A stretch of 63,988 nucleotides of DNA, filler included, from Klebsormidium nitens (GCA_000708835.1; 7 parts of 7 records of this genome joined end to end with filler, not necessarily neighbours in it), one strand, 5' to 3'. Shown: positions 1 to 63,988, numbered from the whole stretch's first letter. The notes: a model not told the origin generated them from the sequence alone. Translations and numbers: made by a program.

Positions 1-1
1 A

Positions 2-538
2 TCATATAGACAATACAACTTCCGAGGAAAGTGGCACTTGTATATGCTGTCGCAAAATATTTTGCAGGAAGCATCATTTTCGATTCTCCATAAAAAATGT
101 GGCAAAGAATCGTTGAAACGGTTCATTATTCAATGCCTTGGTAGGACGCTACCTACAAATCATCGATTAAAATTGACTCATCCCAAATTATATCCGATTT
201 GTAAATGCCAATTTTGCCAAGCCGACGACGACAATATTGAGCATGTGTTCTTTCAATGTCCACATTTCACACCATCCCGGGAGGCAATCAAAGAAGAGAC
301 AGTCGGAAAAGTAACGTTTATTCTTAAGGAATTGAGCGATTCGGCATTTTTAGCAAATCACGTTTGTCCGACCGAAGCGATAGTGCAAGAAAAAGTTGCA
401 GATATTATTTTCCCTGCTTTGAATGATCTAGAGGCATACAGATTATTGAGCGCGTCGCAACTTTCAATACAATTTCGCTCTTGGCTTGAAAGCTTTCTGC
501 ATGACAAAAGTTGCATCCTTAATTTATTGGTTGCATGA
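2..538 (+). pseudogene. C-terminal zinc-finger (zf-RVT) region of a LINE ORF2, 5'-truncated by the window edge
   Basis: RFIIQCLGRTLPTNHRLKLTHPKLYPICKCQFCQADDDNIEHVFFQC matches the LPT...C-x2-C-x7-H-x4-C zf-RVT pattern. The frame is open from base 2. Confidence 0.75.
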
Positions 539-1020
539 TTCATGAACATTTGGCGACCTCTTATCAAAAGCTTTGGCAGTTTAGATGTTCCCAAATGACA
601 ATCGCTGGTGTTGACTTCCGTGCTAGATTTTCGTCTTTTGCGCGACCAGTACCTCTTCACGAACTCAATGATGATGATTTTGCTGCAAACATGGTGAAGC
701 TCGGTAATCTAGCATCAAAGAATACGACTCAACCCGGGGCCGTCAGAAAGAAGAAGAAAAAGTTGATTCAAGCTCAAAACTCATTTGATTCAGCATCAAA
801 TCTAAAAAAATCGGCATTGCTATTCGAAAAACTTGCCACTCAAGAGAAATCTATCCGTTCCAAACGAAAGAGACTAATGTCAGAATCTAAGCAAAAACAT
901 CAGAAGACAAATGAGCTATCACCTACAACGCAAGCGCCACTTGAACGAAATCAATCATCACAAATTGTCCGCCAACAGTTTCAACGGTCATCTTTTGTGC
1001 CACAAAGCAACATATTCACG

Positions 1021-1496
1021 CAGAATTTCACAAGACTTGGCATCGAAACTGATGGCAACTGCCTCTTTCGGTCAATCTTTGTTGCATGCCCGGAATTCAA
1101 CACATGAACCTGCGACGAAGATGCGTCTGTCGTATAGCAGCGAACTGGGAAAGATATTCATTATACGCAAATTTCTGCCAGAAACCTGATCGCCCGGATG
1201 CTCCGGACCTGCAAAACGTTAACCCACTTCAACTGTTTCCGGACGCTGAATCTAATATCAACTATATGAGCCAAGATGGAAAATGGGGGACTCAACTTGA
1301 GATCAATGTATTAGCAGAACTACTTCAACTTCCAATTTTGATATGGAAATTGGAAACAAGAAGACCAATGGACATTATAAATTACAACCCGCAAACGAAT
1401 CGATCGGCAAACATGATACACATTGTTCATTGTAACAACAATCATTATATGAAGCTCTTATATATCCAGGTCATCGCGATGTCAACATGTCATTGA
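1021..1496 (+). pseudogene. OTU-family cysteine protease domain split by a frameshift near 1090-1105
   Basis: IETDGNCLFRS (catalytic D-x-x-C) ends ORF 535-1107. HMNLRRRC, YMSQDGKWGTQLEINVLA and IHIVHCNNNHY (catalytic His) lie in ORF 1086-1496. Confidence 0.8.
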
Positions 1497-2258
1497 CGCA
1501 TGAGCTTGCTGAACAACAACTGGTCGAACGCAGGCTTGTCCAAATCCCAAGTCAGCATCACTGCGCATCTGAAACCGAAAATACTCGATCTATATGCAAA
1601 AAGCGTGTACAATCAACAAGCAACACTCATGCATGTAAAGCTAAAAGACGACGTGTTTTCATCAAATTCACAAATGATCAACTTAGGGCTTTTCCAGGTA
1701 TAATGCGAGCAACTACATTAACGACAACCATTAGTCCTTCACGGATTATCATTTCGGACAGAGACAGTGGCATCCTGAAACGCCTCGCCCCGGATGGTTG
1801 CAACACCTTGACAAGACGGCCGCAGAAACGTCGTCGGAAATGGACATGAGGCTCAGGGAGCCTCGGACCACTTATACTTTTCTTTTCTTTTTGCGCATCT
1901 ACTTTCTGACACTCGAGTATGATGCTTTGGCATCAGAAAGAGTGAAAGGATGTAGCGCTCGAATATAAGTGTCAAAAAAAAAAAAAGCTCAACCGCGATG
2001 CGGTGTGAATGCTCGGTTTTGCCTTCTGATGAGCCTTCTTTTAGGGGAGGCTGCCTTCTGAAGTGCTTGTTAACCCATCAGATAAATAGTGGTTTATCGC
2101 AGCGAAAAAACACACAATCGGAGCGTCTCAAACGCGTGCTCAAAGATCATCGGACGGCTGTTGCATGTGTAGAGCCGGTCAGCCAGCGTATAAATAACTA
2201 CCGGGCACTCGTCCAGGCTATGTTCCCCTGAGAAACTTAGACCGGTGCTAAGCGGTGA

Positions 2259-2677
2259 AATCAGTGTTCGTGGCGAAACCTAATATTGATTTCGCCAATT
2301 AGGTTTGCGCAGTAGTTTGCGCATATTCGCGCAAACGGAGGAGTTTGCGCAGCTTGGCGAAATTAAGCGCGGCCGCGCGGCCGCGCATAGGCGCGTGGGC
2401 ATAAAAGGCCTGTGTCAATAAGTGACATTCTGGGCTCCGGTCGCAGTTACATAATTTGACTTTGTATGAGCACTTTGCCTTGGAGGCGGCTGATAGGTGG
2501 GTTAGCGTCAGGACTCAGACCATCACCTATTTTGGCACCAAGTCATAGGCTGAGGCGCCCGAAATTGCATAAGCATACAGATAATTTCGCCAATTTCGCC
2601 AATTAGGGTGAATTGGCGCTTCAGCAATTAGTGTTTGCGCATTTCCGAAAACAATTTCGCCACATGGACAATCAGTG
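2259..2677. mobile_element. Possible non-autonomous DNA transposon (MITE, hAT-like)
   Basis: An 8-bp direct repeat AATCAGTG lies at 2259-2266 and 2670-2677. An inner inverted repeat GTGGCGAAA/TTTCGCCAC sits near both ends, with many internal TTCGCCA and TTTGCGCA motifs in both orientations. Confidence 0.35.
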
Positions 2678-3307
2678 GTTGTAGGGCTCTAGGGCCTATG
2701 AATCCTGCTACCGGTTGTCAGTTGCGGGATGCTCAGTCGACACAATTCTGCCCGGTACTGATATAAGCAGGCTGCCACTGCCCGTTTCCCGCGTGCAAAA
2801 TCGTAATCGTACTGGTAGACAACATGCCATCGGACGGCTGCGCTTTCCAATCAAGATGCAAGATACGCGCGGCCGGGCGACGGGTCCCCGCAAGCTCTAG
2901 GACGCGGGCATGATCGCAGGGGTTTGCCGCACGTATAAGAGGTCACGTGCGGAGATTTGGACGTACAAAAATATTTTCGCGTCATCGAACTCCAAAACCC
3001 GTCGAAAAATGGAGTCGAGTAATTTCATACCTGAACTCACTCAAAATGCACGTTCGATGCATAAAATCTGCTTAACTGAGTGATCCAGTCTGGAGCGCCA
3101 CTTTACCCCAAAACCAAACGCCAGTTCTAATAACGAGAGCTCGTTTTTTAATAATTAAAAAAACCGAGCTAAAAAGCGGGCCCCCAATGAGTAACTAGGC
3201 GTGCCTGCTACCGTACGCAATGATCATCTTGGTATGCGCCAGCAGGTACCGGCCGAACTAGATCAGAGCGAATTTCGCAATCCTGATCTCGCAAATGGGC
3301 GAAGCAG

Positions 3308-3327
3308 AAAAAAAAAAAAAAAAAAAA
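3308..3327 (+). repeat. Poly(A)20 tract about 150 bp upstream of the TIM9 start
   Basis: 20 consecutive A bases. Confidence 0.9.
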
Positions 3328-3473
3328 GCAGTTAAGCAGTCTTCTCTTTTGATCAGCTCGGAAATCAGGAGTCTCGCTGTTGACAGAGATCTCTACCGTT
3401 TCTGAGAGTTTCTCTTGACCAGTTTTGTTGTACAGGAGGCGACTTGCAGCATCTGGTCATAATATCCGCCACG

Positions 3474-4705
3474 ATGGATCCCAGCGAATTGGAGGGGCTG
3501 GCGGAGGAGGACAAGATCAAAATGACGCAGATGGTGGAGCAGATGCAGATGCGGGACAGGTGTGGCGTCCATTGCTTCGCACATTCATTGGATCTGCGCC
3601 ATATTTTTTGCGCCACTCTATCTTGGATTGGTTCTGTTCGCCACCGCTTGTAGCATTTTGATCACCTTTGTAGGAATGATTCTCGCATTTTCACAGTCAT
3701 GTCTAGTAAATGCCGAGTTCCGTTCGATGGTAAGGTGGCAATTGATTGACGAGCTGTGGCTGTCAGAGATGTTGCTTTTGGGCCGCCATTTGTTTGTGAA
3801 GCGACACCCTCTCTGGTTGGGAGTTTGTATGGTGAGTTGGAGGGCTTCGTAAGCGTAGTGCATACTGCGAGAAGGTGGGCAGTGAATTCATTTTTTGCTC
3901 CAGCAGTACGTCGCTTCCGAATTCTGGTTTCGAAAGGCGGTGGGCTTGGCAAGTGGTGGAAAAGGAATGCAATCCTGTCAAACTGGCCTGACAAGTTCTT
4001 GCTTACCTCAGGGGGTGCTCTGAGCAGTCAAGTTAATTCTACTTTTGGTGCCACCTCTCAGCCATTACTTCACCGATGAGCACAGATAGAAGCTGCATTT
4101 GTTGAGTACATCGCATGAGAGGAACGCACAATCTGGCCCTTTACATGGAGAATTTCTCATGCTTCACCCAGGATCACAGGGTGCAGAAGTGGACTCTGCT
4201 TTGATAATCTGCTTTGACTCGGTTCCTCATGACCTGTATGAACCTCTCGAGGGACGTTAAAGTGGTCTTGCATAATGTTAGCTCCATGATGTGGCACTTT
4301 CACATCCTGATGAGTGTCCGGTCACACCTTGAAAGCAAAGTATCTGTAATCAGCCCCCTATTTGCTGCCCATATACCTTCCATATACCTGGCCGCGGGGC
4401 TCCACTTTAGGTTATTAAATCTGCCGTTGAAAGCACCCTCTGATGAGTCAGCTTTTCTACGATATGACTTTTGTCGTCCCATCGGTAGTTTCTGAAAAGT
4501 GTTCTTCTCTGTTTGCAGCCTGCGTATGTACAACAACCTGGTGGAGAAATGCTTCAGCAACTGCGTGGATACGTTCCGGAGAAAGACGCTAGACAAGGAC
4601 GAGGACAAGTGTATAAGAAGGTGCGCCGAAAAGTTCTTGAAACACACGGCTCGGGTCAGCATGCGCTTCGCAGAGTTGAACTCGGGGGCCGCCACACCTG
4701 ACTAA
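3474..4705 (+). CDS. TIM9: Mitochondrial intermembrane small Tim chaperone TIM9; exons 3474-3559 and 4519-4705
   Basis: The spliced protein MDPSELEGLAEEDKIKMTQMVEQMQMRDSLRMYNNLVEKCFSNCV...DKCIRRCAEKFLKHTARVSMRFAE has the twin CX3C motif. The intron is GT-AG and in phase. Confidence 0.93.
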
Positions 4706-6042
4706 TGGTTTTGATCCCCTTGCACTTAAAATGCTTCGAAGGGTCTCAAAACGAGCTGACCAAACATTCTTTAGCAAACACTTTCCGGCCAGTTGATTTG
4801 ACTGGCTCTAGAAGACTGATGTAAGCATGCTGTCCAGATAATATCCGGACAGTTCTGAGTAAATTCTGAAGGATGAATGCTTGCTGATATTCAGGAAGGA
4901 AAGTTCAAAGTTGATTTGTTACAATTTCAAATTGAAGTCGAAACTGCAAATCAACTCATGAGCGCACGCTTCAACCAATTCAACCGACTACCTATGCAGT
5001 GCCCATGTGCACAACGATCTTCGAAAGTAGACGGTGCGCATACTGCAGCTCAATGCCAATGATTTAATGTGAGTTCCAAACAATCACAGGCATGATGTCC
5101 AGGCCATGTTGGGCGGATTGGCGCAGCATTGCATGATTGATCCAATAATGAGAATATAGAAATAATTAAGTTTCATCGATCGATGTATTGTAATTAACAC
5201 TGCAACACAGTTGCACCGGCCCTTCAATGACCGTTCACATCGAATAATTTCAAAAGCTGAGCTCAGACTGGCGGCGATCGATTGTAATCGCAATTCCCGA
5301 CGTTTATACAATATATACCACATGCAGTCGTGCGCGCCGGGCCCGGGGCGTCCGCAGTGTTGCAGTCAATCTAGGCCGCGCTAAGTTGAGGTTAAAGCTG
5401 TACAATAAGTCCGCGTTCAAGATCCGCCCATCCAACGGCCAGACGGATCAGTAATTGATTAAACTTAGCACTCGCAACGATCAGGCCCGCACGGCATCAG
5501 CGCTGGCGGCTACAACGTCACTGATAAAGTGGTCGGGCGCACGCGTCCCGCAGAGCAGTGGGCGCAATGTATTCCATGGGGATCTAGCTGTAGCCTGCTG
5601 ATGGCGATAACATGCAATGCAATGAACGTATCGATTCTCCTGTCGGATCCGTTGAAATGCAGATCTCAAGTTTGCAAATACCTCACATCTTCGTATCCAA
5701 TCACTACAAACGTATAAGCATTTGTTCACCTGTTGCAGTACGTCTACCTTTAAATAACTTATCGTTAAGCATTAGCGACACGTTGTACCTCTGTATAGTA
5801 CTTCCCGATAGATTATTAGCCTATCGTATCGGTCATATCTTACACGTCAGCAGTCACGATCCTGAGTTAGCAGATTGACCTTAAGCAAGTATTCTTGATC
5901 TCGGCGACTCCTGTGATCCAGTGACCTGTCTAATCGAACACTCCAACGCAAACGCTTTCTGTTAACCATTCGCTCATGCGGGAAACGCGTCATTTCCCAA
6001 GCTTCCCTTCCCAACATAGCGGCTGCTCCGTCTTCCGACAGG

Positions 6043-9000
6043 CTACCGCACAGTCGCATCGTCCTCCACTTTCCCAACAGAAGCGTTGAACCCGCACCCG
6101 CTCGCGATGAAGCGCCGCTCGTCCCAACGCTGCCACGTGGCATCGGGGTCGTGCTCCGGGCGCAGTGCCATCCGCCGCTGATCGGACGGCAGCGGCTGCT
6201 CGATCATGTCGTAGTAGTGACGCCACCAGTTGGTGAACAGCTGAGTGTACTCCTGGAAAAGGAGGGCGGCAAGAGCTGTGGTTTCAGCCGTCGCAAAGTG
6301 GAGCAAAGCGACTGACAATAAGACGAGCAGGCAGATCCCTGACCAGAGACGGCTACAAAAGTGGACGCCGCTTCGCGGCTCCTCCGGTCTCGCGCACCTC
6401 TCCCCTTCCCCGTGAGCCTGCGTTTCTCAAAAGGTAAGCGAGCCGAGTTCTGTATCAAGACCTGAGAAGGACTTTTGCGTCAACTTCGACATCCGAGAAT
6501 TCCTTTCCCCTCCTTCTCACGCTTCTGTGCGTGCGTGAACAAGTAACTCGCCCCTGAGCAACACTTAGGAAAACTTCCGCATGTGCGAAGAATCTTGTAC
6601 TCTGTCCCCCTCACCTTGATTCTCCCCCCGTGCCCGCACCGAGTACGCAAAGGTCCGTCAACCACTCTCAAATCAAAAGCTCGAGTATGTCCATCAAGAG
6701 GTTGTTTTCATTCAAGTCATCCCGCTAACCTTGATCTTCTCCCCATGCGGCGAGAGGGTATCCGCATTTAATACCCGGTCAGCGAATCTACTGTCTCGCC
6801 CTTCCAAGTCCAGAAAGTTTTGTCGTTTCTCTTCCCTCACCTTGACCTTCTCCCCGTGCGGCGGCGGGTACGCGCACTGGGTGAGCCACTGCGGGTCCCA
6901 GGGCTTGGGCGGGCCGTTCATGTGGAAGCCCAACACGCGGGACACGTTCCACGCGGACGGGTGCGCGACCCACCGCCGGTGCTTCAGAACGGAGTCCACC
7001 GGCAGGTAGCTGAAGCGGCCGTGGAAAACGAGGTTGACGAAGTCCTGCAGAGCGGAATGGAAAAAAGGAATGAGATCTGATCTGCCTTGACATGGAAGTG
7101 CGTCTGTAAGCGGAAGTCTAACTTTCTCAAGCAGCCACGGAAGAACCAGGTTGAGGAAGTTCTGCAGAGCCGAACGGAAAGACAGAATGGGACTTGAGCT
7201 GACTTGAAAGATTGTGCGTTTGTACGCTGAAGTCTCACTCACTCAAGCAGCCACAAAAACTAGGTTGAAGAAGTCCTGCAGAGCGGATCGGAAACACGAA
7301 ATGGGTTTCTGGGTGTTCTCGAGGACCATGCGTTTGTAAGCTGAACGGCTCCGGAAGGCTGCAGGAGATCGATATGAGTGTTTTGTGGGGCCGAAAGGAG
7401 AAGAAGAACCAGGACCCGGGTTGCTGCTGGGCTAGACTCGGTCTCGAATTTTGAAGTGGGCTGCGGATAAGCGCAAGCAGGAAGGCAACCGTGACGAAGT
7501 ACTGCAGCTGAACCGTACGGGAATGAAAGCGAAGCAAAGCAAGGTCGAGGGAATGATGAAAGCCCTACGGTGAAGGTGATGAAGTCTGGTGACGGGGTCG
7601 TGAGAAACTCTGATGAATGTCCTATCGCACAACCAAATAAAACCAGAGATCTGATGGAAGTATGCTCAGACTGCTGGACATTCACAAAGGCCAGAGGTGG
7701 TCGAGGTCAAGAATAAGTAGCACAAGAACCCCCCTATGCTTACAAGGAAATTGTATCCCATGTAGGTGGTTCAGAAACGCCAACTTGGAAACGATGTTGA
7801 GTGCAAACAGCAAACCGCCGTTAAAATCCGGACATCAGGGAGGACTCTTCCAAGTTCGACGATTTGACAAAGTTCCGACCCCTAAGTCAGATGAGTCAAT
7901 GAAACTCCACCTCCTTAAAGCAGGACATGCAAAAACCCTTTGGCTGCAGAACGTTGTGCAGGACTTGCTTCGGCAAATGCGTTCCAGCTCTTGCTCTCTC
8001 ATGGTCAACTGCCACATTCTGACATTGCCGCGACTGACCTGTTCGCAAGTCGCGAGCATCTCCTCGTCAGTCAGGGCGTCGAATCGGGCCTGTACCTCAT
8101 CGAACACCTGAACAAGACAAGTAGCGTTGGTTAAGCGAGCACGTGATTGAAGCACTTTAGCGCTGACAAAAACTTGGCTTTGCGCGATTGACAAGAACCG
8201 ACTCTGGTTCGGAGCACCGATTAGACTGCCAGATCACTAACCGCTTGGAGAGTGGACAATGGATCTACAGTCTGGACTTGCTGCATGCTTGCCGCGTCAT
8301 CGCATCTTTCAAATTCCTGGGAATGGGCGCTTATGGATGTGAGATGACAACAATTTCTCGTATTTCAGCGCGGCATCATGATGGAAGAGGGGAAATGTGA
8401 GACGAATCAATGTCCACCAAACCATACAGGGACAGGAGCATAGGATCGAATGTGTACATGAGTCAAGTTGCAAGCACGCGTTGAATGTTCTGACTCAAAG
8501 ACTCGCATTTACCCAAGACATAGGCTGCAAATGACTGCCTTTTGAGGGGTCATGGCGTGAAAGGAGGCAAAAGGGAAATTTCACAACATTTAGTATAGGG
8601 AAAGGGAGCTAGAGTAGAAACAGAGGGGTAGGGTGGGGCGGTGAGTTTACTTTGGAAGAGTCCTGGATTGGGGGAGATGTTTGTGTTGGGGAAAGTGATA
8701 AGCGGGGGAAAACATTCGGAATTGGAGGGCGGCGCGAGGTGATAAAGCGAGGGGGTAAAATGTGTCAGATTGGAAGATTGGGGAGGGGGTGTATCCTATG
8801 GAGGGTGTTTGTTTTGATGAAGAGGGTGAGGGTGTTGGGCAGGGGCCGCGCGAACGCGAGCCCCCGCTGCCACAAATTGTGCCGTGTAGACACCCCGTAG
8901 GGTGTTACTGGGATTCACCGCGACCGGAGTGCAATGGAAGCAGCTCGTCCCAGGCCATCCGCCTTCTTGATCACAGATTGACCCCGGCCAGGTAAGTGAG

Positions 9001-10326
9001 GAAACAGGGGCCGGGTCGCGGCTTATGTACCCCGGTTCGAGCGACCGGCGGTGTGGGTCGAAAGTTCAAATTTTGACCGTCGGATGAACCGCGATCGACG
9101 GTCGACAGTAGGGAAGTGTGAACCGCGCCGAGTTCCGTCGGATTCGATGAAATCAGTGGTAAAAGCGAGCGGAAAAGAAGGCGACGAGCGAAGATCGCTG
9201 ACCTGGAGGCTGGGGCGGAGCACGAAGGTCCCCGCATTGAAGCCCGCCTGCAGAGGTGACGAGACAGGTTCGCAATCAAGGGTCCACGGTTGGGTCAAGT
9301 TTGTGTATGCACTCTAATTGAAAACATGAGCAACTTGAGCCTCTAAAAAGTCACAGATTGGTAACCTTACGAGGATCACCGACTTTCCCAGCTCTTAACT
9401 TCAAGGTCTGCGGATGTTTGCGTGTTTCGAGGCATCTAAAGGTGGGCGAGATCTGACTCTGAGAACATTTCCGAAATTACGAGCATTCGTGGCACCCCAT
9501 CGCACCCAAGTGCAATGCGTCCACTAAAGAGAACGTTGAAAGCTAAGATGCACACTCTGGATTACGTCTCGAACACTCCTTCAAGCAGAGTAAGCAGGTG
9601 CCAGATTCGCGTGAAGCTCACTGCTCTCAAAACAGAGCTCCAAGACTGGGTATGAATTTCGGGCGCTCACAGTTTTGTTCTTGGGACTCTTGGGGACGGC
9701 GGCAAACACGGCGCCTTTCGGGATGTGTGCACAGAACAGGGCGTCCGCATTTTGCCGCATGAAGATGTCCCCGTCCATGTAGACAATCTGTCAGGAGGGA
9801 AGACTTCCGTTCGTTAGAATTGATTGATTTTGAGAAAAGCCACTGATCGTAGAGAATGCTGATTATGTGCTCAGTATGGCCCCTCAAAGACCATTGAGGA
9901 GGTTAGCTGGTTACGGCGCGTCCTTTCGTCATTATAAGGCTTACTGTTGGAAGAAACAAGGAAATTTACTGCAACCCTTTCTTCAGAGTTGCAACTCCAA
10001 TTGCCTTATTCGGCACGCTCCTGAAGAACATTAGGAGTGTTTCGTTCTCAAGCTCGAGCCTGTAGCTTTCCTGAGATATCGTTGAGAAAAAGACGTAGTC
10101 CAACATCAAAATAAGGCTATTGAAAGCAACGAAACCATCCAAAGCTGCGACGTACCTTTTCGTACTGTGCCAGCCTCCAGATGTGCATCTTGATCTGCCA
10201 GTAGCCCGACTCGTAGCGCGCGCTCATACGCTGCAGGCGCTGCCCCTTGGCGCTCGCGCGGGGGTCCACGCGCAGCACCACCACGCACTCCTCCTCCAGC
10301 TGCCGGATGACGTCACGGCTGACGTC
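6043..10326 (-). CDS. Glycosyltransferase family 8 (glycogenin/galactinol synthase-like), 5' exon(s) not identified; exons 10156-10326, 9671-9787, 9203-9247, 8039-8107, 6841-7044, 6043-6252
   Basis: All six exons are phase 0 with GT-AG boundaries. They give KMHIWRLAQYEK-IVYMDGD (DxD), FNAGTFVLRPS, EQDFVNLVF, FHMNGPPKPW and LFTNWWRHY, the ordered GT8 motifs. Confidence 0.88.
6606..6840 (-). repeat. Two degenerate intronic copies of the 3' end and donor of GT8 exon 6841-7044
   Basis: Plus-strand CTCACCTTGACCTTCTCCCCGTGCGG at ~6836 recurs as CTAACCTTGATCTTCTCCCCATGCGG (~6726) and CTCACCTTGATTCTCCCCCCGTGC (~6610). Confidence 0.8.
7045..7515 (-). repeat. Degenerate intronic copies of the acceptor and 5' end of GT8 exon 6841-7044
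   Basis: AGGTTGACGAAGTCCTGCAGAGCGG (~7031) recurs at ~7149 and ~7262 (about 115-bp spacing), and weakly at ~7492. Confidence 0.8.
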
Positions 10327-11305
10327 CTGCACACGAAAATTGACGTCGGTGACTCGCCCTTCTTTTCCCATTTTCACGATTCCCTTCTTAAGAGGTAACA
10401 TGCCTGGAGAGACGCTGGTGATTGACCTTTTGCCTAGGCGTCTCCCGTGGTCTCCTTTCCGCGCGACAGTCATCAGTGCACTCGTTGCTGAACGCTCGAA
10501 AACCAAACCCCCAATTCGATAAAGGGAATGCTACTCCGAAGTGATTGTGTTCCGTTCGAGACGCATAACACCAAAGCGGAGCGACTTTTGCGAGCGTCTC
10601 ACGATCTTTTGGGTTATGGGGCGGACAGTAACGTGGGGTCATGCGACCCTGCTTTTGGGATGGCGCCTCGCCTGATCCTACAATATGCTGAAGGCCTTTC
10701 TTGAAGGGTTACCGAAAGTTATCGCCTTTGGGGACATCAGATATAAGGAGGCTAGAAAAAGGTTGGTTTGCTCGCTTACCGCAGAGACGAGCACTACGAA
10801 GTCTCGGTTGACCTCAGCATACTGCACAGACACAGCAGTGTATATTCAGAATAAAAAAAAAATGGAAAAACAGCGGTTCTTCTGGCCTATCTCCCGAATC
10901 ATTCAAAGACCCGGAAAAAGGAGGCTATCTACTCAGCTTCGCTGTTCGCTAGAGTGCTTGCTTCAGACGCAAATAGAGGTCAACAGAAGATGAGAGATTG
11001 ATCGAAATTTCCTGTTGCCAGAGTTTCTCGGGGCTTGAGATTAGTAGGGCCGATTAAGAGCGCAAAAGGGAGCTTCTTCAAACTGGCGAAGGCCCCTGAC
11101 TGAGGAACTCCCCCATAAGGGTGTGCGTCGACTGAAAAGCTGCAAAAAGCTTTCCAGATTTCTCAGCCAATCGGATGGCTTCTTCGATCCACGTGGTAGC
11201 ACAAGGTACATACCAGAAGAGTGATATGGCTTGAGAAGTACCGTACCTCCTACCTGTCGGTATTACAAAGGCAACACTGGAGGCCAAGTAGGTTTTCGGT
11301 CGACG

Positions 11306-11405
11306 NNNNNNNNNNNNNNNNNNNNNNNNNNNNNNNNNNNNNNNNNNNNTTAATTAATTAANNNNNNNNNNNNNNNNNNNNNNNNNNNNNNNNNNNNNNN
11401 NNNNN
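11306..11405. other. Artificial contig spacer N44-TTAATTAATTAA-N44
   Basis: Exactly 100 nt with stops in all six frames. Identical spacers occur at 41962-42061, 53027-53126, 57468-57567, 59975-60074 and 62455-62554. Confidence 0.97.
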
Positions 11406-11937
11406 CGGGAGTCGGTGCGCAGTCGTGCCGTTACATCAGATCTGTAAGAACGTTTTGTCTTCTGCTTTCAGTCAGGCTTCGATTTCAAAGATGAAAAGTG
11501 CCAGCTGTTTGTTCACTGGCCTCTTAGCATGACGTGATGAGATTGATGAATCAGACCACCGTCACTAATCGCCGCGAATAGATATGATGCATGGAAGTGT
11601 GACAGGCTATCTCGTCCTTCTAATCTCGGGATGAGCTACTTCAAGCATGCAATGGTCTTGACGTGCTTGATGTAACTCAGGCTCTGCCAATCACAGTGTC
11701 AGGCTGGCCTTATGAATTTGAAGCTAGCCCCAACTTCCAATTGGGCCAAGGATCAAGAGTCAAGACGAGAGTTGCGTGTTTGGAAATGGCGGAGGACTTT
11801 CTCTCTGTATAGAAAGTCGACCAGATCGGTCCCTTCAAGCTTGGATCAGCTTGGACCCCTCGAAGCACTTCTACCCGCAGCCTGAGTACAGCATTGCTAG
11901 CCTCCCTTCCAGGCGTGCTTGATACGGGCAGAAAGGG

Positions 11938-14900
11938 ATGGAGAACGATGTGCCTGAAGAGGCTGCCCCGCTGACTGGTATTGATGAAAAGGGCCAAGGA
12001 GCGAGGGCACGTGGGCGGGGGCCTCTCGTGAGCAGGCTTGCGGACACACCGGCTGAGATCAGCCAGGGGGCCAGCGTAACGAACGGCGAGACGACAGCTG
12101 TCGGCAATGCGGGAATCGTGAGAAGTGAAGCGGGACAGGCTTTGGTGGGGGGCAATGTGGCAGGGGCGCAGGCCCATGTGGCTAACGAGCCCGGGTCTTC
12201 TACGAGTTCCGATTATGGGTCACATGCGGCCCCAATGCTACCCCGGCCGGTAATGGGGGAGGCTTTGCAGGCGAAAGGCCACGTTCTGACAGGTGGCGGG
12301 GGTGTGACAGGTGTCGGAGGTGCGCGAAGGTCATTTGATGTTGTGGGCACATCTGCGGATGCACGACCGGGGTTAACCACAGCGTCAGCATCGCACGGAG
12401 AGCGAAAGGACAAGAATGTGGGTCCCTTGGCTGCTTGCAACGGCAGACTTTTCTTTAATGAAGTGCGGCATCGAGCTATATCAGCGCGTTTGCTATTAAA
12501 GACGCCTGTACGTTTTGGAAGAAACACATAAGACTGTTTTTTACCCAGAAATTGGGGAATTGCGAGCAGCTTCGCCAATGCATGCCGCGCAATGTGTGCG
12601 GTGATCCATTCAATGCTTCTTTCGCTTGTTCAGCACAAGTGAAGCAGGCAATGCTGCAATGTGCCCAAGAAGTGTAGATCAGCACTCTCCGCAGTGTCCG
12701 ATTAGTTGAGGTAGGCTAAAATAACCTCCTGATGGATGCAGGTGGTCGCAGCGATACGGGCCCTGACTCGGACGACAACAGTCGAGGAAGTTGACGGGAA
12801 GAAGGATCCTTTGGATACTGGAATCATAGTGCAGGTCGGTTTCCGTCGGCTTTCCCCTTCCAGTCGGAAGCGGCTGCAAAGAAGAGTCTGAGACGGTCTG
12901 CTTGGGCGTGATTGCGGGAACATGTATCACCCAGATTGAAGGCTATTGCGACCGCCATCCTTCTGCTTCCGTAAACCGTGATCCTCATTGTTGCCCCACC
13001 TTCCCTCTCGTTCTGGTGGCATACCGAGAAGAGTCTACATTCCACGTCTATCAGCAATGCTTTTCCAGATTGTCACTGATAGATCGTCACTAATTTTTTA
13101 CGACACATATTCATGGCAAGAGTCCTGGCCCCCACACCAAGCGATCCAGCCTCCGGCCCTCAACTTTAGCCGACCCTGAAATTGCGAATCCATGTGCTCC
13201 CCCTTGAGCCTGTATAACCTGAGCTAGATGACACCTGCTCTTGCTTCTTGATCCTTTCTCCAGATAAAACAGGCAGTGATGCCTTACCGCATGCCCTGCC
13301 CATTTGATGCCTGTACTCCAAGCACATAGCAGCACTCCACTTTTCCGAGTTGAAACACACGCTCACCCTCCCTTGTTGCGCAGTTCCGTGAGGTCGAGTT
13401 CCACAAGCCGGTGCGCCTGATGAGCAAGCTGGTGTACGGCATCAGCCGGCGGCTGCCCAGCGGGGACGGCATGCGCCGCCGCCTCCTGCACAACGTATCG
13501 GGAACGGTGCGCCCCGGCCAGTTCATGGCCATCATGGGGCCCGAAGGTGCGCACCTGCTCTCCCTTTCAAAGTTGCATCTTTTCCATGTTTGTTCCCAAA
13601 GTATTTCCGAACATATGCAGCACCCAAAGTGGGGATCTAACTTACCTGGCCCTCGTTTGATGTTTGAATGTGCGCGAACCTTGGCTGCGCCCTTCGCCCG
13701 CTGTTCATCCTCTTTGGTCGATCATGGTTGAGGTCTCGGTTGAAGCCCATGTTGTTGTCGGTTTGGATCTTTCTGGGGGTTCGGCTGCTAGTCTTTCTGG
13801 ATTGGCCTGTATACTCAGATTAAACAACCCCGTGGGCCTTTTGATGTCCCTCTCTCTGCAGCCCCCATAAGGGGGCTCATTTTAGTGGGTCATGCAGGAG
13901 ACAGTTGCGCCTGCGTGCTATGGCTTTCGAGATTTGCATTAGAGCTACGTTGTCCTTATAGCTACGAGATACTGCCATTGGAGCTATGAAGCTGCCGGCT
14001 TGGGACTGTAAAACGAGTGCAGTGCACGAATGGAGCAGTCAAGCTTGAGCAGCTACACGTCGGCAATGGTTTTGCGTCCTCGTGTTGCGGGATACAACAG
14101 TCCGGTGCACTGGAGGCTGACGCGACACCAGCCAGAAGCACAAAGTGATCTATGGTTTGAACCGAGTCAAGAAGGCAGGAACGAAATTTGGGAGTTCATG
14201 AATCACAGGACTCGATCCGGCAAGTTGGATGCCTCCTCTAAGCTCGACAACGGTACACCGATTGCTCCTGATTCTCGAACTCTTTTCCATCATAGAAGTG
14301 CTGGCAGAACCCTCTCGGCCCCACCGCCTCTTGCTCATCAACACTTCGGCTGATGCAGGTGCGGGGAAGACTCTGTTCTTGCAAGTGTTGGCGGGCAGGG
14401 TCAAGGGCTACAAGGGGCACATCACATACAACGGTGAGAGCTCACTTGGGTAGCATCCGTACTTCCTTTTGTAGCTCTCGAAGAGTCCGACCTCTTCCCG
14501 ACCACAGTCAACTGTTTTGAGTTTGATTGTCTCATGCTCTGAAATATCCAATCCTCGGGGGCACATTCTATTTTGAATATCAGGGACAGTTGCATGGAAG
14601 GCAGTGCATCAGTGGGGGGTAATTGCAATTTGCGAAAATTAATATTGCCATTGTCAGCCCGCAATCCAGACGGCCATTCTAGGGACTACATGGCCGGGGA
14701 AATGAAAACAAATTTTTCCTTCGTTCCCTGCAGGCGTCTTTGTTCAAAGCGGCGCACCCAAAACTTGGTCTACGTCGACTTGCTGATACTTCCCCGTAAT
14801 CTCAATATCTAGATATAAGCAACGGCGATGCCTTCTATTTCCTCCGTTTGCAAGCAGATTCTCACAGATCTTTCACCTCGCGTCTCCGCAGGCGCCCCGT

Positions 14901-17900
14901 TCTCGAAGCGGCTGACCCAGAAGATGGGCTACGTCGACTTGGAGGTGGCCGCGCTGCAGTCCAAGCTGACGGTCAAAGAGATGCTGCTGTACGCGGCGCG
15001 GCTGCGCATGCCGCAGGCAACGGAGGAGCTCGACCGCATCGTGCGCATGGAACACGTCATTGACTCCATGGACCTCCAATCGTGAGCGGGGCTCTTTAAT
15101 CTGTGACGGGGCATTTACGCTTCTCTATTTTCAGATAATAAACCTGTTCCTCGCTTCGGTAGGTTTTTAACGGGGACATCTGTAGCACTTCTTAGCTGCA
15201 CTTCTTAGATGCACGTCGCATCCCTCTAATCAAGTTCTTGATCCTGCGTTCCTTTTAACTTGAGGTTCGTGTATAGATACAAAGCCGCCTGGCAGGTTCT
15301 TTGAAAACGCTTTACATTCTACTTACTCACGGGCGTCGCTCACTGACCACTTTTGACCACTTCGGTTGCCATGCTTGGTATTCGATGCTTGAGACAGGGC
15401 CTCTGACGTGACACTCGGGGAGCGGTCAAGCGCTGCCTTAGTTCCGGTTGACCTCTGGGCAGAAGGAGTCGTGCTCATCGGCAGCGCTACTTCTACTTTA
15501 AAGTTATATCAGCTGCAGGCTGCAAGTCGCGTGCTCTCAGGCATACTTTCTCCGCGTCATAGCTGGGCAGTCGTAAAGCTCGTGGCACTCTCGAGATACC
15601 GGAGAAAACTGCTGATACCCGCCCTTCAGCAGCCGAAATTCAAAAACAACTTCAATAACCCCGTCGTATTGCCATTCCAGAGTTACGCGCCCGGGTGTGC
15701 CATGACTCTGTTCAATCATCTCCGACTGGCAAAGCACGTTTCCTCTCTAATATCCGTTGGGCTGTTTTCAGGTGCGCCAACGTGCTGGTGGGGCGGGCGC
15801 TTACCAACGAGAAGCTGCGGCTCCTGATCGCGGTCGAGATGGTCATGAACCCCACGCTCCTGGTGCGTGCCACGTGGCAGCCGCCTCGCTCCTTCGCTCG
15901 CCCTCGAAACATCATTGCTGATCAAAGCATCCGTCCACCATATCTCCGCTCTACTTCCGGCAACACCTCAGCCCGTATTTGCAAATGTAGCCCTCCGCCG
16001 TCTCTCGTTTCTAGTCCCAGCAATACCTTGGCTTGTCGAATATAGAATTGGCCGGGAGATAGTTTCAACTCTAGGTACGATCCCAACGTGGTCAACTCCG
16101 TCCCAACAACTTGCCTGATCATTTACCGCTTCTGAACTCAACGGTCAACATGGATTCCGGCGCCACTTGTTGCTCAGCCCGGGCGTCCCTCCATTCTGGT
16201 CCCTCGCTCGTCAAGCGCTGCTGGCATACCGAAAGCAGAGCCGTCGAACGTGCTCGGCTGAACGCATTGACAAGCTCGGAGGCCTCAACACAACCTCCGC
16301 TGCCCAACCTTCTGAATTGTATCTTCAATGCTGCGCAGTTGCTAGACGAGCCCACGAGCGGCCTTGATGGCGCATTGGCGCTGCGCCTCACCCGAACCCT
16401 GGTACGTTCGTTGGTCAAGTTTCGTTTGGTTATCGTTATTGACCACGATTTCTAATTCCGCTTTAGTCGAGCTGGGAAGCGGGGTCTGACCAGTAGCAAC
16501 AACGACGGTGCTTGCGGTTGTTGCCTGGGTTCATACAACAATAACAATAATGTCATTCTGGAAACGTGCGGAGGGTTTGCGATTACCCACTGAGGCCTCC
16601 TCTATTTCGAAATGCTGGACTTTCCAACTCTTTCTGACAAGATCATGTGCACTAGCGGGTTGGGCATAGTGTCCTTGCATCTTATGTTCGAAGAACTTGG
16701 CGGCCCTCGTTTCGGCAATTCGGGAGCCCACCGATGACGCTGTCAGTTTCTTTGTGCAGGCTGCGTATGCTGCCACAGGGCGCACTGTCATAGGTAAGGC
16801 TCTCGCGGGGCCGCCCCTTGAGCTTCCTGACTTCCAACTTCCGGGTTCAGATCCGTGCTTGTGTCCGCATCGAGAAGTTCAAAAAGCTACTCCTTTCTCG
16901 CTAGACATGCGCAACTCCAGAGAAAACCGTCCATCCTTTTCCATCACAGCCTCTCTCGTGAGAACGTTGGCCTATCAGCGTCTAATTCTCACCCATGAAG
17001 TCGCAGAAGTTGCCCCCACCTGGAGAATTCGCAACAGAACCGGTGGTGGGTTCTGAGCGGTGCACAAAACAAGCATTAGACCTGCTGTCGAGTTTTCCTT
17101 TGATGATACATGCGGAGCGAGCTTGTGCCGTCTCCTCATTCTGTATTAACGGGGCAATTGCGCTGACTTTCAGTGTGGCTGTGGCCTTGCAGCGACGATG
17201 AAGCAGCCCAGCAACCGCGTGTTTGGCATGTTCGACCTCGTCCTCCTATTGGCCCAGGTAAGCCCCCGCACAAAACGCTTCTTTCCCGTTTAGAAGGAAT
17301 GCCTCCGGTAGATTCTGCGCGCCAACGATGCTTGCAGCCGTTGTAAGCCGGGCGAACTCGTGTGTCCCCTTTCCGAAGCGTCACGGTCATACGCCCAGAA
17401 GCTCGCAAATCCAAATAAGATTATTCTGCTCGCATTGTCACGGCCTGATTGCATGCGATGTCTGCATTCCCTCCTCCCGCTTCTTCTAAACCCTCCAACG
17501 CGAAACCAACGAGCAGACCCGCTGTCGCTTCTAAGCTTTGGTTAGATCGCTCCCTGATCTTCCCTTTTCTGTATTCAGGGGAACCCCATCTACATGGGCC
17601 TGGCCGCTGAGGCCCTCCCCTACTTCGCGTCCATTGGCCACAGCCCGAGCGCGGGCGTCAGCCCCGCAGAGTACCTGCTGGACCTAGCCGTATCGGAGCC
17701 AAGCGACGGGTGAGCCAAAAGCCAGTACCAAAGTGAAGCCCGACTCGAGCTCAAAATCCAGGAAACACGTGATTCAAAGAGTGGGATCGAGTGTCTTGGT
17801 TGGACAGACGGCCTGTCGCAGCAGTGTGTTGAAGTGCCCTTCTTTTTCGCCCTTCGGGATTTCGATGCTTTGGTAAGCGTCGGTCGCAGCCCTTGACCGC

Positions 17901-20900
17901 GGGTCGAGCCATACGGGCTCGACGGTGGATGTTCGTCTCCTCTCCACTATCTTCGCAGCAAACTCGTTATCGTCGCGCATATCAACTTTATGCGGTTCCA
18001 CCCCACACAGCTGGCCCCCATTCTCGCGTGTCGTACACTTCGGCACGACGCTCAAACTCCTGTCCGATCCACTTCGGCACGACGCTCAATGGATTTCCTT
18101 CCTTCCACTCCCTTTACAAGCAGACACTGAATCAGCCGCGCCACAATTGCCACGACTTTACCACGTCTCTGCTTATATAAACCAGCGTTCCGTTTTCGCA
18201 GCTCGATTCACTTCGGCACGACGGTGAACTTGATGCGACTGTGGGCGAAGCGCCAGGAGGCGGAGCGGAATCAGCAGAGCGACGAGGCGCCCCCCGGGGC
18301 GGCGGCCGTGAGCGGCGGGGTGCGATGGCAGACCAGCTGGTGGTTCCAATTCCAAACGCTGCTCGCGCGCGGCTTTAAGGTGGGCGGGTGCTGAAATAGT
18401 CAGCTTGAGCTCCGCATGCCATTTCGCTTTGGTTTGCATGTTGAGAAAGCTTGACGTTTGCAGGATGATCAGCGAGCTTTTGATCAGAGTCGGCTATGCA
18501 CAACAAATGGGTTTGTCTAGACTTCTCGTTGAAGCCCGTCCGCATGTTGGAATCTCTTTGCTTCTTTGATCAACGGTTTGAGGTGGTTGAGGAGTGGGGC
18601 ATAACGAAGAACCAAGCAGTCTGTGCATTCGGAGTCCTAGCTTAAAATCTGGCCCTACAAAGTTACGGATACGATCTCCGCGCAGGTTTCTGACCCCTTC
18701 TTCGAGTCGCTATGGCTACGGATGTCGTGCAAACGTTCGCACTGCTTTTTGCGTGTGCCCTTCCATCTCAGCGCATTGCAGATTTTGATCCTGGGTCGAA
18801 CGTCTGTCGATCTCTCAGTCTTCAGAGTTCCGGGTTTAGCAATGAGGGGGTTCAAAGCACCAGCTTTTCGCTGCTAACTCTTCGCACTGCATCCATTACA
18901 GGCGAGCCAGATGGACTGGTACACGCGCGTGCAATTGGCGTCCGTCATTTTGCAAGCGCTCCTCATCGGCTGCTACTGGTACAAGCGGACTGACACCTAC
19001 GACGTGAGACACGGCTGAAAGAATCCAGATTTCCTTCACGACGCTTCACCTTGCGAGGGAACCGTTGCTGGTTCGGCGACTTGACTGTTGTCTGCGTCAC
19101 ATCCGATAGACTTGCGGTCTCTCCCTTATGTGTGCTTGTCAGACGTTTGCTTTCGGAGAAGAGTCGTTTACGAATGGCAAAGGGCAAACTGCTCTACTTC
19201 TTCGAGGGGGAGTATTTCTGCGAAAGTTCCGTTCGGCGAGAGTACTCGGCTTGTCACTGTAACCAAAACTTGGTTCAGCCCTGACGTCGCTTCTCCGGTT
19301 GGGCGCTTATGTGGTTCCACGTTTGTCACATCTTGGCCAAAGGGTTCCGGATCAAGCGAAGAACCCTCAGTCCAAACCGACCCAATCTTAAATGCTCAAC
19401 CGACGACCTTCGCCCGACCGCAACCGGTCGTTGAGAAGACCTGAATCAAGCAAAGTGAAGCACGGTTCTAGTGCTTGAGCGCCGCGCCTTTTTATGGCGC
19501 AGGGCATCCGCGACCAGGCGGGGCTGCTGTTCTTCACCATCTTCTACTGGAGCCTCATCCCCAGCCTCACCTCCACCGTCCTCATCAACCAGGCAAGCCA
19601 AGATGCCCCCCTGCTCTTTGAGAGCCCCTTGGACAGTCCTGCGGAACTGTTTTCCGAAGGTTGACATCGCGTGTCAAGAGGCTGTGCAACTTTTGCAAAC
19701 CGACGGACTGCACACGCGTGGTGAAAGCCCAGCTCGGGAGATTCTTGCTGTGAAGCTCTCCGCTGTCAGCATACGACTTGAGTGGATCGAGCTGATTGTC
19801 GTCGCCAACTGAGTGTTGCAGTTTCGGCGAAGAAGCCCGCAGTGTCATACTGCCCAGTCTACCTGCTCGAAAAGGGCTTTGGATCTCTTAGACCAATAGG
19901 ACGTCAGCTATCTAGACTGTGACGTCAGCCTGGCGTCGTGCTGGTGCAGGTGAAGCCGCTGCTGGCGCGCGAGCAGGCGGGCGGGATGTACCACATCAGC
20001 GCGTGGCTGTGCCACCACTACGTGCTGGAGACGCCGTACGAGATCGGGGCGCCCCTCATCTTCTGCGCCATCACCTACTGGTGAGCCCGCTCTAGTTTTT
20101 TCGGTACGAGACTCTCTGTCGCCCATTGCTCACTGACTTCGATAGGAACATCTCTTGTCAAAGGCCCGGACATCCCCCACCGATTCTTCTCTACCTAAAA
20201 GATGTGATCGAAGCGCCCATTATCTTCTGCGCCATTACCACTGGTGAGCCCGCTCTAGTTCCCCTAATCCGGGTCTCTCTGTACACAAACTGCTCGTTGA
20301 GTCGTTCTGAAAAAGTTCGTTTCAAAGTCCTGGACATCGACATCTGATCAAATCCGCTCATCACATGCAAGACTGCCATGGGTTAGCCTGATTGGAAAGA
20401 TAAGAACACTGAGTTCCAGGTTGAGTTCATCTACTCGACGTAGGAATGCAAGGGCCTTGGTTGGGGCTGACGCTTCACCCTTCTCCCCCGATTCCCGTGG
20501 TTCTGAAACTCTTCTCTCCAGCTCCTTCGTGTTACCCTCGTTGCTCTCGAAGTTCGTCCTGAGCCTTCCTACCACTTTTATTCTTTTAGTACTAAATCCC
20601 TTTTCGTGAGATCCTCTGCGGTCTTCCACGAACCTTAACCTGACACACTCTTCACTCTCTGTTATTTCTCCAGGATGGTCGGTCTCAACCCCGGCTTCGG
20701 CGAGTTTGTCCTCCACACCCTCCTCACCATTCTCAACACCATGGTCGCATCCGGTCTCGGGCTCGCCGTCGGCGCCTTCTGGGGCGAGATCAAGACCGGG
20801 GTGCTCACGGGGTGTCTGCTCATCCTCGCTTCCCTTAACGTCACCGCCTTCTTCAGCCGGTTTCCCCCTCACTGGATTGGCTGGTGCCAGTACCTCAGTT

Positions 20901-21127
20901 TTACTACGTACACGTATAAGCTTTTCCTGCGGCTCAACTTCGACCGGAACCACCGTTACCGGTGTTCCCAACCGCCGCTTTTTGTGTGCGACATTCACCA
21001 GCATCCGGAGTTGACCGGGTTTGATAACATCTCGGGGGGGGGCGCGGTCGAAGCCGTGATCCTAGTTTTTATGTGCTTCCTCTACCGCTTCCTTGCATAC
21101 GCGCTGCTGCGGTATAAGTACAGGTAG
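11938..21127 (+). CDS. ABCG (WBC-type) half-size ABC transporter with NBD-TMD order and degenerate signature/H-loop; first exon tentative
   Basis: The exons give LLHNVSGTVRPGQFMAIMGPEG|AGKTLFLQVLAGR (13384-13546, 14359-14433), MGYVD...LTVKEMLLYAARLR (14892-15081) and VMNPTLL|LLDEPTSGLDG (15772-15862, 16339-16401). They continue with ATMKQPS...FDLVLLL (17193-17257), WWFQFQTLLARGFK, AREQAGGMYHISAW and the final ABC2 membrane exon MVGLNPGFGEF... ending at 21127. Confidence 0.92.
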
Positions 21128-22911
21128 CGAATAACGAACTGTACGGAAGTATAGGTAATACTACTTGAACTGCCCTGTTGCACAAGTTGGGGTCGTCAAC
21201 ATTCATACAAGAACTTTGAGTTGTACAAATCGGTAAAAGAATTCGTCGTTGTTATCAATAAGTTAGATCAGTTATTAGGCCCCTAAGGCATTGAACGTGC
21301 CCCTTAAAATCTGGCAAATACGGGGCCGTCTTGATTTTTAGTACCTACAAAAGCGCCACCGTGGCAAGAAAAAAATAGTACGATTCGTGGAACTGAATTT
21401 GAATATACTCACTGGCGCGGGCGCAGCAGGCAGCTTAACGGCCCATGGACAAGCGTGTGTACTAGTCCTTGCGTTTTTCCTGTAAGAGTCTGGCTGTATC
21501 CGACCATTTCCTGCAGGCATCAATTGTTTGATCACATGGCCACTGACTAGACATACTAATGATCAGACGCAATTGTGCCACCGAAACGAATATGATATCT
21601 TGAGTCAATGAGTCAACGGATATGAGTCTCACTTTGCTCCATGATCGATACTGAGTGCACGGTACCTTGGCATGTTATTTGCACGAGAGCTTCATTAGAC
21701 CATATTGCAATATGCATTTATTTATTTATTTATCATTATTAACGTCGGTTCGGAGCCACGTGATCGGCTTAGTCGACGAATCTATCTATTGAGTCCTTGC
21801 ATCATACTAGCTCTCCTTTGATTGCTAAGATGAATGAACCGGCCTATAGCGTAACTGTCCTGTAGGTTCAGAAACTCGATCGTCTAGGCGTCTATTTGCT
21901 CATGGTGGCCGTCAAAGATGAATGGAAACTCGGTTCTTAGGTTGCAATATGCCGCGAACAGTCGAAAACGAAATGAAGTTCGTCTTCGACTTTGCCCGAG
22001 TTACAAACTAATAACCTCCTTTCACTTCGAGCTATCCTTTGCCAAGACCGTCCCGGTCTCTATGGCCAAGTTATGGGCGCCTATCATGTACGGTAGTGCA
22101 ATGATGCTGCACGCTTAACTTAGCCTGTGCGCGCGGCGCCCGGTGCGCTTTCGCATCACATGGCCGGCGGCTGCCCTTGACTTCACTGAGTGCCAAGCTA
22201 GCTGTGATTTACCGTATATGGTGGCTGCTTAAGAGCCCGCAAGTCACTTATACTTCATGTTGTGTTTGCATCAGACTCGCTATAGAAGCGCACCTGCCGC
22301 CTCGTACAGGCTTGCGTGCCGGCACATGTATGGCTTATGCACGTATACGGCCTAGTGCATGTGCGCGATAGCACCCCGCCCGGGGCCGTGATACTTACAT
22401 TAGCTAGATAGTTACACAAAGTTGGATATAGCTAGTCCATGCTTGAGTGATGATGTGCGCACCGTCGCACAACTATCCAACTGTATGTATGATACATGCG
22501 AACTTGCAAATATGAGTAATTGGAAACTTCGATTGCGCGCTCAGTTTTACTTTTTCGGTATAAGCGAAGACTGCAGATTTCAAACTTAGATAGCACTTGC
22601 ATTGCCAGTAAACTTAGGTTACGACGCTTATCGCTATTGCGCACTCACGCTTTGCTGAAGCTACCATGCAAACAAGTTGGCTACGGTGCACCTCAACCGA
22701 ATCTTGACCCGGTCGACCAGTAAATTACGAGCAGCGCAGCCGCCCACATGGGCCGGGCATTTTTCGAACCATGACTCAAAAGCTCAATGGTTTGTTGCCA
22801 CTCGAAGCACATGGTGGCACTGAAGCTGGCCGCTGCGATTGCGGCTCAAATACCCGCAAAAAACGTCCAAACACAACGATTAGGTAAGTGAAAGCAGGAT
22901 CCGTCACACAC

Positions 22912-25725
22912 TCACTGCATGCTCTGTTTGCTTGGTGTCCGCGCAACCAGTCTTAGCTGCAGTACCCAGGCATACGCTATCCCCAAAGCACAATAAGTGG
23001 ACACCAGCATCAACGGCAGGAAGGGAAGCTTGCCGCCGAGCAGCGCTGGATGGACCCAGCTCGCGTACAACTCAACGAAGACAAGCCCTATAAGGTAACC
23101 CCGCTCAAGCCACGTCAGCAATCCCTGCTTCCTCGCCTCTGTACCTTCACCACCGCTGACCTGTGCGTCGTGCTCGGGCCATCCTGACGTCACCTCTGAC
23201 CTGTCCGGCGACTTTGCTGACATCAAGTTAGCGGTCTTCGGTTCTGAACTTTGGGGATTGTCTGAGGATCCGGAGAAGTGGTCCTGGAGGCAGGCGGACG
23301 TGGCAAGGCAGTAGAGCGCAGTGAGGAGGACTTTGATGGGGTACTCGCGGGGCTCAAAGAGGAGCGGGAGAAGCGAGAAGTGCGCCACTGCAGAAAAAGA
23401 CACGAAACGACGTGAAGCAGTGCGGCCAAAGCTGACAATCCGTGCTGCTTCAAGGTAAGTTGCCAACTTATAGGCTGTGAACGATCGGAAAACAGAGGTT
23501 ACAAGTGTAGGATTTTGAAGAGCGGCCAATAAGAGTGCAACGCCTTGGAGTCGCGGAATTGACGCCTAGATCCCGAACTTTCGACTTCAAAAGTATGTCC
23601 CAGATCCGACTCAAAACTACATGGTAAAAGCTGCCAGATCGATCGACCTACCCGAAGGGTCTGCAACAAGTATGAGCAAGCCAAAGAGAGACCTCCGCAA
23701 CGTTTCGATTCGATGAAAACGACCGCAACTTTTCAATTCGAATAAGATGACTGAGAGAAGCCTTGAGATGAAACGCCAGGATGCGAACCAACTTCGGCTC
23801 ACCCGTAGAGAGAAAAAAGTAGCGGCCCGCTTCTTCCGGAGACTCCACCGCCAAAAGCGCCAGAGGCACGACGGCCGTCAGGATCGCCTTTTCATGGACG
23901 TGCCACCCGAACATAAAACCGCATAAGTACGAATACGCAACGCAGCGCAGGAACTCGGAAGGGCGGGGGTTGCGCCAGATGCGCACGAGGCAGGGGAGCA
24001 AGGACAGCAGCACCAGAAGGGCGGTCAAGAGGGGGGTCACCTGCGCATACGTTTGACCGGGGGGGGGGTGGAAAGGCGTCCAATCTATCTGTGGTACATA
24101 ATCGGGCAAGTGGCATGGACTGTGGGAATGTGATCAGGTGCAATATCAGGACTTCGAGATCTGTGTTTGAGTAGAGAGGCTTGAGTAGGGAGTTTATAAA
24201 GATGATCGGCTTTATAGAAAAGGTTGATGCAGGACGTTGCCTTTGAGGATTCGTATTTCGTAGGTCAAAAGAATCGGAATCGAGATGTTGAATCCTTCCA
24301 GAATCGGGCCTCCATATTTCCAATGTGAGGGAATCCCCAATTGGATAAGGAATCAATAGCGACTTCGAACAAGGGGCCAAATGGTCCTAAACGACCACTC
24401 TGAGTCCAGAGAAACAGACACACAAAAACCTTTCGCAGGGTAAGTAGTCCGCAATTCCTTTTCTGTCCTGATTCTTCAACAACCGGCATACTATACAGAC
24501 TTCCCCTCAGTGGTAACAAAGGGAGGCTAGACTTTATGCCAGATCTCAGCAAGGAAATGTATAGGTCGATTCACTTTACGACGGTGCACTGCAAGCCAAC
24601 TCACAGCGGTGCACTGCAAGCAAGAACGCTAAGCAACCTAAATCAAGCTCACGCGCGCGTAGAGCAAATGAAGGCTTTTCATGGCAGAAATTCAGCTGTC
24701 TTACAGTCTGCCGTCTCAATTGTTTCAGATCAGTATTGCTACCTCGGGTAAGAGGAAGCAAGACCAACCTTCAAGCCGCACAGATTTCGCATACCACGCC
24801 AACAAAGTAAGTTGCTTACCTCAGGCAGAACAACATGTCCGCCAGACTCCCCGACCAATCCCCCAGTAAGTGCCCCTGCCCTCTCCGCCACCCTTAGTCC
24901 CATCTTCCGTGCCACCACTGACATCACCTTATCGGCACTATTATACAAAGCCCATGCATTTGGCGCCCAGTAAGCGTGCGTCAGCCCCCGGCCAAAGGGG
25001 AACAACCGCAACATCACTTGCGGTATCTGCTTGTAATATACAAAGGGTCCAAATGCTGCCCCGATCACTGACAGCACGGATGCCGCCAACACGACAAAGC
25101 GGACAAACTTCCGAGGCCCTCGACAGTAGTGGCGTAGTAAGTACACGAAATAGACAGGTCCCGCAACCATGAAGAGATGCTTGCTGCACAGCAGGGACGC
25201 AAAAAGAACACCACCAAGCACATCCCGCCCGCTTTTGATCAAGCCAATGCTCAGAATCAACAGCCCCAGCAGAACGCCGTTGTACTGGAAGTGAATGTGG
25301 TCGACCATGATGAGACCTGGGGAGAAAATGACCGCACCAGCGGCAAGCGCTCGCTTGCTTGCTGGAAGACTGCACGCATAGTTGTGCACGGCGAAGAACA
25401 AAAGCACGTCGCTCAGCATGACTGTCGCTCTCATGTACAAAACCGCCATGGGGGCATCATACTCCAACCCCTTCTTCACGTCCACAATCAGAGGGTCAAC
25501 TAGAGGCGCAGGGAGGGCCAACAGTTTCTGAAACCAGGCAAAGAGGGGAGGGTAGTCGAGGGTCCAGGGAGAGGTTTCATCAAGGTACCACTGTTTGACG
25601 GGCAGGGAGTGCGTGATGGCCAGCCAGTTACGGTGGACCTCAAAGTCAGTGCTGTGGTAAGACGGCACCAACAGGAGCTTCAAGCAGGTGACGGCCAAGG
25701 CTATCCACAGGATGGAAGGCGCCAT
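22912..25725 (-). CDS. ALG8: Dol-P-Glc:Glc1Man9GlcNAc2-PP-Dol alpha-1,3-glucosyltransferase ALG8, three exons
   Basis: The motifs are SYHSTDFEVHRNWLAITHSLP, WTLDYPPLFAWF, DHIHFQYNG, RLFPFGRGLTHAYWAPNAW and FMFGWHVHEKAIL. The ATG is at 25725 and exon 1 ends at 24820. Confidence 0.95.
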
Positions 25726-27066
25726 TCTGGCGCCCTGGCAATGTCCACCAATGCCACTCCGCGCTCCCTGGACCTCTCCCACCAGGCCACCTAGACTGCC
25801 GTTCATGCGCAAGCCTGGCGCCCTGCATGCCAGCTCACCAAGTCAGCATTGGAACGCAGTTTTCAAGATCGCACTTCACCTCGCCCTACCTAGTTGAGAT
25901 CTTGCGCGAAGAGCTCGGAACCACTGTATCAGAGCTTCGATCGACAGCCGTTCACTTCACGAGTTCGAAGGATCGCGGGTGCGCAAGGGCAATAATATCT
26001 TAGATCTGATTGTGGGGTGAGAAGAAACAGCAAGGTCCGAAACAGCGGAAGGCGTACCCTGGCGTAGCCGACAGGCGGTTATGCGACGCCCAACTCAGTT
26101 CTCTCAAGCAGATCTGCAAACGTACAGGCGCGCATGGTCAGCACAATCCCCAACCGATTTTCCCAGCCCTTGCGTGGAGTCGAATGCAATGTCATCCAGC
26201 AGGCATGCACACACTGCGCAGTGCGCACGGTGCGCAGCTTGTTTGACTTCAGCTTTGGCCACGGTGCGGTTTCGATCTCCTGCCCGGGCACGTCACTTCC
26301 GCGCCAAATCAATAGCGTATGTATAAGCACCTGCTACCCAGAAAGTGACAGCCGAGGTGGTTCATTGCATGCCGCCCGATGGATCAAAGATCTGCCATCG
26401 ACCACAAGCATGGAAACGTGTGTCCCTCTCAGAAGCCACCTGCATTTGGGTGGCCGGCGTATGGCGGTCGTGACTTCGCGCCCCGCCTGAGCTGTCCAAG
26501 CTTGAAGGAACGCGCATGACGTTGACGGCTGGCATGGATCCTCCCTGAAACCAGCGCATGTAAGAGGAAGAAGCAACCAAGGGGGAAAGGGGCGCAGCTG
26601 CTTCCAAACGGAACTGGCGGAATCTGGATAGACAGGTTCGCGAGGAACAGTGAAGGAGATTGTAGGACACCTTACATTCAGCTCGCCTTCCAGCTTTACA
26701 TTGCCAGAAGTGCTCCACAGTGCTTTTGTGAGGTAGCGGTAGCAAAAGAAGAGTTACAAGGAGGCAAAGAACGGCGCCAAGTCAATTTGTAGAGATAGGC
26801 AGCTTCTCTGCTTCTCAGGCTTGCACAAAAGAGAAGATCAAGAAGAAACAGCATGCCAGCTGTGCTCGTAGCCCCAGTTGTGGTGCAGGGGGTTGCCACT
26901 GCCGGTCTGCTGGCTGGGGGAGTCCTGCTGAAAAGTTTTCTGGATTGGGAGGAGGTGAGCATCTTGAGTCCTTGCACCTTCCTTTCCCTTATCTGTCTGT
27001 GCCGCAGGAATTAATCCTGTGCTTAATGTCTTCTGCTCTTTCTTTCGACTCTGCACGAGGCTCATC

Positions 27067-27210
27067 TGTATGCATGGGGTCGCATCAGGTTGTTGTAGAG
27101 CCTTGGTTGGTCGCTTGAGCTTGTTCTCAGCTTGCAGTGTATGCATGGGGTTGCATCAGGTTATTCGCAGAGCCTTGGTTGGTTGTTTGAGCTTGTTTCT
27201 CAGCTTGCAG
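27067..27210. repeat. Two-copy ~71-bp tandem repeat
   Basis: TGTATGCATGGGGT(C/T)GCATCAGGTT...GAGCCTTGGTTGGT...GAGCTTGTT(T)CTCAGCTTGCAG starts at 27067 and 27138. Confidence 0.85.
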
Positions 27211-27777
27211 TTCATTGTGCAACCTGCGAGGTCTTGAGAGATTAAGCTAACGGGATTGAAGCATGTTGGTACTGAAGGGGGTCAGGTTAGGTCCTGCAAA
27301 GACATGAGTCATATGTGGATCTGCTTGAATGGTAGCTTTATCAGACGATTCTCAGATAGACTACTCTATGTCTTTGCCCCAGATTTTTCGCCAGAGCCTT
27401 GTTTTATGTAAAATTTGGAGGTGCAGGAGACCTGTGTCTTTGTTTGATCTGAGGAGGGGTGTTGCTGGAGTCCATCTTTCTTCCTCAGAACAGGGTTGTG
27501 ACTCTCCTGGGGTTTCTGTTTTTCTGCTGTGGGGTTATCTTTTATGAAACTGGCTGCCTCTTGCAAATTTTTCCTTGGTGTCCCTTGCAGATGTCTTCGC
27601 ATTGGTATAGTGCGATCATTGCAAGTCAAAGTCGCAGCTGCATGCTGGTGCTAAGCCGAGCAGCACCGTAGAAAGGGGTTTGAGCAGAATTGGATAGATG
27701 ACTCGATCAGAAGATTTGAGACATGCGGCGTCAAGATTCATGATCTGACAGCTCCATCTATGTTCCATTCTTTGCAG

Positions 27778-28206
27778 CGACAAAGAGAACAGGCAGACTA
27801 CAACCGTTGTCCTACCTGCAATGGGCGAGGCCGTGTGCCGTGCTTCTGCCAGAGGTGGTCAGACGGGGATGTTGGGTGCAGTACTTGCGCAGGTTCAGGG
27901 GAGATGCAGTGCAACAGTTGCGGAGGGGGTGGCACTGGGGTGCCTATTCCTATCAAGATTCGGGCAGATGAGGGGACAGGGTCATCTTCAAACGGAGGAT
28001 ACAGGATAGACCGAATGTCAAGATTCATTCGACCATCATCGTCGAGAGGGGCTGCAGCTGGGGCTGTTAGTGGTGCCAGTGTCTTCAGTAGAGGCACTGG
28101 CATCTCATCCCTTAGAACAGACGCGCAAATGGGGACTGCAACTAGTATGAAAACCGCAGCAAGGCCAGCTTCGACAAGGACGGTTTCTGCATTCCCCAAG
28201 AAGTAG
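27778..28206 (+). CDS. DnaJ-type cysteine-rich zinc-finger protein, last exon; upstream exon(s) probably near 26100-26310
   Basis: CPTCNGRGRVPCFCQRWSDGDVGCSTCAGSGEMQCNSCGGGGTG contains CxxCxGxG repeats. The acceptor TTTGCAG ends at 27777. Confidence 0.75.
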   Translation, partial: RQREQADYNRCPTCNGRGRVPCFCQRWSDGDVGCSTCAGSGEMQCNSCGGGGTGVPIPIKIRADEGTGSSSNGGYRIDRMSRFIRPSSSRGAAAGAVSGASVFSRGTGISSLRTDAQMGTATSMKTAARPASTRTVSAFPKK

Positions 28207-29354
28207 CCATGCTTAGGCTACCCATAGAACTTGCCTGCTTCTAGAAAGTGGATTGATGCACTTATTCTAAGGTACATTCATTGGATGGGGATGTCCGCGG
28301 CTGAGGTTCACTGGTGGACGATTGGTGTGTTTTGACCAAGACAGGTACTGTACAGATTTGGTGTGCCAAGTGGCATGCATAGAAGAGCTGGTTGATAGAG
28401 GTTTGATAGTCGTCCGTACATTGAATTATCGCTATTGTTAACACAAAGCTTTTGTCATGTTCATGCTCCCTTTTTCTTACACAGCAGTTTTTGCACAGAT
28501 TATTTCGACAAGTTCGCATACGAGCCTTGATTTGTGGCCTTCCATTGGGCTTATGGGATGTCAACAATAAATGGTTTGCACATGAGCTTTGTTTATGTGG
28601 TCGTTTCCATCGGATCTTTGGAATATTATATTATCTTTGGAACAAGATGGTTTCATGTCCAATGGTTGTGTCTTCATGTTTGTGTGAGATACTTTACTGC
28701 AAAAATCAGTGACCAATGACCATGGCCGCATTACTCACCATAATTACAAGAAATAGGTCGTTAGTTCTGAGCACCATCAATTGGTGAATGTGGCAACCAT
28801 TTGTATACCTGTCATAAGCATTGTACCGGTATACATTTGGTGTTTCTATTATCATTCTACAGTTCCATCTAAAAAAATACGCAATTTACATACTTGAGGA
28901 TGATATAAAATTCAGGTTGAAATGCTCATTACAGGTATGCGTTCAAACTGGTAGTCCTGCACTTGGAACAAAATATAGTATGAAGAGAATGTGCAATTAA
29001 ATCGAGTGCGATAAATAATTGAAATAAATTAGTTGCTACTCGGATCGACTTGCACGAGCGAGAGAGTGCTGGCTCCCCCATTCCTGCCTAACTTCAGTAA
29101 GCTACTGCCTTATTAAAATATGTGGTGATATTGACTATTCATATCCAAACTCGGCAGCAGACTAAAAGCACCATGCTATCGCACATGAAAGATACTTAGA
29201 TTAACGTGCATCATGGCAAGTGGAACCAGATACTACAGTGATTGCGGCTCAACATGTGCCCCCTATGTCACAATAGCTTTAAATGGCAAATCGGCGGTAA
29301 ACAGTGAACACAATGTTCGCAAATCATCTGTTACACCAATCACGTGTATTGGTA

Positions 29355-31697
29355 TCATGTACCCGCAGCTGTCCGCAACAACTTCCGTTGCTTTTTGGAG
29401 GCTTTCATCTTCTTTATGGTTTTTGGGTTTGTAATCTGCAAACAGATCAATCAACTCATCAGGGAAGGTGCAAATTCAAGCCAGCATAAGCTGAGCAAAC
29501 AATTGCAAAACTTTGATCATCAGTTGCCAGAAATGAAAATGAGCTGCAAACAACCACATCACAGGGGACACTGCATCCATCTAAGGTCCCATGCCGGTGG
29601 GACCTTGAGAGATGGCATGAATCGAAGGCAAAGTCGAGAGCACAAACAGCCCCACGCTCTGATTACGCGGGTTGAGTCTCAGCCCCAAATTCAGGACATG
29701 CAGACTTATTCGAAGTTTTACTTGAATCTGGAGCATGCAGGCGCCTTTGATTCAATCAATCACAACCTAGCCACAGGCTACTGTCAACGTAGTGAGGAAA
29801 CACAAACCGCATACTAACAGTAAATGGCAAAACCCCCTGCAAACAAATCTGCCCATCCGGCTGATCAATGATAAAATTGCATCACCAACACAAGCAAGCA
29901 CCACAAACGCCATGCAAGATGATACAACGCAGGCTCTTCAAAACCAAAGCGGCCATGCAAATACAACACGTGAAGATTTCGAATCGGTTTCGCCTGAAAG
30001 CATGCGCAGACAACCAGCAATAAATAAATCCACAAACGGGGGCGACCTGAGATCAGGATGTCGAAACAAGCCAAGCCCAGCCAGACAACCAAAAAGAAAT
30101 TCAGACCACCAGCAACCAGCGGCCTACTTGCTATTTCAACTAGTGGACGATCGACACCGCTCACCTTTTGCACGACGAGACTCTTCAGCTCGTTCTCCTC
30201 TTTCCTCTTTTTGCGCTCCGCGACCTGCGCCCGCTTAGCCTGCAGGAAAACGTCATGACCAGCTGTATGAATCTCCAAGCTCCAGCACCTTGTCAAACTA
30301 ATGCCTAGCTGTCATGGCAGGCTTCTTGTGACAGACAATGCCATTTGCGTCAATCTCTGGTCTTCAATTGCCATTGTTCGAGATTTGAAACGTTGAAGTG
30401 TTTGATTCCATGATTGATCTTTTGATGAACATTCGGTACAAGGAACTTGGCTCGAACAAAACCTTTTACTTGAGGCTTCAAAGAGTACTGCGGAGAGATT
30501 GAGACTAGAACTGCTAAAGTACGCTCCTCTGAATGATCTCCAACACCGATAAGCCCTTCGCCAGTGCTTCACCGTTTGTTTACTGACGAAGTCTCCGATT
30601 AGTGGTAAGAGGATCAAGCCCAGTGAGGAGGTAGATATCAAAATAAACAAAAAGCAACAATTGGCTTTGAAGTGAAGTACAGCCACAATAGGATGCGGCC
30701 ATGCACCCCATACTTTACAGATTCAACAAAAAACAGACTGGAAAGTGGTTCTTTCAAAGAACGACTTATACATGACAGGTTGAGACAGACTCCAGCTGGT
30801 GCACCTGTACATCAGATCTGCACCACCCTTCCATCGCCAACAGATACTACATCAAAATGCAGTAGTGTGTCACAGCATGACTCTCCACGTACCTGCTTGT
30901 TACTTCGGATTGTCTCCTTGAGTACCTCTTTTCTTTCCTGCAGAACAAGAGGATTACAGTGAGGCCCCCCAGATGACGTCACTGCTTTGAATTCACAATG
31001 TGATGACTGCAAGGCAAAGGGGCACCAAAGACAATTACTGACAAGGTCCAGAACCCCTAATGCTTACAGCAGTGTTCTCCATATAAACAGTGACGTCCGA
31101 AACTCGATGCTTGAAGAATCTGTCGTATGCAACTTGATGCTCAAGAATTACTATCAACACAAAACGGACCGGTGCAGGAAAAGAAGAAAAGACTTGGTAT
31201 GACGTCTCCGAAATCACAGACTACTGAATATCAAGTGCAGCTGTAGGTGGGCATAAAATCAGACGCAGAGTCTGCAATCTGACTATTTCCTGAAGAGCTA
31301 ATCGGAAGATACTAACCAAACCGTTACCACCAACTGCAGGGTAATCTGAACTTGGTGACATGAACCAAGTACTCACTTTGAAGGACTTCGCTTGCGCTTT
31401 CAGCTGCATCTTCTTCTCCCAACTAGTCTTCAGCACCGCCGTGCCATTCCGTTTCAATGACGACGTCCGCTCTGACACCGCCGCCCGCCATTTCCTGCCC
31501 GATGCCCGCCCCCCTAGAGTTCCCGTATAAGATTTCTCTTCTGCTACTGCGGCGACCGCCCCCGTGTCCTCCTCCATGGGCACTGGCACCCTCTTGGCTG
31601 CCTGCTGCTCTTCTTCCCATTCCTCTGCTTTTCGTTTCCTTCGCTTCTGATGCCCCACCCCTTCGTCGAGGTGCCGAAAATCGAGCGGGGCGGCCAT
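29355..31697 (-). CDS. CCDC86/Cgr1-family nucleolar coiled-coil protein (60S biogenesis), four exons
   Basis: The exons read SGRKWR...TSWEKKMQLKAQAKSFK | ERKEVLKETIRSNKQ | AKRAQVAERKKRKEENELKSLVVQK | ITNPKTIKKMKASKKQRKLLRTAAGT*. The last exon is 29355-29435. Confidence 0.8.
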
Positions 31698-32262
31698 GTG
31701 AGCTGCAAATCTAGAGCAGCCAAAGGTGGCAAACTCTCCTCGTGACTTTTGCAGCGCTTCACAGAGTGCTCTTCTTGTGGAGGTTTTCAACTCGCCACCG
31801 CCACAGCTCCGAGTCCAACTTCCGTTCAAGCAAGAAAAGGTTGGTTTGCTTTGCATGCGACTCTGAACTTCGAAGGGACACTGTCAGTGTTGGACTTTGG
31901 GTTATCAGTCTTTACTCTTTGAGGCCCCGATACGCAGGCGTCTTCAACAGGGTTTAAACAAACTTGATATCAACCCAAACACTGGTAGACACTTGAGCGC
32001 CTCGCCTCGTCATAGGTACCCACCATCTGGAGATCTGTGAAGTGTGTCCTGCTGCAGAAATTATGGAGGCCTCGCCAGGCCGCTAAAAATCGAGACTCGA
32101 GAGCAATCCTGCTAACAAGGATTGAAGGAGTTGGCTCAAGACATGGTGGTGGGAAGGAGCAGGCATTGAGAGCTGACCTGCTCATGTGATCTGCGCAACC
32201 GTCGTGGTGCATTGATCACCTGCCAAACCTGTCTGTGTAAGGGTGGCCTCCGTTTATCCAGA
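31698..32262. promoter_or_regulatory. Compact divergent (probably bidirectional) promoter/5'UTR region between CCDC86-like and TMCO1
   Basis: The two start codons are head-to-head, 565 bp apart. No specific element was identified. Confidence 0.5.
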
Positions 32263-34607
32263 ATGGCTTACACGGAGGGCTGGCTAATTCTCTTGATTGC
32301 TCTTGGTTCTGCACTTTTCAGCGAGGCGGTCAACTGGCTGTTTGTGTACCGGACTGCAACGTACAAGAACTTGCGATCCAACATCGACAAGGCAACCAAG
32401 AAATGTGAGTCTGTTCTCAGGTCCCTTGTTTCTTTCGAACAGCTTCTGCTTGATTATACGGTGGTTGCTGTAATGAACAGCTCAGGTGAGTTCAGGGGAG
32501 GAGAGGTCTCTCGAACACATGGGTGAAGATCCTGATTGGAGCTTCTGCTGGTCTAGTTGAGGGATCAGGACCTAGCAAAGTCGGCAATCAGACGTGCCCA
32601 CTCTTCTCCTCTGGGATGCAAGTTGTTCAGCTCGGCAAATCTGCATTCCACTTCTGCTTTCTCTGTGACGGTCCCAAAAAAACCATTCCTACTTTTTGCC
32701 ACCATTTCTTGAGAATAGGTGAAGTGCCGAGGGTTATTCCCCACAGTAGTCACTACCACTGGTTTCAAAAGGGACTATCCGACTGGCCTTCGACATCCCC
32801 AAACTCTGAAAATATTGCCGTAACGAGCGACTGGCTCTGGAACAAGAGTATGGCATGACTCCTAAAAGAAGGTGAAGGGGGTCTAGAACGAAGCTGGTCA
32901 TTGGTTGGTCACGCCTGCTTCTACCACCGCTGCCACTGCTTAACATCAGGTTTAGGCTTTGGAACACATTGAAGGTCGAAAGCCGCAAGCTTGCTCTGTC
33001 AAAGCAGGTTAGTTATGGAAGTTCAAGACACATAGCTTGTTTGCCTTTGCCGTGGAAAGGCGGTGGCGAACGCCTACTCCACACTTTGGTCATGCATTCC
33101 CCAGCGCTGTTCTTCTGGTTTTATGGTCGTCCATACCAGGCACGTTAAAAACGTGGTCAAGAGCCACAACTTCTTTCTCTTTGCTGGTGTGGATAAATTC
33201 AGGAAGCAGTATACTTCCTACTTTATACCTATGCTTTAAGGAGCCCCAATTCATCAGAGTTATGATTTTCAAAGCTTCAGGTTAACACAAAGACGGTTAA
33301 GACGGCCAACTTGCCATGCCCCCTTCTGGTCACTGCAGTGGAGGTGATGAAGGGGCAGCCGGCGGCGGTGGTGAAGGCAAAGGGCAAGAGCAAGAAGATG
33401 GACCGGGTGGACAGCTACCTGAAAAACACGAACCAGGCGCTCTCCGCCACGCGGTTCCGCACCAGCATCATTGTCTATGGCATCATGTTCATCGTCTTCA
33501 GCATCATGAACACCCTGTGAGCGGCACACATCTCGTCAGTCTCTGTGATTTGTTTTCGCTGGGGAAGAATTTCAATTCACTGATTAGAGGTGGCATTCTG
33601 TTACGATTATTCTGCTGACACGTGCATAAACATCCGTGAGCATCTTCCAATTGTAGAGTAGCATTCAAAGAAGAGAGTAGAGAAAGCTTTTGTTTTCTGC
33701 GTAGTTCGCAGAGTCGGTTCATGAGCACCCCACGGAAGCCGCACACCTTGCCATCTCAGCTGATCGGGCAGAGTCAGAGGGATTGTACTTTCCAGCATGA
33801 AGTTTGTCTAAATGCGCGCCACAACTATCTTTGCAACTTGGTCGTCCTTACAGAAATCTGTATCCTCAAAAGCGATCAATGTCACCCCCAGGTTCGACGG
33901 CAAGATGGTTGCCAAGCTCCCGTTCACGCCATTTGTCATCTTCCGGGCGCTCTCGCATCGCAACCTCCCGGGGGAGGACTTTACCGACTGCTCGATGGTG
34001 AGGCCGACAAACAGCTTAGTAGCACTCCTTGCTTGCAGACGTTCCTGAGCAAAGTTGGTCGAACATCATGTGGAAAAGCTGATCCCGCTGCCAACGTAGG
34101 TCGGTATTAGGCCCTCGGCAATCCGAAACGCCAACTCTGGAGGTCCTTGTACTGGCGAGCTTGATTGGATTCTGACCGCTGCTCTCCATCCTCGCTTGTG
34201 ATGTCTCACTTTGGTTAAGTCGGCATTTAAGCTAGGGAATTGCTGTCTGTTTGCAGCTGGCAGGGACCTATTCCAAGCGATTGTATTCTGTGCGCTCGTC
34301 TTCTAATGCATCTCACCCGTGCGAGAAATGACAAACAGAGGCGTGCATCCTTCGGTTACCAGGTGGGCTGTGCTGATCATTGCAGCGATTAGATTGCGTT
34401 GCTACTCTATAACGGGCTTGAACTCGCTGTTAATCGACAGTGACAGGAGCTGAGCGGCACTTTCATTGCCTGCAGGTCTTTCTTTACGCCATCGCCGGAG
34501 CGGCGCTGAGACCCAACGTTCAGAAGTTGCTCGGTTTCTCACCACCTCGACCAACGGGCCAAACTGTCTTTGGCATGCCCTTACCAGACACTGCGAAAGA
34601 CAAGTGA
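32263..34607 (+). CDS. TMCO1: TMCO1 (DUF106 / Oxa1-superfamily ER membrane protein), four exons
   Basis: The exons read ALFSEAVNWLFVYRTATYKNLRSNIDKATKK | LEVMK...KMDRVDSYLK | FDGKMVAKLPFTPF...LSHRNLPGEDFTDCSM | VFLYAIAGAALRPNVQKLLGFSPPR. Confidence 0.92.
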
Positions 34608-36294
34608 AGATGACAAAGCCCTAAATTGGTTGGGGACGGTTCTTACAAACTGCCATCTGTTGCAGTTTCACCCTTGATGTACGCCCCTTCCACTCCGACC
34701 GCATTGAATACTTTGTCGGTTTAAGCAGACCATCTTCTCATATATTTGGATCTATACTTGGTAATCGGCTACTCGTTGAAACTTTCGCTGATCGATACAT
34801 TCTCCCTTCCGATTTTCGTATTCGTGCTGAGAATATGCCGCAATTCAGCCAGCCTGCGAATGATTAATCAGCCTAACTATACATGGTGGTGCAATGCCAA
34901 AGGTTGCAATGTTGCTGCAATGATGGCAAATGCGGGATCCAGGTTACAAAGTCTCTCGGTGCCATGCATGCTATGTAAGGTATATATAACTCGGCCGATC
35001 CTCACCATATCAGGCTAAGTCTGTGCATCATTGCACTCTCACGACTTTTGCCTGTGCCGTCCGCGTACGTACTGATGTACAGCATGCCCGGATCGAGTGG
35101 TGGGCCGCCGCGCAATATCACCGAGTATCATGGCATGTTGGATTCGCGATCAATGTTGCCGGACTCAATTACGAGACGTACCGTGCTTCAACCCAGTCCG
35201 TGTTGCAGATGGCTAGATCGCAAACCTAATTGTGATGCTTAGCTGGCGAATTAATCAGAAGTGATTCAATACCCGAAACATGTCCGACTGGCATCATTGC
35301 ACTCATGTTGGAATCAAATATCGACTCGAAAGGTACCATGTATATCAAATTGTATGGTCAGGCGCTGTGCGGTGCGCAGCTCGAAACGCTCAGAACCCTG
35401 GCACCGCCGAACCATGCATTATAGGTTGATAGTATGCACACAATTTCCTCTGTGCTGCGCAGACTCGATCAGGAAAACGTCTTAAGCTGAAGTTGAGTAG
35501 TGCGCGGAGGAAAGGATGGTTGAAACCATCGAAAGACTTACACAACTTATAGAAGTCTCTTTATTCCAAGTCACTAAGAGACTCGGTTCGTGAAATTTGA
35601 AAAGTAGCTGTATCAAATTGTGGTAAAACATTCTCTAATTCTTATACACTGGCTGAACTGTTGTTGCAAATACTGGCCTTAGCCAAGCCAATAGAAATTA
35701 CAACAGGAATGCTGACTTACCACTGTATAGCGTACTTCCTCAAAGAATGGCAGATACACTACGGACGCTCGAACGCTATCTAACATCCCAACAAAATGTT
35801 CGGATCAAACACTCAAAAACGATAGTTTTATCACTACACCGACTATCTATATATTGTCCAAGATGTGTGATTCAAATGCCGTCGAGTACCACAGCGTTGG
35901 CGCACAACCAGCTCGGATCGAGTCCCGTGTGCTCCCAAGCTAGCGCTCTCCCGCAAGGTGCTCGCAATGAATTGCATCCCTCTGCAGACGCTGTTCTGCA
36001 ACAGCAGATGCACGACTACTGTGGCGCCAGCACAATACCAGTAGGTACGTTAGCAGAGTCCTCTCGATGAACATGATTCTCCTTACAAACTAAGGCCACG
36101 AGTGTGCGCTATTGCACCCTGCCTCTCGCCCCCGCCTCAACCCCGGCAGGATGCACCTCATCCTACAACTACCAGCCTCCGTGCCAGCTGTCCCGAATAG
36201 CGAACTTGAAGCAACTTGAAGCCCGCCCTACCCCTACAACCTTGCTGCCCCTAAGGCTCATCCAGTCGGGAGACTCATTCCGCCGTATGCTGCC

Positions 36295-39200
36295 CTAGCT
36301 GGCAGACCGATCTCTGGTGTACGATTGGAAGCGCGCATCCGACCCGCGTTGGCCTGCCCGTCCCGACCCCTCATAGCTCCCATAAGAAGCGTCCCCGTAG
36401 GCGCCCGCCGTCCCGCCGCTCGAGGAGCCAAAGCCCTGCTCGTAGCCACCGTATCCGCCATACCCTGACGCGCCGTAACTGGCAGTGCTGCCGCCCGCTG
36501 AGCCATACCCAGCACTGCCGTACCCCGCGTCACCACCTGCACACGGGCAGCAGAACCATGCGACACGGTCAATCGTGAACTTTGAGCAGGAGACACAAGA
36601 AACTGGTGGAAACTCCAGACACGTTTCGGTTGGCCTCCGATCCCTATGCTGCGCCAGGAAAAAGATCAACCAGGACGCCTTGCGACTTACGAACGGTTTT
36701 GGAATCTTGATAAGACCGGCACAATCGAGCACCCCTCTCTGCTTCAATGAGTGACTGGCAGGGGGGTGTCTCTCTGCGATGGCCCACAGTCACCTTGATT
36801 GCAACTGAACAAAGATGGCGATCCCGCAACCTTGATCGTCAGTGTAATCTGCAGCGAAGTTGGAATCTCAAATGGATCCAAGCAACAAAAGACAAAAGGA
36901 AGAGAGAAGGTAGAATGAGTGACACAGGCTTGGCCTGTACCTCTCCCGCCCCGCCGGCCATACGCACCCGCAGACGATCCGTACGCATCGGCCCCACCAT
37001 AGCCGCTGGCCCCATAGGAGCCATACGCCGAGCTGCCGCCGGAGGCGCCAGTGCCCGCGCCCCAGCCGGAACCCCCGTAGGCACCGCTACCGTACGCACT
37101 GCTTGCGCCATACCTGCAGCATGGAAAGTTGGGACAATTTGAACAAGCTGATTGGAGGCCGACTCGAAACTCGAAACTCGAAAAGGTGCACTTCTAAGAT
37201 GACAATGTCGGGACTCTGGGGACAAGGGCTTTTGGACGCCCGCTTTCAACCAGGCCTTGCGCAAAGGACTTCCGCTTCGAAGTTCGCTGAGGTAGCCGGG
37301 TGGTGCGTACATCGCCTTTGACAATCAAGACAGCTCTGCGCTTTCGAAAGAAGAGAACATTCTAGCAACCTTCTGCCGACAAAACATAGCTTAAGTGAAA
37401 CGCAATCAGCAAAAAATCAGACGCCATACAGCACCCCACCCTTACAAGATTCCATTACAAAGAACCACGAGCTTTATACTTTAGGCTTTATGTTTTCCTC
37501 ACCTGCTTGACGACCCGGCACCATAGCTTCCACCATAGCCTCCCGCGCCGTATGCACTGCCATAGCCACTGCCGCCGCTCCCATAACCGGACCCATACCC
37601 CGCACCGCCACCATAGCCACTCCCTCCAGCGCCGTTCAAACCATAGCCACCATAACCTCCGCTGTAAGCCCCATAACCCCTGCCGCCATATACACCGCCC
37701 CTGTCCCCACGGCCTCCGTATTCACTCCCGTAACCGCCCCCGTAACCCCCATAAGGACTGACCCCTCGCCCCCCTCCGTACGCACCCCCCCGGCTTGGGC
37801 TTGGACCAGACAGTTCCTTTGGAATGGCGCGCTTCACCTCGACCTAAAACGTGAACAATGTCAAAGGTTGGTATTCACAGGTAACACTGTCTTTGCTATC
37901 TGCAAAGTGCTGCTAAATCGAATTGATAGCTTCCATCCAGAAAACGTCAGCCCCCACCTTCTCTCTAAGGGCAAGAGCGCCGAGAGTAAGATCTGTCAAC
38001 AATGGTGCAACCTTTCTTCCTGCTTCAGCCAAGCAACTGCTGAGTAGAGCTCATGGCCACACTCGGAAAAGTGCTTTCGATACTTCATACTCTAGCAAAA
38101 GGTGTGGATCAGCGCAAGATGCATCTGCAAGCCTACGAAGGTGATCTGGCAACACTTCCTAGCCAGCAGAATGCTGCCCCCTTATGTTGGGCCCCTTCAA
38201 GGCAATCAGGTGAGGTTCACTCCCAATGATCTTCTCCTCTATTTCGTTTCTGATTAAAAACATGGAAAAATAAGAAGGTACGCAACTGGCACTCACCGTC
38301 TTTCCATTCAGCTCATGGAATGATTTCTCCATCACTGTATCCACCGACGACTCCTGGTCAAAGCTGATGAAGCCAAACCCGCGCGGCCGCTGCGTTTGGT
38401 GGTCGTACATGACCACAACGTCGGTGATGGTGCCAAAGTTCTCAAAGTAGGAGCGGAAGTCCTCTGCAATCACACAGCAATTGGAATCAGTCACTTGATC
38501 TTGGATGGAAGGGCTGAGCCTCTGAACCTCCTCAGAACTACTTATCACCCTCTTTCAAGCCAAATATGACTGGGCAAAAAACCAAAGCCAGAGACTGTCA
38601 ACATCTACAAACGGCAGATCACTCTCGCAGTAGTTGTCAGAGGCGTTCAAGTAGAGTTGATCTGTGCAGTGGATGCCTTACTCCAGTCAGCAGTGAGCTT
38701 AATTGCAATCCTTAAACCTTCTGCAGATGATGGAATTTCACCACTTCGTTTGCCACTTCAAGAATTTTGACCTGCTGCCATGGGGCCTGACTCATCAATA
38801 CTATAAAGCACATTCTTGTAAACTTTGGCAGCATCGACAACTGCCGCCAAGTGCACTTTCTACAGTTCTGGGGTCGTCATCCAACACTGGTGCCTTATGC
38901 TCAGAGTGACTGGTTCAACTGTTGCAAGTGCGAGTGTTTGGCCGCTCTGAGCTAAGCCAAATGGGACAGCAACTTGGAATTTACCTTCCGTGACCGTGGA
39001 AGCCAACCCGCCTACAAAGATCTTCTTTGTCCTGAACTGTTGGCCAACCCCGGACGTACGAGGATGGCCAGGCTGCTCATCTCTGGGAACAGCCTTCTTA
39101 GCCTCCACCTGCAGAAAAGGCACTCTGGATCAGGAGACCTTCACAATATCAGAGCTCTCAGCTGCATATGATGCCCTGGATGCAGAAGCGCTATGCGAGC

Positions 39201-40950
39201 TGAATCAAATGAGAGGCGCGCTGAGTGAATTAGAGGATATATGGGCCTTATTGGTGGACCGCTGAAGGTCTACTGGTGGCAACCATGAGCAGAACAAATC
39301 CGCCAATGGCCATGGTGTCGACGTTGCGGTTCTATCTGTGGCACATGCCTTGTAAACAATGGCATGATCCTGCTTCACTTTGGAGATGCAAGCCATCATC
39401 TCACAACCTTTCAACTTTAGTTGTATTGGAATGATGACTTCAGCAAGTGCGCAATCTCAGCGTGACTTCAGCAAGTGCGCAATCTCAACGTGACAAGATG
39501 CTCTTACAGAGTGAAGTTGAAGGATGTGATTGAAATCTTCGGCTGCCATTCACCCTAACTCCAGAACCTGTTCAGTTAAGCTTAGCAAGCTGCTGCCTAT
39601 CAGCCTTTGCTTTCTCCGAGTATTCATCAAGGAGTGCCTCTCATTGTCTGCAGCACACAATCCAACCGCATCTGATCACAAGTCTGTGCAACCCTACTCG
39701 CACGAGAATCAAATGTCAAAAAGTTTTTGAATCCTCACCTGGCGTCCATCAATGGTGTGCTTCTCCTGCACCACCTGGTCAGCAATGCTGGGGTCTGCAA
39801 AGACCACAAATCCAAACCCGCGCGCTCGGCCTGTGGCCCTGTCCTTCATGATGATTGTTTCAACAACCTCGCCGTACGCTTCGAAGTGCTGCTTCAGCCG
39901 CTCTGCATTCAAAAACGAATTGTCTGGCTTGGTCGCCAATGAAATTGATATCCTGTGAGATTGTCAAACATGACAATTATTGACAAATTCACCCGACCTG
40001 ACCGAACTGCGTTGATCAGATCATTTTCTGAAAAGCTCCTCAAACCGCCGATGGTGGCTTTCACCTCTTCGCAATCTGCTCTGATCTGTACCTCACACTC
40101 TGACCCTTTTCGAAGCACAAATATTAACAATTTGCCAGCAATAATGCGCTTAACAAATGCTCTCTCAACAGACCCTGTTCTGAAAGTATTGCCACCAGGC
40201 GCTGCCTCTCTTCTCATTGGGAAGACATCTTTAAGACCGGCTACTCCTATCTTCAAGCTCTGCAAATTCCGAACACAAACCAATCAAACAGTACCAAGAA
40301 ATACTTCGGTAATGGAACTGAAAGAAGCCACATCCACATATCATTCAAGAGGGCGCTGGATTCTATCGACACTCTGATTCCCAAAGTGAAAGTTCAGACT
40401 TACCCTCGGTGGTCTCCCATGAGATTCCGCCAACAAAAAGCTTTCTGCAATTGCAAGAAACAAGAATGAATAGGAAGTACTGAGCAGACCAGCGGACGCA
40501 GGCTTCCTTGGAGCACTTATCTGCTTCTGAAGTGATCACCTTGACAGCTTGAAAAATCAATTTGGATTTGATTCAAGATAGATCAACAGCACAGCTGACT
40601 GATAAGATCTGGCCGTTGATTGATCGAGGCCAATCATTTCTCGCATGCTTCTCAATTTGTTCCGATTTCCAGCCTCCTGCCAAGTGACCAAGGCTTTGGA
40701 CTACAAGCACACTAGCGACTGCGCAATGGAACAGACTAGTTCAAAAACCGCTCTGAAAAGATCCTTGAGTCAGGCATTCGAAGGCAATGCACCCATGGAA
40801 AGGAGCAAGATCTGCAAGGTCGACAAGCACCCGCAGGGCATCGCCCCTGTCGTGCCTGCAATGAGTGATAGCAAACCCGCCAATCCTGTATCGAAGCCGT
40901 GCCACCCTATGTAAAACGTGCTCCCACGCTCACCCTGCATCGTTGTCCAT
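36295..40950 (-). CDS. hnRNP A/B / Musashi-like RNA-binding protein: two RRMs plus a Gly/Tyr-rich C-terminal low-complexity region, multi-exon
   Basis: The exons read MDNDAG|KLFVGGISWETTE, GRARGFGFVVFAD, KKIFVGGLASTVTE, RPRGFGFISFD and VEVKRAIPK, followed by GGYGGYG-rich exons. RNP1 and RNP2 motifs are present in both RRMs. Confidence 0.92.
39435..39490. repeat. Two-copy 28-bp tandem repeat in an intron of the RRM gene
   Basis: TGACTTCAGCAAGTGCGCAATCTCA(G/A)CG occurs twice in tandem. Confidence 0.85.
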
Positions 40951-42061
40951 CCCAGAACCCCCTCCTCCTGGAGATAGGGCCATCTCTTGTAGCAAGAAAA
41001 GAATTGGACCTGTAATGACTTCTCAGCAAGCAATTCTCGAGCAGAGGCCGCTGCCAGCCCGATTAGGAAACTAGAAGAGCCAATTGTAATGCAGCAGACA
41101 ATGCAAGAATAGCAGAATGAATGTCCAACTCGTGTGCAAAACACGATCGGGCGCCGTCTATAATGCACATCGCTGAGGTGCCTATTCCCTTGAAGCCCTG
41201 GGAGACTTTCTGGACAGGAACAGGATCCTGGAAAGGGCAATGCCTACTGCTGCAGCGGCGCCATTGGCATCTCCAACCACGTCCCTATCCACTACACCTG
41301 GCGCCGCCCCCCTGGCGAGTACAGCTGCTCTCTAGCTGGAACGAGATCTCTGACTCTGAGTCCCGCTCTGACTCCCGATCAGTCCTCTATTAATCTAGCT
41401 GTCCGCGTGACATCAGCGAGTTCGCATTGCCGAAAGAGTGACCGCAATTTCCTGAAATAATAGAAAGCTCCAACACCTCTCTCGTCGAATCGCTCATAGG
41501 TTTCAACATTCCACAACTCCTTCGACGCATTTTATCAACTCCGTCGGCTTTCAACAACTGAGATAACGCCGAGGTGTGACCCCTCCGGCTTGACGTCACA
41601 CTTGGTACAACCTCAGTTAACTCAAGAAGCAACTGCCGAGCGCCAACTGTCAATCGATGAACGGTCCATTGAACCTCAGACGTGCGAAACAGTTGCCGCG
41701 ACCGCCGACGTGACCGGGTTGCAACTTGCCACAAGCTGCAACTTGCCGGATCGGACCGGTTAAGTGTTTACCAATGGAGCAGTCGGTGCTCGGCAGGCGG
41801 TGCTCACACTATAACGGCTCCGATACGAAACATGTGTCTGATGAGTTTGCAACCACAGCCGCATGTCACGGTACCTGCCCCGCTCGGTTGCGTGCTTGGC
41901 GCTCGCGAGGCCGGACCTTATCTAGGTAGGAGGGTACCTACTACTATACCCAGTGGGACGTNNNNNNNNNNNNNNNNNNNNNNNNNNNNNNNNNNNNNNN
42001 NNNNNTTAATTAATTAANNNNNNNNNNNNNNNNNNNNNNNNNNNNNNNNNNNNNNNNNNNN

Positions 42062-45000
42062 CCCCCCCAGCTCGGCAACCTGACCAGCCTCACCAGCCTC
42101 GACCTCTCCTCAAACCACCTCTCCGGCCCAATCCCCCCCGAGCTCGGCCGCCTGACCCGACTCACCGAACTCTTCCTTACAGCAAACAACCTCTCCGGCC
42201 CCATCCCCACCGACCTCGGCCGCCTGACCAACCTCCGCACCCTCTACCTCCTTAACAACAGGCTCTCAGGCACCATTCCCCCCGGGCTCGGCAGCTTGCC
42301 CAACCTCAAATTCCTCTCCCTCTCAAGAAACGGCCTCTCCGGCCCCATACCCTCCCAGCTCGGCAACCTGACCCAACTCATTTATCTTGACCTCTACAGC
42401 AACAACCTCTCGGGCACCATTCCTCCCGAGCTCGCCAGCCTGACCCAACTCAGCGAACTCGAGCTCTCCTTCAACGATCTCTCCGGCCCCATACCCCCTG
42501 GGCTGGGCAGCCTCACTAAACTCTTCACACTCGTGCTCTCCTTCAACAACCTCTCCGGCCCCATTCCCCCCGAGCTTGGCAGCCTGATCAACCTCATCTC
42601 CCTCGACCTTTCTGCCAACAATCTCTCCGGCTCCATTCCCCCTGGGCTGGGCAGCCTCAAACTCATCCAACTCGGGCTCTTCAGCAACAACCTCTCCGGC
42701 CCCATTCCCCCATTGCTAGGCAACCTGACCAGCCTCACCAGCCTCGACCTCACCCCCAATGACCTCTCTGGCCCTATCCCCCCNNNNNNNNNNNNNNNNN
42801 NNNNNNNNNNNNNNNNNNNNNNNNNNNNNNNNNNNNNNNNNNNNNNNNNNNNNNNNNNNNNNNNNNNNNNNNNNNNNNNNNNNNNNNNNNNNNNNNNNNN
42901 NNNNNNNNNNNNNNNNNNNNNNNNNNNNNNNNNNNNNNNNNNNNNNNNNNNNNNNNNNNNNNNNNNNNNNNNNNNNNNNNNNNNNNNNNNNNNNNNNNNN
43001 NNNNNNNNNNNNNNNNNNNNNNNNNNNNNNNNNNNNNNNNNNNNNNNNNNNNNNNNNNNNNNNNNNNNNNNNNNNNNNNNNNNNNNNNNNNNNNNNNNNN
43101 NNNNNNNNNNNNNNNNNNNNNNNNNNNNNNNNNNNNNNNNNNNNNNNNNNNNNNNNNNNNNNNNNNNNNNNNNNNNNNNNNNNNNNNNNNNNNNNNNNNN
43201 NNNNNNNNNNNNNNNNNNNNNNNNNNNNNNNNNNNNNNNNNNNNNNNNNNNNNNNNNNNNNNNNNNNNNNNNNNNNNNNNNNNNNNNNNNNNNNNNNNNN
43301 NNNNTCGGCCGCCTGACCGGACTCCTCACACTCAGCCTTGCATCAAACAACCTCTCCGGTCCTATCTCCTCCGAGCTCGGCCGCCTGACCCGACTCTCCT
43401 ACCTCGACCTCTCATCCAACGGCCTCTCGGACCCATCTCCTCCGAGCTCGGCCGCCTGACACAACTCACCAGGCTCGACCTCTCCTCTAACGACCTCTCC
43501 GGCCCCATCCCGTCTGAGTTCAATCATCTGCTTGCCATCAGTACCCTCAACCTTAGCTTCACAGGCACGACCTGCGAAGCGCTTGACTTGTCTCGTATGA
43601 GAAAGATCACGAACCTGGGCCTACCTGACGCGCCACCCCCTTCTTTCGAGCACAACAATCTGACCTACTTATCGCTATCCGTGAACAACAACAATCCCAC
43701 CAGACACCTGGATCTCTCGTCTGTGCCAGAAACTTGCAAAATCGTCAACATGACAGGCTCGCACCCCAATCTCGAGAGCATCCGGTTCTGGGGAGCTTGC
43801 GAGAAGGGCTGCATTGTGAGCTTGGCGGGCACCGGGGCGAGATTGTCCCGCAGCACTCGCAGGAAGGTGTGCTTGAGTCCGATATCGGTCTTCCTCTCGG
43901 GGGACATTCCCATCCCGCTGTTCGAAGGACCTCAGGCTTCTCGCCGGTTTTTGGGCGTTCTCAGAAACGCGCAGGGGAACTACACCTTGGCAGACCCGAA
44001 CTTTGTGGATCTGATCGACCTGGGTCGCGAAGGCAGAGCGTACACGGGGGTCGGCTTTTCGAGGGTCCAGGCAGGCAATCTCTGCGGCAACCCCGAGGCG
44101 AAGGTGGTCACGGCGCTCGTCTTCGTGGTATTCGCCGTCCTCTTGCTTCTGGGGACCATCTCCATCCTCCTGGTGGCCCGCTGGCGCCGTCGAGTCCAGG
44201 GTGCAGGGCTCGAGACTGCAGATGGGGGGCGACTCGGGTAAGTCGTTGGGATGGTTTTGGAGTTCGAAGACGTCTCTCCTCCTGCCCGACTTTCAGCACT
44301 TTGAATCTCTGGTGATCTGGTCAAGCCGCCGTGATGAGATTTGTTGTTTGGAAGGGATTCTTAATCCTTGCGCATGCCTCCGCAACTTCAGGCTTGCTGG
44401 GCTTTACCTGTGGGGAGCTGCAATGGGCGTCCTGCCCGTCGTGGACGTCATCACCGACTTTCTGGTGCTGAGCGAGGTCTGGGGGGCGTGGCCGATGTGG
44501 CTGGTGCTGGCGTCGGTCTGCGTGCCGTTCTTATGGGCGTCTTTCGCGGTGGCCAAGGCCTGGTCGTCGAGCGGGAGTCCGGTGCGCGGGTGGAAGGGAT
44601 TGCGGGTCAGATGGCTGTGGCCACTGCCGGCTCTGAGTGATGAGCAGCCGAGGACGTCGGACGGGTGGTCCCCACGCGCCGCGGTACTGGCAATCCTGCT
44701 GCTGCCCCTGAGCCTCTTGGGGGTGCTCGTCCAGGACCTGCTGTCCGTGGCGGAGAGGTTCGGGCTTCATCTGGCGACCGGGGACCGGATCGTCGTTTTC
44801 GAGCGCTATCACGAGTCTCGGGTGGTCGTCGAGTTGCTCCTGGAGTCGCTGCCCCAGGCGGTGTTCCAGACCGGACTGTACATAATAGGGAGCTCGAGGG
44901 CGACCCGCATCTACATCGACCAGCGCATCTTCGTGCAGTCCATCGTGGTGTCGCTGTGCAGTCTGTCGGTGCATTACTGCACCATGCTCTGGGAGGCGGT

Positions 45001-45136
45001 GTACGAGGGCAGGTCGCTTTTCCGGGTGTTCTTGGACCGATTCAATGGTGCGGGGCAGCCGAGTCTCGTGACGCTGACCACCGAGCCGAGCGCGGACGAA
45101 GAAGTGGAGGGGTTGAGTCACAAGGTGGCGAGTTGA
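42062..45136 (+). CDS. LRR receptor-like protein fused to an XK-related-like multipass domain, copy 1; 5' end missing, gap 42784-43304, apparent frameshift ~43428, intron 44238-44391
   Basis: 24-aa plant-type LRRs (LxxLxxLxLxxNxLSGPIPxELG) are followed by a juxtamembrane domain with GNLCGN and the TM helix ALVFVVFAVLLLLGTISILLVA plus RWRRR. A phase-2 GTAAGT...CAG intron leads into a domain with DVITD and ELLLESLPQAVFQ. Confidence 0.85.
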
Positions 45137-45794
45137 AGAAAGTATTCAAGCGATGGGTTGCGACCCTTTGATAAAAAGAATCTAGCGTCCACACGGTAAA
45201 TAAATCACGCGCGTCCTTACCCCTCCGGACGTCAAAACAAACAGTCCCGTCTGCCACTAGGCTAACAACATGTGGTCTTATATCCTAAGGTTCCGTTCTT
45301 TTTCGAGCATGCGATTCAAACGTAGTTTTCGTTGATAATGGTCCATTGTTCGACATAGAGCCTCAGATTGGGACTTGAAGCGGCAACTCCATAATTGCTA
45401 CGCAAGCTTGTAAATGTACATGGCATGCCTTGTGTCATGGATTCGGTCGTGGATCATGGATGTGACTCCGATACAGCAAGCTCCATGATGTGTTCACGTT
45501 CGCGGACTGGGATTGCCAGATGTCGAATACCCGCTCTTGGTTTTTCGCGGTCGCGGTCATACCATTTACTACTATTATGGAAGTGCGCGCACTCGCGAAC
45601 CTTTCGGAAAATGATCATTTCTTCAGCGCGCGCTCGCGGACCAGTCATGTCACGTGGCAAACCGAAACGCGAGTCCGCGCGCCTGTACTGATTTGTAGGT
45701 GTCAGGCTGCTGTGAACATTGTTTCCGGCAATGTGTCCGTACTGCTCGTCTGCTACTCACGGGTGCATTGGCTCCCCAGGCGGGATAAGTGTTG

Positions 45795-46551
45795 ACATTT
45801 GCCTCTCATGACGACGTCATGATGTACGGACACCTTCGATGACACAGAATGCTCGGCACTTCTGGACCACATTGCCCTGCACCGCGCACTGAATGTCCAC
45901 ACATCTTGAAAGGAAACAATACACGAATCAGGTACAGATACATTGTGATTGGCAGAGGTTCCAAGACTAGCCAGGGCGGACGATCCCGCTTCCTTCCACG
46001 GAGTTCCCCTCCTCGAATGTTCCTCTTGGAGTGGAGAAGGATCTCCCTCTTTGAATTAAAAAGCCCACCACATTCACAGCGCTCCTGGAACTACTCAGTG
46101 GAGGAATGGCCTTGGAAAGTGGACGGTGAATATATCTGGGAAGCGCTGCTCTCTGCTGCCTCGAGGAGCCAACTACAAGGAGATGCGTCCGCATCATTGA
46201 TCTGTATCCACACGTGAGTCCATATGCGAAGTTTTCTGCCTAGGCCCGGCGGTATATTGTACCCCACTTCCTGGGTCATGTGCTCATTCCTTGGAATACT
46301 GCTTCATTCCTTGAAGATTCTTTGTAGCATTGCAATGTCACCTGATGATGATTGTACTGCAGAATTTGGAGCGGCATGTCGCAGCAGGCTTTTGACGAGC
46401 TTATGCAAGGTTCTTTGTGGTCGTCATGTGCAAGGGTGTGTGGTGCAGACTTGGGGGTGGAATCTGTGACCCATCGCCCTTCATGATAGAGGGAGCCAAT
46501 CGCTTGAGCTGGGGCTTATTCAATTACCTTCTTGCACTTTCAGGTATCACC
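45795..46551 (+). repeat. Upstream/5'UTR region of LRR copy 2, duplicated at ~51120-51855 upstream of copy 3
   Basis: Long shared blocks include GTCATGATGTACGGACA..TTCGATGACACAGAAT, CTAGCCAGGGCGGACGATCCC, GGGAAGCGCTGCTCTCTGCTGCCTCGAGGAGCCA and TTGAGCTGGGGCTTAT. Both end in an acceptor-like (C/T)AG|GTAT(C/T)ACCATG. Confidence 0.9.
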
Positions 46552-49500
46552 ATGGCCCCCATACCGGCTGGAACCCTGCGCTATACTTTCTCAATATTGG
46601 GGCTCCTCTGTGCATCGGGGCTCTTGAGAGGAGTATGGTCCGCAACCATGGAGGAGATCGACGATCTCGTCCAGGGCCCACTCTGGAACCAGACGAGCAT
46701 CATGATCAGCGGCGGCGAGTTATCCGGCCGGATCCCCCCAGAGCTCGGCGACCTGACCAACCTCACTTCCCTCGACCTCTCCTACAACAACCTCTCCGGC
46801 CCCATCCCACCCGAGCTCGGCCGTCTGACCCAACTCACCGAACTCTCCCTCTCCTCCAACCGACTCTCCGGCCCCATCCCTCCTGAGCTCGGTGACCTAA
46901 CCGGACTCACCAACCTCTCCCTCTCCTACAACCGCCTCTCGGGCCCCATCCCCCCCGAGCTCGGCGACCTGAACGCACTCACCAGCCTCTCCCTCTCCTT
47001 CAACGAGCTGTCTGGCCACATTCCCGTCGAGCTTGGTCGCCTGTCCAACCTCACCCTTCTTTACCTCTTCTCCAACAACCTCTCTGGCCCCATCCCCGCC
47101 GCGCTTGGCCGTCTGTCCAAACTCACCAGCCTCGACCTCTACAACAACAGCCTCTCCGGCAACATTCCCCCCGAGCTCGGCAGCCTGTCCAACCTCACCT
47201 TCCTCTACCTCCCGATCAACCGCCTATCCGGCAACATTCCTCCCGAGATCGGCCGCCTGTCTAACCTGAACCACCTCTATCTCTCTATCAATCCCCTGTC
47301 CGGCACCATTCCCCCCGAGCTCGGCAGCCTGTCCAATCTCACCTTCCTCTTCCTCGCCTCCAACAACCTCTCCGGCTCCATCCCCGCCGAGCTCGGCCAT
47401 CTGACCAGACTCACCAACCTCTCCCTTTCCAACAACAGCCTCTCCGGCAGCATTCCTTCCGCGTTCGGCAACCTGTCCAACCTCACCTTCCTCGACCTCT
47501 CCTACAACGACCTCTCCGGCCCTATCCCCGCCGAGCTTGGCAGCCTCACCAGACCCACCCTCCTCGACCTCTCCTACAACGACCTCTCTGGCCCTATCCC
47601 CGCCGAGCTGGGCAGCCTTGCCAGACTCGCCCTTCTCGACCTCTCCTACAACAACCTCTCCGGCCCCATTCCCTCCGAGCTGGGCAGCCTGACCGGCCTC
47701 ACCCAGCTCTACCTCACGTCCAACGAACTCTCCGGCATCATCCCCCACGAGCTCGGCCGCCTCTCCAACCTCATCAGCCTCTTCCTCTACTTCAATAGCC
47801 TCTCTGGCACCATTCCCCCCGAGCTCGGCAGCCTGTCCAACCTCACCCTCCTTCACCTCTCCAACAACCGCCTCTCCGGCCTCATCCCCGCAGANNNNNN
47901 NNNNNNNNNNNNNNNNNNNNNNNNNNNNNNNNNNNNNNNNNNNNNNNNNNNNNNNNNNNNNNNNNNNNNNNNNNNNNNNNNNNNNNNNNNNNNNNNNNNN
48001 NNNNNNNNNNNNNNNNNNNNNNNNNNNNNNNNNNNNNNNNNNNNNNNNNNNNNNNNNNNNNNNNNNNNNNNNNNNNNNNNNNNNNNNNNNNNNNNNNNNN
48101 NNNNNNNNNNNNNNNNNNNNNNNNNNNNNNNNNNNNNNNNNNNNNNNNNNNNNNNNNNNNNNNNNNNNNNNNNNNNNNNNNNNNNNNNNNNNNNNNNNNN
48201 NNNNNNNNNNNNNNNNNNNNNNNNNNNNNNNNNNNNNNNNNNNNNNNNNNNNNNNNNNNNNNNNNNNNNNNNNNNNNNNNNNNNNNNNNNNNNNNNNNNN
48301 NNNNNNNNNNNNNNNNGTCTGACCGGCCTCACCATGCTCCACATCTCCTCGAACGACCTTTCCGGTCCCATCATCCCCGAGCTCGGCAGTTTGACCAATC
48401 TCTGGTCCCTCGACCTCTCCTCCAACGACCTCTCCGGCCTCATTCCCCTCGAGCTCGGCAGACTGTCGAGTGCCAAATTACTACTTCTCGACCTCTACAA
48501 CAACAACCTCTCCGGCCCTATTCCCCCTGAGCTCGCTCGCCTAAGCGGCCTCGTGGGCCTGTACCTCCACAACAACAGCCTCTCCGGCCCCATCCCCCCC
48601 GAGCTCAGCCGCATGGGCAGGCTCGGTGCCCTGGACCTCTCCTTCAACGGCCTCTCCGGCCCCATCCCCCCCGAGCTCGTCAACCTTACCAGACTCACCA
48701 CCCTCGACCTCTCCAATAACGATTTATCCGGCCCCATCCCGCCTGAGTTCGGTCGTCTGCTGCGCATCGAAACACTCAACCTCACTGGCACGGATACGTC
48801 TTGCAAAACGCTTGACTTGTCCCGTATGATAAATATTACGAACCTAGGCCTTCCTTGCTCGCCACCCCCTTCTTTCGCGCACAACAATCTGACCTACGTT
48901 GCGCTATCCGTGAGGAGCAACATTTCCACGAGACACCTGGATCTCTCGTCGGTGCCAGACTCCTGCAAGATCGTCAACCTGACGGGCCCGCACCCCGATC
49001 TCGAGAGCATCCGGTTCTGGAGAGCTTGCGACGAGGGCTGCGTCGTGAGCGTGGCGGGCACGGGGGCGAGACTGTCTCGCAGCACTCGCAGAAAGGTGTG
49101 CCTGGGTCGGATATCGGTCTTCCTCTCGGGTGATATTCCCGTCCCGCTGTACGATACATCTGGGGACTTCTTGGGCGTTCTCAGCAACGCGCAAGGGAAT
49201 TACGCTTTAGCGGACCCGGACTTCGTGGATCTGATCGACCTGGGGCGCGACGGGAGGGCGTACACGGGGGTCGGATTCTCGAGGGTCCAGGCGGGTAACC
49301 TCTGCGGCAACCCCGAGGCGAAGGCGGTCACGGCGCTCGTCTTCGGGGCATTCGCCGTCCTCTCGGTGGTGGCGACCATCACCATCGTCGTGGTGGCCCG
49401 CTGGCGCCGTCGAGTCCGAGGTGGAGGGCTAGAGTCTGCAGTTGGGGGGCGACTCGGGTAAGTCGTTGGGATGGGCGCTCGATTTCGAACACGTCTCTCC

Positions 49501-50353
49501 TCTTGAGTATCAGCACTTCACATTTTTGGTGATCTCGTCACGCCGCCGTGACGATATTCGTTGTCTGAAAGGGATTTTGAATTCTTGCGCTTGCATCCGC
49601 AGTTTCAGGCGTGTTGGACTCTACATGTGGGGAGCTGCATTGGGCGTCCTACCCGTCGTTGACGTCGTCACCGACTTCCTGGTGCTGAGCGAGGTCTGGG
49701 GGGCGTGGCCGATGTGGGTGGTGTTGGCGTCCGTCTGCGCGCCGTTCGTGTGGGCGTCTTTCGCCGTTGCTAAGGCCTGGTCGTCGACCGGGAATCCAGT
49801 GGGCGGGTGGAAAGAGTTGCGTGTGAGATGGTTGTGGCCGCTGCCGGCTCTTGCCAACGAGCCGCCGAGGACCACGGACTGGTGGTCCGTGCGCGCCGTG
49901 GTCGTGGCGATCCTGCTGCTACCCATGGGTCTCTTGGGCGTGCTCGTCCAGGACCTGCTCTCCGTGGCGGAGAAGTTCGGGCTTCATCTGGCGACCGGGG
50001 ACCGGATCCTCGTCTTCGAGCGCTACCACGAGTCCCGGGTGATGGTCGAGCTGCTCCTGGAGTCCCTGCCCCAGGCGGTGTTCCAGACGGGACTCTACGT
50101 CATTGGGAGCTCGAGGGCGACCCGCATCTACATCGACCAGCGCATCTTCGTGCAGTCCATCGTGGTGTCGCTGTGCAGTCTGTCCGTGCATTACTGCACC
50201 ATGCTCTGGGAGGCGGTGTACGAGGGCAGGTCGCTGGTCAGGGTGTTTCTCGACCGGTTCGGGAGTGCGGGGCAGCCGAGTGTCGTGACGCTGACCACCG
50301 AGCCGAGCGCGGATGCAGAAGTGGAGGGGTTGAGTCAGAAGGTGGCCAGTTGA
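46552..50353 (+). CDS. LRR receptor-like protein fused to an XK-related-like multipass domain, copy 2 (most complete); gap 47895-48316, intron 49458-49608
   Basis: A signal peptide ([30 protein letters not shown]) precedes about 16 LRRs before the gap and 6-7 after it. A TM helix plus RWRRR follows, then an in-frame splice into GLYMWGAALGVLPVVDVVTD...ELLLESLPQAVFQ...SIVVSLCSLS. Confidence 0.88.
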
Positions 50354-51639
50354 AGATCGTTGTGAAAATCAGCAGGGGACTCGAGGTAGATTGGTTGCGA
50401 CACTACGATAGCCCGTGATTAGCGCTAACATGGTACAAAGGACACTTGCTCAACCTCGCCCTTTTCGGACCTTCAAACACTCCGGCCGTCTGCCACTATA
50501 CTAGTGGATGTCATAGTATCTCGATGATCGTGAGCAGGAGATTCTGACTTCTTGTTGCCATTCTCCTTAAGTGGTTCATTTTCGACGTAGAGGCATCAGA
50601 TTCGGATTGACACCATTAATTCGCAGAGGCATGCTACGTGCGTACGTTTGCGCATACACTGTGGTATGTGTCAAGTATAGCTTCTTGATCCGCGCCGCCG
50701 ACGGTGCACGTGTGCGAGATCGGCTGTTAAGTCGCGCGGTCGCGATTACACCCTTGTAGTGGAGTGCGCGATCGCGAACAATCGTGCCAAGTGGCCAATT
50801 TTCAACCATGGGTCCCGCGCATGTCAAATATTATATCGCGCGCGCAAGCTCGCGGACAAATAATGCCACGAATCAGATGAGAACTCATTTTACAAATGCG
50901 ATAACCTACATTGGATCTAGCGAAAGAGAGCTCTGAGCGGGTCAGTCCTGACTGCCTTGACCAATAATACCAAGCTCGCTCAAGCTTGTTTGTCTGTTTT
51001 TGCAGTGTCAGGCTCCTTCGAATCTTGTCTCCGGCAGTTTGTCCGTATTGCTTCGTACAGAGCTCCACAGGGTCCGCCCTGTGCGTTGGCTTCCGAAGTC
51101 GTTGACGCCGGATCAATGTCGACACCTACCTCTCTCTTGACAACGTCATGATGTACGGACATTTTCGATGACACAGAATCGAAAGGAAACAATAAACAAA
51201 CCACCGAAGCAAAAATGTTGCGTGTGTGCACATAGGGTCATGTTCTTAGCCTAGCCAGGGCGGACGATCCCCCTTATTCCAGCGAAATTCCCCTCCTCAA
51301 ATCTTCCTCTCACAGCGAAGAAGGATCTTCCTCTTTGAATAAAAATCCCATCACGTTCACAGCCCTGCTGGAACAGCTCAGTGGGCGAATGGCCTTGAAA
51401 ACTGGACGGTGAACATCTCTGGGAAGCGCTGCTCTCTGCTGCCTCGAGGAGCCAAGTACAAGGAGACGCGTCGGCATCATTGATCTGTATCCACACGTGA
51501 GCCCATATGTGAAGTTTTCTGTCTAGGCCCGGCGGTATATTGTACCTCATTTTCAAGATTATGTGCTCATTCCTTGGAATACCTGTTGATTCCTTGAAGG
51601 TGGTTTGTAGCGTTGCAATTTCACATGATGATGACCACT

Positions 51640-51660
51640 TTTTAAGGTTTTAGGGTTTTA
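51640..51660 (+). repeat. Interstitial telomere-like insertion TTTTAAGG TTTTAGGG TTTTA
   Basis: Present upstream of LRR copy 3 and absent at the homologous site upstream of copy 2 (~46350-46362). Confidence 0.6.
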
Positions 51661-51855
51661 CCTCAAAATTTGGAGCGGCATGTGGCAGCAGGCTCTTGAC
51701 GAGCTTACGCAAGGTTCTTTGTGGTCGTCATGTTCAAGGCGGTGTAGTGCAGACTTGGGGTGGAATCTGTGACCCATGGAGCTGCATGGTAGAAGGAGCC
51801 GGTTGCTTGAGCTGGGGCTTATCTCTCTTTGCTTCTTGCACTTTTAGGTATTACC

Positions 51856-53026
51856 ATGGCCCCCATACCGGCTGGAACCCTGCGCTACACAATCCCAATA
51901 TTAGGGATCCTCTATGCGTTGGGGCTCTTGAGAGGAATATGGTCCGCAACCATAGAGGAGATCGACGACCACGTCCGGGGCCCGCTGTGGAACCAGACAA
52001 GCATCATGATCAGCGTCAAGTTATCAGGTCGGATCCCCCCAGAGATTGGCAACCTGACCAACCTCACCTCCCTCGACCTCTCCTACACTAACCTATCTGG
52101 CCCCATTCCTCCCGAACTTGGCCGCCTGACCCGCCTGACCAGCCTCGACCTCTCCTCCAACGACCTCTCTGGCCCCATCCCCCCCCGAGCTCGGCAACTT
52201 GACCTTCCTCACCTCGCTCTCCCTCTCCTACAACGAGCTGTCCGACCCCATCCCCCCCGAGCTCAGCCGCCTGACCAACCTCGCGGTTCTCCACCTATCA
52301 TCCAACAACCTCTCCGGCTTCATCCCAGCCGGGCTTGGCCGCCTACCCAAACTCAGGTCCCTCGACCTTTCCTCCAACGACCTCTTTGGCCCCATCCCCA
52401 CCGAACTCGGCAGCCTGACCAGACTCGAGTACCTAGAGCTTTACGACAACGGCCTCACCGGCCTCATCCCCCCCGAGCTCGGCCGCTTGACCACACTCAG
52501 GTCCCTACAACTTTTTGACAACGGCCTCTCCGGCCCCATTCCCCCGGAGCTCGGCCGTCTAACCGGCCTCACCCTGCTCTCCCTCGGCTCCAACAACATC
52601 TCCGGCCGAATTCCTCCAGAGATCGGCAGCCTGAGTGCCCTCAAGTGGCTCCGCCTCTCCTCCAACGGCCTCTTCGGTCCCATCCCCGCCGAGGTCGGCA
52701 GTCTGTCCAACCTCTCCAGCCTTGACCTCTCCGGCAACGGCCTCTCCGGCCCCATCCCCCCCGAGCTCGGCAACATGACCGCCCTCACATACATGCTCCT
52801 CTTTTCTAACGAGCTCTCCGGACCGATCCCCCCCGAGCTCGGCCGCCTGACCCGCCTCACCTTCCTCCTCCTTTCTCGCAATGGCAACGGCCTCTCCGGG
52901 CCCATCCCCGCAGAGCTCGGCCTCCTCACCGGCCTCACCGACCTCTCCCTCTCCTTCAACCGCCTCTCCGGCCCCATCCCCCCGGAACTCGGCCGCCTGA
53001 CCGGCCTCACCTCCCTCTATCTCAAC
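51856..53026 (+). CDS. LRR receptor-like gene copy 3, 3'-truncated by the contig end; +1 frameshift in a C8 run near 52179-52186
   Basis: It has the same signal peptide and N-cap as copy 2 ([12 protein letters not shown]...[11 protein letters not shown]). The LRRs continue in ORF 52199-53074 after the frameshift. Confidence 0.85.
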
Positions 53027-53126
53027 NNNNNNNNNNNNNNNNNNNNNNNNNNNNNNNNNNNNNNNNNNNNTTAATTAATTAANNNNNNNNNNNNNNNNNN
53101 NNNNNNNNNNNNNNNNNNNNNNNNNN

Positions 53127-53320
53127 GTACCAGCATTGGTCGTTAGGTTAGCATACAGCGTGAACGCATCTAGGTTCACGATGCTGTTCTCAGGTAGGGT
53201 GATGGAGATCGTATCCCCTGCATTAGCCTGGACGGGCGTTTGAGGGTACAGAAGGAAAGTATTCCTAGAAACGTTGTCGAGCTTCTCAAGATAATATTTA
53301 AGGACAGAGGGATACGACAT
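53127..53320 (-). CDS. N-terminus of a putative Polinton-like virus / virophage-type major capsid protein, truncated by the contig end
   Basis: MSYPSVLKYYLEKLDNVSRNTFLLYPQTPVQANAGDTISITLPENSIVNLDAFTLYANLTT resembles, from memory, the PLV double-jelly-roll MCP N-terminus. It is intronless and lies downstream of a fibre-like gene. Confidence 0.6.
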
Positions 53321-53365
53321 GTTTTATAAATTGACTGTAGATAATTATTCAGCAGTTGACATAGA

Positions 53366-53938
53366 TCATTTTTTCCCCTTCTTAACCCACGGGAAATTTG
53401 TACCGAACTTTTCATTCAACTTGTCGAAAAGATGTTGATCAACTTGCCTGAATGGTCGTCCCTTAACCGTTCGAACGTCCTCGAACGATTCAGCGACGAT
53501 TAGAATCTGATTCTTCTCTAGCGCGGAGAGTGGCGAATTTGGAGCCAATGATTTCCATCGACTCTTTAAGGTATTGAAATGAGTTCTGGAAAGCCCTGGC
53601 GATTCTTCTTCTTCCTCAACTAGTGGTTTTTCGTCTTCTACTTCTTCTACTTCTGGCTCCTTCGGCTTCTCTCGCTCCTTTGGCTTCTCCTCTTCCACCT
53701 TCTCTTCTTTTTCTTTCTGTTTCTTGGTGTACTTCTGAGCCAATTTGAATAGCTTCTTTATGTTGGTCTCCATGCTGTCGCTCTTGATGTAGTCCGCCCA
53801 AGGACTCTCGATGCTTTCGAAAGGCTGAATGAATGGCGTGTCTCTCGTGTAGGTGAACTTCCCCACCACGCCTCCACCGAGCCGAAAGAAGGGATTCTGC
53901 TCTTGGCACTCCTCGCAACACTCTTCGAAGGATTTCAT
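53366..53938 (-). CDS. Hypothetical 190-aa viral-type protein with a Glu/Lys-rich central region
   Basis: Intact, intronless ORF packed tightly between the fibre gene and the capsid-like gene. Confidence 0.6.
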   Translation of the reverse strand: MKSFEECCEECQEQNPFFRLGGGVVGKFTYTRDTPFIQPFESIESPWADYIKSDSMETNIKKLFKLAQKYTKKQKEKEEKVEEEKPKEREKPKEPEVEEVEDEKPLVEEEEESPGLSRTHFNTLKSRWKSLAPNSPLSALEKNQILIVAESFEDVRTVKGRPFRQVDQHLFDKLNEKFGTNFPWVKKGKK

Positions 53939-53953
53939 TAAGGTAAGCGGAGA

Positions 53954-56900
53954 TTAAAGTATTCCCGTGTAGATGAAAGTGCCATACAGTTGCGGGCTGC
54001 CTGTTATTGAATTCATTGTTATAACGAGCTGATTGAAGGAGTTAATTGAATAACTGCCGATCGACATTCCATTGTTATAGAAATTTTGCTGAACGTATGT
54101 TGCTACCTGACCCACCTGTCGACTGATATAGATGGAAACCATGCAAGATCAAGGGTATGTGATGTTTCGAGTCTTTACAAAGAACTTTAATTCGCCCATG
54201 GAAGTTACTAAAGTACTTCCCCAGATCGGTGAAAGGTCTATCGTCCCAGTTAGACCAGAGAAGGCTGTGTATGTACCTGATACAATGACCGGTCCTTGAC
54301 CAGCGTTTGACCAAGCTAGAGCATTGAGGGCATCCGTTCCAATTGAATATGTACTGGCGAAAAAACTCGTGGTAAGTGTCCGTTCACTGCAGTTCTCACC
54401 GAGTTGCCACTTGTAGCATTGACCGTAGTAAGACCACCCGAACTTTGCGTAAGTGCATAACCCGTAGTGTTGTGGTTGTTCAAATGACTAAATGTGGCGT
54501 CGTTATTGAATACGTTGCTAGAGATTTGAGCAGTCTGGATAATCGCACCATTTCTAAATTTCGAACTACCATCGTCGTACAAAACGAGATTAGCAGTCTG
54601 TGCCGAGAACTTTCAACCAAACCATTTGAGGCTTTTGAGTACATAAAACTCCCGTCCCGTTCAGTTGTAGATAACCTTGTACGTTAAGTTGATTTGTCAC
54701 GTTTATCATGCCTCCCACATTGAGATTTCCAAGGTTTGAACAATTCCCGTTGGTATCTACGGAAAGGAGATTAGACCACGAAGTATAGTTAGAATTGAAA
54801 GGTTTGCATACATTGAAGGCAGCCGCAGAATAGGTTCCACTAATTACCGCTCTGACCTGTCAGGCTCCAGTCCACTGACCAAATCCATACCTATCTGCCC
54901 CACCATAATTAGCCACTGTCATCCATCCAGGATCTGAAGCAGGGAATTGAAGTCCTCCAGTGGCACATGTTGCCACTCCGTTGACACAATTGCTTGCATT
55001 GATTGCAGCATTCGAAACGGTGGTAAAAGCGGCGGAGGTATTGCTCAAAACCGCTGGGACGCCACTGAGATATGAGTAAGCGAGCGAACCCTGCAAGGTG
55101 GTGCAATTGACAGTCCCACCCACATCGAGAGTATAAGATGGTGATGCTTGATTAATTCCTACATATCCAGTTGAATATGGTATGGTAAGCGGGCGTAGAC
55201 TGTTCCAAGCACCGTTCGAAGTCGCCGAGAACAGCATGTAATAACTAGCACCATCATACGGTGGATCATGCTGTTGTTTGTAGCCCCATACCAATAACGT
55301 GCTTGTCCGTATCCATCGAACCCAAATGTACTGTTTGACGCAGACACTGATTTTTCAACGTAGAGGTTTCCCGTATCTGCTGTCAAAGACATCAAGCAAT
55401 TTTCTCCGTTGTTTTCCCATATAAAACCCTGTTGAGTGCCGCTACTCGTTCGAAATCTGATATGATAAGCGGTACGACCATCTAAAGAAGTGCATGCCGT
55501 ATTGCTTGCTGCACTCTTACCTGCTCCAGATTGACACATGTACATGCTCCAGTTTGCATCGTTAGCATCCCAAAATCTTAACCCTTTTAAATAACCAGTA
55601 TCGCTCTGGGTATTAATAGATGTTATACCATAACTCGTTAGCACTCCACCGTTCGACAGGTTTCCTGTTGCACTTAAAACGCCACCGACCTGCAAGTTTC
55701 CAGAGTTAGAGAGGGTTGCAGTGGTTAATGTATTGTTGACATTGACAATACCGTTCGAATTGATCGACATAGCAGTACTGAAAGATACGTAAGAACTCTG
55801 AAACGTTTTTCCGTAATTGAAGTTGAGACTACCCTGATACTTGTAGATTTGATAACTTGCGTTGCAACTTCCTGCCACTCAATTCGTACCATTGAAGTAA
55901 GAATCGAAATTCTGACTGATGTTATCGTGCTGCCAATTTAATTGTTGAAATAGAGGATAGTTGTCTGATGCTGGTACGCAATAAATATGCGAACCCGATA
56001 TGCTACCGTCAGTCCTGTTTTTCATAGCAAGCGTTCCAGCGTTAGATATCGATGTGTTGACTATCAAATTTGAAACGGTGAAAGCATTGACGCTAGACGC
56101 GTTTGAGAGTACTGCTGGAGCCCCAACAACGTTCGACCAACCAAGACTCGAACTATTTGCGAGAATACTCGGCACGCTCGTGAGACGCTAAGTTCCCAGC
56201 AAAGGTGGTCGCTACTGCAGTACCGTTTACCTCGAGAGGATAGGACGGGTTTGACTTGAAGATCTTGACACCAGTTGTCGTCCAATAAGCGGTCGCTGAA
56301 AGATTAGATTGACGAATACTGAAATTTGCTCCGTTTGTTGACGTTGCCAAAGCACCGCCAGACCACCCATAAAGGACGGGTCCTCCTACACTCTTGAAAT
56401 TTGAGTTAAACGTATTTAAAGCAGAACTGTAAACAAGACCTTTGTTTCCGTCATCTAAATACAAACAATTTTGAGAAATTGCAACGGTGTTGTTGTTAGA
56501 CTGAACTCCTGATACAGTAAGACCAGTTTGTACCGTAAGATTTGAAATGGTTGCCGTATTGATTGCCCCGTTATTTGATAGCAAACTCGGTAGATTGCTC
56601 ATATACGTCCAGTCGTGACTCCCGCGTAGGACAGTCGCATTCAACGTACCGTTGACGTCCACTTTGTACGATGGTGTAGTCGTTCCTACGCCGAGATTAA
56701 TAGACGGGTCGATTCTTACTTTTTCTGATAGAGTGCTAGTGTTCGATGCTGTGGTCGAAAAGGCAATATATGACCCGTTAGATCCGAAAAGTTGGTTTTC
56801 AGAGCAAAAAGCGTCTATGCCCACGTTGCGAATGAAATCCGCATTTGACGTGTATGACGAACATCGGAAAGCGAAGATCGAGTCCCCAGCAAGTAAGTTT

Positions 56901-57231
56901 GAGGGTGCTACCACTGTTTCTCTTGCACGTTTCATCCTCTGTATGACTCCGTCGACAGCAGAATACTCCGCAATGGTAAGAGATTCGAGTTATTTGAATC
57001 AATAATATCGAGGGCGGACGCTGGTGAAGTGTTCTGAATCCCTAACAGTCCTCCAAATATCGTAGTGTTGCTGTGATTTCCCGATAATGCTGCTGCTGTG
57101 AGTGTCCCGCCTACTGTAGCATCCGTCGATGTAACGGCACGACTGCGCACCGACTTCTGGCTGCGCGCCAAACTCGCGGCCGCGCATCGTCCGTTATTAT
57201 ACGCTATCGACTTATTTGATATATCAATCAC
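53954..57231 (-). pseudogene. Fragmented viral fibre / tail-fibre-like gene
   Basis: Consecutive ORF fragments carry repeated fibre motifs (LGIQNTSPASALDI, LGVGTTTPSYKVDVNG, SNPSYPLEVNG, VGINQASPSYTLDVGG) in Ser/Thr/Asn-rich sequence. They are broken by several frameshifts and an in-frame TGA at 55879-55881. Confidence 0.75.
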
Positions 57232-57938
57232 TACACGACACGTGTCTGGGTTACTGCTTCACCGCGTGACCGTCCGATAAGACCCACGTGCACCGCGTGC
57301 GAGGGAACCGTCCGATGAGCTTTCGAGACTAAGCTTATGGCCGGCCGAGCACCGAAGCTTCTAGGCTGACACGTCGCGCTGCAGACTCAGACTCTTATGC
57401 GAAGCTTCTAGATATAAGATGAGCTTAGGTATAAGATCTGTGGTCAAGCTTGCATCATGATATAGTGNNNNNNNNNNNNNNNNNNNNNNNNNNNNNNNNN
57501 NNNNNNNNNNNTTAATTAATTAANNNNNNNNNNNNNNNNNNNNNNNNNNNNNNNNNNNNNNNNNNNNACTCCGTTTACTGACATTGCTGTCTGCGCTTCG
57601 CAGTTCCGCGCCCCCAGGAACATTTCTCGGCGCGCCTCCAATCTGCGGAGCCGCACTCGGTGCCCGCGCTGGAGCTGCCCCCCCTCCCGGCCGCCCCGCC
57701 CGACCTGCCCCCGCTAGCCGCGGCGCATGCGCGCTGGACCGCGCTGGCAGCATTCCCGCCTGAGGTCCCGTGCTTGCGCATCTTCCCCGCAGCCAAGACG
57801 GACGAGGTATGTGCAGCTTCCTCTCTCTGAGCAACCCAGGAAGGTGCGGGGTCCGCCCCGCTGCCTGCGGCAGGTTGCGGGCAGTGGCCAGGGCCAGCGT
57901 GGCCCTGACGGCCCCTCCGGTTGTGCGGCTGCGTGCAG

Positions 57939-59817
57939 GGCCTGAGCGGCGTGGAGCGGTGGGTGGTGGAGCAGTGCTGCGCGGATGTGCTGCGCTCCTT
58001 CAACGGCGCGCGCAAGGAGTGCACCGTCGCGCTGGCCACCCTGCCGCTGCCCTTCCGCCACGAGTACATCACCGCGGAGGCCGTCTTCTCCCAGGTGCGC
58101 CGCACCCACCCCCTCCTTGCTTCGCCGCTGCCTTCCTGCGCCGTGTGCTGTGTGCCTGGTGGTGCTGGGGGCGTGCTGCGGGCGGCTGCGTGACGCGCGC
58201 GCGGTGGCTGCAGATGCTGGCGCTGCCGGCGCCGCCGTTCCGCCTCGTGTTCTACGGCGTGGTGCTGATGGACCTGTGCAAGGCGCTGCCGGCCGCGTTC
58301 CCGGCCGTGACCGCGCAGGGCATCAAGGCGCTGTACGGCCGCCTGCCGCAGCTGGACGTGGAGGCGGCCACGCGGCTGGCCCACTGGATGGCGCACCACC
58401 TCTCCAACTTCGGCTTCACCTGGGCCTGGGACGAGTGGGCCCCCGCCCTGGTGCTCCCCGCCTGGCACCCGCAGCGCCGCTTCTGCGCCGCCGTGCTGGA
58501 GCGCGCGGTGCGCCTGGCCTACTGGGACAAGCTGCGCGAGACGCTGCCCGACGCGCTGCAGCCCCTCATGCCGCCGCGCCCGCACCCCGGAGTGCCGCCC
58601 GCAGAGGCGGAGGGAGGAGGGGAGGCGGCCGGCCTGGCGCAGCAGCTGACGGCGCTCGTGCGCGACAAGAAGAGCAGCAAGGAGGTGAGGGCGGGCCAGC
58701 AGGGGGAGAACTGCCGTCTCCTGGTTCCACAGGGCGCCCACTCCGTCCGATGCCGCGGAGGGGTGGCAGGCCCCTCCGTTGTCTTTGCACAGAGGCTCAC
58801 CGTGGCTCGTCTGTGCCGCAAAAATGCGGATCAGAGGTTCCCCGCTCGTCTGCTACTTGGCCCAGCATTCTCAAGCGCTGACGTGTGCGTGCCTGGCTGG
58901 CTGTGGCACTGGCGCAGGTGTCGGCGTGGCTGGACGGCGCGGTGCTGCCGGGGGCGGGCCTGGGCGGCGCGCTGGCCCTGGTGGCGCCCACACTGCTGGC
59001 CATCGGCGCCAAGACGCTGACGCACATGGTGACCATGCTGGAGCGCTACCAGCCCCTCCTCGCGCGCCTCGCCCCCGACCACTCCGCGCAGGCACACCTC
59101 GTGGCCCTTGCCGCAGACTTCTGGGCCGCCTTCCCGCAGGTGACCCCCCCGCGGCGCCTCACAGCACCCGCTTGCCGGGCCGCCTCGTTCGCCTAGCTTC
59201 CTGCCACCCTTGCCTCCTTCGCGCAGCCTCTTGTCGGCTGCAGTATGCGCCTACTGTCGCAATCGCGCTGACGTGCCCCCCCGCTGCTGCGCGTGCTGCA
59301 GATGGCGTGCATCTGCATCGACCGCCTGATGGCCTTCCGCCTCGTGTCCAACCTGGCCATCGCCGACTGGGCCTTCTCGCCGCCCCTCCTGCCCACGCTC
59401 CACACCAGCGACCTCGCCTGGGAGGTCAGCCCCCGCGTCCCCCTCGCTTGCCCCCCTGCTCGTGCCTGCCTGCACCTTGCCCAGCGCTATGCGATGTTCG
59501 CGGCGGCCGGCCGGCCCTGCTCTGCTGCGCTCCCTGCACCGCTGTGCGCTGTGCAGTGACGGGGGAGGGCGGTGTTCCTGCAGGTGGTGGGGAGGGCCCT
59601 GGCCCAGACGGGCCACCGCGCGGCCGACCTGGCCGCCAGCCTGGCCGACGCGCACAGCACCGCGGCGGCCGCGCAGGAGGAGGCGGCGCGCCTGGCGTCC
59701 GCAGTGGGGCTGGAGGCGGAGGGGGCGGCGCAGCGCGCGCAGGAGGCGGCGGCGGCGGCAGAGGAGGCCACGCAGGTGAAGGCGGCGCTGCACGCGCGGG
59801 CGGTGCAGGAGCAGGAG
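57939..59817 (+). CDS. NCBP1: Nuclear cap-binding protein subunit 1 (CBP80/NCBP1/ABH1), internal fragment with at least 5 exons
   Basis: FNGARKECTVALATLPLPFRHEYITAEAVFSQ|MLALPAPPFRLVFYGVVLMDLCKALPAAFP...WMAHHLSNFGFTWAWDEW matches the CBP80 MIF4G-like core. Introns are short GT-AG. Confidence 0.9.
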
Positions 59818-60074
59818 GTGAGGGACAGCCAGGCCGGCGGCCCAGACACGCTGCTCCTCTTCCGCTGCTCTGTGTGCTCCGTCCAGCATCAGGCAACCGG
59901 GCAGTGCGGGATGCCTCACCAGTCCCGCCCGCCAGACCGGGAGCCTTCCTCCTTGCCTCCCGGTGGATACCCTGNNNNNNNNNNNNNNNNNNNNNNNNNN
60001 NNNNNNNNNNNNNNNNNNTTAATTAATTAANNNNNNNNNNNNNNNNNNNNNNNNNNNNNNNNNNNNNNNNNNNN

Positions 60075-61916
60075 TATCGTAGCGCGCTCCAGCCGTCGTC
60101 AGCGCCCCCTTCTTGCTCTCCACCTGCCATGGTCGGCCGCAGGGCGAGAGCACCTCGACGGGTCTTGGAGCGCAGAACTGATTTGCCTTGTCCCGCCGCC
60201 GAACGCCCTCTTCGCCCCATCGTTCGCAAAGGCTCGTGACATTCGCTCCACCCCGGCTCATGACCGTGTCAATCTTTTGTGGCTGTGGCCCATGTCCAGC
60301 GCCGCAGCCGGAAGGCACTGCCAATGCTCGAGGGCCTCTCGGTGGGTGCACGCAGCTTTTGAGTCCGGCCGCCGGCACGCGGGGTTGTTACAGACCAAAA
60401 GCCTCCTTGTCCCCGCTTCTCGCTGCTCAACCCTTTCTGCCCGCCTCTCAGCAAGGGTCCGCGTAGCCTCGCTCCCTCCTCCATCAGCTGCGCGCTCAAT
60501 CAAGGGCACGGATTGCTTCGAGAGCACCCTCAAGAGGTGCCGGCACCGCTCTGAACCCGTGCAGTCGACGCCGCTGCAATGCGCATTCTCTCCCCAGAGC
60601 ACGCAAACCACGGGCTCCTCTCCAGGGTTGTTCACGACGATCGCTCGAAGTTGCGGCCCCCCTTTCCAAGCCTCCGCGTCTAGCCCAAAGAGAGCACCCC
60701 CCACGCACCCCCCTTGTTCTAGCGGCAACACCCAAGGCACGCCGCTTGTGACTTCCCGCACGAAGGGACGGCTCTCGTCAAAGGCCGTGAAGATGGCCTC
60801 CCCGCCCTGCCACCAGCCGCTCACGGAACGGGTCGCCTCCAGGAACCCCACCTCGTGGTCCCGGCACGCCTTTTGACCGCACAGGCACCGGAAGCTGCCC
60901 ATGTGGTCGACCTTCACAAGTCGGGGGACGTTACTGAGCCCCCGATCCGTGGCAGCAATGTCCAGGAGGCGCCCACTTGGGACGTCGAGCAGGGGCAAAA
61001 GGAAAAGGCCGGGGGCAACCGCAATCGGAGGGATCTTGCTTCGCCTCAACTCCGACAAAACGGTCACTGTGCCGAGCTCCCGTGGGCTCGGCCCCTCCTC
61101 GAGCGCCCTCTTAACACCGTGCCTTGCCGGAGCAGCCGTCTTAGATTCGCGGCAGTATGGGCAGGCGGCAAGGTCCCTCCTCTGGACGAAGAACTGGTAG
61201 CCGCCCTCGCTTCCCACCTCCCCTAACCGTACTACCTCATGAAGCTCTTTCGTCTTGGGGAACACTTCGTACTTGGTGAAGAGCTCTTCCTGAGGGACAG
61301 GGCCCCCGGTCGCGCTCGAAAGAAATGGGCTCCCCTCTTCGTACTGAGCCTCCACGCACCGCAAACACAGGAGGTGCCCCCCTCCACCTCGGCAAATCAG
61401 TGCCCCACCCCGGTTTCGCTTCCGCTCCCAGATGAAGGGTTCGCTCCCTCGAGCGTAGACCGCCCCTTTTCCGCCACAGGTGCGCCCGATGCACGTCGAG
61501 CCGAATCCGCCTCGAGCAAAGGCCCCTGTAGGCCGCAAGCTGAAGGCGAGTCCGTAGTCGATCGCAAAGTCGGCGGCACCCTGCTTGGCCGCATAAGAGG
61601 GGCGGCCTCCTCGCACGCCCCCGGCATTCGGCAAGGGCGGCGGCACGGCTGCCGGGACGGTCCGGATGTCGCCAAAGACGGGGGCCGGGCCTTCGAAGTG
61701 GACTGCCGCACAACTCCTGACGGCTTGACCGGCCGCTAGGGTATCGTGCAGGCTCGCTGAGGCCGCTGGGGTGGTCGAGGCGATGAGCACGACGGCAAAC
61801 GGTTCTTTCTCGTCACGGGATGCCGTAACGAGATTCATCCTGGCACCGGACAGAAAGCTTTGAGTTTGAGCAGATTTCGATGGCCCTAAGTCCCGACGAC
61901 CTTCTTGGGATTGCAA
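60075..61916 (-). CDS. Intronless Cys/His-rich protein with SWIM-like zinc-finger motifs, possibly the N-terminal part of a CxC/KDZ-type transposase; frameshift near 60260
   Basis: The motifs are FRCLCGQKACRDH, CSGVDCTGSERCRH, CNNPACRRPDSKAACTH and CPYC. Another frame continues with FCAP...PCGRPW to the contig end. No catalytic transposase motif is visible. Confidence 0.4.
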
Positions 61917-62152
61917 AGGGGGCGACTCTGTTTTGGAAAGAAACGACCGTCTTTCCGAACTCCTTCCGTCACGCGAGCCATGCTTGTAGCTTACTGACCA
62001 CGCTTATTTGCAAAATTTGTACCATAGCGGCAGCACGTGACTCTGTTGGCAAGGAACGGCAAGGTCTGGCAGCGACTTGAGCCGCAAAGAATGGGCCTTC
62101 ACAATTCAAGCAAAGGCTCAGCGCTCTTTCATAATTCTCGTAGACGATCAGT

Positions 62153-62454
62153 CCGGCCATACCCTGCAGCTTGCATGTGTACCAAAAAAGGACCCGTTAG
62201 ATTCTTTGAATGTAATACAGCGTTTCTTGGTACAGAACTATTGTGCGCTGGATGGAACGGTTTGTGTGCTTGATGGGGAAGGCCGGCCATACCCTGCAAC
62301 TGGAAGGTGTACCAAGAAATCACCCATTTGATTCTTTAGAAGTAATACAGCGTTTCCTGGTACAGGCCCATTGTGCACTGGATGGACGAAAGTCGGGGCC
62401 GGCCATACCCTGCAACTTGAAGGTGTACCAGGAAAAGACCCATTGGATTCTTTA
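62153..62454 (+). repeat. Tandem repeat of ~117-129 bp, about 2.5 copies, cut by the contig end
   Basis: CCGGCCATACCCTGCA...GTGTACCA...GATTCTTT starts at ~62153, ~62282 and ~62399. Confidence 0.9.
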
Positions 62455-62584
62455 NNNNNNNNNNNNNNNNNNNNNNNNNNNNNNNNNNNNNNNNNNNNTT
62501 AATTAATTAANNNNNNNNNNNNNNNNNNNNNNNNNNNNNNNNNNNNNNNNNNNNTTGACTGAATATGGAGCCTCTTCGTGAGTC

Positions 62585-63988
62585 CTAACTAATCAGTCTT
62601 TGGGAAGAAGGCAAGAAGACGCAATTTTTCTGAGAGGCGCTCTTGCTGAGGTGATCCCAAGGCGTGCTGAGAAGCTTCGCATGGTTTCCGCACATGTGAA
62701 GTAGACAGGCAGCGTGTGACCCTGTCCAACCGTCACACCTGAGAGCAGAGCTCCACTTGCTTATTGGAACTTGCTTGGGGTTCCAGGCATCGATGCCTTC
62801 TCTTGACATCAGGTACCGGTAGAGATGTTCAGCTGTAGTGCTGGTGAGGCTTTCACAAAGCCGATTGAAGTACGGTTGATCTCCGATTCTAGAGTCGGAG
62901 GCTTCGAAGCAAGCGTAACGGCGATCAGTTGCCTCCTTCTTAATTGGCCAGGCCTCGTTTGTATTAAACCAGTAGTTAGCAAGATCGGGTACTTGAAGAG
63001 GATCGATCCCTTTCTTTTCAAGAATCGTTGTGTCTTGGGTGATCAGGCTTTTCAAACGGTTATTACTCTTGTATGCCCCACCCCAACTGCTCACTTCGTC
63101 GAAGCATACCAATAGAAGGTTCGCAGCTATTCCATTGAACTTGCCAATCACTTTTTCCATATCATTGCAGTAAAGATAGTATCGAGATCCGATGACATGT
63201 TTGCCCACAAAATCTGTCACAATCGATTTGCCTGCGCCTTGGTCCGAACGAAACACGAGAGCAGTACCTATCTTTTTGAACGGCTTTTGAACAAGATGGG
63301 CCAACCAATTTAGAATGTACTCTGCCACAGCAGGATCGTTGTCGGCCAATACCTCCTTGATGTGCTTCAAGAGGAGAGCAATCTGTTTCATGTCAACAGG
63401 TTGATTCGCTGCGTAAGTGTAGGGGAACCCGTAGAACAGGTTGTAGTTGTCAGGTGAAACCGCACGAAAGTTCGTTTCGAAGACTACCTTGCTGAGCGTC
63501 CTTCTCGCTGATGACTTGCACCACAATTTTCCAAGATTTCCAATCTTTAGGCTGTCCAAATTGAATGATTCTGACCGTTCGAGGAACTCAGCTCTTGTTC
63601 GAAGGATGCTGTCATTTGGTACCCATGCATTGCCTCTTTCAACGAAAAGGGTCTCGATAAAGAGCACTTTTGAGCTGCCGTCTAGAACGCAGATGTAGTG
63701 GTTCATTGTGTCGATAGCAGTCTGTGTGAGTTGTTGGCACATGCTTTGATATTGCACTTTGTCGACATTGCTTTTGCTGCTTGATATGATTCTCTCCGCT
63801 TCCTCAATAGGGCGCAGATCAAAACGTGCTTTGGAAATCAAAAGCGAAGGCCAATGGTGCAGCCCAAGAAGTACTCTTGGTCGGGCTTTGCATACTGTTG
63901 ACAGGCAGCGGTATTCCATGCAGATCCCGTTGCAGATGATGCTGAAACTGTTGCTCGTATGTTCCTCTCCGTAACGACAGATCCTACA
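62585..63988 (-). CDS. Viral/Polinton-type primase-helicase: zinc finger plus SF3 (D5/DUF5906-like) helicase, 5'-truncated
   Basis: The frame is open from the window end with CRICRYGEEH...YRC. It continues with YILNWLAHLVQKP, Walker A GAGKS, Walker B VCFDE, LKSLIT, motif C FNTN and the arginine finger DRRY. It has no introns. Confidence 0.85.
   Translation of the reverse strand, partial: CRICRYGEEHTSNSFSIICNGICMEYRCLSTVCKARPRVLLGLHHWPSLLISKARFDLRPIEEAERIISSSKSNVDKVQYQSMCQQLTQTAIDTMNHYICVLDGSSKVLFIETLFVERGNAWVPNDSILRTRAEFLERSESFNLDSLKIGNLGKLWCKSSARRTLSKVVFETNFRAVSPDNYNLFYGFPYTYAANQPVDMKQIALLLKHIKEVLADNDPAVAEYILNWLAHLVQKPFKKIGTALVFRSDQGAGKSIVTDFVGKHVIGSRYYLYCNDMEKVIGKFNGIAANLLLVCFDEVSSWGGAYKSNNRLKSLITQDTTILEKKGIDPLQVPDLANYWFNTNEAWPIKKEATDRRYACFEASDSRIGDQPYFNRLCESLTSTTAEHLYRYLMSREGIDAWNPKQVPISKWSSALRCDGWTGSHAACLLHMCGNHAKLLSTPWDHLSKSASQKNCVFLPSSQRLIS

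Follow-up and report, generated by a model that had tools for sequence, protein, structure and literature searches.

LRR receptors in tandem in Klebsormidium nitens carry a multipass domain resembling the N-terminal repeat of XK-related proteins

Introduction

What output can a plant-type LRR receptor have when its TM helix is followed by a multipass domain? This question is raised by positions 42062-53026 of the window, the whole 63,988-nt stretch of Klebsormidium nitens DNA (filler included) that we analysed, where a sequence-only reading had proposed LRR receptors joined to half of an XK-type scramblase. The XK-related family has been described mainly from animals, and phospholipid scrambling by its scramblase members is under the control of a C-terminal tail, kinase, caspase or Ca2+. 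LRR receptor kinases make their first appearance around the base of the streptophytes, close to which Klebsormidium stands (PMC10868138). An expanded parallel family would show early streptophytes trying non-kinase receptor outputs, in this case a system that an extracellular ligand might switch on. An XK module with one repeat, from a lineage outside the animals, would also bear on two questions, the origin of the two-repeat fold and the ability of the N-terminal domain to house a lipid or ion path by itself.

Results

Three tandem receptor genes on one strand

Three LRR receptor genes lie in tandem on the + strand between 42062 and 53026, two of them with their 3′ ends present, in agreement with the proposed tandem of receptors with a multipass end. 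Positions 43346-45139 match 48574-50356 with 85% identity over 1.8 kb. The region 5′ of copy 2 (45958-46547, + strand) is 84% identical to 51242-51851 and, judging by its sequence, probably comprises a promoter and a 5′ UTR with a UTR intron, which would run from GTGAGT at 46212 to a "tttcag" acceptor before 46544, just 5′ of the copy 2 ATG.

Copy 2 (46552-50353, + strand) has a frame that is open throughout its readable sequence, apart from an N-filled gap. Translation of its 5′ end gave an ATG with a signal-peptide-like start of 31 aa (46552-46644), followed by an LRR array of 16 x 72 nt (46723-47894; Pfam LRR_1, E 1e-58), an N run within the array (47895-48316) and the final ~6 LRRs (48317-48753; Pfam, repeat search and sequence); the tandem-repeat search placed the 72-nt repeats at 46723-47889 and 48320-48752. 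A Cys-containing juxtamembrane ectodomain follows (48754-49326), in which Pfam detected no family besides the flanking LRRs and which closes with the family-conserved NLCGNPEA (49297-49320). Next come a single TM helix (49327-49398) and the RWRRR stop-transfer sequence (49399-49413), both read from the sequence; the equivalent helix in the AlphaFold model of the paralogue P0003 had a pLDDT of 93-96. A phase-2 intron (49458-49608; GT at 49458, AG at 49607-49608) separates this exon from the 247-aa XK-N-domain-like module (49609-50353, stop codon 50351-50353). An alternative in-frame acceptor AG lies 6 nt upstream (49601-49602), and its use adds two residues; this is the acceptor position used by intron-skipping contigs of relatives and by the GenBank model of the paralogue KFL_000650330 ("RLG-FN-RW"). 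The unspliced transcript runs into an immediate stop (TAA, 49459-49461), and an RLP-like product would come only from such an intron-retaining transcript.

Copy 1 begins within an array of 72-nt units on the + strand coding for PS-type LRRs (42062-42783; TRF period 72, 10 copies), interrupted by an N run (42784-43304) and completed by the end LRRs (43305-43587), where three-frame translation located a 1-nt frameshift near 43430 (GLSD/PISSELG). The stretch 43588-44237 codes for the juxtamembrane ectodomain, then the TM helix (44107-44178) and RWRRR (44179-44193), with a short linker up to the exon end, and a phase-2 intron (44238-44391, GTAAGT..CAG) leads to the XK-N-domain-like multipass domain of 247 aa plus stop (44392-45136), all on the + strand. 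Thus, both copies joined the LRR/TM/RWRRR exon in frame to the multipass domain through a phase-2 GT..AG intron, as had been read from the sequence, and the domain, expected at ~245 aa, measured 247 aa in each. A signal peptide had been claimed for both copies; it was found in copy 2 but not in copy 1, whose 5′ end lies beyond the piece edge. Of copy 3 only the ATG, signal peptide and LRR array (51856-53026, + strand) lie within the piece, the 3′ end with the C-terminal domain falling beyond the cut at 53026, and one surplus C in the run 52179-52186 shifts its frame.

Both gaps sit within same-strand 72-nt LRR arrays, and the frames agree on either side at the nominal gap lengths. Counted from the sequence, the LRR register shifts across the gap by 12 nt in copy 1 and by 54 nt in copy 2 (where, equivalently, 18 nt are lacking for a full repeat), so that the N lengths are inexact and continuity of the arrays across the gaps is not proven. 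The link from LRRs through TM to multipass domain is free of gaps at 48317-50353 in copy 2 and at 43305-45136 in copy 1, being broken in the latter only by its own frameshift.

Between copies 1 and 2 the multipass domains shared 87% protein identity with a dN/dS of 0.24, and the membrane core (domain residues 1-205) gave a dN/dS of 0.21, indicating purifying selection. Protein identity was ~80% in the juxtamembrane-TM part, and 122 of 155 aligned positions were the same in the two introns.

The fused architecture recurs in a Klebsormidium gene family

An exhaustive phmmer search with the 247-aa domain returned 56 representatives, and all named members of the domain family came from Klebsormidium. 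Pfam LRRs were present upstream in 18/18 long domain-bearing relatives scanned. Pfam kinase families were detected in none of these 18 and in none of the window proteins, consistent with the proposal that no kinase follows the TM helix. GenBank holds no fewer than eight full-length K. nitens models with the domain, and LRRs lie upstream in all those scanned with Pfam; the models include GAQ78274.1, GAQ78110.1, GAQ84842.1, GAQ78170.1 and GAQ93027.1, with Pfam-confirmed LRRs, and GAQ81742.1 and GAQ79501.1, full-length models outside the Pfam-scanned set. In Klebsormidium subtile a single ORF (TRINITY_DN15503) holds both LRRs and domain. Contigs from two public runs (X3 and X9) connected 49457 to ~49603/49604, omitting the intron, and contig depth inside the copy 2 intron was zero; the runs are presumed to be RNA, and this evidence comes from paralogues and relatives rather than from the window locus. 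The joining of LRR and multipass parts is thereby upheld for the family by the K. subtile ORF, the GenBank models and the intron-skipping contigs of relatives.

An LRR ectodomain followed by one TM helix and a multipass domain, not a kinase, is therefore a recurrent architecture in a Klebsormidium gene family. As read from their sequences and from transcripts or gene models of relatives, the proteins were shown to follow the order signal peptide, 24-residue plant-type LRRs, Cys-containing juxtamembrane part, TM helix, basic stop-transfer, ~20 residues and 247-aa module. A full-text literature search returned no paper tying Klebsormidium to XK-related proteins or scramblases, and no description of a receptor combining LRRs with a half-XK unit was found in the literature searched.

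Profile and structure comparisons point to the XK-related N-terminal domain

Pfam returned no match for the window's own domain even at E <= 10. Among 61 distinct family members scanned, three matched the XK-related profile PF09815, all under its gathering score of 24.8 bits: P0055 (E 2.4e-4, 20.7 bits, profile positions 3-174 of 337), P0057 (E 3.7e-3, 16.7 bits, positions 4-190) and a third member (E 0.031). In P0055 and P0057 the match was confined to the profile's N-terminal half. No other Pfam family scored better than E 0.014 in the same paralogue scans. A protein-language-model neighbour search (Atlas feature search) placed the domain near a PF09815 cluster with a score of 0.89, while the ESM Atlas structure search found nothing, and phmmer and two family profiles run against PDB sequences recovered no XKR.

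AlphaFold modelled the window domain (pLDDT 79, pTM 0.73) with an inner-leaflet helix and a beta-hairpin besides four TM helices, the helices lying at residues 2-28, 34-59, 94-122, 137-165 and 177-205. Exhaustive VIA-align comparison of this model over 48,161 chains ranked XKR9 first (7p16, Z 10.6, 153 residues, 3.4 A), XKR4 second (9boj, Z 8.8, chain 108-358) and XKR8 third (8xej, Z 7.7, chain 9-185); a further look gave Z 10.7 for 7p14 and Z 9.5 for 7dce. The model of P0003, which includes the receptor TM (pLDDT 82.5), again had XKR9, XKR4 and XKR8 at ranks 1-3 (Z 9.5, 7.5 and 7.2), although the two models are not fully independent because their input alignments share family sequences. Chance resemblance between helical bundles ceases to be a concern at Z ~13, a level that the values of 7-11 do not reach. 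Foldseek gave no match at E <= 0.001, with XKRs at E ~1 for the window model and not among the top 50 for the P0003 model.

The claim of an XK-related identity thus stood in part, with profile, fold ranks and motifs in line with it but the own domain lacking a Pfam match and Foldseek not significant. As had been anticipated with "one half-XK unit", the module appears as a single repeat of four TM helices plus the inner-leaflet helix (AlphaFold model; Pfam positions 3-190), one XK repeat only where XK-related proteins have two. Its N-terminus is predicted to be cytosolic from sequence and model, with basic loops cytosolic as in XKR N-domains. We conclude that the module probably shares remote homology with the XKR8, XKR9 and XKR4 N-terminal domain. 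Four weak-to-moderate lines (sub-threshold PF09815 matches, structure ranks, language-model cluster and motifs) agree, and the link is supported, not proven.

Motifs resemble functionally mapped XKR residues

All three predicted motif blocks were found. In copy 2, D18-V-V-T21-D22 (DVVTD) lies at 49661-49675, R143 and E147-x3-E151-S-L-P-Q at 50036-50074, with ELLLESLPQAVFQ from 50048, and S183/S187/S190 (SIVVSLCS) at 50156-50179, all read from the sequence on the + strand; the TM1 motif of copy 1 is DVITD. Both copies carry the TM1 D-x-x-T-D and TM3 E-x-x-x-E-S-x-P-Q acidic cluster, with D18, D22, E147 and E151 together with R143 and E151-S152-L-P154-Q155. Among 24 paralogues P154 was conserved in 20 and Q155 in 19. 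The acidic positions varied more, with D18 in 15/24 and E151 in 9/24, and Arg occupied the E151 position in 10/24.

In XKR8, D26, D30, K/R134, E137, E141 and R183 are needed for scrambling and sit on helices that are proposed to form the route of scrambling (PMC8500837). TM3 of XKR9 is hydrophilic with a kink at a conserved PQL, and the acidic cluster on TM1 and TM3 is a hallmark of the XK family (PMC8298096). In Xkr4, an extracellular site for Ca2+ is made up of D123-V-G-T-D127, E310-S311 and S339 (PMC10495444). The D-V-V-T-D and E-x-x-x-E-S-x-P-Q of the window proteins resemble these XKR8 scrambling and Xkr4 Ca2+ residues, equivalence being assigned from motif order and spacing, not from residue-level structural alignment.

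Relation to known receptors and scramblases

With XK-related proteins (PF09815: XKR8, XKR9, XKR4, XK, CED-8), its top structural matches at Z 7.2-10.7, the module shares the predicted succession TM1, TM2, inner-leaflet helix, kinked hydrophilic TM3 and TM4, as well as the cytosolic N-terminus, the TM1 and TM3 motifs and the TM4 Ser residues. Whereas XKRs contain two repeats, 8 TM and 2 inner-leaflet helices in all (PMC8298096), the module has one repeat (~205 core residues) and is joined to an additional TM helix and an LRR ectodomain; it falls below the Pfam threshold, shows no caspase-type C-terminal plug and belongs to a streptophyte alga. The pairing of an XK-type core with a single-pass protein of large ectodomain recalls XKR8-basigin/neuroplastin and XK-Kell (PMC8500837, PMC8298096), except that here the single-pass part is covalently fused, N-terminal to the XK-like core, and carries LRRs instead of Ig or peptidase domains. 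The receptor half is built like plant LRR-RLKs and RLPs (FLS2-type), with signal peptide, 24-residue LRRs (LxxLxLxxNxLSGxIPxELGxL), juxtamembrane Cys, TM and basic stop-transfer. It differs from the receptor-like kinases in lacking a kinase domain after the TM, from RLPs in that the 247-aa 4-TM module replaces a short cytosolic tail, and from plant LRR receptors in a juxtamembrane ectodomain found only within the Klebsormidium LRR-multipass family.

Discussion

The explanation that we favour, with somewhat better than even confidence in the whole of it, is that the window genes are tandem paralogues in a family of type-I membrane receptors peculiar to Klebsormidium, with an XK-homologous module and the mechanism outlined here. 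The LRR ectodomain would bind an extracellular ligand, which would pair two receptors, or a receptor and a co-receptor, uniting two half-XK modules; alternatively, the fused TM helix would be repositioned against the module. The hydrophilic TM1/TM3 path would then open for phospholipid scrambling or cation movement with no phosphorylation involved. Given homology, a scrambling or ion-path output is possible, if somewhat less than an even prospect. Only tentatively, and as a rather unlikely reading, would we describe these proteins as ligand-gated XK-type scramblases or cation paths in which a change of the bilayer is the output and LRR dimerisation builds a two-repeat unit from ancestral-type repeats. 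If so, the XK fold would be older than animals, scrambling could be coupled straight to the sensing of extracellular ligands, and Arg at the E151 position would correspond, as a natural variant, to the Ca2+-independent Xkr4 mutant E310K. The suggestions in the sequence-only reading of an algal immune or cell-death receptor, and of a half-XK unit that would need to oligomerise, are likewise tentative.

The module could instead have an XK-N-domain-like fold yet move neither lipids nor ions, acting as a platform for docking or regulation; its partner might be, for example, a co-receptor kinase or a bridge-like lipid-transfer protein of the VPS13 type, and the LRR part would be RLP-like and signal via partners. 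Most of the XK family lacks demonstrated scramblase activity: activation of scrambling has been found for XKR8, XKR9 and XKR4 (PMC8298096), other members being orphans (PMC9333335), and a beta-hairpin that lies in XK's second cytosolic loop binds the PH domain of VPS13A (PMC9436381); both our models predict a beta-hairpin (residues 125-135) before TM3 in a cytosolic loop. Half of the XKR fold is absent, and many paralogues have replaced key acidic residues, yet the window proteins retain the four acidic residues and the Arg required in XKR8/Xkr4 (PMC8500837, PMC10495444) and their membrane core is under purifying selection, and we consider such a platform unlikely. A chance likeness of helical bundles and short motifs in a lineage-specific membrane domain appears a little less likely again. 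Such an origin would fit the sub-threshold Pfam matches (none for the window's own domain), the non-significant Foldseek result, the Z values under the caution level for helical proteins, the failure of HMMER profiles to reach XKR sequences in PDB and the restriction of named members to Klebsormidium. However, three separate methods agreed on the family, and two of these also on which half of it is matched (Pfam 3-190; XKR8 9-185, XKR4 108-358), XKR representatives took ranks 1-3 of all chains with both models, and the ordered motifs resemble experimentally mapped XKR residues.

It is highly improbable that the LRR and multipass parts belong to two genes or were brought together by faulty gene modelling, or that the window copies are dead pseudogenes. 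The frameshifts in copies 1 and 3, the stop in the unspliced transcript and several database entries consisting of the domain alone would suit these readings, but ~20 residues between TM and module leave no start codon or promoter space, and the K. subtile Trinity ORF, the full-length K. nitens models and the intron-skipping contigs all join the two parts. The dN/dS of 0.24, the location of the copy 3 frameshift in a homopolymer and the open frame of copy 2 speak against decay, and most of the short domain-only entries stem from prokaryote-style gene calling applied to eukaryotic contigs. GenBank labels members of the family as "hypothetical", and two are named "FLS2", a misnomer.

Gene organization of the receptor piece

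The 10,965-base piece at 42062–53026 (DF238176.1) carried three head-to-tail genes on the + strand, with 85% DNA identity between the units 43346–45139 and 48574–50356 and 84% between the upstream regions 45958–46547 and 51242–51851. Copy 2, the sole copy with both ends inside the piece, opens with an ATG and a signal-peptide-like start (46552–46644), followed on the + strand by an LRR array of 72-nt period (46723–47894; Pfam LRR matches and tandem repeat search), an assembly gap (47895–48316), further LRRs (48317 to about 48753), a Cys-containing juxtamembrane ectodomain with a C-terminal NLCGNPEA (49297–49320), a single TM helix (49327–49398), and an RWRRR stop-transfer sequence (49399–49413), from which ~15 residues lead to a GTAAGT intron donor at 49458. 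The acceptor AG (49607–49608) precedes a multipass domain, here called the module, of 247 in-frame residues from 49609 to the stop at 50351–50353. The 3′ half of copy 1 has the same layout (TM helix 44107–44178, intron 44238–44391, module 44392–45136, all +); the piece edge truncates this copy at its 5′ end, and one of its LRRs contains a 1-nt frameshift near 43430. The start of copy 3 (+) lies at 51856; this copy contains a single extra C in the run 52179–52186 and breaks off at the edge of the piece (53026). An Rfam scan of the piece returned no match. Copies 2 and 3 also display consensus splice donors upstream (GTGAGT at 46212 in copy 2, GTGAGC in copy 3) and a “tttcag” or “ttttag” acceptor directly before the ATG; this pairing of donors with acceptors before each ATG suggests a conserved 5′-UTR intron of ~330 nt (about 46212–46543 and 51497–51847).

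The copy 2 gap and the N run of copy 1 (42784–43304) both fall within same-strand 72-nt LRR arrays, and repeat arrays of this kind are the usual failure point of short-read assembly. At nominal gap lengths the reading frame was the same on either side of both gaps. By our own count, equivalent LRR positions were 588 nt apart (8 × 72 + 12) across the copy 1 gap and 486 nt apart (6 × 72 + 54) across that of copy 2; the LRR register is therefore off by 12 and 54 nt, and the stated N lengths are inexact if the hidden repeats are regular. Continuity of copies 1 and 2 across the gaps is plausible but unproven. The link between the LRRs and the multipass domain is independent of the gaps, because in copy 2 LRRs, TM helix, intron, and module all lie on the gap-free segment 48317–50353.

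Predicted splicing of the LRR part to the module

The sequence-only reading had joined an LRR/TM/RWRRR exon in frame to a multipass domain, and copies 1 and 2 bear this out at the sequence level, with small corrections. The unspliced frame of copy 2 meets an immediate stop (TAA, 49459–49461), and the spliced frame was open at the acceptor chosen in that reading (AG 49607–49608). A second in-frame acceptor (AG 49601–49602), located 6 nt upstream, would add two residues (F-R). The original choice was thus in frame, but evidence from relatives placed the junction at the upstream position: contigs of relatives from the public sequencing runs X3 and X9, which belong to different studies and bear different organism labels, skipped the intron, joining 49457 to about 49603/49604, and the GenBank model of KFL_000650330, the closest named paralogue (83% identical), reads “...GSRLG-FN-RWALYLWG...”. 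In copy 1 the upstream site reads “caa” (acceptor region 44385–44391), leaving only the downstream acceptor usable. In each of the four runs, public contigs on 48800–50400 gave no coverage of the intron; none of the public runs came close to containing the complete stretch, and the best of them had a 0.14 share of the sampled words.

When the 247-aa domain was compared exhaustively with 1.84 billion representatives by phmmer, 56 proteins were recovered. Pfam scans of 18 long domain-carrying relatives detected LRR families upstream of the module in all 18 and a kinase domain in none, bearing out the earlier claim that the receptor lacks a kinase. The K. nitens members with Pfam-detected LRRs and module included GAQ78274.1, GAQ78110.1, GAQ84842.1, GAQ78170.1, and GAQ93027.1; GAQ81742.1 and GAQ79501.1 are further full-length K. 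nitens models with the module. In Klebsormidium subtile, TRINITY_DN15503 holds both parts within one Trinity ORF. In-frame splicing, the intron-skipping contigs, the LRRs upstream of the module in every relative scanned, the single Trinity ORF, and a dN/dS of 0.24 over the module between copies 1 and 2 together establish the fusion as genuine at the family level; for this exact locus it is predicted. The architecture is that of a type-I LRR receptor in which a 4-TM module, and not a kinase, forms the membrane-proximal output.

Probable relation of the module to XK-related proteins

The module had been assigned to the N-terminal repeat of the XK-related proteins (XKR; Pfam PF09815), the animal phospholipid scramblase family of XKR8, XKR9, XKR4, XK, and CED-8. 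Pfam gave no family for the window domains at E ≤ 1 or E ≤ 10, whereas three paralogues matched PF09815 when all members of the family alignments were scanned one at a time: P0055 (E 2.4e-4, 20.7 bits, profile positions 3–174 of 337), P0057 (GAQ93027.1; E 3.7e-3, positions 4–190), and a third member (E 0.031), none reaching the gathering score (24.8 bits). The P0055 and P0057 matches were collinear and spanned the whole domain, and on the XK profile they were confined to its N-terminal half. Other families reached E 0.014 at best in these scans; DUF2070, PAP2, and IRK were rejected as single weak matches (E > 0.04). Searches of PDB sequences gave noise only by phmmer with the window domain, P0055, and P0057 (e.g., uL4m, a lectin), and no XKR by hmmsearch with profiles of the family (A1 and A4), which yielded a single methyltransferase at E 1.3. 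A word-indexed A1 profile search of 5.8 billion proteins at E ≤ 10 recovered family members only, with no XKR. A protein-language-model search (Atlas feature search) pointed to a PF09815 cluster with a score of 0.89, and nothing further when limited to named clusters. The nearest language-model neighbours were unnamed eukaryotic clusters of ~260–270 aa (Mucoromycota, Foraminifera), which could be free-standing single-repeat XK-like proteins.

The AlphaFold model of the window domain (24-sequence alignment; pLDDT 79, pTM 0.73) contained helices at 2–28, 34–59, 94–122 (kinked), 137–165, and 177–205, and a β-hairpin at 125–135. An exhaustive VIA-align comparison with 48,161 representative chains ranked XKR9 (7p16; Z 10.6, 153 residues, 3.4 Å), XKR4 (9boj, chain 108–358; Z 8.8), and XKR8 (8xej, chain 9–185; Z 7.7) first to third, and a second look gave Z 10.7 for 7p14 and 9.5 for 7dce. 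Pannexin, TTYH, DHHC, and Piezo repeats ranked lower, with shorter or looser alignments, and were rejected as the module fold. A second model, of the paralogue P0003 with the receptor TM helix included (pLDDT 82.5, pTM 0.78; TM helix 93–96), again ranked XKR9, XKR4, and XKR8 first to third (Z 9.5, 7.5, and 7.2); it was built from a different alignment, which shares family sequences with the first, so the two models are not fully independent. The Foldseek comparison suggested in the sequence-only reading gave no significant PDB match for either model: XKR4, XKR9, and XKR8 were highest in the list for the window domain (probability 0.33–0.57, TM-score 0.36–0.40), and P0003 returned noise only. 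An ESM Atlas structure search found only unrelated bacterial rows (TM < 0.4).

Taken by themselves, XKR Z values obtained with predicted models are insecure for a helical protein, and a chance resemblance of helical bundles is one main alternative to common descent. Foldseek and the Pfam result on the window domains speak against the XK assignment, while the sub-threshold matches of the paralogues and the first three VIA-align ranks speak for it. We give weight to homology because separate methods agreed on the family, and Pfam and structure also on the same half of it; the module is quite probably a remote homologue of the XKR N-terminal domain. The sequence-only interpretation is borne out in part. 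It is not a PF09815 member, since neither a match above the profile threshold nor the two-repeat feature was found when both were tested.

Motifs, topology, and possible mechanism

In XKR9, each of two repeats comprises four TM helices and an inner-leaflet helix, TM3 is unusually hydrophilic with a kink at a conserved PQL, and a TM1/TM3 acidic cluster is called a family hallmark (PMC8298096). Scrambling by XKR8 requires D26 and D30 in TM1, K/R134, E137, E141, and R183, which lie on the helices put forward as the scrambling path (PMC8500837). The D-V-x-T-D, E-x-x-L-E-S-L-P-Q, and S-x-x-x-S-x-x-S motifs reported earlier are present in the window modules, as D18-V-V-T-D22 in the first helix, E147 and E151-S152-L-P154-Q155, together with R143, in helix 137–165, and S183, S187, and S190 in the next helix. 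Their order and spacing agree with XKR, residue equivalence being drawn from the motifs alone. Among 24 paralogues the pattern was maintained, though with variation: D18 was kept in 15, T21 and D22 in 18 each, R143 in 23, P154 in 20, and Q155 in 19. With a cytosolic start behind the RWRRR stop-transfer and Lys/Arg-rich loops facing the cytosol, the module has a topology that fits XKR N-domains. A single XK-type repeat with the acidic cluster kept is supported.

Xkr4 binds extracellular Ca2+ through D123-V-G-T-D127, E310-S311, and S339, and its E310K mutant scrambles independently of Ca2+ (PMC10495444). By motif position, E151 may correspond to E310. Position 151 (50060–50062 in the window) is Glu in 9/24 and Arg in 10/24 paralogues, and we speculate that the Arg recalls the E310K bypass mutant.

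Given homology, we tentatively propose a ligand-driven opening of the TM1/TM3 path. A ligand bound by the LRRs would draw together two receptors, or one receptor with a co-receptor; two half-XK modules would thereby meet, or the fused TM helix would move relative to the module; and this rearrangement would open the hydrophilic path to phospholipid head groups or cations. In the animal complexes XKR8-basigin and XK-Kell, a single-pass protein with an ectodomain accompanies the XK core; in the alga this pairing would be covalent. The main competing explanation of function is a non-transporting docking platform, in keeping with the binding of VPS13A by XK via a β-hairpin that lies within cytosolic loop 2 (PMC9436381) and with the hairpin predicted by AlphaFold in the comparable loop of the module.

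Distribution and divergent members

Every named match to the module came from Klebsormidium (K. nitens, K. subtile), the rest from JGI, ENA, or Logan assemblies. The window genes themselves probably lack annotation, because the closest database protein was only 83–86% identical to the window copies; the gaps are perhaps the reason. Public annotations of the family read hypothetical or “FLS2”. The architecture had been put forward as undescribed, and full-text literature searches linking Klebsormidium to XK-related proteins, or to LRRs together with scramblases, returned no description of it; we regard it as a new combination in which an LRR receptor carries a single XK-type repeat, both parts being of known kinds. 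A juxtamembrane ectodomain search for kinase pairing (P0032 as query) returned two family members only.

Several relatives depart from the common form. In P0008 (K. nitens KFL_010600020) a Sel1-repeat tail (PF08238) replaces the usual short tail after the module, which could reflect a genuine alternative fusion or the merging of gene models. P0067 (2853 aa), for which Pfam gave no clear family, showed six separate weak matches to module residues 6–33 (first helix, DxxTD) that may reflect repeats of a TM1-like segment or an artefact of composition. The most divergent subgroup (P0069, P0071, and P0072), from metagenome contigs L002 (2005–4593; JGI metagenome 3300059835) and L003, is without the P-Q and the second Glu. 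On L002 an LRR ORF lies directly upstream of the module ORF, and the two are probably one intron-containing gene.
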